A stretch of DNA of 64,000 nucleotides, taken from Dimorphilus gyrociliatus. Taxonomy: Eukaryota > Animalia > Annelida. The stretch lies in NCBI GenBank assembly GCA_904063045.1, contig CAJFCJ010000016.1, positions 434,001 through 498,000 on the forward strand, in the 5' to 3' direction. The notes beneath the pieces are model-generated. The model was given only the letters and a program-made list of their open reading frames with translations. It was not told the DNA's origin and searched no databases. The translations under genes were made by a program, and so were the position numbers. Positions 1 to 64,000 of this stretch are shown here, one piece after another. Positions within the stretch are counted from its first letter, which is position 1. The number at the start of each line of letters is the position of its first letter.

Positions 1-1
1 A

Positions 2-1575
2 CTCATTTCGTTTACAACTCTGTTTGTGTCCTGCTTACCATTGATGGGCTTAGCTCCAATAGCTTTTAAATCAAAACTATGCAGATCGTGGTTGATTGCC
101 GAAGCATCCGACAACGTTCAAAGAGTATTTTACGCCGTATTCATAGCGGTAGCATCTTCTAATCTCCTAGTGGCTTTTGCCTGCAATGCAAAAACAGTGA
201 AAGACGTTTACAGTATGAAAGATTCTCTCACAGATCAGAGACAGGTAGCAGAATTTTCACTACTGATAGCAGTGGTTACAATAGTTTTTTATCTGGCCTG
301 GTTCCCTGTCTTGGTAAGTCCCATTTCTTTCTGTCCCCCTTTTTTTTCGTTGAAAGAAAATCAATAGCGGCGTTCATGAATAGAACTTTATTATGCTGGA
401 ATCCTTCACACTGCAATTTTTACAGAGCACGAACAGCAAAAATATATTAGTTCTGGAATAAAGGAAAAACTATAATAGCAAAGTGTGTTTTTTAGGAAAA
501 TAAAGCATATCCGCATTACGTCAGATAATCCAAAATCAGATAAGGTTTCTTTTTACTATCGATCAAGAAAAGCAAGAGATGCGCTTTGACAGTTTATTAT
601 ATTATACTGCAATACGAAATTCTCCCAAGTAATATAATTTCCTCCTTTTCTTTCTCATCCTTTTATTTCTTTTCCCTATCTCTTCTTCTCCTCTTCAAAC
701 TAAAAGGGTAAAGAGAGAGAGAGAGGAGAATAAAAGAGAAAAGTGAGGCTGAGAGGGAAAAATTACCTTAAATTATCCTGCCTACTGCAGAAAAATGGAT
801 AAAAACAAACTTTTTTCTCTTCTAACGTAATAGAAGCTGGCGAACCGTGAAGGCGCACAGAACGAATATTGCAGTACTTCCCTATCAACTTCTGTTAAAC
901 TGCGCGGAAAAATAAAAAGGAAATGTTTACAATGCGTGACTGGAATATAATTCAGCCTAAAAAGTCAAAGACTACTGCAAAAAATTGCAGATATGTAGCT
1001 TTTAATAAAAATTGATGATTAAAATTGGCGGATCTTAATTCCGTCATGCTTATGTAAATAGCGATTTATTGCAGTTGCACCCTTTTAGTTGAAATCCTCG
1101 ACTAAATAAACTATGTAATTAGCCTAAAGGATGGTTAATTAACTTTCTCTTTTCTCTTTAGGGCTAATTAAATGATATTTTTTTTACCCTCCAGGTAATT
1201 ATTCCGATGTCTCAGGCTGGTTATCAAGTGGGCCGCGTAGCAATCATTTACTGCTTAATATCACCCACTCTGACTGGAATGACAAACCCTCTCTTATACG
1301 CAATTTGCAGTAGTACATATCGTAAATGTTATACTGCTATTTTGGGGAAAATTTGCAAGCTTATTACAGGCTGTACGCCTAAATCATGTAGGACTGAAGA
1401 AGAATTGACTGCAACAACTGCATCGACTACAGCAAATAGCGTTACAGCTTTACTAGAGAGTCGGACAGCAAACGACTGTCTCCTGGAAGGTCGTCTAGGG
1501 ATTGCAGCGCAATATAATATTTTGAAGGGTTCGAAATTGAGTTTGCTCAGTTCAGAAGAAGATGAAAGGATGTGA
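2..1575 (+). CDS. Rhodopsin-type (class A) GPCR, 3' part (TM4-TM7 and C-tail); exons ..313 and 1195..1575; 5' end lies outside the window
   Basis: The frame is open from nt 2 with hydrophobic helices and a TM6-like VFYLAWFP. A phase-0 intron (GT at 314, AG at 1193-1194) joins it to an exon with the TM7 NPxxY motif (MTNPLLY) and a basic/Cys helix 8. Ligand class not assigned. Confidence 0.8.
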
Positions 1576-1587
1576 AAGAGAAGTAAC

Positions 1588-1660
1588 GAAGAAGAAGAAG
1601 AAGAAGAAGACGAAGAAGAAGTGGGCACAATGATGATAAGGAGGAGGAGGGGGAGGAGGA
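1588..1660 (+). repeat. (GAA)n followed by (GGA)n purine-rich simple repeat in the GPCR 3' region
   Basis: Direct reading: gaagaagaagaagaagaagaagacgaagaagaa ... ggaggaggagggggaggagga. Confidence 0.9.
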
Positions 1661-2664
1661 GAAACGGCAGCAGGTGAGGGTGAAAAGAGGAAAGGGAAAG
1701 CATATAACACAACGAAAAAGTTCTATTGAGGGAAAAAAAACGAAAACAATGAAATTATAGCAGGAAAAAAACAGAATTGGATGAAGAAAATTGATTTTTT
1801 TTTCACTATCCGCCCACTTCTACCGTCATCCAGTCTATGTCTTTTTTCTCACCCTTCTCGCGTACAAAACAACTCCGCCTCAAGTCTCGAAAAGCTTGGT
1901 TAAACCAAAGAAGAATACGAAATTGAGGGACGTTAATTGAGAGAAATGCCGAACCGTAAATGATTTCTATCGAATTTCTACTAATCATTAGAATATATCT
2001 TTTTTCCTCTTTTTCTTCTGTTTCCTTTCGTATTCATTTCTAAATAAATAATAAGGATTATCCTTTCTTATCTCCTTCTTTTATATTAAAGAAAGGAAAA
2101 TAACATATTACTTAAAAAATTGAAAGGGTACAAAAAGGTTCCAATCCTTTTATTCACAAGGGAGTTAGCCCTAATTGTTCACTAATTCTTCTCTGAATAT
2201 ATAAACGAAAAGAGCAGTCAAATATATCTATTTTGATTTCTTATCGATAGATGGCGTTCAAGTTATTCGTCAACCCAAATCTTCGTAAATCCTATCAACT
2301 TGAGCTCTAGAAAACTGTGACTTTAGGTACTCAAGTTCTCGAATCGTACGACACTTTTGGTTTTATATTTCATTTATAAAGTTCAATTTAGGTCAAGTTT
2401 AAAAGGTTCGATAGATATTGATGTTACAGATAAGAATAATAATAAAAAAAATAACATTAAAAAGTTACTTTATCACGATAATAGTTAAAATATGCGATAA
2501 GAAATATTAGTTATGTAAAATATTAAGCGCAGTAATAATAATAAGTCATCTCTTTAGGCTGATGAACTTTTGAGATAAAAAGAAAAAACTTTACTGGTTA
2601 GGTTGCACTCATTAAAAAGAGTTGATTTCAACTTAGGCGTGGAGTCGGATTCGGTTTGTTGTCT

Positions 2665-3625
2665 ATGATGAAGTTCTTTGAGGAGCATGCTCCTTTTATC
2701 ACCAATTATTGGCCTTTTATCATTTCTTCAACGTTCATATGTCTCGGATTGTTTTTCGTTGTTATGTTTGTTAAAAATAGAGGAAGGTATATTAGAGTTT
2801 TCGATAAGGAAAACGATGTGGGATCAAATATAGAAGAAGAAGTAGGAGAAACTAACGATCAGGTGTTTATGAGTATAATGAAAAATGAAGATGTACAAAT
2901 ACCATACGCATTACCTCGTCTACAACCCGTTGCAATGATTCAAAAAGCTCAGTCATTCTATGAATTAATGAATACAAGACGAAGTTGTAGAATGTTCTCC
3001 GACGAACCTGTTCCAAGGGAGGTCATAGATAATATAATTAAAGCGGCCGGAACGGCTCCCAGCGGCGCCCACACTGAACCTTGGACCTATGTTGTCATCT
3101 CTCAGAAAGACGTAAAAATGAAAATAAGAGAGATTATTGAAGAAGAAGAAGAAATTAACTATAGGAGAAGAATGGGTGAAAAATGGGTTAATGATCTTAA
3201 GACGTTCAAAACAGATTGGATCAAACCGTATCTAGTAGAAGCTCCATACTTAATTCTAGTCTTTAAACAGGTAGGCAGTTCAATAACGCAGAGTTTTTCA
3301 ATGTTTATCAATCAATCAATCAATTTGCTTAAAATTCTCCTAATAGACATACGGATTATGGCCTAATGGACAGAAAAAAACGCACTACTACAATGATCTT
3401 TCTGTTGCAATATCAGTAGGTATCATGGTATCAGCAATAACTAATGCGGGCTTATGCTCCGTAACATCGACACCTCTAAATGCTGGAGTTAGATTAAGAG
3501 ATCTATTGGGCAGGCCTGTAAATGAAAAATGCGTTATACTTTTACCTGTTGGCTATCCAGCAAAGAATGCTAAAGTGCCCAACTTGCAGAGAAAGCCTTT
3601 GAAAGATATTGCTATTTATTGTTAA
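2665..3625 (+). CDS. IYD: Iodotyrosine deiodinase (nitroreductase/FMN fold) with N-terminal membrane anchor; exons 2665..3270 and 3347..3625
   Basis: Motifs [67 protein letters not shown] and LLPVGYP match vertebrate IYD. A phase-0 76-bp intron (3271..3346) joins the two track ORFs in frame. Confidence 0.95.
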
Positions 3626-4027
3626 TTCGAGCCGAAGGAGAAAATGGGAAGAAAACATCGAAATATAAGGATGATGATGATGATGACGACGGTGATAATG
3701 ATAGCGATAATGATAACACCAAGGAAGAGACGTAAGAGAAGAAGGAGGCGGTGAAAGGTTTTAAAAAATAAAATAAAGATAAGTTCTAAAGCAATAAAAA
3801 AACGTAAAATTCCCGCTAAAGAGATGAAAGGAAAAGATTTTATTCCTAGTTAAACATTCCATTATAAACGCCGCAAAAAATACTTTTAAAACCCATTACG
3901 CAATCTTTTTTCTAGATACTTTTACCCACACTCCGATTGCTTTTGATAATACTTGGAAAGCCGCCTCGCTTTCCCCTTAACTCTATTTGTTACGTAATCT
4001 GGATGATGAAAGTTAATTAGGGTGGAG

Positions 4028-4043
4028 ACAATAGGTGGCACTA
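4028..4043 (+). promoter_or_regulatory. CTCF-like motif ACAATAGGTGGCACTA
   Basis: 14/16 match to the CCASYAGRKGGCRSYV consensus; shares the 11-mer AGGTGGCACTA with the site at 20103..20118. Motif match only. Confidence 0.35.
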
Positions 4044-5649
4044 GCGGCTTTTCGCGGTGGGAGATCATTCTTTGACCACCCACATACAATATAGGCACGC
4101 GAAGAAGAGTGTGTTAATCGGGGAAAATTATCTCGCTATTTGGAAATATTTTAAAAGGATTGCAATCAATTTCGATCGAGTATCATCCAGAAATCGCTTC
4201 TTTTGATGTTCAAGTTTAAAAAAACCGGTACCACATAAAAGGCAAAAAAGCCGCCACCTGCTCACTTCTTAAGCACTCCCTTCCTTATTCTCTATATAAC
4301 CCACCCCCCCTACCCTTCTTTTTTCTTCTTCACCCATTTCTTCTCAACCGTCTGACACGACGAGGTGAGAGAATTCCTTTTTTCTTGAACCGCTCCTCCC
4401 TCCCATAACCTCCCTCTAACCGAGAAAGAAACTCATTTCATTCTTCTTAGCACGACCGTCGGCAAGTCATCAAACGTTTCCTTCGCTAGACCAATTTTCA
4501 CCGATTAATCGCCGTCTTTTGAACCTACCGACCCTGTAGGCCTAGATTATGTGTACAACCATATAGTGATTGATTAGGCGCGAAATTCGAGCGGGAAATA
4601 GAGCGGATGCAAGGGATGAAAGTCGGAGCGTGTCGTAAAAATAACTGGAATAGTTTTCGTTCCCTGTCAACCTCTTACCTTTTCCTTTTTTTATGAGTTC
4701 CTTCATTCCTGGGGAAAGGGAAATATTTTAATTGGTCAGTCAAGTGTCGACCCAGTTGAGAAAATATTTTTTCACTCTACGTAGGCCTATTGAATAACTT
4801 GAAAATCCTATTAGAAAGAAGTACTATAATTCCTTAATGAGACATATTCAAATAAATAGCCATTTCGAAGGCAACAGATGTTTTTTTTATTGTTATTTTT
4901 CAAGAGGGCCTGAATAAAGCCTTTAAAAATGTCCCTCTCTATTATGTAGGCCTACGCTGTCGTCCTAACTCTCCCCAGTCCTCTGAGGTGTAATAAATTT
5001 TTTTCAACCTGTCCAGAGGAGACGAAAACGTAATAAAGCAATTTAGATTCTTTACTCGTTAGTTCTCTTTTCTTCTCTTTCCCCTCTCTGTTCCTTTCTT
5101 CATATTCTTCTTTTTACGCTGTTACCGCCTATTATATACGTTATGTAAGAGTTTTATGATTACCTCTAACTAAGAGAATGAGGAGGGCGACGACAGGTGT
5201 AAAAGATGTAGGTATGAGAAAAAAAGAGGGAGGAGACGTAGGGGGACGTTCACTATACATTTAAAATCTTTAAATCAGCATAGAAGCATAGTTTAGCTAA
5301 TTATTCTATTCTTGTTAATTATATACAATTTCAAATTAAATATAACCGTTTTTATATCTTTCACATGACTAAATAAACTATTTAAATATTAGAATAGCTG
5401 AAATAATTGAAATTGGAAGAATTTTCTTTTCTTTACCTTTCCCCCCTTCCCTTTACCTTTATGCTACCTAAAAACAAACTTTCCATGTAGGCCTATTATT
5501 CTAATAGTAAAAAGAAAAAAATCACTCATGTGACACTATTGAAATTAACCCTCAGTCTATTTATTCAAGTGTAGTCGAGTAAGAATAGAAGGAAAATGGA
5601 ATGACAGCACACGCTAGCTTTGGATACTCTCGCTATAGAATCATATAAT

Positions 5650-5950
5650 TTCGTGAAAAAGGCCTATTCGTCGCGCGCCTTTCTATTCAAACTACCAAAG
5701 CCCCTGTTCAAATCGGCGCGTGTCAAAGTCACGTGACGGTATAGAGGCACGTGGCTGCTATTCGAATCCTAAAGAATGTTCAACGGTCGGAGCAGGTGTT
5801 GCATTCTTGTGACCGTCAGAGCGTAACGGACGCCATTCAAGCTGCTTGAACTTCTCGAATTCTTCGCTTCCATTCCGCAGGCAGACGTTGACAGTGGGAG
5901 AGCAGCGATTTTTTTGGTCCTCGCCAATCCATCTTTTTAAACTTTAACCT
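5650..5950 (+). promoter_or_regulatory. CpG-rich putative promoter of the SAM-domain gene, with E-boxes (GTCACGTGAC 5728..5737; CACGTG 5748..5753)
   Basis: Local rise in GC/CpG just upstream of the ATG at 6110, containing two palindromic E-boxes 20 bp apart. Confidence 0.45.
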
Positions 5951-6109
5951 TCCACAAGAAGCTTTTATTATCCATCTTTAATCTCATTTAACCATCTGCT
6001 AAATCTTTTTTATCGTCAAACATCGAAAATTAATCCTAGTTGCTGAAAATCTCCTCAAAAGAGACAAACAAGACAAGTCAATAAAGGATTTTAACAACAC
6101 ATTTTTTAT

Positions 6110-9030
6110 ATGGAAAACAGCGGAGAGAACAAGGAAAACAGTAAGTAGAAAACTTTTCATTGAGTACTTTTCTACTTTTTCTATAAAAGAAAATTAAAGC
6201 TATTCAAACATTCGCTTGAATTTCGATAAAAGTTTATTTAAAAAGCTTTAACTTAGTGACGCTAGCGTTACCGGCTGACGCGTTCTGTTTCCTTAAGGTT
6301 ATTCTATTACAAATTATGGAAGATTTTATTACTGAGGTCAACCTCTGTCGTTTTTCTTCCGTCACCGCCTACCAATTTTTTTTCATTGAAACCATCTAGC
6401 AGGAACCCGTTACCGTGGTAACAATTCAAATTTACCGAACCGTAGTTATCCTATGCATGATCGCAGGAGGTTAACTACTTAAAAAGAGGAAGAAGCGTTT
6501 GTTAAAAACCATATTGTTTTATATTTTATACTTTTCCCAAATATCTAAAAACATTATACAGTATATACTGAATAAAGGGAAAAAAGGCCATTAAAGTGTC
6601 ATATGCATCCCAATATGAGTCCTCAACTTTGATGCAATTATATGTAAAGAAGGTTGCTTTTTTTATCCATTTAATTATATGTTTATCTATTCTTAATATA
6701 AGCCAGAATTCTATTCTATATGTCACTTTTTATATTCTTAGTGTCATAAAATTTTAGGGTCATGAAATTTATTGATAATATCCAAATTCTCTGCGAATAA
6801 CTCCTCCCCTGTTAAATAAATTATTGAATAGAGTACTCTTGACACATTCTTGCTTGAAAAAAATTAGATAAAACTGCGAATTAAAAGCAAAAAAGCGAGA
6901 AAAATAAGTCAATTTGACAATTTAATAGTGTCACGTGATTGTGTGGAAAGGCCAGCTCAGTCGGGCCTCATGTTTACACAGTAGGGTTTCCGACATAGTC
7001 GACATGTCAAGAGACGTTTTCCGTCACCTGTCCCCTATCATCCGTATAGTCACGTGATTGGTGGCAATTTCAACATGTAGTGAAGCAGAACAGGCGTTTT
7101 TTTTTTTAATACTAGGCCTCCAATTTCAAAGGTCTTTTTTTTTTAATCCTCTATTTCCCGCCGTATTTCCTTTACAATTTAAATAACGTATTCTATCAAC
7201 TAATGCGCATTTTGGTAAAATATTTCCATAATAAATCATATATAACGAAATATTTTAAATATCTCAATGATTTTACAGTTGAATCTGGACCACCGTTATT
7301 CAAGAAACGTCGAGGAAGACCACCAAAATTTCTTGAGGTTTGGAATCAACAAGCAGCTTTAAATTATGCTTCAAAAATGACTGAACAAAAAGGTAAATTT
7401 TTAATAGAAATTTACGTTTTGGCGCGTAAAAAACGAAACGTTTATTGGTACCGTTTTCTCTATAATTACCCTTTATATTAGGCCTATATAGACGTGCTTA
7501 TATTATATATATACATTTATACTTGCGATATACTTAAGATATTACTTAGCAATTGAATGATTTAAGTAAAGAAAAAGTAGATTTTTGGCAATTTCAATGC
7601 TTGAATGATTTCTGGAATGCTTTCTATGATTTACATACCAGAAATACATTAGTGTTTTTAAGATACTTAAAATAATTTAAATCTTTTTTTTTTATAAAAA
7701 AAAAAGAATAAGAAGAATAAAAATAAATATATTGATTTATAAACAAGTATTAATAATTGTACAAGATTTACTAGAAATATCATATATACAGTAGTATTGT
7801 ATACTTAAAAAAAAGTTTAAAAGGTCATATTTTAAGAGAAGTATGCCAGGTCTAAGTCTAAGGGATTGTATATAAGAGGCTTGGTTGTATGCCGTTATGT
7901 GAAAAACTACTTTTCTGTAGTACTGTTATATTGAATTTCATGAAATAATATTTAAATTATTGTTTGAGAGGTTTATGTAAAGCAGTTATGGAATTTGAGT
8001 TGGGATGGTCCGATAACTAAACTCCACCTACCGACAAATTATAGGATTGTTAGTGAAATAAGATAGTGATATTTTATATTTAATCATTTAGGAAATGCAT
8101 ATTAAATATCATTTTAGAGTAGTTCTTAGAAAGGATTTGATAGGTGAAAAGATACTTGTAGGACATCTAATGAATTATTCTTTGCTAATTGACTTAACTT
8201 TTCCTCTTTCTGATTCTTTTTTTAGAAGATAATAATAGTTCAAGATCATCATCTCCCGAGATAGATGTTGTTAACACTAGGGAAGATGCTGTGCTTGGTG
8301 ATGATTCTAAGAAAAGAAAAAGAAAAAAGCCAGAAGTCGATGAACTATCCTTACGTAAATTTTTCGAAGCCGGCGGCAGAGACTATAATGAATATTTGGA
8401 ATGGCGAAAAAATAACGGTACCTTTCCACCGACTCTTTCTACCCCTACCGAGCCCAAAGTTCGCAAGGTTAATAAGAAAAAAACGCCCACACCGCCGCCT
8501 CCTCCCCCTTATCGACCGGCGACTACTATGTATTATACTCAAGCCGGTCTTCCATTAAATCTCCCTGCAACTCAATCCTATCATCCCATGTTCATGTATA
8601 AGAATTCATATAGAGCTCCTACTTCGCCAAAGTCTAGTTCAAAGGATGATTCGGCATTAGATCTAAGTACTAAAAAACTGAACGATAGTGGTTTTGAAGA
8701 GGAACATTCCAATTCCGTTCTTGAATGGAATGTGGATAAAGTATGCGATTTTGTTCACAACGTGTCGGATTGCAGTGAATATGTGAATGTAAGTAGTTGA
8801 ATTCGCCAGTAGTTGGCGCTTTAAGAATTTTGAAGAAATTATAAATAACATGACATTTTTTTTATTCAAAATAGGTATTCAAAGAGCATAAAATTGATGG
8901 AAACGCCCTTCCGCATTTGTCGGACGAACAGATGGTAAAGTGCATGGGAATGAAAATGGGTCCCGTAATAAAACTACGATTAGCCATTTCTAAATTATTA
9001 CCAAGCGAAGAAAAAGGATCACCACACTAA
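6110..9030 (+). CDS. AT-hook + PxDLS-like motif + C-terminal SAM (Polyhomeotic/Scm-type) nuclear protein; exons 6110..6140, 7279..7392, 8226..8788, 8875..9030
   Basis: Four exons splice with consistent phases (1,1,0). The product has KKRRGRPPK (AT-hook), KKRKRKK (NLS), ALDLS, and a SAM domain: WNVDKVCDFV..VSDCSEYVNVFKEHKIDGNALPHLSDEQMVKCMGMKMGPVIKL. Confidence 0.8.
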
Positions 9031-9553
9031 AATATAAACATTAATAATTCACAACAACATTTTCAAGAGAATGCTTTTATCATTCCATGCCTTCTTTACG
9101 CCCAACTTTCTCCTTCTCTTCACTTCCAATCGTGATTATTTGAAACTAACCAATGAGAATTTTTGCAAAAAGAACAAAAAATGACTGATCTTCTAATTTG
9201 AACTGTTTCGATATCTTTAAGTTTTTCTTTAATGTTTCGTTTATTTGTTTTTTTATTTGTAAATAATTCAACTGAGTTTGCTTCTGCATAATTAGTAGAT
9301 TTACTATATTTCTTTTTGACAGATGTAATTACTTAATTAGTCTTTACTAAGCTATGATAATATTGATAATGATGATAATGACATATTCATTATAATCTCT
9401 CTTTTTTTTTCTCTCTCTCTCTCTCTGTCTCTTCATGAATTATATCATTTAACATAGCAATTAGGCATTTGAAGCGGTTGATTTCTCCATTTGCATCTAA
9501 AATAAACGATAAAATTAATTATTAATTATTAAATGAATTGTAAAATTAAGCAA

Positions 9554-12313
9554 TTAATTAATTACATGTAATAAATCGCTAAAATCGATTCCTTTCTTAT
9601 AAGGGTCAACTTCGAATGCGTTAGAATGTGCTATTAGCACCCTATGCTTTGTCAGGCTTGGTCCCCAATACTTAGATGCTTTAAAAGCAGCCATAAAACT
9701 CTGTAACATAATTATATTTAAAAGAGAAACTTAATAAATTATCAGTAATTACCGATTTGGTCACTTTGTAATATATTAAATAAATGAAAAGCACAATTGC
9801 TAAAACCATTACAGGAAAGGTACCCAATATAAGGCCTAAAGTTTCAACCCATGATGAAAATACATAGTTCCCATATCTTGGTTTAGAGTACTAAAGGGGA
9901 AATATTTATGATTCAAGATGAATATAATGAATACTAAATAGTGGATTTATTTATAATATACCTGAACAATCCCGTAAATGAAAACGGCCAATGCTAAGGC
10001 GGGTGTTAAAACTGACCATAATACGATGAATAAATATTTCAATATATTCCAAGGAATCCACGGAAATCTTCTCATATCTCCCAACATTACTGAAATATCT
10101 TCGGTGAACTTTTTACCTCCTTTTTAAGAAATCATATTCAATAAATATTCATATTTGTTTGCTGTACTATTTACCGTATAAATAGCTTATCATGAGGCAT
10201 TCTAATAGTGATATAATTAGAGCTGACCATTTAGTTACGTAGATATCCATTAATTGTACTAGATACATTCCAGCCTATTTGAAAATGTTGAATATGGTTG
10301 ATAATTAATAAATAATTAGTTAAAGCTTACGTTGCAACAGAATGGTAAACTTAACAAAAAGAGCGACAAACAAGCTAAGAGGCAGAATAACCATCTTTTC
10401 GACTCAAAATAACCTCGATATTTATCGGAAATACCACCAATAATATTTAACATTGAGCAAAAAGAAAAATCTATTCCAATAAGGAATAATAATAGATAGA
10501 ATAAAATCGTCCAAGCGGCCACGGCGGCTGATCTCTTCAACGCATACGGTGTTAGTATAAATACCAGATTCACACCTTCATTAATTAATTATGTAAAAGA
10601 AAGAATAAATTAATTAGCATTCAATTCAATATCGTTCTCAAATTACCCGATTGCATTAAGTTGTCTCTATCTTGTAGTTCGGCTTCTTCAAGGAACATAC
10701 CAATAATTGAATAGATAATCAGCGTACATGCGATGGATGTAATGAAATTTAAAATTGGCACAACCATCACATCTCTATAAAGTAATAGTTATAAATATTC
10801 CTTCAACCATTCGTATATTCAATAGAGTATTACTTACTTAATAATATTGTAATGAAATCTATTGTAGCTTGCTAAACTTATCAGCGATCCTAGGCCAATG
10901 TTCAACGAGAAGAAGATCTGTTCGGCGGCATCGCCCCAGAGTGATGCACTTTTTAATTCTTCCACGTCAAACTATATACATTTCATTTGAATGATCATTT
11001 ACTATATACTTGTTTATAAAAGATACTTACACGGGACAAAATATCTAAACCTTCCTTGGCTCCATCAAGAGTCAATCCCCGAATTAATACTAATAATAAT
11101 AGTACTATTTTGATAAAGATGGTAAAGTATGCAACCTAAGCAGATTGTTTACAAAATGATCATCCTATTACCCAAAGTTATACTTCACTAACCTTGCCAT
11201 AAACTCTTATTCCCTTCATTAAAACGAGGAATATAATAGACCAAACAGCGAATAAAGATAAAACCATTTCCCATTGGAGTGTACCGAAATTTTCCATATT
11301 ATGATTATTCACATGCTTTGACCTGTTGAAGAAAAATTCTTCGGTTGGAAGAAACCATATGTTCTGTTCAAAATAGCGCGAATAGTTTTGATTGAAAATG
11401 GATAGACAAACGGAAATGGTAAACATTGAAAATTTACTTTCGATTTTTGAGTAGGATTCGAACTATTCACATATCTTCCAACAGGTACGTTGTGATATAA
11501 AGAAGTTTTTCCACCAAACGTTAATAATCTGCTCCCCATACAAATACCGTTAGCATAATCAATAGATGTATTAAATACTGATTTGTTTGCGCTGGCTTCG
11601 CATAATTCAGCTGTTTCCTTTTCAATTAGACCAGAACAGTCTAATTTGAAAAAAATGGTTAATTTATTAAGTTATTATATAAGAAGTAAATTAAAAAATA
11701 AAAACAAATTACAAGGAGTATTCCATTCGTTATCGCAATTGAGCCAATTTTTGTCACCACTATGAATAATTGCGTAGAAAACATGCCAAAGTGCATTTGA
11801 CAGCAATGTATTATAGTACATGACAAGCATAGCTGATACTGCAATCATTGATATTCCGATTCCTTTAATATAATTTTTTTTACACTGTGTATACAATATT
11901 AGAATATAGGCAATAATTTTCAATTACCATTCAAAATAGGAGCATATTCCCAACAAGACATGACACCCTGGCTCGTATATTGACCACAAGATGTTTCCAA
12001 TAAAAACAATGGCATACCCAATACTATAAGAAAAACCCCGGAGGCGAATATAAACGTTCCTGCTCCATGCTTGGAACATAGATAGGGAAATTTCCAAACA
12101 TTACCCAAACCTATTGTGCTTACCAAGCAGGCAATCGAAAAATCCATGCGCCCAGGCCAATTACCCCTCTCCTCATTCTCGTCCTTTGAGAAATCCTGCC
12201 CTACTTTATCCTGTAAACTTAGGACAGGATGATTCGCTGAAGGCTTTTAAAACAAGGAAAATATGCTTAATTCGCATTGTCTAAAAACTGTATCAATTAT
12301 ATACCTTTAACAT
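9554..12313 (-). CDS. SLC6 sodium:neurotransmitter symporter family member, full-length and divergent, multi-exon
   Basis: Reconstructed exons give ERGNWPGRMDF..IGLGNVWKFPY, LETSCGQY, YYN, NCDNEWNT, KGIRVYGK, LIRGLTLDGA, WGDAAEQIFFSL..SYN, MYLVQLMDIY and a C-terminal WGP. Splice phases checked in the 5' and 3' parts were consistent. Confidence 0.9.
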
Positions 12314-13048
12314 TTAGCTGCAAATCCTTTATCTGGTCTGAATCCTCAGAAACGAGGTGTTATTGGTTAGAGAATTTGCTTGCTACTACTTTCTAACTAC
12401 AAAGCCTGTCTCATATGAGATATAAAGTTATATAAATAGTATATATGGAGAGAGCGAAGAGAGAGAGATCTAGAGAAAAGATAGAAAAAATTTTTCTTTT
12501 ATAAAGCTCTATATTTATATATATTATTTACTTACAATAGATATTCTAGGCCATAAGTATAATTTTTAAACTACGATATTTACTTGATATTCATTCACGT
12601 TTACCAGAAATATACATCTTTTATTTTCATTTTCTTTACGACTTTACGATATCATTTACAATGTGAGTTGGATGACCTTGATATAAATGATTTATTTATA
12701 TTGTATATTTTATTATAATCATTCGATAATTTACGTCTTATTTTGTGAACGATCGACAAAATTGCAATTTTAAATGTTTGTATGTTTACAAAAGATAGAG
12801 TAAATGAGAATGAGAGGACGAAGAGTAGCTTAAGGAATCGTTCTATCACACATTTTCTCAAACTTATCGTTAACAATACTTACATACAACTGAATTCAAT
12901 ATATTCAAAGGGGAATGAATAGTTCATATTTTAAGTATAAGTAGTTTTCTTTCATCAACTTTCTATATATTCATCTATTTTGACAGATTCATTTTTCGTT
13001 TATTTTTTGAGAATAAAATGTATTTTAAAAGAAAAGTCTTAATATATA

Positions 13049-13051
<3 letters not shown>

Positions 13052-13095
<44 letters not shown>

Positions 13096-13096
13096 A
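13052..13096. repeat. (AT)n microsatellite
   Basis: Direct reading. Confidence 0.95.
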
Positions 13097-13629
13097 CTGT
13101 ATATGTGTGTATTATTTTATATACTCAGAGTATGTTCACAAGTATAGCACTTTTCTGTCTTGTTATAGGTGTTCCCTCGGTTATTTATCAATCTGTTTTT
13201 TCATTCGCCCGTTCAGCTCCCAATCATTCAAGAAAACTTCTAATGGTTAATTTGAAAAAAACAATATATCACATAATCAAATTTACAGTATCCAAGATAT
13301 TAATTTAAATATAAACTGTAAAAATAGATAAGTTATATAAACATATACATTCATATACTATTAAGCAAGTATGTTACTATTACATTTAACCAAAATATTA
13401 CCGTTTATTTATTAATTACATAAGTTAATATTCAAGAAAAAAAACTGAACATTTTAAAAATAATAATTAAGTAATTGTTTTGTTTTTTTCCCAAATTCCC
13501 TATAAAAAATGTAATTAATTCACAATGCCAAAATGACTATTTAATATATCTATATATACATTTTGTTAAAACAAAATTTCATCAACACCTATCAAAAAAA
13601 TATTCTTCCATATCTGTTGAACGTTGTTA

Positions 13630-13820
13630 AAAGTATATATATATAGATATATATATATATATTTATATATATGTATATATACATAAAAGATGAAAAAATT
13701 ACGCGAGATTTTATAATATATTAATATAAGTATATTATAAAACACACGTATATATATACTGTATATATATACATATATATTATATATATATATATATATA
13801 TATTGTATATATAATTTATA
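13630..13820. repeat. Interrupted (TA)n low-complexity tract 3' of PCF11
   Basis: Direct reading. Confidence 0.85.
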
Positions 13821-13939
13821 TCTATACTTATATTTCTGATTCGTCGTAAAAATCACATACTAGTTTTTGAAAAAAAACGACAGATTTATTTTATAAGTAA
13901 TTAACCAGGAATAACTCAACAACTTGCTGTACAAATATC

Positions 13940-16900
13940 TTATTCAGCCATTTCTTCCTTAACAAGTAAACTTGTATCTGCAGGTTCGGGCCGATCTTCA
14001 GCGCAAATAGGATGATAAAATTTCCCACCAACCAAGATTCCATCTTTCAAAAGCCATTGGTCCTGTTCGTCATTAAAGAATGTTGTCAAAGGTTCTTGAC
14101 AAATTGCGCAAATGTTCTCCTTATCATTAATACTCGCTACTGGAAATTTAGTTCCCACAGCGGTTGCAACGGGAACATTTGTTTCATTATCATCACCATC
14201 TTTCAAGGTTGAGAAATCTTTGATAAGTTTCCATTTATCTATCGTAGGAAACCATTTCCTATGCTTTTTAATTTTAGATTGAGTCATATTAGTACGATTT
14301 TTCTCGTAATGACCGTCTAAGTGACTGGCGTAAAGTTCCTGATTGTTTTCAGTAAACCTTATACCACAGTTAGTGCATTGGTAACCCAAATATAATCTCT
14401 GAACAACACCTGGCTGATGAGTTTTAAGAACACTCTTCTTAAAGGATGTCATATCAGATACATTTTCAAGCCTAGCATTTTCATTATCCAAAGGAAACGC
14501 AATTTTTGATCCATAAGCGACTGCAGGTGAGACAATTGTGGGCGTTTCGGGTTCGGGTTGTGCTTCATCTTTAACCGCACGCTTGGGGGTTACAGAAGTA
14601 TCGTTAGTGTTTGACTTATCACCTGCATTTATCAACCATTCCAATATTTTACTAGGATTTGAACCAATCGAATTTGTTAATGAGTCAAAAATATTAAATG
14701 AACCATTATTTTTGGATGATTCGGCTGGTGCTTGAAGATCATTCGATCTCCAATTCATTTGAGGAGCGGGAAGTGAGCTCTGTTCTGGTCTAGCTACTGG
14801 TCGATCGCTTATTAAGCCACCACTTGCTCCTCCTATCCTAACTCCTCCTGCGTTATTGGGCATTGGAGCTGGTGGCATTGAAGCCGGTGGCATTGAAGCC
14901 GGTGGCATTGAAGCTGGTGGCATTGAAGCTGGTGGCATTGGAGGTGGGGGCCTTCGACCTCCATAAGGATTAGATGGACTGACATAGTTGTCAATAGCTG
15001 CTGAATCATATACCGGACAAAGCCCTATTCGTCCATTATTAAAAGGTTCAGCATAATTGTTAACCTGAAGAAATATTTAACGCCTGTTACAACTGGTATT
15101 CAACAGAAAAATATTTTATTTTCTTACCTCATCAGGGCATGCATCGGGATTTCTATTAAGTGGTCGTTTTACTCCATGAGGATCTGGAAGAAGGGGGTGC
15201 TTATATCCTGTTCCACTACCTTCTCTCATATTATATTTTCTTCCCCAATCTTTCTCAGTTTTTAGATAAGGTGGCTCATTATGAGATTGATTATACCCGT
15301 AGTCAGAAGGAAAGTTACCACGCTGTGGCTGTGATAAAATTGGATTTACTCTTGAAGTAGAAGTAAGCTTAGGTATTCTTGGTAATTGCTTAATATCAAC
15401 CTTGTTAGCATAGTTATCTTTCCTGAAAGAGCAATAATTTAATTTTCTAATATAGTGCTTTCTATATTGAAACTCACTTATCATCCTTTGGTCTCTTTTG
15501 TCCCTTTCTATGTTTCCTATGTCTATCATTTTGTCTATCATTTTGCCTATCATTTTGTCTAGGGTCCATTAATTTTCTATTATCTGGTGATATCCTCCTG
15601 CGCTTATTTTCAGGATGGTGATTAAAACCCCCTCTGGCAAGTTTTTCTTTATCGCTTAAGGTTGGTGCTTCTTTAACTGGTTTTACATTTTTGTCATCTT
15701 CATGTTCTTCGCTGTAACGACGGCGATACGTTCGTTTTTCTTGGAAAGTTTTATTTTTCGTGTGAACATCTCCATCAGAATTCGATTTCTTCTCACTCAA
15801 TTCTCTCATTTTGCGGTCTTTTTTCTCACTTTTCGAGCTACCCTTGTTTTTTATTTTTTCGTCACTCATCTGTTTTCATAAGTCCAATATCATTATTCAT
15901 ATCCTCACAAGTGTTTAGACAAGTATTAATATTAGCAATTAGAATCTGATATAAAATATATTGCCCCTTTTAAACTTAATTGGGAACTAATTTTTATGCA
16001 TTAACCAGATTTAACAAGCTTGAACTTTGTTTTTCTTTGTTGATTTCATTATATAAAGGGGGGAAACTTAGCCCTAATAGAAGATCTTCCTTTGAGATAG
16101 AAAGCTTGGAACAAGAGAGATTATAAGAATTATTAGTTCAATATACTAATATTGTTAATTTGAAGGATTAAATAGTGAAGATTATATTTTTCGAATGGCG
16201 AAGAGTACGTTTCGACTCAGTGTGGAAATATATGACTACTAAAAGAATGAGATTCAATCTCTTAGGCCTTAGGTATATATTTGCATTGTTTTTTTTTTTC
16301 CTAAAATAAAATATAAACGCGGAAGATTGACGAACAAGCATATGCGTCTATATAATATTAACCAAATAATATCATATAAATAATACACATTAAAAATATT
16401 AAAAAGATATATTTTGAAAATAATTTTTACTTTCTTCCCTTGAATTCTTCAATATTTTTAATATTTGAGCCAGCCAAAGCCAATATATTAAGGCATTAAA
16501 AACTAAACTCACTTTGTTCAGCTTTGCACGAATCTCTGCAACATCCGATTCCAATTTCATTTCTTCTTGCAATTTGGTCAATTGTTCTTGCTTTTCTATA
16601 AGAATTTTCCTTAAACTGTCTGAGTCGTCTGATTCTCCTTGCGGCGACGGCTTTACGTATATATACAAAACAAAAACATTTCAAAACTGCACAAGTCCAA
16701 CACAGGATAAGAAAGACCAGCTTTCACCATTCTTTATTTTATTTACATCAAATAGCTTATAAAAAATGAAACCTACATTACATATTGTAAGCAATCTACA
16801 AGCGTATGTTCGTTCAAGTCGAATATTCCCCAAGCGTATTTACTTTTTATTGAAACAATTGTAAAATTTTATTGATCAAAAAACAAACTTAAAGCTGATT

Positions 16901-18021
16901 ACTCGCATATTTTTAAGCCGAAAAGAAAACAGTAAAAACTGGCCTATGAAACAAAAAGAATAATAACCTGTACTACTGCAACCGGAGTTTCTGTCCTACT
17001 AGCCGGTGAACTTATAAATTTTGGATTTACATGCACCTTTCTCGGGGTTTCTAAACTACGCTTATTATCATCAACTGGCCAGGCCGGATCCAATTTGTTA
17101 ACACTTAAATCGAGTTGATGAAGAATTTGAGCGTTGAAAACGCCATTCCACGTTTGACGTAATTTATGCATCGATTCGCGAACTTTTTCGTCAACCTGCG
17201 GAATTGATTTTCGTTTTCCAAGTTCAAAATAAATTTATATAAATAAATTCTTCCTTCTTCATGCGTGTGCTTTGTAAAGAGTGTAACGTTTGAGAGGAAG
17301 AACAAGTTATATTAAAACTGCACGATTTTGTCGACATTGTAAAAAAATGTTCAACAATTGTCCATCGTTTATTATCAATAATATATAATGCCATGTTAAC
17401 AAAATAATTATTTATTTCATGGCACAAAATATATGGAATGCTAACCTTATCAAAAACTGCACAGAACGTTGAAACGATTCGCTTTTCGAATGCAGCAACA
17501 TAACGATCCTTTCCTTCTATATTTTTCATTATCGAATCGATCAAATACAGAGCTGGTAGTTTGTGCTTTGAAGGAGACTGTAACGAGAGATTAGCATTTA
17601 TTAGTATTTTTCTCATTAATCCATACCATAAGGTATCCTAAAAATTGCTTTTATCATGTGGAAATTAATTATATTATATAATTATCAAAAAGTGTTAAAC
17701 GAATATTCTTCAACAGTTTTATTATCAGAAACGAGAAGATAAGTTTTAATCACAATATTTCTGTTTTTCTTAAAAAAATATCGTTTATCATCGATACGAT
17801 ATGAACATCGTCCATGTTCGATTTTCAAGCACTGCCTATTTAGCTTTTTTTTAAATAATACTGACCCTTGTTGCGCGTTCTATAATGACTGCAGCAATTT
17901 GTTCGACATGCTCAATATTTTCTTCGGCCAACATCGTCAACATGCAAATAACAGGCTTGCTGATGCTCACGAGATTTTCTTCCAACGATTGTTTGAACTC
18001 TAAAACGCACTCGTCCGTCAT
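13940..18021 (-). CDS. PCF11: Pre-mRNA cleavage complex II protein Pcf11 (CID domain, coiled coil, low-complexity region, two C-terminal zinc fingers), multi-exon
   Basis: N-terminal CID (SKPVICMLTMLAEEN; KLPALYLIDSIMKN; LRQTWNGVF..LHQLD..V..LDPAWP). C-terminal LYLGYQCTNCGIRF..HLDGHYEKN..RKWF and CAICQEPL..F..EQDQWLLKD..YHPIC. Confidence 0.93.
14861..14940 (-). repeat. 15-bp coding tandem repeat (MPPAS x4 + MPPAP) inside PCF11
   Basis: Unit ggtggcattgaagc(c/t) repeated on the + strand. Confidence 0.9.
15523..15558 (-). repeat. 12-bp coding tandem repeat (QNDR x3) inside PCF11
   Basis: Unit ctatcattttg(t/c) x3. The QNDR frame is supported by the downstream splice aa|gtgagt...ttcag|g. Confidence 0.85.
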
Positions 18022-18683
18022 TGTTTTTTCGGTTTCTTCGTTCTTCTAAAAAAATTCCACTTGAACGACCCCTTCCCGTCGGTAGAGGAGACGCGTGATT
18101 GAAGTTAAGGCATAGAATTTAGGAATACGTTCTTCTTGACGCCATCTTGAATAATGTTGCTTCTCTGTCTGTTTGAAAGGAGACTTCTGATTGGTCTACA
18201 CTGCTGGTTGTTTTAAGGCTGGCGATTGGTTCTTTTCGAAGCGGAAACTACTTTAAACTAGTTTGAAATATTTAATTGGCGTCACACAGCCAATTAGTAT
18301 GGTTAAAAGTTGACAAGTACTCAACTCATTTTTTAATGATCATTTATTTAAAGAATTTATTTATTCTTATTTGTGAATATTGGAAAACAACGTTAGAATA
18401 TAAAAATTCTAAGAGCGAAAACTGTTATACAGCTTTGCTCTAGCAAGTACCCTTGCCCTACCTCTAATCGCGATTGTTTCAATTATCTTTAAAAGTTACT
18501 TGTTTCATTAATTTTAGTAAGAATTAAAATATTTGCTTGGTTTAATTTTTCGTCGTATATTGTTTATGATATTAAATAATGTTTTATTTTGCAATGGAGA
18601 AAGCCTGTGGTTGTTATTCCCTCTTGTAATCACGTGATCACGACGCCATATTTTTTTAAATTTCACACTGGATAACTCAAAAA
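18022..18683. promoter_or_regulatory. Bidirectional promoter PCF11/DCP2 with four CCAAT boxes and an E-box
   Basis: Head-to-head ATGs at 18021 (-) and 18684 (+). ATTGG at 18190, 18225 and 18275, CCAAT at 18290, TCACGTGA at 18630. Confidence 0.65.
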
Positions 18684-19580
18684 ATGGATTGCGATAGCCC
18701 AAATGAGTATAGAGAACCACAGACCCCCCTGACAATAACTTTTAAAATTCCAGAATTTGCGTTGAATGATTTGTGTAGCCGTTTTATAATCAATATTCCA
18801 GAAGGGGAAGAGAAAGAGAATCCTATTCGTATTTTCTTTCAAATAGAGCTTGCTCATTGGCATTATTTGGATTTTTTTTGTGAAAAATACACACAAATAC
18901 AACCAGTTGGAATAAGGGAATTTTCTCATCAGATATTCCTTCACTGCCCAATGCTAAAAGAGAAATCTAATCAAGTAGATTATATATTAGAGCAATGGAG
19001 GAACTACAAGATGCAAGTACCCACATTTGGTGCCATTTTATTGGATCATTCACTGCAGCATGTTTTGCTAGTACAAGGTTTTTGGACTAAAGCTACCTGG
19101 GGTTTTCCTAAAGGCAAAGTAAATCAAGACGAGGAACCAATTGCTTGCGCTGTTAGAGAAGTTTATGAAGAGACCGGATATAATATTTATACCAAGATCC
19201 GACCAAAAGAATACATCGAGGCTAATGTAAGGGGACAGACCGTTCGATTATATGTAATAAAAGATGTTTCAATGAAAACAAAATTTCAACCTCAAACGAG
19301 AAGAGAGATTAAAAATGTTAGATGGTTTCGTCTTGATCAACTTCCAGTTACAAGAAAAGATACAAATTGTAAAACACAAATTGACCTCACTCCTAACTCT
19401 TTTTTCACGGCCATACCTTTTATAAAACACATTAGAAAATGGATTCAATGTTTTCTTCAGAACAATAGAGTTCCAGAACCAATTACAGTACGACAAAAAA
19501 CATCTCCGACCTCTAATGATTTTACACCAGACTCTTGGAAAAATTTTAGTGTTGATATTGATTATATTTTTGGATTTTAA
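18684..19580 (+). CDS. DCP2: mRNA-decapping enzyme Dcp2 (Box A + Nudix), 298 aa, single coding exon
   Basis: Box A: DLCSRFIINIP..RIFFQIELAHWHYLDF. Nudix box: WGFPKGKVNQDEEPIACAVREVYEETG. Also EIKNVRWF and a Phe-rich C-terminus. Confidence 0.95.
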   Translation: MDCDSPNEYREPQTPLTITFKIPEFALNDLCSRFIINIPEGEEKENPIRIFFQIELAHWHYLDFFCEKYTQIQPVGIREFSHQIFLHCPMLKEKSNQVDYILEQWRNYKMQVPTFGAILLDHSLQHVLLVQGFWTKATWGFPKGKVNQDEEPIACAVREVYEETGYNIYTKIRPKEYIEANVRGQTVRLYVIKDVSMKTKFQPQTRREIKNVRWFRLDQLPVTRKDTNCKTQIDLTPNSFFTAIPFIKHIRKWIQCFLQNNRVPEPITVRQKTSPTSNDFTPDSWKNFSVDIDYIFGF

Positions 19581-19656
19581 AAGAGTAAGTATTTCTCATC
19601 TTTTCGATACAGCCTTATAAGGCTAATATATGAAAATTTAATCAAGATTGTCTTCT

Positions 19657-20042
19657 TCATTTTCCAGCACATTGTCCCCCATCTGAACACGACTGACAAC
19701 ACGGTTTCTCTCTCGATACGATATTCGATTGCTGCGAATTATGATTAGCAAGATTTGCACTCGCAGGTAAGAACGGCAAGCATCTTTCCGCAGGAGGAAT
19801 CTTAACATTAGGAGCTTTGGTGTAATCTTGTCGCTCAAGAAATTCTCTCAGAATTGGAGAAGGTAGATGCTTCCTTCTGTACTCCGATGCGGTGCTTCGC
19901 ATTATGTGACCTATTAAGGGAATGATATTAAAAGTAACTCATAATTTTAAATTAATAAGTTATTGAATTCTTAAAACACTTTATTACCTACACTACTTGA
20001 GTGACCCTTATACTGGTCCCAGTGGTAGCTGTAATTCGACAT
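19657..20042 (-). CDS. Uncharacterised 102-aa micro-protein with C-terminal CCxxCx5C; exons 20042..19988 and 19910..19657
   Basis: An ATG preceded by AAA, a phase-1 77-bp GT-AG intron (19911..19987) and an in-frame join to track ORF 19657..19902. No homology recognised. Confidence 0.55.
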
Positions 20043-20102
20043 TTTGTTACAACTATTAATGTTTTTACCTCTGTATAGTGTTGTTGCCAAGTGCGGAAAT
20101 TT

Positions 20103-20118
20103 TAGTGCCACCTAATGG
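20103..20118 (-). promoter_or_regulatory. CTCF-like motif CCATTAGGTGGCACTA, 60 bp upstream of the micro-gene ATG
   Basis: 15/16 match to CCASYAGRKGGCRSYV on the - strand. Confidence 0.45.
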
Positions 20119-20357
20119 TCAACAAGAAAATTAAATCTAAAGCTGCTATTATTAATTTTGATCGTTATGATATTTTTTCTTATTGTGAAATTATTAATTT
20201 AAAAAATTTGTTTTTTTTTAATTGAGCATATATATCTAATAAATATTAAATTATTATAAAATGAAAACTTAATATCTATTGCAAATATACACGATGAATA
20301 CAAAACAGACAGTTTAATTAGGAAAAATCATATAATGCAAAGATGGCTGTTTCAATT

Positions 20358-22214
20358 TTAATTATCTCGTGGATCGAAGCTAAAATTTTCAGCAAAACTT
20401 CCATCAGCAGAAGATAAGTGAATATTTATGGTCGAATCCCTGAAAATAAAATACACGATAATGATTTCATATAAAACAGTGAAAAAAGACATACATTTCA
20501 ACATGTACAACCATCGTCAGTTTGCTGCAGGTATCCTCCATGTCTTTTATAACCATATCTCCTAAATCTTTCTCGATACCGTCCTCTTCGCTTACGAAAG
20601 AAAAGACAGCTGAACTTGCATCATCGATATTACACTGAAATTGCCTTCTTATTGGTAGAGGCGTAAGTTGTTCAACAATTCTTATCTTTTCTCCAGTTTT
20701 ATCTTTAACGTATAAATTATAATTTGTACAGGTAACAATTGTATCTTCTTCTTTTAATTCTGGTTTCTTGCTACATATGACAATAGCACTTTGCTTCGCT
20801 GCTCCAAGAGCCGTGGCCTCTTCAACATTTATAGAAGAGAGTATCTGACTATTTTCAAACATACTCTGCAGTTTATTACGGAGAAGAGGCATTCGACAAC
20901 CACCTCCACTGAGCACAACTGAATCAATATTATTAATTTTATTCTTTTGTAAGAAGTCTTTTAATAGAGTCACAAATTTTCCTACATAGTCAGAGCAAAG
21001 CCCTTCAAGGCGACCTGAAACAATTCATAAAAGTTAAAAGATATAGTTTACTTGCCTTTGAAAAACTTACTTCTGGTTAGTGAAGATTGAAAGTCCATAC
21101 CATCCCACAGTGAATCAACAGAACATGTGGCACTTTGTAGTGTTGATAACGTATGCTTGACTTGTTCCGCCTCATTTCTTAACTTTGCTCTAGGTTTTAT
21201 TGAGTCACCAATATTAGCTCTAAAACGCTTTTCAAAATCCCTTTGCATATGATCTGCCAATAATTGTGTTACGAGATCGGATCCAAAATTTTCATCAAGT
21301 TCATCAATTATTGAATAGACTCCACCCCGAATCCGTATTAAAGTGAAAGTAGTAGTCTGTCCTCCGTGTCTTATAACAAGACATGACTGCGATTCATGTG
21401 AGTTGTCTTGACCTAAATCATATGCTAATAGGGCCGCACTTGGCTCATTGATTAACCTTAAAACTTTAAATCCTCCGTTCTTGGCTGCATCACTGTGAGT
21501 ACACTAATTTAAACTCGTTCATAACACAATATATTTCATACAACCTCATAAGATCTCTTTCGTGTTTTGAAAAATTATACGGGGTACAAATAACAGCTTC
21601 TGGCGCACTGTCAAGTCCTGAATAACTTTGGGCAGTTTCTCTTAATTTTTTAAATACAACTGATAAAACCTGAGCAGGAGTGAATCTTTTTTCTTTGTCA
21701 TTGAGGAAAACTTTGAAGGTTGGTTCATTCTATAACGAAATTATAAGTGATGCATAGGTAATTCAAATAAATTTAGTGAATAATTTACAAAATATGTCAA
21801 TTTCGCTCCGAATTCATCATCCACTTTAGATAGGTCTGCTTCTGATAGACCAAATGCTTTTTTTGCGTGTAAAACTTTATTCTTGAAATTTCTCGATTGT
21901 TTGGCGGCATTTCCTACAACTTGTTCTCCTTCTGTGAATATAACGGCAGTTGACATAGATCTGTCTCCATTTGCATCTGCAATAATGTCTGCTTTTCCAT
22001 CCTGAAAACCGGCATGAAAGTGAGCGATAATATCGAATCATACGAATTTTTCTAAAATTTTACAATTTCGTGAAAAACACAAAAATATTTCAAATCATAT
22101 TGATAAAAACTATTATTGTAAACAAATCAATTGAAAAGAAAACAGAATTATTACTTTATAACACGCAACACAGGCAGAAGAGTTACCAACATATACACCA
22201 AAGGTGGTCGCCAT
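20358..22214 (-). CDS. HSPA14: Heat shock 70 kDa protein 14 (ribosome-associated complex Hsp70L1), multi-exon
   Basis: N-terminus MATTFGVYVGNSSACVAC.KDGKADIIADANGDR matches HSPA14. Also ..INEPSAALLAYDLG, AEQVKHTLS..SLWDGMDF..LTRSKF, VVLSGGGCRMP and EEATALGAAKQ. The short C-terminus lacks the lid and EEVD. Confidence 0.9.
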
Positions 22215-22419
22215 TGTTTTAGTATACAAAATATTTTCGTAAAATGAATGTACTTTTGAATTAATACTACGAATATTCTTGAAACACGAATAAAATTATT
22301 ATTTTAAATACGAGACAGATTCCGGAAATTACACATTTTGGAGAAACTTCCGAAATTTTTAGATTTGATAAAGCCTAAAATTAGTCTTAAAGGTTTATTT
22401 AACCGATTAATAACTCAAA
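22215..22419. promoter_or_regulatory. 205-bp bidirectional promoter HSPA14/XRN1 with ETS-type sites
   Basis: Divergent ATGs at 22214 and 22420. TTCCGGAA at 22320..22327 and ACTTCCG at 22346..22352. Confidence 0.6.
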
Positions 22420-25400
22420 ATGGGAGTTCCTAAATTCTATAGATGGATAAGTGAGAGATATCCTTGCTTAAGTGAAGTTGTGAAAGAATATCAGGTTTGT
22501 ATTTGTCTTTTCTCATAGACGTGCCTAAAAAACGTCCCTGTACTCCTTGAGGTTGGTAAATAGGTGTCAAATTTAAAGACAAATGTGAATTAATAAACAA
22601 AATATTTATGGAATACCCATAATTTTTTAATATGATTAAATTATTGCAAGTTATTTCTGTCTTTATAATATTTTTATTAAAAAAAGACTTAGTATTCAAA
22701 ACATGAATAAACTATAAATTATTAACTTTTGTGAAGGGATATTTCAGTTTTTCATTGTAATCTCTCTTATAAATTTAAACCCGAAATAGCCGCATAATAT
22801 ATTTTAAGTTTGTTAGGATTGGCATTTATCACTCATTCCACAAAGGAAAACAAAATAAACAGTTTTGACATAATATATAATACAATTTAATTAACAGATA
22901 CCAGAATTTGATAATTTATATTTGGATATGAATGGAATAATACACAATTGCTCTCATCCAGAAGATGATAATCCCCATTTTCGAATAACCGAGCAGAAGA
23001 TATTCCTTGATATTTTTCATTATATTGAAGTTTTATTTCGTATGATTCGTCCCAAGAAGACATTCTTTTTAGCCATTGATGGTGTTGCTCCGCGTGCTAA
23101 AATGAACCAACAACGAGGTCGGAGATTCCGATCAGCTCAGGAAGCTCAAAAAGTTATTGACACTGCTATTTCTAAGGGAGAAGTTCTCCCAAAAGAGGAC
23201 CGTTTTGATTCAAACTGTATTACACCAGGAACAGAATTTATGGTGAAATTACAAGATCAGCTTAAATATTTTATAGTGAAGAAAATATCTTCTGATTCAA
23301 TGTGGAAAGATTGTAAAGTTGTTTTATCTGGTCATGAAACCCCAGGTGAAGGAGAACATAAAATTATGGACTATATTCGTTACGAAAAGTCGATGGAAGG
23401 ATATGATGCTAATACAAGGCATTGTCTGTATGGTTTGGACGCAGATCTTGTATGTTGAAAGTTTAAAATATGTGTTATGTTTTTAAGATTATTATCTCTT
23501 ACAGATAATGCTAGGTTTAACTACTCATGAAACACACTTTTCATTATTGAGAGAAGAAGTGAAGTTTGGCAAACAGAACAGGAAAAAGTTAGGACTATTT
23601 TTTTTTTAAATAACATGACTTATAAAATCTCTTATTAATATTGAAAATGTTGTTTTAGGCCAGTAGCACCTGAAGAAATTACTTTTCATTTACTTCATTT
23701 GTCTCTCATGCGAGAATATCTGGATTACGAATTCTCCACATTGAAGAATACACTAAAAACCTTTCCATATAACCTAGAAAATATTATTGATGATTGGGTT
23801 TTTATGGGCTTTCTGGTTGGAAATGATTTTATCCCACATTTACCAAATTTACATATTCATCAAGATGCTCTTCCTCTTTTATGGAAAACATATATAACAG
23901 TTTTACCAAATTTAGGAGGTTCGTCTTGCCAGTTATTTCTTTAGAGTATTTAATTTCCAGTTTTCCCTTTCTACAGGTTATTTACACGATGGAGGTGTAT
24001 TGAATTTGAAGCGCTTCGAGATTTACATGTCTCGTTTATCACAGTTCGATTTTGAAAAGTTTGATGATCATTTTGCTGATTTAAGGTGGTTTCAAGCCAA
24101 AAGTGAGGAAAAAAGTAATGGAAACACCGTTAATAAGCAAATACGAAACCAATTCGGAGATGATACTATTATTACAGCCAGTGAATTAGCTAACTTGACA
24201 GGAATGGGTGTTGATTTTTCGGGTAAAGGTACTAAATGCAACTTGATGCCGCCACGTTATTGTTTAAGCTTTTTTTTTACTTATTTTATTATGTTACAGA
24301 TAAACAACTCAATGACACAGAGGAAGAAAGTGCAAGTAGCGACGAGAGCGAAGAAGCATTGATGAAAAGGGAATTTCGAATGCATAAAGACAATTATTAT
24401 ATGGACAAATTGGAATATCCTCGCGTTGATGAGTGAGTTTCAATCATTCAGATTATTATAAATAGCATACACAATATTTATTATTAATCAATGAAATACA
24501 ATTCAGTCGTATAATTTATAAAAAAATATGTCACTCTTCGAGTTGAATGACATAAATGGAATTTATTGTGATATTCTATTTTCGGTTGAGGAATTGAATT
24601 CGATTAATTTGACATAAAATGGTCTCGTTTTTTATACAGAGCTGTCCTGAGAGAACAAGCTTCCGAATACGTGAAAGGTTTACAATGGATTTTACACTAT
24701 TACTATAACGGTGTACCAAGTTGGAGTTGGTTTTATCCATTTCACTATGCTCCTTATATTTCGGATATTAAGAATTTCAGCGATATTGAAGTAGAATTTG
24801 AGCTAAGTCAACCTTTTTTACCTTTTGAGCAGCTTATGGGAGTCTTACCGGCTGCTAGTAAAAAATTATTACCCGAACCTTTTCAAAGATTGATGACTGA
24901 TCAAGCGTCTCCAATAATTGATTTTTATCCATCGCAATTTTCTCTTGATCTTAATGGAAAACAGCAAGACTGGGAGGCTGTTGTTAAAATTCCATTTATA
25001 GACGAGGTAAGAAAAATTTACATATTGTAATTGTATTAGACTAGTACAAACTCGCCGATCTATTAAAATGCGATGCCTTTGACGTCAATTGTTCCATTTA
25101 TACTTTTATCTATCGAAACAGAAACGTCTTTTAGATGCAATGGCACCTCTGTACGTCAAATTACGTGACTCTGAAAAAAGACGGAATAAACATGGTCCAC
25201 ATCTTCTTTGCGAACGCTCCCATTCTGAACTTGAACCTTATTACGCACCATTACAAGCTAAAAGTTTTCCTAACATAATGCATAACTATTGTAAAATTAT
25301 TGACCTACACAAAGATTACTTTCGCCTAAAAAGAGAATGTATAGTTAAGGGAGTTATGAAAGACGCCCTTACAGATGTCTATTTTCCTGGTTTTCCAACT

Positions 25401-28400
25401 TTGAAGCATCTTTCACATAGAGTTTGTAAAAAAAATTCATGTACTATCTAAATTTCATATGAATTATACTCTTTAAGGCTTATTTGACAAAAGCTGGAGT
25501 TAAAGTATTCCAGATGAATAGTAGAAGTGAAAATTTTGTTTTGAAGTTACTTGATAACAAGTTGGAGGTTACAATTTCTTTTTTAATTTCTGTTCTAAAA
25601 TGTAATGAAAATAACTATTTTCTATAGAATCCAGAAAAATTAGCTGAAAAGTGTCTCAATAGAGAAATTTATGTGAGTTGGCCTCATTTGTCAGAAGTTA
25701 AAGCAGTAGAATTTTTAACCGAAACTGAAAAGTTAGATCAAATTTTGTTTTTTATTTATAATCTTAAATCAAATTTCACAAGGTTTCTTTTTTTTTAGAT
25801 ATGTTTACGATCATGAAAAAGATTGCGTGGTGAAAGTAGCTACTTCTAAAGAAGATTCAGACAATTTCAAGTCTTATTCGTTAGAAATATCTAGACAGTA
25901 AGATAGTCTTTAAAATGAATTTCAAAATTGGTTAAATGTAAAATTTCCTCTATAGATATAAGTCAAGGTGGGGAGTGGAGATTGGAGAGGTTAGGGCATT
26001 GATCAGAGGCAAGCCTTTATCTGGAAAGAGATATGTCGTCAATCATGATGGATCTGTAACATTAGTCAAACTATATCATGAGATGAAAGAATATTACGCT
26101 TATCAAAGCACGGTGTTGGACTTGAAAGTTGCCGAGTCGAAGACTCCTCAAATAAGCGACATTAATAAGTTATTTATGAAAGATTTACCAGTGTTCATTA
26201 TGAGTTCTGAAAATTATGGGAAAATGGCACATGTGAAATCTGTATCGGGATCTAATATTAATTTAATTGTACAAAATATTACTCATCCTTCGTTATCAGC
26301 CCTCTGTGACAAACACGAAAAAAGATTGAAACAGTATTTAACTAATAGACATGGAGCTAGTTCTTCTGAAGTATCTTCATTACTGTTTTCGAGAATCACT
26401 GGTATTTTGTCGGTAGCCAAAAATCACGGACCAAATGCCCTGAAAACAAATATTGGTCTAAATTTAAAGTCAAATAAAAAAGACTTAGAAGTACCCGGAT
26501 TTAGTTGGAGAAATCCCGTTACTAAAGAATGGTTCTTTTCCACAAGAGCAGCAAGGGACGTAACGGAATTTAAAAAGAAATTTCCTAGACTGTTTGAAAA
26601 TTTGGAGCATATTTTGCCAGACTCAGGACATACGGTATCAGAGTCATCACTATTAGAAGGTTGCAGGTATGATCGATATAATAGCTGTAATTTAAGGATA
26701 GCGATTTTTAATTATCTTTCAATTTATTAGTTATAATCTTCAAGATATTAAGAAATTCATTTCTGGGCTACCATCATCCAGCGCTGATAGATTGCCATGT
26801 GGCAGCGAGGTATTAAACGACGAAGATATCTCAGCTTTGGAAACGACCATCGCAGAAACGGTAGTGGTTTTTGTAACGAAATATTCTGCTATATTCAATC
26901 TTTTTTTGCATATTTATTTTTAATTTACAGAATTTTCAAGTTATGAAAGAAGAGTTAACTTTACAATCCAGTCAAATATTTCGAGTGAGTTATTAAATAC
27001 GTAATTTTTGAAATATCTTCTAAGCGAATTCTTTCTTTTAATTTTCTAGCCATCCCACTTAAGAGGTTCAGAGCCTCCAGATCCAAGAGCTGAATATTTT
27101 ATTTTTGATAGAGTAATAAATGTTCGAGAAGGCTATACTGTACCCTTAGGTCTGACTGGGACAATTGTAGGAATTTACGTGTCATCTAAAGTGCAAGATA
27201 CAATCTACGAAGTTTTATTTGACGAACAATTTGTTGGTTCATTCAATATTCGGGGAAGTAACGGTAAAGGTTATAGAATGCCGGGATCAGCTCTAATTAA
27301 CATTTCATATGGAAAAAGAAAGACTCAAATAGTAAGATTTGAAGATTTCTTTAATAAACCTAAAACGTTTTGCAATTTACTCTTAGAGCGCTCCAAAAGT
27401 AAGAGAATTCCCATTTAGTCAATCTTCAGCTCATCGCGCCAGATATGATAATCAGAAAAACCATCAAGGTCATCCAGTAAATTCAAAGGTCTCTTATCTG
27501 TTTGTCATTAAATACAAACTTAAAAAACCTAATGTGTTATGTGATATAATTTAGCCTCAAAACAAACCAAAGAGTAGACCATCTGACGATACTGAATACC
27601 AAAAGTTTTGGTCAGATTTAGCCGAGAAATCAAAGTATAGTCCAAAAATTTTGCAAAGAGACTCTCAAACTCAAAAAGGAAGAGAACAGAAAGGCGATGG
27701 TCCCTCTCTAGCTGATGCTGCTAAAAAGCTGCCTATACCTGAAACACCGGAAGAAAAAAAAGAAAAGGAGCTAAATGTACCAAAGAGCAGCAGTGCAGCT
27801 GCTACTCCACAGATTCCGATGCCTTTCACGAGCCATATGCCTCGTGTTCCTATGCCAGGTTGAAAAGAAAGCCTACTTTTAGTTGGATTTTTATATGCTT
27901 ATATTTGTTTTTTTTGTTTAGATTCTGCTTTAGAATTAAGAGAACTGGCTATGCGATTTAGGTTTAGCATAAATACATGTAAAGTCGATATGGGTTACAT
28001 GCGATCTGCCTATCAAATAAAGATACCTGAAATGTCAATATCTGTAACTGGACCTGCATCTGAAAATGACAACATAGCAACGCAGCTAGCCTACTCTGTA
28101 GCTCTTCAACAAGTGGTTAGTTAATTTTATATGTTTAAATGGTTTTGTTAAAAATTGCTACATTGTTTAGAAAATGGCTCTTGAGAAATCAAATCCAGGT
28201 GTTCGACCAATGTTCCATCAAAGACCTAACGGTCCGCCTTTACAACCTAATCCGCAACATTCTCTACAAGGGCAACCAGTTAGGAGTTGCTTTCCAGTAG
28301 CTCCTTACTTAGATTATAGAACACTAATGGGGCCAAGATTTGTTCAAGGAGAAAAAGCACCATATTTTTATAATCCCAAAGGTGATGTTGTTGGTTTGAC

Positions 28401-29367
28401 TGGCCAAGTTTTACAGGTAACTAGCTTATAAATAATCAAAAACATAGTTCAACGTTGTATCCAATATATAGCAGGTTAAAGCTCAACCACCCAAGAAAGA
28501 AACTCCAGAGAAGTCTAAACCTTCTGTTGCAAACGCCTTTCTACCATTACAGGTAGCGCGTAAAATCTTTTATTATAATAGAAATCGTTAATACTTATTT
28601 TGAAATCATAGGTTCAACGGCGGATAGGCTCTCAAAAAGACAATGGAGAGAAAGAAATAGGCGATAACAGAGGCTCAAGTTCTAAAGACGATGTTATGAA
28701 AGCAATTTCTGACAACGTATTAAGGTATTTAACAAAAGACTCACAGAAGGATCAGCAAACGCGCTTGCAAGTTTTAAAATATTTAGCTGGTCAGACGAGA
28801 ATCATTCTTCAAAAGAAAGATATGGATAAATTGCTCGAAAACTCTAAGCTCTCAATTGGAGATATCAGGGAGGCAGTACAGGAAGATGAAGTAAAAGAAC
28901 AGTTTAAGACTATTATCCGCTTGAAATTAGTCAATGTTAATGAATTGGAAGTGATGTTTAAAAAAGTAGAGGAAAAAAATGGCGAAGATGAAAATAAAAA
29001 GAGAGAATTGATACACTATTTAACGAATAGAACCCTAGAAACCATTTTGGGTACTGAGGAAGAAACTTTTGAAAAGCAACCGAAACAGCATGTAAAACCG
29101 AAACAAGAAGTAAAAAAGCAAGATATAAGGAGAGATGAAAAAGTAACTAGGAAATCTAGAAAAGATAGCGAGAAAGAAGAGAAATCCAGAACGGAAGAAA
29201 TAACTCCTGCTGCTAACGAAATGTTACGAATTTTAGAAAATCTATCACTAAAAGAAGCACCAAAAGAAAAAGAAAGTACAGTTGTTGATACAACCCAAAC
29301 AGAGCCGAAATCCTCTGAAGCAAAACCCAGGAGAAATAGATTAGCAGCAAACTTTTCATTAAACTAG
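22420..29367 (+). CDS. XRN1: 5'-3' exoribonuclease 1, multi-exon (exon 1 22420..22494, exon 2 from 22899)
   Basis: MGVPKFYRWISERYP..FDNLYLDMNGIIH, DGVAPRAKMNQQRGRRF, FDSNCITPGT, PGEGEHKIMDYIR, YGLDADL, GNDFIPHLP, WFYPFHYAP, PFEQLMGVLP and the C-terminal RLAANF motif, typical of XRN1 rather than XRN2. Confidence 0.95.
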
Positions 29368-30549
29368 TTATATGCTATAAATATTTTGTTTTTTTTTTTT
29401 TGTTTTTCTTTTTAATATTTGATTGTATTTTTGTAAATCCTATCAATGTTTGTTTTTCCTAAGTAGTCTCTCTTTTCGTATTTCATAAAAGTACTGTATT
29501 GTTGTATATTTAAGGCAAAGAAAACTTAATTTTTCAGCGAATATTCTATATTTTGAGTAAGAAACAAAAATATAATAGGAAATGGAATAAAGCGAGCAAA
29601 AAATAGTAGGTTAATTAAGCGCTGGCTGCCTGATTGCTCTTTATAAATACAAATCCATTTATATGAACTGAAAATTACTGCAATAATCAATTAAAGATAT
29701 ATGACAATAATCGATTTTCTTTGTACGAAATACTAAAGAATTATTTATCTAAATTAGTCGTCAGTCTATTCTCAAGAATTATTAACGAATTGTAAATATT
29801 TTCCTCTATATGACTGACGACTTTGAAGTTTTCATTTATGAATAAATTCTCTAGGATAATATATCAATTAATTACTATCTATTATACTGTCTTTTTTATC
29901 ATATACATTTCTTTTATAATAGAAACCCTTATTGATAATCAATTAGTTGTTAATTAAAATAGGAAACAGAGTAGAGTAGAGATGAGAGGTTAAGAAACTT
30001 TGAAATTTGTTTTTCTTACCACTAAAAAAGAAATTACTATACATAAAACTGTTTTCTTTTGCTTTTTCTCTACTTTATTTGTAAAGGTTATTCACTTTAT
30101 CTGAATTAATTCTTTCTCACGAAACTAGACGTTTGGCTGACGTAAATTAATGATTTGCACTATTAGGAGAAGCTCTTTGCATCAAACGGCGACGGCTAAC
30201 TAATCAATCTTGAAATAAATTCACTCCATACTTATAACTTGGTAATCTATCTATTGTTCTTGGACGCTACTTAAAATAAATCTCAGCCTAGTGAGATGAT
30301 CTAATTGGTTATATAATCCCTTACTCAAAGCTATAGGCTTAATCTCTTTTACTAAGGATTTTTTTTTTGTTGAAAGAAAGAGGGAATTTGTATAACTAAG
30401 ATTTTTATTCCACAACGTTGTAAAAAGGAATAATTAAACAAATGAGTATCTATTTAAATACATACAATTATATCAATGCAGCCTTTCTCTTTACATTTTT
30501 TTACTTTTCTCTTTCTTTCCTCTCACATTCGCTCTATTTCTTGTCCCCT

Positions 30550-30553
<4 letters not shown>

Positions 30554-30582
<29 letters not shown>
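30554..30582. repeat. (CT)n microsatellite within a pyrimidine-rich tract
   Basis: Direct reading. Confidence 0.9.
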
Positions 30583-30586
<4 letters not shown>

Positions 30587-31109
30587 GCTCTTCGCCTCTC
30601 CTATATCTCTGCCTCGTCCTTTTCCTCCCTACTCTCTCTCTCTCTATCTCTCTATTTCTATCCGCCTATCAATCTCTTTCGTTCTTTCTCACTCTCTCTT
30701 TAAACATATAGACATAAACTGTATATATATATATATATATATAGAATTAGACTTTAGTATGGTGGAAGAGGACTATTGTCTTTGACTTGTTCGTTATCTA
30801 TATAAGATATCATTTCTGATTGCTCTTATAAATATATAAATAATATATTATTCTTATCTTGAAAATATGCGAAATTTATATATTGTCATGCTTTAGAGAA
30901 CGTCTATTGATTTCTTAGGCTCAAAGTTCTTTTTTTTGTAGCCTAAAAAAAAAAAGTCTACAAAGGTTGATCTTCATCTTCTTTGTTTTAACTATTTGAT
31001 TGAAAGTCTTTTTATACGAAAATATTCCTGAATTGTATCGAATTTCTTAACATTGCTTTTTCTTTTCATTCAGTTTGTCTTTGCTTTTATTCTATATGAT
31101 AAAACAATC

Positions 31110-31136
<27 letters not shown>
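31110..31136. repeat. (GA)n microsatellite
   Basis: Direct reading. Confidence 0.9.
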
Positions 31137-31141
<5 letters not shown>

Positions 31142-31339
31142 CTGAGTAGAATGGAAGAGGGAAACTAGCAAGAAATGAAGAAAATATTAGGATAGATAAA
31201 GAGACGGATGTATAAATTGAAGTGAGAGAGAGGGAGAATTGTGAGAAGTAAAAAGAACAAATGAGCATATGCACAGTATTATATATATATATATATATAC
31301 ATTTTGAACTTTAGGGTTTCTTCTATGACTAATAAGTAA

Positions 31340-32090
31340 AATATGTACGCAGGAGGCGTCGTGGTCGTTCTAATTAAGCCTAACATTAAGCGACGTGTGC
31401 CTAGGCGGCCAATGTAAAAAAAAAGCTAAAAAAAAATTATAAAAAAACGGCGGTTGAACTTCAAATTTTCGAATTTTGAATAAATTTGGTCGAAAAACGG
31501 CTGGATATGTTTACAGAAACCTATCAAATCTTTTTTTTATATTCAAACAACTGTAACAAAAAGAGTTTGCACAAGGATCCGTTTTATTTATAGGTCCGCC
31601 GGGCGCCGTAGGACAGTATTATTTTTACTTTGACCTACTATGATAAAATTTATTCGATTCTCTTCTAACCCAAGGACAATTATAGGACTAAATTAGTAAT
31701 TTTAAACTCTGCCTGAGCAAATATAAAGTGGAAATAGTCCTATCAGCATTCAATCTTTTGAACCATAGAATTCCAGACGTCGAATAGACATTGCAGACAT
31801 TAGGGGAAGTCCCCGGGAAATTCCTGGGGAAATTCCTAGAATTTTCGGATGATCATTTAATAATAATTAAATAGAATTTAATCATTTTTATTTATATAAT
31901 AAAATTTAAATTAATTAAAATTTTCTATTCTTGGAATTTTCCGTTAAACAAATTTTTAGCGGCGCGAAAAATAGTCTAGACGGCGCGCGCATAAAAAGTG
32001 TGACGTAAGCAGTTGAATTCTCGAATCGGTTAAGTACAGTTAAAAATCCAGACGATTTTCGTCCGGTCTAAAAATATTACTGAATGAAAT
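31340..32090 (+). promoter_or_regulatory. CpG-rich promoter/enhancer upstream of let-7/miR-125 (CCAAT 31409, kB array 31803..31836, E2F GGCGCGAAAA 31961, CRE-like TGACGTAA 32001)
   Basis: A non-coding CpG-rich island within AT-rich DNA carrying several consensus sites. No protein-coding gene lies on the + strand downstream before MRPS33, so the miRNA pair is the nearest candidate target. Confidence 0.55.
31803..31836. promoter_or_regulatory. Three tandem NF-kB/Rel consensus sites
   Basis: GGGAAGTCCC (31804), GGGAAATTCC (31815) and GGGAAATTCC (31827) all fit GGGRNWYYCC. Confidence 0.6.
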
Positions 32091-32955
32091 CGTTAGAGTC
32101 TTGTTTTTTAAAAAAAAAGAATCATTAGAAAAAAAATGTGAGTATAATTTCAAATTTAAATATTATATTCTACAAAAATTATTTCAATTATCTTATCAAT
32201 TACTTAAAAACTCTAATTTATTAATCAAGTTATACATTTATAAGCTAACAGATTATTTATTAATTTTATTACTAACGGAAACACTTAAAGAGCACAACGT
32301 TTATTATGTTATTGATTATATGTACTGTAAATATATCTGGTATATACGGTATGTATGTATGTATATATATATATATATACTGTATATATATATTCTCTGT
32401 ATATTCTTTTTATATATCGTCATATATACACGATGCATAGATACGGTAGGTTTTTTTTCTTCTCTTTTTAACTGGCTGTATTCATGTGTTTAGTTAGGTA
32501 TATATAATATATACAGACAGTATTCACAGTGAAGAACCAGAATAGTACAATAAGTTATAACAATCCCGGTACAAAATTGCGCTAGTTAAATTATATACAT
32601 ATATATGGATATATTTGTCCTTGCAAATATGTAAATAAGTACATATATACTTTAATATAAGTATTAAGATACTATGTATTTTATTTTTATTATATGTATA
32701 ATAAAAACTTTTTTCTTCTCCCTCTCTTTCTCTCTCTCTCTATCTCTTTTTTTTCTCTGTTCCTTCTTTCTTCTTTCTTTCTTTCTAGGGAATCATTTAG
32801 CCTGAAAACTTATATTAAACTGTATTGGAATAAAATAAATAAACGAGCTGTCTTTTCTCGAATCATTTTATGCAGACATTGCGGATGATATAGACAGACA
32901 TTAATCTTTTTTTTTTTCTTTCTTTTTTTTTCAGACTAGATCATTCCTGTGTAAA

Positions 32956-33038
32956 TCTAGTTGAGGTAGTTGGTAGTATGGACAAGTACTACAACACACT
33001 TTCAGGAGGGATCCGTGCTATCAACTAACTTTCCTGGA
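32956..33038 (+). ncRNA. let-7: let-7 family pre-miRNA; predicted mature 5p 32962..32983 UGAGGUAGUUGGUAGUAUGGAC
   Basis: Seed GAGGUAG. The 5p arm pairs almost fully with 33012..33032 (UCCGUGCUAUCAACUAACUUU). Lower stem UCUAG/CUGGA, 3p arm ending CUUUCC, long loop with GGAG, and miR-125 about 380 nt downstream. Confidence 0.85.
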
Positions 33039-33415
33039 TTTTATACACTCTATCAACTGTAATATTTAGAAAGAAGAGGAATAAGGAATTTTTCTTTCGC
33101 TATTCAATCATCATCACTATTATCGCCTTAGTCGTCGTCGTCGTTATAACTGTTGTCATCGCTTACATCAATTATCGTCGAGACAGCTTCTTCTTCAGCA
33201 CCTTTTCTTCTTGCTGCTTTTGCTACTGTAATTTTCTACTTCTACAGTTTTTCCATTCTTCTTATATATGATATAACAAGTGAACTACGTTTTGCTTGAG
33301 GATTGTTCTAGAGTCTAGGACAGATATTGAAATAATCTACTGTTTTAAGGATTTGAGGGAAGGAAATGCTAAAGAACGAAATGAGACAAAGTTTGAATAG
33401 GCAAACAGTTTGACA

Positions 33416-33491
33416 GTCACTATGTCCCTGAGACCCTAACTGTGCAATAAGTTAGATTGGCACAAGTTAGGGAGCTTGGGAATAGAGTGAT
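33416..33491 (+). ncRNA. mir-125: miR-125 (lin-4 family) pre-miRNA; predicted mature 5p 33425..33446 UCCCUGAGACCCUAACUGUGCA
   Basis: The first 17 nt are identical to canonical UCCCUGAGACCCUAACUUGUGA. The 3p arm GCACAAGUUAGGGAGCUUGGGA and lower stem UCAC/GUGA form a hairpin. Confidence 0.92.
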
Positions 33492-35179
33492 TTTTATTTT
33501 CTTCGAGCCTATTTTCCTTATATTTGATTAATCTCGATCACGTGACTTTTACCATATCTTACTAAGAGGTCAATGTCATTTCAATGTTGACTATTCAAAG
33601 AACCTTTTATTAATTAGCGAGCTATTGCGAATGGAAAATTCGAATGGGAGGGTTTTTATTTAAATAACAGCACATTGTATTTACATCGATTAGTTAATTT
33701 TCAAGTGGCTGATTCTTTATATATTTTGTTACGTGCACGTCTGTTTCCCGTTTAGAGAATCGATAATTAAACCAACGAATATAGGATAGATTCTCTCCCT
33801 GTTCCCTTATTTTTTTTACTCTTTTTCACAAGAACAGCCTTTCAACCGTTCACTTCTTCCTCTAAGTATACAAATGTATATTAAGCAATTAAGCGTATTT
33901 TTTTAGATTATTTGTTCATTTTTTATAAAGAATATTGATTTCAGTAACTTAAAAAAACTGATGAACTTGAACTTGCTTACGTAGATATTTTATCGCTCTT
34001 TTTTATTATTATTATATATATATAGCAGATATTTTTTATAGTTGATCACGTGATTATTACTTTTTTTTCAAATTAGCTCGTCGTTATTCAGTAAATTTCT
34101 TCATGATCAATTCGTTTTTCTATCGATTATCACACATAAATTTCCATTATCTTGAAAAAGACTTATTGACTTGCATAGTTGATCACGTTTGATTATAGAG
34201 ATAAAATCTAATTTTATAATTGATTTACATCTCTTAATAAATTTTTACAAAGATTATTGTTTTATATATATATATATGTAGAATGTTTATTTGCGCATTA
34301 TGCAAAGGTAAAGAGAAATTACCTAATTACATAAATCATCTTAGATGGAATAAAAATCTGGCCAAGTATATATTTTCAGTTATGTCAGATATTTATGAAC
34401 CCTCTCTCTCTCTCTCTTTTGTTTTTAAATAGATGATTGCAGTTGAAGGAAAGTAAGCTAGCCAGTGAGAGAGAGTGAGAAAAATAGAGGGTGGGGGTTA
34501 GGAGGCGAGTCTGTTAAAAAATATCAATTGCTGTAAAATGTCAGCCGTCCGAGTTGATGCCAAGTGTCTAATTTAGATAAATTATTATAATATACTCGAT
34601 TGATTAACTAGGTTAAAAAAGCTCACTATCGCTCTAGGCTGAAATCGGACCGTCATAAATCCCAATTTTCTTTTCCTTAACTTTATGCTCAAAGGCATTT
34701 TGCAACAGATCAACAGTTTTGAGCTATTCATCATTTTTATAAAGTTAACTTTCTATTCCCAGGAAGCCAGCTTATGTTATAGAAAGGTAAAGAGAAATGA
34801 TGTAACATCAAAATATATTGCACAATACTCGGCAAACGCTTACATTTTTTTTAATAAATATTAACAATGATAAGAAATAAGAAAAAAATGAATTTGAATT
34901 ATCAATCGAACATGGTCTAGAAGAAACTGAGATAGTGAATAATAAATAAAAAAGAGACTGTCAAAATGAAATTGTGAGATTGCTATCAACTGAAATTAGA
35001 TCGGAGGTGAAAGTTATTAATTAATTTAAGAAGAAAAAATAATTACAAATCTTTTCTTATTCATTTATTTATATTTTTGTTCTATAACGTCTTCTTGTTT
35101 TATTCTTTTTTATATTGTTGCATATTTTTTGCGGTGTTACATATTCTTTATGAACACAGTTTTTTTAAAGAAATATTTT

Positions 35180-37623
35180 TCAACCAATCATCAATCCTAA
35201 ACCAAATCTAAAAGTTTGCTTGACGTGATTAGCCCATCCACTCATCTGGAAAGTGAAGGGAAGAGGGGGCAATTTCTTTTCGAAAACAGCGCCTACTTGG
35301 TAATTACTGTCGATTTGGCCTGTAGGAATAGAAGAGACATTTTACATAAGATAAAAAATAGCAACCTTCGAAATTTACGCTAAATTATTACCTCTGAAAG
35401 TAAGATGAGCCTGGGGAAGATCGACTTGATAGCCTATGGTCGCTGTACATTCTTTAGTTCTCTGATTGCTTTCGATTTCTCCAGCGATCTGATAAGAAAT
35501 AATGTAAAAATAATAAATGAGCTATGCTAGTAAAATAAATAATTAAAGCTGTAACTGTCTACTCTTCTTATAAACATTTAAATCGCTATTAAATAAGATG
35601 AAAGAAGTAACGTAAAGAATAATGAAAAAAAGAAATTGTAAAATTTGCGGAGAATGTTCCCTAAGTAGGGCAGAGGTCGAATCCGAAATTTTTAGCTGAT
35701 AACTTAAATACTGCCACCTTTTCTTTATAAAATGAAAAAATTCCTAAATTATTTACTTTAACAAGATAAATACGGTTAGTTATCCATTTTTATTTGGATA
35801 AATGAAAATATCAAGCAGTCTTAATAACAAAGTGTATCGTTTCATCGTTTCGACTGAGAAATGTTCCAAGCTGACAAGAAAGCTTTCTTTTTATATTATA
35901 AAAAAATTGTTATTTAATATCTAAAAATGTATCGCAAAAAAGATTCTGTAACTTTATAAAACTAATTAACCACGCTCTATTTCAACGGAATTTAATAAGG
36001 GCTTTGTGGAAAAAACTGAGGCCTCTACTACCACTCGTTTGTCATAATTAATATCCTATAGAAGACTTTCTAAACCTCTCTTTGGAACTTTATAATCTTA
36101 ATTCACTTATATAAACTTATTCTTTCTTCGTAAATATTCCAATTCCGTTATGTCTTTTATGTTGTAACGATCTCACGCATCATCCAAATCTTTCTAAATT
36201 ACTGAGTACTTTAATAATAGTTTTCATGTTGACTTAGATCGTAACTATAATTATTTTCGAATGATAAAAAGAAATATTTTATACTAAAAGGAAAAGACAA
36301 AATTTTATAGCCTTCTTAAAGAATAACTTTTTTTTATTCTTTCGGGCTCTGCTCCCTTTCATTCTCCATCACTATAAGTGCTTGCTTATTTGTGTGTTTT
36401 ACGAGTCGTAGAAATAAACCATCTAATATTCCCTAGAGTTATATATAAGTAGCTTACCTGAAGACTTTCATTCAGCTTTCTATGAAAACAACCGTGTATA
36501 CTACTTTCCGATAGAGAAAATAAAGTTAAGTTTCCACTGAATGTCCAAGGTCCTCTCACATATCGCCCACCAACAGATACAACTCCCATTTGACCTCCAG
36601 GAACATTAGGGCTTCTTTGATAGATCCATTCAGCACCCATATCCAGATTTTTAGTAATATTTTGTAAATAATGAGCTACTAAAACTCCCGATTCTGTCAT
36701 CAAATCAGGATTGCCAATAGTTACGGTTGCTGTGTAATTGTAGCCCCTGATGTCATTGGCCAGCTGAGAAATAGCCCACTTTTTATTTTGAATTTGGGTA
36801 ACAAATTTAGTACGAATGTTATCGGTAAACTGATGAATTATATTAGCATTTACATTTCCCGAGCTTGGTTCAATATCTCCTAGTAAAACAGGGAAAGCTT
36901 CGTTAGGTGATATCTGCTTTGTTCCTACGTAGGTTGCGCCAAATTTATAGCACGATTGTTGCAGTGAAGACAAGGTCAGCGAATGGTTTATTTGAAAATG
37001 GTTCGATAAACCCTTATTCACAACGAGTCTGGCTCCTTCGAAAGGGTTAGGGAAAACATCTGTAGGTTAAATAATCTAGTATTAATATAAACATACGGAA
37101 AAAAAGAACGATTTCCTTTTTTTATTATTTAAAATTGTATAAACATTATCCTTTTCCAAGAACAGAATAATAAAATCTCTATAAACCCCGTATTTCTCTC
37201 AGCTAATTGCTTAATTTATCTTCCAAGTTGTTTTAGGATTTGTTATCATTATTAGTTCGTATATATCATTATGTACTTTATATAAATTAACTAAGCGTTT
37301 ATAAATGCTCTGCTTATTTTAGTAGGCTTTTTTTTCAATTCTCTCATCTTTCAACAAAGAGCGTGGTGATCCACGCTGTTTAGCTTCTTCAGTAAATAAA
37401 TTATCCCATGATATTGAACAATCCCAATTATATGAAAATTTACATTTTTTATTGCATATTAGCTAATTGTACCTCGAGTTTTTTTATGAATGTCTTCAAA
37501 GGTCCCAGGATTTCTTCCAGAGTCTCCCGAGTCCTGCGGTACCTTATTATCGTCGATATCTGCCGGTTGATTGGTTGGCGGCGCAGGAGTTACCAAAGGC
37601 GGAGTTGGTGGTGCTGATGCCAT
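35180..37623 (-). CDS. TOMM40: Mitochondrial import receptor subunit Tom40, 4 exons
   Basis: NPGTFEDIHKK..VFPNPFEGARLVVNKGLSNHFQINH, FGATYVGTKQ, AHYLQNIT, ATIGYQVDLP and the C-terminal FEKKLPPLPFTF..WANHVKQTFRFGLGLMIG*. Confidence 0.95.
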
Positions 37624-37913
37624 TATATTTGTAAATACTTTATTTACTGTTTAAAAGTTTAAGGAATAATATGAATTTCACAAGATTTTAGATTTCTCGT
37701 GTGCCCTTGGAGGCCGCCATTAAATGATGAACTCTTGGTTTTTATTGGCTGATATCTACATGTGACATAAAATTGAAAACTGGTAGGTTTGACCTCCAAT
37801 TTTTTTTGTCATTTTAGTATATCTCACTGTTAAACACGTGCTTTTACGAAATATTACTCGTGACCTCATTAATACTTTGAATCACCTATTATCGCTCCAA
37901 CAGAGGTTTCAAA
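37624..37913. promoter_or_regulatory. 290-bp bidirectional promoter TOMM40/MRPS33 (YY1-like GCCGCCATT 37713, ATTGG 37744, CACGTG 37835)
   Basis: Divergent ATGs at 37623 and 37914, with motif matches. Confidence 0.6.
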
Positions 37914-38387
37914 ATGGCCTTGTCTAACTACGCCAGAAGGATGGCTAAATTAAGCTCTAGAATATTCAGCGAAGCATCGGTACCGGTAAACATGAAAAAG
38001 AATGCAGATGTTGTCAATACATTTCAGTAAGTTGAAGCTGTACTTTAGGGAAAAAGTTCATATTAACTGAATGACATCTTCTCCAGAGCTCAACCACACA
38101 ATCATAATAGAGCCATAACTGATTATTACCCAAGACACGTGGAAATTACTTCCTTATTTAAAAAACTCAGATTTCTTGGATTATACAGGTTCAGTGTTAA
38201 AACTATATAGTTTGCTTAATTGACTCTTTTACAATTTATTGACAACAATCATTGGTAAAATAAATTTCTCAATAGAGATGAACATCAAGATTTCGCAGAC
38301 GAAATGAAAAGATTAAGAGCACTTAGAGGAAAAGTAAAGCCAAAGAAAGGAGAAGGAAAGCGAGCTGTAAAAAGAAAAGTTGGTTGA
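37914..38387 (+). CDS. MRPS33: Mitochondrial small-subunit ribosomal protein S33, 3 exons (not in ORF track)
   Basis: Spliced product: [73 protein letters not shown]. Confidence 0.93.
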
Positions 38388-38684
38388 ATAAATAAAGCTT
38401 GCTGTGTATATTTGTTATTTTAAATTTTATTGTTCAATCATTGGATGTTTTATTGAATAGAAACAAAATATATATATATATATCTGTAAACTTGGCAAAA
38501 ATCTGTTGAAACAATCAAAAAATATGGGGCTGAAGAAGGAGGATGAAAGAAAAAAAAAATAAAGAGAAAGTACCACTTTACAGCTTAAGAGAAAGGTTTA
38601 TGTTTGTATGTGTGGCGTAAACGTGAAAAAAAAAAAAATAAGCAAAAGTATTGCTATTTTCGAAAAAAGAAAATATAGAACACT

Positions 38685-39568
38685 TTAAAATTTTTTTAGA
38701 AATTCTTCAGCTGTTATCCTTCCCCAAGAATTAACTGTCAGTTTCATATCACTGATTTCCTTATCAATTTCTTCCATAAAATGCACTACGAAATCTACTA
38801 ATTTGTGCTTGAACATTTGTTCCGTATGAAAGTTAGTTATGAGGAAACTAATATCGTATCCCTAAATAGAAATAATCGTTTAGATAAATATTATTTAATA
38901 TACAAAAAATATGATCAATACTCTATTACCTCAACTGGTTTTCGTCTGAGAACAAAAAAGTTCTCTGCTCTCATCATCATAAATCTCATAAACTTCTTAC
39001 AGAGAATCTTTTCGATGTCATCGGCCTGGAACGAAAAAACAATCCACTTAATGCTTCACCTTTCGAATAGTTTATTGTTTTTCTCTTACCTGTTTTATAG
39101 CAATGCTCACTCTAACGCTGTTCACTGATCCTTCAATTAAAACCTTTTCCTTTTCATTCCTACTGATCACTACTGGCGTTAGAAGTAATTCTTTGCTGGA
39201 TCTGTTTGTTATAAAAATGTTAAGGTGACTTCCTGGAGTAGGCGTATATGAGAGCTTACTTTATCTCTACTTCAGGCTTATTATGGCGTTCTACGACCTG
39301 AGACGAGAAATTTTCTAGACATAATGCTGCTGTTAAAGTTCTTCTTACAGCATCCAAATATGGTTGAAGACCAACTGCCTGAAAGAAGGAAGTTTGAGCG
39401 ATAACACATTGAGTAAGCAATTTTCACTGATCCCTAGTTTATTATAACACTACACGAGTAAATTTACGATAAATATGATTAAAAGTACTATTTAGATTAT
39501 TAATAATAAATTCAAATATCTAAAAAGTAGTAGTTTGAGAAAAAATTTACTTGTTTTCCGGAACTCAT
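38685..39568 (-). CDS. ARPC4: Arp2/3 complex subunit 4 (p20-Arc), 5 exons (not in ORF track)
   Basis: [111 protein letters not shown]. Confidence 0.96.
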
Positions 39569-40039
39569 CTTACTATCGACCTTAACCTTCACACGCCTAT
39601 GTTTTCTAACAATTTTCGTATTTTATGCATAATGTTTAACCAACAGACTAATTAAAAGGACTATTTATCACAAGTAAAATAAGTTTATACGAAGACAAAA
39701 TTATATTAAACTACTTCCTGTAAATGGAAAGGGGTTTGTTTCTAAATAATTCTCTTTACTTCCTCAGTTTGTCATAAATAGGCAAAATCGTTAAAATAAT
39801 AAGAGGTTTAAATAATGCACAAGAAATTCTAAAGAACTATAAGTTTTACTTAAATCATATTTATTCTATAGGAATTATATTTATTAATCTAAATGAAATA
39901 TTTATTATTCTTCCAAATAAATATTATAGTTAATTCTGCAGAAATTCCTAACGAACATTCTCTAAATAATCTAACAATTAAAAGATGTATTAACTACTTT
40001 TAACAGACGATAGAGAAAAAACAATATAACATTTATTAA

Positions 40040-40438
40040 ATGGCGGAGAAACAAGAAACAGCCGGCCCTCCAAATGTCGAGAGGGCTGTCGAAGCGACAG
40101 AACCACCTAGAAAAGATATAGAAAAATTATGTAAAGAGACTTTTAATAAGACTTCGTTATATCTTGAAGGTGAATTGAAAATTACAGCCGAAGAGTATTT
40201 ATTATTAGAAAATATGAATAGGACTACAACAAAAAAATACGACGAAATGAGAATGATTGCAAAACAAGTGGATTTATCTTTAAAAGAACTAATGGAAAAA
40301 TATAATTCTCTTCAACCTTTTCTAGAGCAATTAGATCAAATAGAAAAGAGTGTAACATCTCTAGAACAAACTGCTTATCAATTAGACGCCTATTGCAAGA
40401 AATTAGAGACGAAATATAAAAAATTAGAGAGAAAATGA
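40040..40438 (+). CDS. BLOC1S2: Biogenesis of lysosome-related organelles complex 1 subunit 2, single coding exon
   Basis: F.KTSLYLEGEL..TAEEYLLLENMN..T.KKY..M, LQPFLEQLDQIEKSVTSLEQTAYQLDAYCKKLE.KYKKL. Confidence 0.9.
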   Translation: MAEKQETAGPPNVERAVEATEPPRKDIEKLCKETFNKTSLYLEGELKITAEEYLLLENMNRTTTKKYDEMRMIAKQVDLSLKELMEKYNSLQPFLEQLDQIEKSVTSLEQTAYQLDAYCKKLETKYKKLERK

Positions 40439-41307
40439 TAAAAGTTTATTCCTTCTTCTCTTCTTCAACAACTTTATCCTTCATTTAGCCCTAACGATAA
40501 TATATACTAATTAGACTAATTAACGTTGAAAAGAATTTATTAGATGATAAATTGAAAGACTAATAAATCAAATTCTTCGATAGCGCTTACGTTGTTGTCG
40601 TTGTTGTTGTTTTTCTCTATCAATTTTTCTTCCCCGAAAGGTGTTTATATTGATATTCTCTTCTTTCTCTCTGCAATATAAAATTTAAATAATTCATGAT
40701 TTTCTATTTTGTTACAATAAAACTTTAGGATTGTTTGTAGATAAGAAAATATATAGAGATCTTTATCAAGTAAGTGTACAATGAATTATGAATTAGCTTA
40801 GAAGTAGAATTGTTTTTTAAAAAAAAAGGAGGGGGGAAGGAGGGAGGGAAAGATTAAGAGAGAGAGAAAAAACAAAATTCCAGGAAATTGCAGACGAATA
40901 GTTCCAGATTTTTTTCTAATGAAATATAGTACATTTGTTGGAGAATGTTATATAAGTTGTATTAATAAATTAAGGTTTTTAAGGCGTAAACACATGATGA
41001 ATACAGATTTTATCGGAAACGATTATAAATCACAAACACGTGTCTGCCTAGAAGTAACATTCTAACGTCTTGGCATAATAGAATACAAACGGAACACTGA
41101 CAGAACGCGTTTTTCATCCCAAACCGATCGCCTGTTTTCTCTGTGTATAGAATATCGTTTACTCTACCGCAATTCGACGCCTAATAAAAGCTAAAGGCGG
41201 TAGTATCGCGCCGTCTGTCCCGCTACTTCCTCTACTTGTTTTAATTACAAACCAGTAAAAAAAGCTTTAGGGTATAAGGCTCGTCTGCGGTTAAAAAAAG
41301 GGAGATT

Positions 41308-43568
41308 ATGGCCTTTTTCTTGATAATCAGGGCAGTGTTTGTGCGAGCTTTATTCGCTTGTCATGGAATGGCCTCCATATGGCATCTTTATATGGTAACA
41401 GGAATTAAAGAATTTTGGTCTCTTTGCCTAGCACTTCTAGGACTCTTAATGGAAACTTTTGCAACTATACACTTTCATAGAGGAAAGGAATATAAATGGT
41501 AAGTTTCATATCCACTTAAATAAGAAATAGGAGAAAGATAATATCATATGTTCTTAATCTGTCTCATCTTTCTGCTTTTCCTTACAAGAGGAGATTTTCC
41601 ATTAATCATTACTTAAACACGTTATGCTTGTTATGCTGTATATATGTAAAAGTTTTTAGAAAAACACTGAATTAAATAGGCCTGACTTAGGTTTAGTCCA
41701 AGCGTTTTCTTCTATCTACTTTCAACCGTTCCGGCAATCTGGTGTTTGGAATTATTCGAGCTGGATAAAAGGATAAAAGAAGTAAGAGTATAACATATTC
41801 TCTGTATACTTGAATAGTATAAATCAATAATCTACCATTTGTTTGTCTTGTTTGTCCAGGGTGGGAAGGATAATTCAAGCTTTTTTGGGATAGAAACAGT
41901 ACCAAACATAACTGGTTTAGAGGCTCTAATAGGGGTAAGTAAACGATACGGATTAACGATTATTTCAGTAATACATTATATAAATAGTTGAATAATTGGA
42001 CAGTATTTTCATCTTAATGTCTAGTAGTAAATGAATAATCATGTGAAATTTGGTTTTCTTAGTAAATAACAATTGTTTGATGGAGAATATTTACGTACAC
42101 TACTAATAATTATTCATTTAGAATAATTAGAATTTCAGATTATTAAATATATCTCATACAGTTCTTATATTAATTCAATAATTCAATATGGAAATTGATG
42201 AATTTGCTAAGAAAACAGAATCGTAATATTTGCGTATTTAAATAGCTTGAAAACTTTTCAAAAGGTTATGCAAATGATTATCACGGTTAATATATACAGT
42301 ATATTATTATATTACATCTTTTTAAAGGTTTCTATCCGTTTTCATTCCATTTTTCTTATTTTATCATCCATTTCTATATTTATAGACTGTATATTATTAA
42401 AAATATGAAATTTATATGGATTTCATCAGGTAAAAAACTTGTATCCAATTCAGCCTGAACGTATTATCTTTGCTATTAGAAAAAATATTCATGTGTATTT
42501 AAGGTTCAGTAATTTGTTTATTATTACAATATCATATCAATGATTATTGTATATTTAAAAATTTAGACTGGGAAAAGGAATATTCAATTAATGAAAGAGA
42601 GAGATGGAATAATGGATTTTATGTTTTTGATACTTTATTATCACTTTTTCTTTTCTCTTTTATAGGATATTCCCGTGAAAATTCCTATAAATCTTTCGTC
42701 TGAACAATGGCTGACAGTCCTTGAGCAATTTCTTCTTCTATTACTTATTATAGGTCGGTGGATTCTTCCCAAAGGCAAATTGACTAGAGATCAACTTAGT
42801 CAATTATTGCTTGTATATATTGGAACTGCAGCTGATATAGTGGAATTTTTTGAAGCGTTTAAAGAAGAAACAGTTAAATATAATAGGCTATTGTCTTGTA
42901 TGATCTTAGGAATATGGTCTTGGTCGCTTCTCCAATTTACAATAGTACTCACAGCAACAAAGGTACGTATTTAAAAAATTGAAATAGTAATGAGAAATAA
43001 ATTTCCAATCAATTAAAGGCCAGGAAAGATCATTGCGGAATTGTCGTTAGACCGTCTAGATTCGAAGTTAAATCAGAGATTTTCGATAGATGCTGTACAC
43101 CAGACGTTTATGGGATTATTATATCTATATTGATGCAAGATTTGCCATTTCTGGTTCTAAGATTATTGTTAATTATTCATTATCAAGTTAGAAGTTATAG
43201 TAATTTCTTCTTCACTTGTAAAAATACACTAGTCATACTGTTATTAATTTATCGATTAATCGTAATTCAGGTAATCTGATTTTTTTCATCTTTCTTAAAG
43301 AATATTAATATATTTACATTCTTCTTATTACCTCTCTCTCCCTCTCGTTCTCCTCGCTAAGATTGAAAGGCGACGTCAAAGATTAGAGCAATCATCAAAT
43401 ATTAATTTACAGCAGGAAAAATTACAGCCACCTGAAAGGGAGAATTCTAGTTTTATCCAGATGGCATCACCTCTAATAAAAAGAACACCTTCAGTTGAAA
43501 GAACAATCGCAATTTGCGAAGAATTAGAAAGGGAAATGAAAGAATTATCTGACCAATGTAAAATGTAA
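41308..43568 (+). CDS. TMEM26: Transmembrane protein 26-like, multi-exon
   Basis: RALFACHG, GKEYKWFSPSVFFYL..VPAIWCLEL, LEQFLLLLLIIGRWILPKGKLTRDQLSQLLLVYIGTAADIVEFF, IWSWSLLQF, LMQDLPFL.LRL. Confidence 0.88.
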
Positions 43569-44037
43569 ACTTTTATAAAAGAAACTTTAAATCTAGAAGC
43601 ATGCGAATTAGCTTTTTTCATCTAAAAAACTATGAATTTATGTAAAACTTTGTTGAATAATACAAAATCTTATGTTTAGACATTAGTTTAATTTAATTAA
43701 ATCAAATATTTAGTTGTAAATGCATCAAGAACTAGTCTTTCTCTTTTCTAAACGGTTTAAAGTCATTATATTTGTTTGTTTCATTTCGAGAATTGATTAC
43801 TATTCTTCACGCTTTCAATTCTTTAATAAAATATGAAAAAAATGAAAATATTATTATGATTGCAAACGTAAAATATTATAAATTACTTACAGTTGGGATA
43901 ATTGTTCGCTGAGTTTTTCATTCTCTTCCAAATAGTCGCTTTCTCGGCAGTTTTTACTCTCTTTTAATCTGAATTATTATTAATAATAACAATTAAACTA
44001 TACTGCAAAAGAACTTTTGAAAGAATATATAAAATAT

Positions 44038-47000
44038 TTACATATTTTCTATTTCTTCCTTTATGAAATCGTTGTCGTTCACATGAGTTGTATCACTTTC
44101 ATCTGAATCGTCGCTCTCTTTCTCCTTCGCAAATGGCTTGGGTGGACTTTTGTAGCAGTAATAGTTGTCTTCTTCCCCTTCTTCTTCAGCTGAATCGTAA
44201 TTACTGCTTATATCCATTGTAGTCATAAACTGTTGCCCATCTTTGTCAAGATTGACAGATATCCATCTGTTTTGGTGACCTACTTTCCTCGGCGCGGCCC
44301 ATATATTGTCCATTCTCATTGAAAATGCTTCAACTTCTTCGACTCTCTGTGATTTAAACTCTTTAGATTTGCATTTTTTCGCGGAAAGACACTCTTGAAC
44401 TATAATATCGCATTGTTCGGACAAAAGTTCGATTTTGTGTTGAATATTTTGAATACTTTGTTGAATATCATTTAAATTTTCTAAGAAAGGTACAATATAT
44501 CTGAAAATACATAGAAATTTCAAATTACTATCTTTATATGAAAGATTTCAGTAATACTTTATGTAGCTATTCAAGCAGTGATGTAAATCTTGAGAATATT
44601 GAAAGGCTTTTCTAAAGTATTCGTTACATTTCATAATATTAGTAATAAGCAAATTTCTTTCTGATAAGACATTGTATTTCTCTATTTCATTTCTATTCGA
44701 ACATTCAATCTCCTTTGATAACGTTTTCGCTCTCATAAAGACTTGATAAACAGTTGAATCCCTAATTTAACAATAGCTTCAATAAAGATATTAATAAAAG
44801 TAATATAATATCTTACCATGAACTTTCTACAGAAAGTAAATCCGGAAATTTTTGATGGGAAAAAGTTTCTTTCATTTTACTATATTCAGGATTTTGAAAT
44901 TGGCTTTCAAAGTGTTTTATCTCATTTTCTAATCTATTATCTAAGTAGTTTACTTCCGAAGATACCTGCTCTAACTCTTCAGAAATATTTATACTACAAC
45001 TTTCGGATCCGTTGATGATTGTAACTAATTCAAAGGAATTTGATTTTATTGTTAATTCATTATCGAGCTTCTTAACTAATTCGTGCAGTTGGATAGAAGA
45101 TTTTTGAAAGTATTCTCTGTGTTTTTTTTTATAAATATATACTTTACATAGTAAATATTAGTATATAATCAACAATTAATTACTTACTCTACAATATTTG
45201 GTATATTAAGACATTGTCTAAACATACTTATTAAATGAGTCATATATAAGTATGCTGAGTAGGCTGATATAGATATTTCCTTAAGGTTTTTAAGATCAGA
45301 TTTTACATCAACGACATTAATTCTACGTTTCCTTTCCAGAGTTTTGAGTTGAATAGGTTTATCATTCAATGCAGTCTTATCGTTCCTCATCCCATGGGAG
45401 TTTAATTGAAAAACTAATAATGGATTTTCTTTTGTAATTGTTGTAGTATCAATAGAATGCGATTTAGAGAGAACAGTACTATTCCATATCAGTAGCAAAT
45501 TATTTGGATCAATTGAAGTTTGTTCTGACAAAATATTTGTAAACTTTTCGAAGCTGTGTAATTTGATAAGGAAAACAATTATTATAGTTTGTATACTTTC
45601 TTTAATTTGATTACAAACGTATTTTCATTGGGAACAAAAATTACATCGCTCTTCAGTTGATTTACTATTGTAATGGGTATTCGACTTTTAGTCATAATAT
45701 CGTCAACAATATAAAATAGACTATCGAAAGAGATAATTTCATTGCGATCCGTCTCTAATAGTTTGGCGAGTAGAGGCTCTATTAAAGACTTTAGAGAAGA
45801 CGATAGTCTACAATCTCGAGGTAAATGCTCCGATGTGATAAATTCAGAATTTTCAGATTTTTGATACATTGATAACACACCTTTAGGTTTTTTAGCGTGC
45901 ATTTCCACCCTAAAATTTGAACAAGTATTATAGAATAATGCATGTAGAAAATTATTGTTTTTTTTTTATAGTCATACATAGCTTCGATAGCCTTTCTGCC
46001 TCCAAAGGGCCTAAATGGTAATTCATTCGATGCACAATGATAGAAAGTACAACCTAAACTCCACAAATCAACACTTTCATCAAACGATCCACTTCTCCTA
46101 CGATCAAGCTTTGCAATTACATAAATATCCGGATGCTATTGCGTTAAAAAACACAACATAGTAGTATACATATAAGAACTAAATAATTTACTAACTAAAT
46201 ATTCATCTGTTCCATAGAGAGATTGAAAATTTTCACCTTCATCTAACTTTCTAGACGCTCCAAAATCTCCTAACTTGTAGGTTACTCTATAAGATATGGT
46301 TATATCTCAATGAAATTATTCAAAAGTATAACATTCAATAGTTTATCTTACTTTCCATTCATTTCAACGTATCTCATTATATTACCAGGTTTTATATCTC
46401 TATGAATATACTTCAAGTTACGTAAATATTTCAATCCACTGGCTGGGGCATTAATATTTATTATTATCAATATGTAATTAGGAAATGGTAATAGTATTGC
46501 AATTTTACTTCTACTTACTAACATCGCCAACAACGGTTAAAAAATCTGACTCTTCAAGTCCATAATGATTTTCCGGTCTTGCTAGATGGGTAGCTAAACT
46601 GCATTCGCATAATTCCATGATAATAGCATCTTGTTCAAGTAATTTAATCTAGAAAGATAGAATAAGAACATGGATATGAATAATTAAAGAATTTTTTTGT
46701 AATATGGAAAGATTGAAAACGAAAGTAAAGCAAAAACATTTATGACATACTCTTTCAATTCCCTTTAGTTGAACAACATTCTTATGCTTTATCGCTTTCA
46801 TAGCTGCAAATTCCCTTTTTCTATTTTTTCTATCATACTGAGAGAGTATTGTTCTTGAGAATACTTTTATTGCAACCCTTTCTCCTGTTGTCTGAAATAG
46901 AATATCACATTTCTTTCATTTTCATATTACATTTAGTATTTTAATAATTTTTCACCTTATTACGTCCTTCATAAACTGATGCAGTTGCCCCATTACCTTT

Positions 47001-47201
47001 AATGGAGCTGATCTCATTACTCCACCAATAGTTTATTGTTTCATATATTGTGGTATGACAATGCATTTCGCTCTGCAATTGAATATCGACAGTAGGTTCT
47101 ACTGCTTTTATAGTTTCATAAACTCTGTCGTCTGTTTTTGACGATTTAGTGAATCTGCCTTTAGCTTCCTTCGAGACTCTTTTAATCAAATCATATGCCA
47201 T
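44038..47201 (-). CDS. TBK1: TBK1/IKK-epsilon-type Ser/Thr kinase, multi-exon
   Basis: GNGATASVYEGRNK, VAIK, IHRDIKPGNIM, activation loop [50 protein letters not shown], then long coiled-coil exons. TBK1 versus IKBKE orthology cannot be resolved by eye. Confidence 0.87.
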
Positions 47202-48129
47202 TCTTTATTAATATTTTAGACGTTAAATCGTAAAAGAATCTTGTGAACAGGTCGCTCCATTAAACTAATTTATTCTAATCTTTCAATTTTCTTTTGAAAC
47301 TATCTATTTCTGGTTTTCAAAAAAACACAGTGACTCATGCCCAAACTCAGAACATTCCTGTTTATCGCTCAACACCTTGTATACCTTGAATTTACGATAT
47401 GTACTAATGAAAAAGTAGTTTTAAATACTTATGAAAATTTTTAAATATTTTTCTTATATCAATTTGTTAAATTAACTTAAATAAATTTTGCGTCTTTTAT
47501 TAATGTCATTTAAGCTGTTTTTTATTAAACATTATTACCAGTTTTCGGAACAATTTAAATAATATTTAGTTTCCTTCTTCAAGCTATAAAATTGAAAAAT
47601 GACTTATATTCGTGTGATTCTTCGTATCTACTGATAACAGATATTGCTTAATTTATGATAAAAAATCACATGACATTCTCAGCAAATTTCTCAATAATTT
47701 AAAAAGTTGAACAATATTACATTTCTTGTTTGTTTTCCTTTTACTGAACGTTGTGCAAAAAAAGAGAACATTAATAGTATTCTAAATTATTTCCTATTTG
47801 AGTTTTACAATTTTGTTGATTAAAGATTAGTAGAATGTTTTTAAATATACGATAAAAACTCACGTGAACGATAAAGTTATTGTACGGACCGTCTCGTAAA
47901 TTATAAGAGAAGAGTGATAATATAAAATTTTAAAGGTATTTGATGTAATTAAAAACTAGGAATTGGCGTTGAAATCATAAGTATTTTGCAGTAAACTTAT
48001 CAATTTATTAATTACTACAAGGTATTAAATCTTAAGTGACAAAGAAAATACTTTTATGACTATATTAATACATATTTCATTTTGTAAAATATTCTCTCTT
48101 TTCTAATAAAAACTACTTAGATAAAACCA

Positions 48130-49400
48130 ATGGATAAGACGTTTATTCTCACCTTTGTTGCTATACTCGCCCTAACCAATGGAACAATTTATGATTCCGA
48201 TGTTATATGCGAAAAATCCAAAATGATGAGTAATTGTAGTAGCGGATACAAAATGGTGACAGTGTTCAAAGTTGGTTTTCAATGTTGGGAGAAAGTGTGC
48301 AGAAAATGTAACGCAACAGATGCCGATTGTCTTATAGGTGGTACAAGTTTAACTTCACCGCAATCATTAAATTGTCCGTGGTTAGAGTGTTCTTACTGTC
48401 CTTATGGTTATCAACTCGATATAAACGGTTGCCGAACTTGTCATTGTAAGACAAAGAGACCTTGCCTAAGAATCAAATGTAAGCCATGCAAATTTGGTTA
48501 TAAATTAGATAGGTAAAAAATAAATATTTTTCAAAGGTTTAATACAAAATAAACGAAACAGTTACATTTTATTTTATAAACAGGAACGGATGTCAGGGTT
48601 GTCAATGTTTAGAAAAAGAAATACCTTATATGTGTCTAAGAAAATCATCAAGTTTAAAGGTTTGCTACTATCGCAATCCAAAGTTCTTTTATGATCCGCA
48701 ATCGAATCTTTGTTTGCCTCATAAATCTGGGCCATGCGGACATTTTGGATTCTCTAGTCAAAGTGATTGTTTAAATTTTTGCGGTAACGAGTGTAATAAT
48801 GAACGGTGTAATAACACTTGCGAATTTCCTATTTATACTTCGAACAAATGTTCTACTTGCGAATGTGTAAACCGAGATGGTTGTGACGATCTGAAATGTC
48901 CAGAGCGCCATCATTGCTTAATAGAAAAACAATGTAAAAATGGAATATGTATAAATAGCCCTATTTGTCGTCAAAAAATAACATGCAGTAAGAAACTTTC
49001 TTCTCATCTATATCTATCTTTAAAAAGTTTCTATTAATTTAACAATTCTATAGTGATGCATCCATTTAATGAATTATTTGGAAGAACAAGTAGAAGAGGT
49101 ATAATAGCTATAGCTGTTGGACTTGGTCTGGGATTGATAGCCATTGTAACTAGTATATTATTTGTGAGTTGTTTTTTAACTTTATATCTCAGTTAGAGAT
49201 TGATTATGATCTTGAACAAATTTAATTCAGATTATTAAAGTTGCAAGAGGAAGATCTAAAAATAGAAAACAAAATATTTCCATCGTAAGAAAGAAGACTT
49301 TTATCTTATTCTATAAATAGAAACTTTTAAATAATTTTCTTTTTAGGTAACATCTGGAAAATATGTAAAATTGAATGAACAAAAAGTTTCACTGGCCTAG
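48130..49400 (+). CDS. Type-I membrane Cys-rich protein, copy 1 (signal peptide, antistasin-like repeats, degenerate Kunitz-like module, TM, short tail)
   Basis: Signal MDKTFILTFVAILALTNG; C..CPYGYQLDINGCRTCHC repeats; TM GIIAIAVGLGLGLIAIVTSILF; tail VTSGKYVKLNEQKVSLA*. Confidence 0.8.
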
Positions 49401-49978
49401 ATGTTTTCATTTCATCATTAATAAGAATAAATGCAAAGAAACGTTTAATGTTTAATTAATTTAATTAACACTTGTCTTAAATCTATATTTGTGATAAAAA
49501 GGAAAATACAATGAATCATTAATTTAATTAAGAAGCCGTCTACTAAAAAAGATAAGAATTTCAGTAAATGAATTAATGACAATTTCAATTTTCCAATATA
49601 TGCTATCAATCAATAATCATCAAACAATGATAAAAAAGAATTAGTATGATAAAATTATTACAAATATATACTCTATATGATAACAGTATGAATGATATTA
49701 CATTATTAAATTTGAGGCCTCTAGCGGTGCAGGTACAGACAATCTATAATTACTTCCACTGTGATGTCATTTTGTACTTGAAATCACAGAAAATATTTCC
49801 CCAAAAAGGTTTAATTTTCTTAATTGGTTTGTTCATTTAAAGTTTTCGAACGACTTGAATAGTTTTGAATAAATTTTGTTGAATAGACAATAACACAAAA
49901 TTTTCTTTCTTAATCATTCGGAATTTAAGAAGATAAAAGTCTTTAAATATCTCATTAACAAAAGAAATCACAGATATT

Positions 49979-51799
49979 ATGGAAAAGATAATCTTTCTCG
50001 TATTTGCATCTTCACTCTTCGCGAATGCAACAGTTATTTTAGACAAGGATTGTGAAGAAACAGCTAACATTCACACTTGCCAAGAAGGTTATGAGATTGT
50101 TAGCAGTTTTATAGATGAACGAGTGTGCTGGATAAAAAACTGCAGAAAATGTCCTGAAATTGAAATTGGTTGTTTATTTGGTCCATTAACCTTTGAAAAG
50201 AATACTTGTAAACCAAAGTGTAAACCAAATCCTTGCGATGTAAGCGTTTTTGTAATAATTTCATAATTTATTGATTGAAATAATTCTAATTTTAAAATGA
50301 TTATAGGTTGCAAACTGTCCTCCTGGATATGGTTGTCGTCTCAGCTATCGTACCCAAAATGGAATACGCGAATACTATTCAAGATGCTATGAACGAGGTA
50401 TTTATTCTCTCGTATATTGTTAGGATATTATGATTTAATCATTTGTCTGTTTCATCTTCTCTTCCTTCCGCCCCTCCTCCACCTCCATCTCCTCCTCCTC
50501 GTTCTCTTTCTCCTCTTATACTTTTAGAACGTGTTTGCTTTCAACCACACACTAAAGACGACTGTGGAAAGAACATAACTCGCTATTATTATAATGACGA
50601 TGTTAAAGATTGTCTACCGTTTATTGATACTGGTTGTGGGAAAAGTGAAAATAATCATGTAAGCCTACAGTCTTGCCGTAAAAGTTGCTATGGATATAGA
50701 TGTAAGCTATTCCGCTGTCGTTCGTGTCCTCACGGCTATAAATATGATGAAAAGGATTGTCAAACTTGCGAGTGTCTTCCTTCACCTAGAATCTGCTCTA
50801 AAATTAGCTGCAATGTTTGTCCTATAGGTTATAAGAAAGATAGGTGAATATTTGTTTATATTAAGATTATAGATAAAGTGAAAAATGAATTTGAAATATG
50901 CAAATAGATTCGGATGTCAAACTTGCGAATGTCTTGAAGCGCCAATGGCATTGAAATGTATACAGATAGACCAGGAAGGGAAAACTTTTCAGATTGATAA
51001 TCCTAATTACTTTTACGATCGAGTTGATAAAAGAGGTTGTACGGCTGGACCTAGAGGTTACAGTTCGCTTGATGACTGCCAAAAGTCTTGTCAAGGAAGG
51101 ACACCTCTTATATGCAAATCAAAGAAATGTAACAGTATTTGCAAATATCGTGCTATTGATAAGTATGGATGTCCCACATGCGTGTGTCCAAAGGTTGATA
51201 CATGCAAAAATGTGAAATGTGCATCTGGGCACATTTGTAAAATACAAATATTAAATGACGGATTTTACAATGAGATTTTTAAATGCGTGGAAGATGGAGA
51301 GTTTATAGAATATATCGAACAGATAGGACAGATAAAAGATATACCAAGACGCAGTAAGTAAAAGATTTAAATGCTTTTTTTTCTGTATTTTTAAAATACC
51401 TCCGTTTTAAGATATACCATACAGTCCTTTGGAGAAAATTCATAAAAAGATTAAAGAAATAAGCACAAGAAGCTTGATTGCAATAGCTATTGGCTTTGGA
51501 CTTGCCTTGACGGCTGTAATAACAACTATAGTTTTTGTTAGTTATTTTTCAATTTCTTTACATAATTAGAATTATAGATAGTCATCAGTTTTAATTTTAC
51601 TACTTTAGATAATTAAAATTGCTCGAAAAGGAAGATACATTAATGAAAAACCAAAAGTTTCATTCGTATGGAATATTTTTAATAGTTTCGCTTTATAGTA
51701 TAAAGAATATTCTAATTCTTTCTTTTTACTTATCTCTTTTAGATATCATCTGGAAAATATAAAACTCTAAAGAATGATACAAAACATCCATTAGCATAA
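49979..51799 (+). CDS. Type-I membrane antistasin/Kunitz protein, copy 2
   Basis: Signal peptide; Kunitz CFQPHTKDDCGKNITRYYYNDDVKDCLPFIDTGC..NNHVSLQSCRKSC; antistasin repeats; TM; tail ISSGKYKTLKNDTKHPLA*. Confidence 0.82.
50144..50771 (+). repeat. 628-bp near-identical segment, copy A (partner 53231..53858)
   Basis: Constant 3087-bp offset; about 4 substitutions seen by eye; includes two introns. Confidence 0.9.
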
Positions 51800-53059
51800 C
51801 TTCTCTTTATCAGGAGTAATTAATATTAACAAGTTTTTCAAGGGAATAATGACTATGTCTTTATCTAATTTGTTAATTGGATATTTATGTATTTTTACGT
51901 CTGGTTCATGGCTATTTTCCAATTATGTGTTTATATTCAATATTTAATATTATTCTCTAGGAAGATGGAATTTCTTAACCCTGCAAATATGTATTTAAAA
52001 TTTACGAAAGTATACACAAATCTATGTCTTACTTTATATAAAGTATTAGTACATTAAATATAATATATGTTAAGGAGACGACACTCTCTCTCTCTTCCGT
52101 TCATTGTACATGCTTTGCTCTCTGTATCAATATCATAACTGCAGAGACATTCGAATATTAGAGCTATCTATAATATCGCTCAACAAATTAATATTTTTAT
52201 AGCTTGTTACTATTTATACACAGGGTAGTCGTCTTATAATAGTTGTAGATTACACTCAATAGTCAACCATTTTCATAACATATATCAGTTAATTAATTTA
52301 CGATATATATTGTTATTGTTTAGTTAACCAGTTTTCAAGGAAGATCTTTTTCGTTCTTTGAAATCCTAAGAATACACAATGGAATTTAAATACAGATTTT
52401 TATCGGTGAATAAGGCATAGAAATTTTTTTATTGTTTAGTTGAAGGAATTTTCATTGCCTGATCAATTTTTAAAAAAGTTGTTGAACATTACAATAGCAG
52501 ATTATTACTGTTCAATCTTTTTTATATAAGTCTTTGAATAGCAATACATTGTGAAGTTTAAAAATAATTCAATTGATGGGAAAAAAATAATATTTTGTAT
52601 TAAAAATTTTGTAAATAAAACTTGACAAACCACAAATATTAATTAAGGGAAATAATACGCGCAGAGCGATATTATATATGAGATTGACGAGACATCTGGC
52701 GGTACCAGGCAGTGACGAAGATAACTTAATCCATATATTTATAAAGGTAGTGACAGGCTGTGTCTGTAAACACTCATTTTAGAAGCAATTGGTGAACGTT
52801 TATACTTTTATTTCTTTTATTCGATTCTTAATACAAGGTATGACATAATTTCTTTCACGTATCTCTTATCTTTCACTCAGGTTACTATCACTTATAAAGT
52901 CTTATCAAATATTTCTAATATTGAAGTATTCTTCCTTAAAAATTTGAAAGTAAAGGAATAACAAAAAACGATTGTTTACAGTCAAGTTAATTAGAAAATA
53001 ACCATTTAAAACTAAAATATAGTTTTTCATATATAGAACCAATATATATCGCTGATACT

Positions 53060-54829
53060 ATGGAGAAGATAATCCTTCTTGTATTCACTTCGGTACTCAT
53101 CTTTGGTGTGAGTCCCACAGTAATGTTGGACAAAGATTGCGAAGAAACAGCTAACGTTCACACTTGCAAAGAAGGTTATGAGCTTGTTTTTACTTTTATG
53201 AAAGAACGTCGATGTTGGATGAATAATTGTAGAAAATGTCCTGAAATTGAAATTGGTTGTTCATTTGGTCCATTAACCTTTGAAAAGAATACTTGTAAAC
53301 CAAAATGTAAACCAAATCCTTGCGATGTAAGCGTTTTTGTAATAATTTCATAATTTATTGATTGAAATAATTCTAATTTTAAAATGATTATAGGTTGCAA
53401 ACTGTCCTCCTGGATATGGTTGTCGTCTCAGCTATCGTACCCAAAATGGAATACGCGAATACTATTCAAGATGCTATGAACGAGGTATTTATTCTCTCGT
53501 ATATTGTTAGGATATTATGATTTAATCATTTGTCTGTTTCATCTTCTCTTCCTTCCGCCCCTCCTCCACCTCCATCTCCTCCTCCTCGTTCTCTTTCTCC
53601 TCTTATACTTTTAGAACGTGTTTGCTTTCAACCACACACTAAAGACGACTGTGGAAAGAACATAACTCGCTATTATTATAATGACGATGTTAAAGATTGT
53701 CTACCGTTTATTGATACTGGTTGTGGGAAAAGTGAAAATAATCATGTAAGCCTACAGTCTTGCCGTAAAAGTTGCTATGGATATAGATGTAAGCTATTCC
53801 GCTGTCGTTCTTGTCCTCACGGCTACAAATATGATGAAAAGGATTGTCAAACTTGCGAATGCCTTAAAGAGCCAATGCCATATAAATGTCTAAAGTTCAA
53901 GTGTACACCTTGTCCCAATGGTTATAAAATTGATAAAAATGGCTGTCAAACTTGTGAATGCCTTAAAAAACCAAAACCATTTGAATGTCCAATGTTCAAA
54001 TGTATACCTTGTTCCCATGGTTATAAAATTGACGAAAATGGCTGTCAAACTTGCGAATGTTTGCCGTCACATAGGATTTGTCCTATGGTTAATTGCCTTC
54101 CTTGCGATTTCAGCTATGAGAAAGACAAGTAAGTATAATAACAAATTTTGATTAGAGATGGTGAATTTGAATTTTCTCAATAGATACGGATGTCAAACTT
54201 GCCGTTGTGTGAAGCCAACTAAAGCTATCTGCGAATATAAGAAATGTAATAATACATGTAAATATAATGTCTACACTTCAGATGAATGTCCCACTTGTGA
54301 ATGCGCAGAGAGAGACCTTTGTGCAAATGTGAAATGTGCAGAAAACAATTTTTGCATGATACAAAAACGATGTACAAACGGAGTTTGTAAACATGACTTC
54401 CAATGTCTTAAAACATCAATATGTAGTAAGGAATTTTTTGTCATTTTTTTCCATTTTAAAATATTCACTCTATTTACTATTTAAATAGTCTTTCCCTGGA
54501 TTAGTCATAAAGTACTAACGAAATGGGGTCTTATTGGTCTAATTATTGGAAGTTGTGCTATAACGATAGTCTTTTTAATAGCTGTGGTATTGGTAAGTTT
54601 TTCTCTTATTGTTATATCAGTCACATAAAATTATATATGAACTTTAATTAACTATTCAAGATAATTAAAATGGCCAAGAGAAAGAGAAGTGTAAGGAAGG
54701 AAGTAGAAAAAACTGAATCGGTAAGTAAAATTATAAGTTACTATTAATTAATTAATTATATCTTTCGTTTAGGTTTCAAGCGGCAAGTACAAATGTTTAA
54801 AGGATGAAATGAAAGTTCCATTAGCCTGA
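53060..54829 (+). CDS. Type-I membrane antistasin/Kunitz protein, copy 3 (expanded antistasin repeats)
   Basis: Signal peptide; the same Kunitz domain as copy 2; several C..CPxGYKIDxNGCQTCEC units; TM WGLIGLIIGSCAITIVFLIAVVL; tail VSSGKYKCLKDEMKVPLA*. Confidence 0.82.
53231..53858 (+). repeat. 628-bp near-identical segment, copy B (partner 50144..50771)
   Basis: Direct comparison; the track ORFs 50443 and 53530 are identical over their shared part. Confidence 0.9.
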
Positions 54830-56235
54830 AACTTTTAAAAAACAATTTGGCTATAAGGACAAAATTCAGCTTAATTGCTTATTGGTAATCAGTACAATAT
54901 ATTCTATCTTGCATATCTCTTAACTGTGTTGTCTAACTTGATAATTTATAAAGAAGCTTGAAGTTTGATTATAAACGAGATCTGTGTTTTTTTTTATTGT
55001 AGATTTGATCTGTTTAACGAATATATAAAGTCAATACACATCTTTGGTATTAACCTCTTAAACAGTAGATGATTTTATCTGCATTTCATTATAGAACATT
55101 ATATGTAAATAGTGAAAGGAGAAATTCGAATAATTGTATCAATTTAAAAAGCCTATATTTTTTTCTACAGCTTCAATAGCACTCTTTAATTTCCCCTTAT
55201 TATTTTTATGATAAGATTGCTCGTCTACAGTATATAAATCATTCAAAGGAAACATTGAGGACAAGTTGTGTCATAACGACATAAATATAGATGTTTTTCT
55301 TTGTTTTTTATATAACTTTTGAGGAATTGGTTAAACTTTTGGTTTGATTTCGTTTTGGGAAGTTAGCTTTAAAATGGAAAATACAAATACACAGTAATAT
55401 AAACATTGATTGAATTAAAATTGAAAAGAGCCTTCAACGTAAACACTACAAAAGAATAGTGTACTATGACATAATTATTAAGGGATTTACTATTATGAAT
55501 ATATATACATAGATAAAGATAATGAAGAAATTAGTCTCTTATATACTGACACACCATAAGTTTATAAATATATGGCAAATTATTGATTAAATCATTAGAA
55601 ATCCTATTTTCTTTATTAAATATTTTAGTTTTTCAACATAATTGTAAATTGGATAGATAGATAAAAGAATGATACGGGTATTTATTCACATAAAGCGAGC
55701 TTTTCTGGAAGACGTGTTGAATTATTTAAGGTTATTTCGGAGAAACGACTATGAAGGGTTAGATGGCGCTGTCTTAACAATATGTGAATATTGTTCATTA
55801 ATATACGTTTTAGGCGCTTCAGAGAAGCTATAACATTAAAGTAAGGTTTTGTTTTCTCACACATTTGTAGAATATATCTGAAATACTATGATTTATACGA
55901 TAAATGTTCGTTGCTTTGCAAATTTCAAACGGATCTTTTTTTTCGATAATCGCTCAAAAGACTCTTGATCAATGATTTAATCATTTTTTGAACAGTTGTA
56001 CATGTACATGTGATAAATTAAAAAACGTCTAACAACGTTAAGTTTACTGTTGGATATTTTTCAAAATAGCACGAAAAGATAAAGTGAATAATCGTAAGAG
56101 ATCGACATAAAGGATAATTATCGTTTATCTCGACCAAACTACCATAATTCGCAAATCCCTGTATAGACGATATTGTGTACAATTAATTCTTATTATAAAT
56201 TATTATAATGTTTTTATTCTCATGAAAATGTAGTC

Positions 56236-59200
56236 ATGATCATGGCTGAATGTGGAATGAGAGTTGTGAGAGGTGTAGATTGGAAATGGAAAGATCAGGA
56301 TAATGGTGAAGGATCTGTTGGAACAATAGTAGAAATAGGAAAAAATGGAAGTAACTCTTCTCCTGATAAGACCGTTGTAGTTCACTGGGATTGCTCAACA
56401 AGGACAAATTATAGAACCGGTTACCAAGGATTCTATGATTTGCGATTGATTGAAAACGCAACAATAGGTATTTTATTTAAATGAGTTAACATATTCCTTT
56501 ATCCCAAAGCAAAGCTTTCTTTTGTATATAAAGCAAACAAATTTTAAAATTATCGAATTTTTATATATACCATCTAGTTCTTACTTTCGCTTTGATCTAT
56601 ATTAAATTATAATACATTATAACGGAAATAAATGTTCCTTTCTTTATCTGGCGCAGGTGTTCGACATACAAATATACTTTGTAAAGAATGTACAAAAAGT
56701 GTGGATGAATCTAAACAACGAGGTATCGAAGGCATGAGATTCAAATGTATTAAATGTCCCGATGTCAACCTCTGCATAGAATGTTATATGATGGATAAGC
56801 ACGACATTAATCATTCATTTTTGAGATTTGTTGATTCAAAGAGCAGTGGAGTTAAAGTAGGAAAGAGAACGGGTGCTGTTAAAAAAATTGCTAAAGGAGT
56901 ATTTCCTGGAGCAAGAGTAGTGAGAGGAATAGATTGGGATTGGGGCGACCAAGATGGTAAATTATTGATATTGTTTCTTTTTTCTCCAAAACCGTGTCTA
57001 GTTTAAGAGATATGTCGATAAATAACTATTCAACAAAGCTATTTATAGAAAACTGCAATTAAACAGTTCAATTAGTACAGTAAACCAATAGCCGATTTTA
57101 TGCTATTAAACAGGCAATATAATCCCTCGACCCAGTTAATTATTTCAATTAATACTTGAAGAAAACGAGTGCTCTTTTCTCACCGATAAAATTATTATTA
57201 ATCCTTCATAGTTTCCTAGTCAATTCATAATGGCGTGCAATGCTATTGTCCGAATTTCAAATAAAGAATTTTAACTCCGTATTTAATGAATTACATAAAA
57301 AACGTAATTTATTCCCTGTACCAGTTTAGTCATCACGTTCAGGATGTGACGATTGTTCTTGTATAAAACTATAAAATAACAATATTTATTTTATGATTTT
57401 TTTTTAAGAGAACTATTATCAAAGAAACTATTGAAACTTGTTTAAATAAAGCTAGGAATTAGTATTATAATATTGTATATAAAATTATTATCAATACTGG
57501 AAATATTTACTGGCATCATATTTTTTTATATTCTGTATATACAGTATAACTATATCTCATGTTTTATCATTTTGCTATTAAATTCGGCTGCTTTTAGTAA
57601 CTTTTCTTTTCGTTTTTGTTTAGGAAAACAAGAAGGAACAGTAATAGATATTAGAGGTTGGGAAAGTGAAAGCTCTCGATCAGTCGCTAACGTTAAATGG
57701 GACAACGACGTTACGAACGTTTATAGGATGGGTCATAAAGCGAAAGTTGATTTAACGTGTATAAAAGAAGCTCCATGGATAGATTATTATCCTTCTCATT
57801 TACCGAGCGTTGGAGGTAAGAATATCGAATTGGAAATAAAATGTTAATATGTAGAGTTATTCAGTGCATTTAAGCTTTTTCGTTTATTTAAGATATCAGA
57901 GACGATTTAAAATCGTCATCATGCAGATTTCAAGTTGGTAATCAAGTGAGAGTAGATTTAGATATTGAAGTATTAAAAATGATGCAGGACGGTCATGGCG
58001 GCTGGAATCCCAGAATGGGAGAAGTATGTTTATTGCTATTACTCATCATCTGAGTGAAAAATAATCTTGTATTTTTACAATCAGTACTTAGGAAAAGTAG
58101 GAATTGTACATAGAATTACAGACAAAGGTGATATAAGAGTTCAGTATCCTGATATTCAAAATCGTTGGACATTTCATCCGGATGCTCTTACTCTAGTCAG
58201 TGTTTCTAATCGATTTAAAACAAACGACGTGGTCGAAATAAACAACGACATGAGAATAGTGAAACAATTTCAGAAAGGACACGGTGAATGGACAGATCAA
58301 ATGATTCAAGTAAATTATTTTTTGTTTATCTTATTCATTTATTAATTAGAATAAAACTATCTATTTAGGCATTAGGGAAAAGGGGTAGAGTTCTAAAAGT
58401 TTATGCAGATGGCGATCTAAGAGTGAAGGTTGATGACCAAAATTGGACATTTAATCCATCGAATGTGAAATTAGTAAAACTCGATGAAAGTGTCCAACAA
58501 GATAGATGTTCTGAAACAAGTTCACACGGAGGTAAAAATGAAAATTCTCTCTCTTTTCTCATAAATTATATAAATTAAATTTGATTTATTAGAAATGGCT
58601 CTAAGAGAAAAATTCTTCAAAGCTATTAGCTCTTCTAATATAGCTATAATTCGTGATATAACGCAACAATCTCCAAATATAGTAAGTAGTAATTTCTTTT
58701 CATTCATCACAATAAATCTATTCATTCTCTCTTTCGAAATTTAGGTCAATTCAATTAATAAAAACTCCAATACTCCTCTTCACGAAGGTTTGTAATATAA
58801 TTCAATCATTTTGATATATTTATACATATTTATATACAAAAAAATGTTTTCTATACTTTAGTATCCATTACGGGAAATGTAGAAATATGCTCTTTACTAT
58901 TGGAAGCTGGTGCTGATGTAAATAAACAAAACGAAGAAGGAAGCACACCTCTTCACCTCGCATTATATAACAGTAGACTGGAAATATGTCAAATCTTATT
59001 AGATAAGAATGCTGCTCTCGATAAAGTGAATAAAGAACAGAGTACTCCTTTGCATATAGCTGTTGAAAAGAATTCTCCAGATCTAGTTAGAATTCTTGTC
59101 GATAAATTTCCAAAAGCAATGAATATGAGGGTAGGTTAATTATATTTTGATTATTTTCCAACAATATGTATACTTATCTATTTATTTTTATGTATATAGG

Positions 59201-60274
59201 ATGGATTGATGAACACTCCTCTTCATAATTCACTTATGAAAGATTATCGGAAAATTGCCAATTTCCTATTAGCTCAACAATGCGCTGATATGAGTTTGTC
59301 AAATCAAAAAAACTTTAATTCTTTGCATATAAGCTCTTTAAAGGGTAATATCACTGCAACAAAGACGATATGCGAGCACAAACCTGTATTATTAAATAAG
59401 CAAAAGGATGATGGATTTACACCGTTACACCTTGCCTCTTTAAACGGACATTTTACAATAGTTGAATTCCTCGTTCAAAAGGGGGCCGATATTAAAATTG
59501 AGAATAAAAAGAAACAAAATGCACTCATGTTGGCTTGTTCGCAAGGACATATCAAAGTAGCTCATTTCCTAATAACGAATGGGGCAAGTATCGATGAAAA
59601 GGATGATAGAGGAGATACATGCCTTCATATGGCACTGAATTCACAATCACAACAGAAAATGAATTCGCTAAGGTCAAATGTAACAACGGATAGTTGGATG
59701 AAATTAAAAGTAATCAAATATTTATATCTATTCTCTATACACCTTTTTTTTTTTCCTATTATAGGACGATTTGAACTTGTCTGATTATTCAGGACCGGAG
59801 AATTTACTTCTAGCGTGCTATTTAGTGAAAAATGGCTGTAATTTAGATGTAAAAAATTCATCTGGACATACTCCTATGCATAAACTAAATGAAAAATCAC
59901 AAAAAATTATTTCGAAATACGCCAAAGTATGTCGTATTTGTGAGGAAACAAGGCCCGATGTAACGTTGGAGCCTTGTAATCATAAGATAACTTGTTTCGA
60001 TTGCTCTAAAAAACTGAAAACTTGTTTAGAATGTCATGTTAAAATTACATCAAAGGTTCACGATAATTTAGAAAGAGAGATGAACGAAAATATCGATTAT
60101 TATAAAGAAAAAATAAGAAGTCTAGAAGATACAATAACTTGTAATATATGTATGGAACGAGAGAAAAATATAACTTTTATGTGCGGTCATCAAGCCTGTT
60201 CCATTTGTTCAACACCTTTAAAATCCTGCCATATTTGCAGAAAACCAATAACAAAGAAGATAAATACCTTTTAA
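56236..60274 (+). CDS. MIB2: Mind bomb family E3 ubiquitin ligase (MZM-REP-ankyrin-2xRING), MIB2-like, multi-exon
   Basis: GMRVVRGVDWKWKDQD.GEG..GT..DKTVVVHWD..TRTNYRTGYQG, a ZZ finger, a second Mib-Herc2 domain, Mib repeats, ankyrins (KDDGFTPLHLASLNGH) and two C-terminal RINGs (MIB1 has three). Confidence 0.87.
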
Positions 60275-60879
60275 AGGATGCTACTATTATTTCAATTAAG
60301 TTCTTTGTCATTTTATGTACATTTCTATTTTTCAGTATTTCCTTTTTATGTTTTTTTATGGGCGTTTATAACGTTAATCTTAATATGTTTCTCTTTCTTT
60401 CTATTAAGTAGGCGAATCTTTCAAAATATTCTTATTATCTTTGGTCTCTTTTCCTTCCCTTGTTGGCTGTGCTTTTTCTTTCAGAAACTATTGCCTATCT
60501 TTTCGTAAATATCTATATAAATTTATATATATATATTTGGCATTGTATATTATTCTTTTGTCTTCTCTTTTTTATTATCAAATATTGAAAACTGTCTTAA
60601 AAAAGTATATATTTGCTTTTTCTCCAAGAAAGTAACATTCAAATGATGGAGGATAGCAAAGACACAAATTATAAAGCACGACAGTGTATTTGTGTTTCAC
60701 AATTGCGGGTATGATTTGTATATATTTTTATACATGTTTATTGAATCAGAGCTTCATAGCCCAATTTACCAAACAACACTTTAAGCCTCAGTGAGTTAAA
60801 ACTTGTGTTTTTTCTTCTTTTTCTTTTTTTTTTTTTACAAATAATTTAATCTGTTTTCATTTAATCTTCGCACTCACTC

Positions 60880-60922
60880 TCTATCTCTCTCTATCTCACT
60901 CTCTCTCTCTCTCTCTCTCTCT
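60880..60922. repeat. (CT)n microsatellite
   Basis: Direct reading. Confidence 0.85.
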
Positions 60923-61999
60923 TACAGTGGTTTAGTAATTACTAATAACAAGCTTTTTGTTAATTACTATTAAATTATCAGTTTTTCTTGAGTAAATATA
61001 AATAAATAATTATTTTTATGAATATTCATCAAGTTTTTTTCTTTCATTTTTTTTTCTTATCGGCAGTGATATAAGATAAAAAATTGATAACAATTATTTG
61101 TCTTTTCTTATATTAAACAGTCGAAAAGAATAAATAAAATTCAGGTAAATAACGTATCAATTTTTACACGAAAAGTAATAGAATTTGGGAAAATAGTTGA
61201 TATTTATTTATTTATTATTATTCTTATTTATTTAAATAAATTAATATGATTAATTAAGACTTTAAACACCAAGGATTTTTCAATATTTTATATTTATTTT
61301 ATGGCCGATAGGTGTCGTTGTCGAATAAAAACCTTGCGTATATTTTTATATATATTTTTTTTCATAAGCTATTGAGGCAACGATGAATAGTGAATTGTGG
61401 GCTCTTAAGAGGTCAAACCTTTAAAAATGTTCATAATTTCCACTAATTAGCCATTAATTAATTAGTTAACATTGAAAAATAGGACTATTATTTAACTGTT
61501 CAGACGAAGATTAAAGATTTACATAAAAAAATATAAAGAACAAGTAAGTACAACAAACCTTTTAATAAGTGGATTAACTATTTCAATATATTCATACACG
61601 TAATATACAATATAGTATAGTAGGCCTAAGGAGAGCGAGAGAGACATTTAACAATAAGATTTGTCCTCCATATTAATAATCCTATAAATTTAAAATAGAT
61701 TTGTATTTATTAATTAAAATTAATTTTTAATTTAGTAAGTTTTTTTAATTAAATCAATAGAAAATTTATTTATATCAATATGTTATTTTGCAGTTACCAT
61801 AGGCTTATAAATTCACTTTAAACAAAGACGTATATATATACTGTATATATACATTTACATGTCTATGTTTGTGTGTGTGTTTATGTGTATGTGTATGTAT
61901 TTGTATGCTTTTGAGTATGGATTTTTTTATTTTAGCAGGCCTTCGATTAGGTGTATAAGGCAAGAAAAGTAAGAAAAAAATATTGAAAAATATTCTCAA

Positions 62000-62151
62000 A
62001 TGACTGAACATTGCGTCCGATCAGGATGGTTGGAAAGGAGGAAAGGTAATATTTAACTACTTATAATGTTGCACTTGACTTTAATCTGTTATCTTATAGT
62101 ATATTTCTTATATTTATTATCTTCTCTATCCTTTTCCTGTTCTATCAGTTC

Positions 62152-62194
<43 letters not shown>

Positions 62195-63728
62195 CCAACA
62201 GTTTACTAGGAAGGATAATATGAATAACTGATCTACGTTGAAAAAAATTAATAATAAACCATAGTCGTGATATACTGTATTAATAAAAAAAAATGAAAGA
62301 AAAAAAAAAGCCAGTTGAATAAATACAGAACGATTGCCTTTATCTCTGTTGCTGTTTTATCAGATAAAGATAAAAAAAAGAGACAGCTTTCAAGACTATA
62401 TCGTTTCCTATTAATATATAGATATATATAAAATAAATAAAGGGATAAGAAGGTTTTGAGTAAACGTTTTATCTACCTATCTATCTGGTTTCTCTCCATC
62501 TTTTATATACCTCTATATTATCCTCTCTCTGTCTTTCTTTCTATCTCTCTCTCTCTCTCATTATCTCTCTCTCTCTCTCTCTAATATGCTTTTTTTTGTT
62601 TTATACTTGTCTATCTTTTCTGTTAGTTGTATATTTTTATTATTATTACGCCTGTTTTTCAATAGTATGAATCAATAATATATTAAAATTTATTAAATAG
62701 GCTCAAAGAAAGGTTCAGTCAAGTCGTATTTTGTTCTAACGTCGGATGGTTCACTTCTGGAACGTAAGAATTCTACAGCAAACAATATTGAAAATTTCTC
62801 TATAAAAAACGGTGATTTTCAAGCTTTTGAGAAAAATCAAATACTCATCAGTCCGGAGGACATAAAACTAATTTTTGACGATGAACGGGATAGGGACGAT
62901 TGGATGAGAGATATGAAAAGAATTGCTTATCCGGATTGCGGAGCTGGTATGTTTGGAGCCACTCTTAAGGACGCCTATCTATTCGAGCGGGAGAGGAATG
63001 AAACCGTTCCATTCATTGTGAGGAAATGTATTAAAAAGATAAAGGAGTTTGGATTACAATCGCAAGGCTTATTTAGAAAATCTGGAAAGATGACTATGGT
63101 TGAGAAATTGAAGGAATCGTTCGACAGAGGAGAGAGAGATGCCTTAGAAAGAGGAGATTTTACAGACGTTCATTCAGTTTGTTCTCTATTAAAGAGATAT
63201 TTGAGAGACCTACCCGAACCTTTAATACCTTTTAACTGCTATGAAAAAGTAATGCAAATTATGCAAAGAACGTTACACGAAAACGAGACAATAGCCTTTA
63301 TTAAACTCCAAAATACTCTGTACAGGATCCCTTTGTGCAACTTTTATATCTTGTCTTATCTAAGCCTCTTTCTGAATGAAGTTAGCGTAATCGATGGAAA
63401 TCTCATGAATGATGAGAATTTATCTCTAATTTTTGATTCATATTTCATAAGACCGGAAATCGATGACGCTGACTTGTTAGCTTGTACGCAACCCAATCGC
63501 CAGAAGGCGACTGCCTATATTATAAAAAAGGCTAGGAAGCTTTTTCCCGAGGAGAAGAGGGAAGAAGATATTGACAAATTACTGGACGAGAATTGTAGTG
63601 TACAAGATCTAAAAGATGTTATTAGACAGCAAAGGTTACAATTGACGAAGATGGTTGAAGAGAAAGAGAGTGCTTTAACCAAGGTTGTCCAACTTCAGAC
63701 AAAACTTGCTGAACTAATGATAAATTAA
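62000..63728 (+). CDS. PH + RhoGAP + coiled-coil protein (ARHGAP22/24/25-like); exons 62000..62045 and 62701..63728
   Basis: A phase-1 intron joins MTEHCVRSGWLERRK to a PH domain ending RDDWMRDMKR. Then GMFGATL, VPFIVRKC, arginine finger QGLFRKSG, DVHSVCSLLKRYLRDLPEPLIP, NLMNDENLSLIF and a terminal coiled coil. Confidence 0.85.
62155..62192. repeat. (CT)n microsatellite in RhoGAP intron 1
   Basis: Direct reading. Confidence 0.95.
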
Positions 63729-64000
63729 TGTATCATATAAATAATTACGTTTAACATTTAAAGGTTATTGTTAAGTCAACTCCTTGTTCAAGTTCTAATA
63801 CTATTTTAACAGAAAACTAGATTTAATATATGTTTTTTTTTACCGTTAAAAGTCCTTGACAATCAAGTAATGGCCAATAAACAGTATTGTATTGGATATA
63901 TTCAGATATTCATATTCTCCTACTACAAGGTTTTGGTTTCTCCAGAGTTTTAGAACTGTCAAACATTTAACTTTTCTCATAAAAAAAAGTAAACACAGCC

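What the first reader, a model, noticed from the sequence alone, without database searches (positions are those of the whole stretch)
32956..33038. Highly divergent let-7 with compensatory hairpin changes
Seen: predicted mature UGAGGUAGUUGGUAGUAUGGAC versus canonical UGAGGUAGUAGGUUGUAUAGUU, differing at positions 10, 14, 19, 21 and 22 with the seed intact. The changes at 10 (A>U), 14 (U>A) and 19 (A>G) are matched by Watson-Crick partners in the 3p arm, which argues for a maintained, functional hairpin rather than sequencing error. The loop retains a GGAG (33005..33008). Established: mature let-7 is nearly invariant across bilaterians, its 3' supplementary region (nt 11-16) matters for targets such as lin-41, and GGAG is the LIN28 zinc-knuckle site. 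Inference: relaxed or redirected 3' pairing, with co-evolved target sites. The ORF track cannot show this feature.
Basis: partly seen in the sequence, partly recalled or inferred. Interest (0 to 1): 0.85.

Follow-up and report, generated by a model that had tools for sequence, protein, structure and literature searches.

The report
Derived let-7 microRNA, conserved in dinophilid worms
This is a real let-7-family microRNA gene of the tiny annelid Dimorphilus gyrociliatus: its targeting core is unchanged, five of the usually invariant remaining letters have changed, and a related worm keeps the same version, so it is functional and modestly unusual rather than a new kind of thing.

Summary
Window 32962-32983 (+) reads UGAGGUAGUUGGUAGUAUGGAC. 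It differs from canonical let-7 at g10, g14, g19, g21 and g22, and the seed is intact. It sits on the 5' arm of a stable hairpin (32956-33038).

- **Compensation:** g10, g14, g19 and also g21 have matching Watson-Crick changes on the 3' arm.
- **GGAG:** it lies at 33005-33008, in the same place as in the Rfam let-7 consensus.
- **Family score:** Rfam let-7 gives 37.8 bits, below the gathering score of 53.5.
- **Linkage:** a mir-125 hairpin lies 390 nt downstream on the same strand, which is the ancestral let-7/mir-125 arrangement.
- **Organism:** the window is Dimorphilus gyrociliatus, contig CAJFCJ010000016.1.
- **Conservation:** an unnamed relative (Logan assembly of SRR23372228; alignable non-coding DNA about 73-81% identical) has the same hairpin with one loop change in 83 nt, GGAG kept, and an identical mir-125 hairpin. 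This rules out assembly error and drift.

Retargeted 3' pairing with co-evolved target sites remains untested. Four of the five changes fall at positions where mutations are tolerated in C. elegans; only g14 lies in the critical g11-g16 stretch. The cloned schistosome let-7 is equally divergent.

Unchecked first-reader notes of this scan list two more let-7-like loci on other DNA of this genome, so this may be one of several let-7 sisters.

MirGeneDB 3.0 covers the species from its genome alone. No paper found discusses this variant.

The parts
32956..33038 (+). let-7-family precursor hairpin
   Evidence: Folds at -27.5 kcal/mol. Rfam RF00027 let-7 full-length match, 37.8 bits, E 4.4e-6 locally. 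82 of 83 nt identical in the relative at L004:15013-15095.
32948..33047 (+). extended basal stem of the pri-miRNA hairpin, with UG at 32948-32949 (-14/-13 from the predicted 5p start)
   Evidence: Fold of 32940-33055: -35.3 kcal/mol, z -3.7. UG read. The stretch is conserved in the relative (A1). That UG is a Drosha basal motif is from my own knowledge.
32962..32983 (+). predicted mature 5p guide UGAGGUAGUUGGUAGUAUGGAC (ends inferred by homology, no reads)
   Evidence: Seed identical to let-7. Differences at g10, g14, g19, g21 and g22.
33005..33008 (+). GGAG in the pre-element loop
   Evidence: Aligned with the GGAG of the Rfam let-7 consensus. Kept in the relative although the base just before it (33004) changed A>G.
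33014..33034 (+). predicted 3p (star) arm carrying the compensating bases (ends inferred from a 2-nt overhang rule)
   Evidence: Pair table: A opposite g10, U opposite g14, C opposite g19, U opposite g21. G-U wobbles opposite g12, g16 and g18.
32790..33057 (+). block conserved with the relative around the hairpin; ends at CAAC (33054-33057), 20 nt after the predicted 3p end
   Evidence: Alignment A1. blastn block 32764-33057 at 88% including an indel. Reading CAAC as a CNNC-type motif is inference.
32906..32935 (+). conserved polypyrimidine tract ending in CAG, acceptor-like, 21 nt before the hairpin base
   Evidence: Conserved apart from a 12-nt shorter T run in the relative. No RNA evidence.
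33415..33492 (+). mir-125 hairpin, partner of let-7 in the cluster
   Evidence: Folds at -32.4 kcal/mol, z -4.1. 100% identical in the relative at L001 (-). No Rfam match.
33425..33446 (+). predicted mature miR-125 UCCCUGAGACCCUAACUGUGCA (first 17 nt canonical, 3' end derived)
   Evidence: The canonical sequence is from my own knowledge.

Best explanation
This is a genuine let-7-family microRNA gene under purifying selection. It is the let-7 that sits in the ancestral let-7/mir-125 cluster of Dimorphilus gyrociliatus.

Proposed mechanism (inferred):
- A plus-strand primary transcript from the 6-kb gap between XRN1 and TOMM40 carries the let-7 and mir-125 hairpins 390 nt apart.
- Drosha and Dicer release a 5p guide of about 22 nt with the unchanged let-7 seed GAGGUAG, so it recognises ordinary let-7 seed sites.
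- Its non-seed half is derived at g10, g14, g19, g21 and g22, and the 3p arm changed with it to keep the hairpin.
- The g14 change alters the g11-g16 supplementary-pairing stretch. The guide should therefore rank targets that depend on 3' pairing differently from canonical let-7a, much as let-7 'sister' microRNAs of nematodes and vertebrates differ from let-7a.
- The loop GGAG is retained, so LIN28-type control of processing is possible.

Shown here: sequence, fold, compensation, linkage to mir-125, conservation in a second species. Inferred: transcription, cleavage sites, arm choice, effect on targets, LIN28 control.
For: Sequence and differences.
Stable hairpin.
Rfam let-7 is the top hit in the window, matched over the full model with canonical pairs at all four compensated positions.
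mir-125 hairpin 390 nt downstream on the same strand.
The window is D. gyrociliatus GCA_904063045.1, contig CAJFCJ010000016.1.

Related species (Logan SRR23372228):
- TOMM40 exon 85% and XRN1 last exon 48% identical in protein.
- Same gene order DCP2-HSP70-XRN1-let-7 and mir-125-TOMM40-ARPC4-BLOC1S2.
- The let-7 hairpin is identical except for one loop base and mir-125 is identical.
- Alignable neighbouring non-coding DNA is 73-81% identical, and the let-7 to mir-125 spacer does not align at all.
- With 19-25% background divergence, at most one change in 83 nt has probability 5e-7 to 1e-9.

Literature: annelids normally keep a tight mir-100/let-7/mir-125 cluster (PMC3384580). g11-g16 is the critical non-seed stretch of let-7a (PMC9161110).
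Against: The Rfam score of 37.8 bits is below the let-7 gathering score of 53.5. At genome scale the model match alone would not be significant.
No small-RNA reads exist for this species: MirGeneDB 3.0 lists it as genome-only with predicted reads (PMC11701709). Expression, cleavage sites and arm choice are therefore unproven.
mir-100 is absent from the window, so the cluster is not the complete ancestral one.
The two species have identical arms, so the compensation is seen only against the family consensus, not as covariation between close relatives.
Confidence: 0.87

Rival explanations
1. It is one of several let-7 paralogues. A near-canonical let-7 elsewhere in the genome keeps the ancestral job (lin-41 and similar targets). 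This cluster-linked copy diverged after duplication and has its own target preferences. This refines the best explanation rather than contradicting it.
For: Unchecked first-reader notes of this scan list 'let-7 with a compensated A10>C substitution inside DDX1 intron 12', 'Divergent, solitary let-7 in a ceramide-kinase intron', and mir-100/mir-125 pairs without let-7. The mir-125 next to this let-7 also has a derived 3' end, as expected for a diverged duplicate cluster. Non-seed sequence distinguishes let-7a from its sisters in C. elegans (PMC9161110).
Against: I could read none of the other loci. The attempt to walk along the contig stopped at window coordinate 73,728. Protostomes usually have a single let-7 (PMC3384580). 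Even the noted DDX1 copy is said not to be fully canonical.
Confidence: 0.5
2. One reading: this is the animal's principal or only let-7. Its 3' pairing has been redirected, and target sites in lin-41, lin-28 and hunchback have co-evolved.
For: It holds the ancestral position next to mir-125. The variant is fixed in two diverged species. A precedent for rewiring exists: Japonica-group Caenorhabditis lack let-7a, and divergent family members target lin-41 (bioRxiv 10.1101/2020.11.10.377101).
Against: No target site was examined. Other let-7-like loci are reported in the genome (unchecked). Four of the five changes lie where C. elegans tolerates mutation, so little co-evolution may be needed.
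Confidence: 0.3
3. It is a chance hairpin with a let-7 seed, a decaying pseudogene, or an assembly or sequencing error.
For: The score is below the Rfam gathering threshold. There are no expression data.
Against: There is near-perfect identity in an independent assembly of another species amid diverged flanks. Four changes are compensated on both sides. It is linked to mir-125 in both species.
Confidence: 0.02

Closest known systems
Canonical bilaterian let-7 (let-7a; Rfam RF00027; the let-7 of the mir-100/let-7/mir-125 cluster)
   Same: Identical g1-g9, including the seed. Mature strand on the 5' arm. Hairpin of about 80 nt with a long loop carrying GGAG just before the 3p arm. mir-125 a few hundred nt downstream on the same strand.
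   Different: Five non-seed changes (g10, g14, g19, g21, g22), whereas g9-g22 is described as almost perfectly conserved across bilaterians (PMC9161110). Rfam score below gathering. No mir-100 within the window.
let-7 'sister' microRNAs (nematode miR-48/84/241; vertebrate let-7b-i and miR-98)
   Same: Same seed and different 3' half. This is the feature that separates their target preference from that of let-7a (PMC9161110). The Rfam mir-84 model also matches weakly (21.7 bits).
   Different: Those sisters are extra copies beside a canonical let-7a and usually lie outside the let-7/mir-125 position. Here the derived copy sits in the ancestral cluster position, and the presence of a canonical copy is unverified.
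Platyhelminth let-7, e.g. sja-let-7 GGAGGUAGUUCGUUGUGUGGU (cloned and Northern-verified, PMC2603315)
   Same: A spiralian let-7 with five differences from canonical. It shares g10 A>U and g19 A>G. In flatworms the cluster is also broken up and lacks mir-100 (PMC3384580).
   Different: Flatworms are fast-evolving and have lost the cluster. Dimorphilus keeps let-7/mir-125 tightly linked. g14 is unchanged in the schistosome sequence.
Japonica-group Caenorhabditis lacking let-7a (Nelson and Ambros, bioRxiv 10.1101/2020.11.10.377101)
   Same: A bilaterian lineage in which divergent let-7-family members, not canonical let-7a, are proposed to regulate lin-41.
   Different: There the let-7 gene itself is absent. 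Here the gene is present but derived. Whether Dimorphilus lacks an exact let-7a is not established.

Membership tests
let-7 microRNA family (seed family / MirGeneDB LET-7) | Seed g2-g8 GAGGUAG at the 5' end of the 5p arm | tested here: met
   TGAGGTAG at 32962-32969 is the only copy in the window. It sits at the let-7 position on the 5' arm.
let-7 microRNA family (seed family / MirGeneDB LET-7) | Imperfect hairpin precursor with at least 16 paired bases in the miRNA duplex | tested here: met
   19 of 20 duplex positions pair under the Rfam structure. MFE -27.5 and -35.3 kcal/mol, z -2.6 and -3.7.
let-7 microRNA family (seed family / MirGeneDB LET-7) | Conservation of the hairpin in other species with diverged flanks | tested here: met
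   82 of 83 nt identical in the Logan SRR23372228 relative, against 73-81% in alignable flanks.
let-7 microRNA family (seed family / MirGeneDB LET-7) | Small-RNA reads from both arms with 2-nt 3' overhangs and a uniform 5' end | not testable with these tools
   No read data are reachable. MirGeneDB 3.0 states that Dimorphilus is genome-only with predicted reads.
Rfam RF00027 let-7 precursor | Covariance-model score at or above the curated gathering score (53.5 bits) | tested here: not met
   37.8 bits in the window and 36.9 bits in the relative. The match covers the full model and is the best family.
Ancestral mir-100/let-7/mir-125 cluster | mir-125 closely downstream on the same strand | tested here: met
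   The mir-125 hairpin at 33415-33492 starts 390 nt after the let-7 3p arm. The same holds in the relative, across a (CT)n gap between contigs.
Ancestral mir-100/let-7/mir-125 cluster | mir-100 upstream on the same strand | tested here: not met
   No match to miR-100 with up to 3 mismatches. The only ACCCGTAG lies in coding sequence at 15295. A mir-100/mir-125 pair is noted 17.3 kb beyond the window (unchecked, not reached).
Canonical let-7a (exact mature sequence) | g9-g22 identical to UAGGUUGUAUAGUU | tested here: not met
   Differences at g10, g14, g19, g21 and g22.
LIN28-regulated pre-let-7 | GGAG in the pre-element near the 3p arm | tested here: met
   GGAG at 33005-33008 aligns to the consensus GGAG and is kept in the relative.
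LIN28-regulated pre-let-7 | A LIN28 protein in the genome that binds this pre-element | not testable with these tools
   No LIN28 query sequence or genome-wide search was available. No note in the scan index mentions it.

The most novel reading that the evidence does not exclude
Dinophilid annelids have no exact let-7a at all. The let-7 in the ancestral cluster position has a changed g14 inside the critical g11-g16 stretch, and conserved targets such as lin-41 have co-evolved. That would make this slow-evolving, compact-genome annelid a second natural case, after Japonica-group Caenorhabditis, of a bilaterian living without canonical let-7a. It would also be a natural experiment on why g9-g22 is otherwise frozen.
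Probability: 0.3. Interest if true: 0.6.

Novelty: new member of a known kind. Interest (0 to 1): 0.4.

Why it matters
let-7a is described as almost perfectly conserved along its whole length across bilaterian phyla (PMC9161110), and the reason for conservation outside the seed is still debated. Here a variant is fixed and under purifying selection in two annelid species. It has one change inside the critical g11-g16 stretch and four in the 'tolerant' positions.

This gives a natural test of which non-seed letters really matter. The test is to compare the let-7 sites of lin-41, hunchback and similar genes in these worms with those of other annelids.

It is not a new kind of element. It is probably already catalogued from the genome in MirGeneDB 3.0, and equally derived let-7 sequences are known from flatworms.

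Tried and rejected
- **Rfam at gathering thresholds on the whole window:** no match. The let-7 match appears only in E-value mode.
- **mir-100 and canonical miR-125 searches with up to 3 mismatches:** none. mir-125 was found by its seed instead. The Rfam miRNA models do not recognise the mir-125 hairpin.
- **Exact 20-mer of the variant:** 0 hits in JGI metagenome contigs and 0 papers in full text.
- **Walk along the contig to the mir-100/mir-125 pair noted 17.3 kb past the window end:**
  - The RhoGAP ORF as read from the window was not an exact gene product.
  - Its annotated protein P0122 gave L007, which reaches only window coordinate 73,728.
  - The next gene outward (AMP-binding, 549 aa) has several exons, so it has no contiguous reference to hand in. 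A splice-model enumeration timed out. The walk was abandoned.
- **Second contig of the relative carrying TOMM40:** not shown by the tool. The let-7 of the relative was reached from the XRN1 side instead.
- **let-7 beside TOMM40 in other annelids:** Owenia (L008) and Paralvinella (L009) have none. The one seed match in L008 is not a hairpin.
- **Long-range helix between 32790-32808 and 32928-32946:** comparison with the relative shows two disrupted pairs and one gained pair, so the comparison with the relative does not support it.
- **let-7 seed matches in the window:** one non-self 7-mer, at 18438-18465, which is uninformative.
- **Identity of SRR23372228:** no paper in the library cites the run.
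- **Supplements of the MirGeneDB 3.0 and Platynereis genome papers:** not held.

Full report
**What is there.** The window reads TGAGGTAGTTGGTAGTATGGAC at 32962-32983 on the plus strand.
- A script comparison with the canonical let-7 22-mer gives differences at g10 (A>U), g14 (U>A), g19 (A>G), g21 (U>A) and g22 (U>C). g1-g9 are unchanged.
- With more flank (32940-33055) the stem extends to 32948-33047, at -35.3 kcal/mol and z -3.7. None of 200 shuffles folds as well.

**Family assignment.**
- Rfam at gathering thresholds finds nothing in the window.
- In E-value mode the let-7 model RF00027 matches 32956-33037 over its whole length at 37.8 bits, against a gathering score of 53.5. The E-value is 4.4e-6 for the local scan and 4.7e-4 for the whole window against all 4227 families.
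- The antisense mir-3596 hit and the weak mir-84 hit are the same hairpin.
- This is the only TGAGGTAG in 64 kb.

**Compensation.** In the cmscan alignment the model's pairs can be read off position by position.
- g10 is U-A (consensus A-U), g14 is A-U (consensus U-A), g19 is G-C (consensus A-U) and g21 is A-U (consensus U-A).
- The only non-standard pair inside the duplex is at g5.
- The 3p arm also carries three single changes that turn Watson-Crick pairs into G-U wobbles, opposite g12, g16 and g18.
g22 lies outside the stem.
- GGAG at 33005-33008 aligns exactly with the GGAG of the consensus.

**Context.**
- A second hairpin at 33415-33492 folds at -32.4 kcal/mol, z -4.1. Its 5' arm carries TCCCTGAGACCCTAACTGTGCA at 33425-33446.
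- This is miR-125 with a canonical first 17 nt and a derived 3' end (the canonical sequence is from my own knowledge). It starts 390 nt after the let-7 3p arm on the same strand.
- Hertel et al. describe a tightly linked mir-100/let-7/mir-125 cluster as the rule in protostomes, including the annelids Capitella and Platynereis (PMC3384580). The linkage therefore marks this hairpin as the positional let-7.
- mir-100 is not in the window.
- The pair lies in a gap of about 6 kb without long ORFs, between XRN1 (plus strand, stop at 29367) and TOMM40 (minus strand, 3' end near 35.2 kb).

**Organism.** The TOMM40 exon matches DgyrCDS10651 of Dimorphilus gyrociliatus. The locus is GCA_904063045.1 contig CAJFCJ010000016.1, and window coordinate = contig coordinate minus 434,000.

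**A related species.**
- The TOMM40 search also returned a Logan-assembly ORF at 85% identity. The XRN1 last-exon search returned one at 48% identity. Both come from run SRR23372228, and the XRN1 ORF also occurs in three other runs.
- The contigs show the same gene order: DCP2, HSP70, XRN1, then let-7 on L004, and mir-125, TOMM40, ARPC4, BLOC1S2 on L001.
- The two contigs end in the same (CT)n run, 55 nt after let-7 and about 315 nt before mir-125. The cluster is therefore intact in the relative too.
- L004:15013-15095 is identical to the window hairpin except for A>G at the position of 33004, one base before the retained GGAG.
- The mir-125 hairpin is identical.
- By blastn, the alignable non-coding DNA between XRN1 and TOMM40 is mostly 73-81% identical, and the let-7 to mir-125 spacer does not align at all.
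- With 19-25% background divergence, at most one change in 83 nt has probability between 5e-7 and 1e-9.
- This removes assembly error and neutral decay as explanations. It shows selection on both arms and on the loop.

**Processing signals (inference).**
- A UG sits at -14/-13 from the predicted 5p start, at 32948-32949.
- The conserved block around the hairpin ends at CAAC (33054-33057), 20 nt past the predicted 3p end.
- These resemble the basal UG and CNNC motifs of animal pri-miRNAs (my own knowledge). The spacing of the second is slightly off.

**How unusual is it?**
[quoted passage not shown] They find that g11-g16 are each essential in C. elegans, while mutations at g9-g10 and g17-g22 were phenotypically tolerated (PMC9161110).
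- Measured against that map, four of the five changes here are in tolerated positions and only g14 is in the critical stretch.
- Precedents exist. The cloned Schistosoma japonicum let-7 has five differences, including the same g10 A>U and g19 A>G (PMC2603315). Flatworm let-7 copies in general carry several non-seed substitutions (PMC3384580). Japonica-group Caenorhabditis lack let-7a and use divergent family members on lin-41.
- So a derived let-7 is known as a phenomenon. I found no report of one in an annelid.
- MirGeneDB 3.0 includes D. gyrociliatus as a genome-only species without reads (PMC11701709), so the locus is probably catalogued there. I could not see the entry.
- No paper in the library contains the variant sequence or discusses let-7 in this species.

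**What remains open.** This scan's index holds unchecked first-reader notes on other DNA of this genome:
- a let-7 with a compensated A10>C change in a DDX1 intron;
- a solitary divergent let-7 in a ceramide-kinase intron;
- mir-100/mir-125 pairs without let-7, one of them 17.3 kb beyond this window;
- let-7 sites near the lin-41 stop codon and downstream of hunchback.

If the other let-7 loci are real, this hairpin is one of several let-7 sisters, and the 'redirected pairing with co-evolved targets' reading weakens. I could not read any of them. The walk along the contig stopped at window coordinate 73,728, and no query sequence was available for DDX1, lin-41 or LIN28.

**Verdict.**
The hairpin is real, maintained and compensated, and GGAG is kept. 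The retargeting claim is untested, and 'highly divergent' is relative.
- It is a new member of a known kind and of moderate interest. Its main value is as a natural variant for testing the constraint on the non-seed part of let-7.

Noticed in passing
window 32790-32935: About 110 nt of sequence conserved with the relative, followed by a conserved polypyrimidine tract ending in CAG 21 nt before the hairpin base. It looks like a 3' splice acceptor inside the primary let-7 transcript. From memory, this recalls the splice acceptor just upstream of C. elegans pre-let-7. There is no RNA evidence here.
   Followed up: partly
window 32215-32345: A 130-nt AT-rich block 91% identical to the relative and unstructured (z +1.5). 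It ends near a donor-like GGTATGT at about 32344. It could be a first exon or promoter element of the let-7/mir-125 transcript.
   Followed up: partly
window 33500-33790: A 300-nt block downstream of mir-125, about 93% identical to the relative, with no significant fold (z -0.15). It contains CACGTG at 33539-33544 and ACGTGCACGTC at 33731-33741 (E-box-like). Function unknown.
   Followed up: partly
window 33425-33446: The cluster's miR-125 also has a derived 3' end (…AACUGUGCA instead of …AACUUGUGA, the latter from memory). It is 100% conserved in the relative. Both cluster members have therefore changed outside the seed.
   Followed up: partly
window 31314-32090: An upstream non-coding block 81% identical to the relative over about 800 nt. 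It includes the stretch where another note of this scan places NF-kB-like sites (31803-31836). I did not examine the sites.
   Followed up: no
window 639-772 (+): Weak Rfam E-value hits to the mir-3154 and mir-320 models (31.6 and 27.6 bits, far below gathering). Possibly a GC-richer hairpin.
   Followed up: no
L004 and L001 (Logan SRR23372228): An unnamed species with the same compact gene order as D. gyrociliatus over more than 25 kb (DCP2, HSP70, XRN1, let-7, mir-125, TOMM40, ARPC4, BLOC1S2). Protein identities run from 48% to 85%. It is a useful comparison genome for footprinting this genome's non-coding elements.
   Followed up: partly
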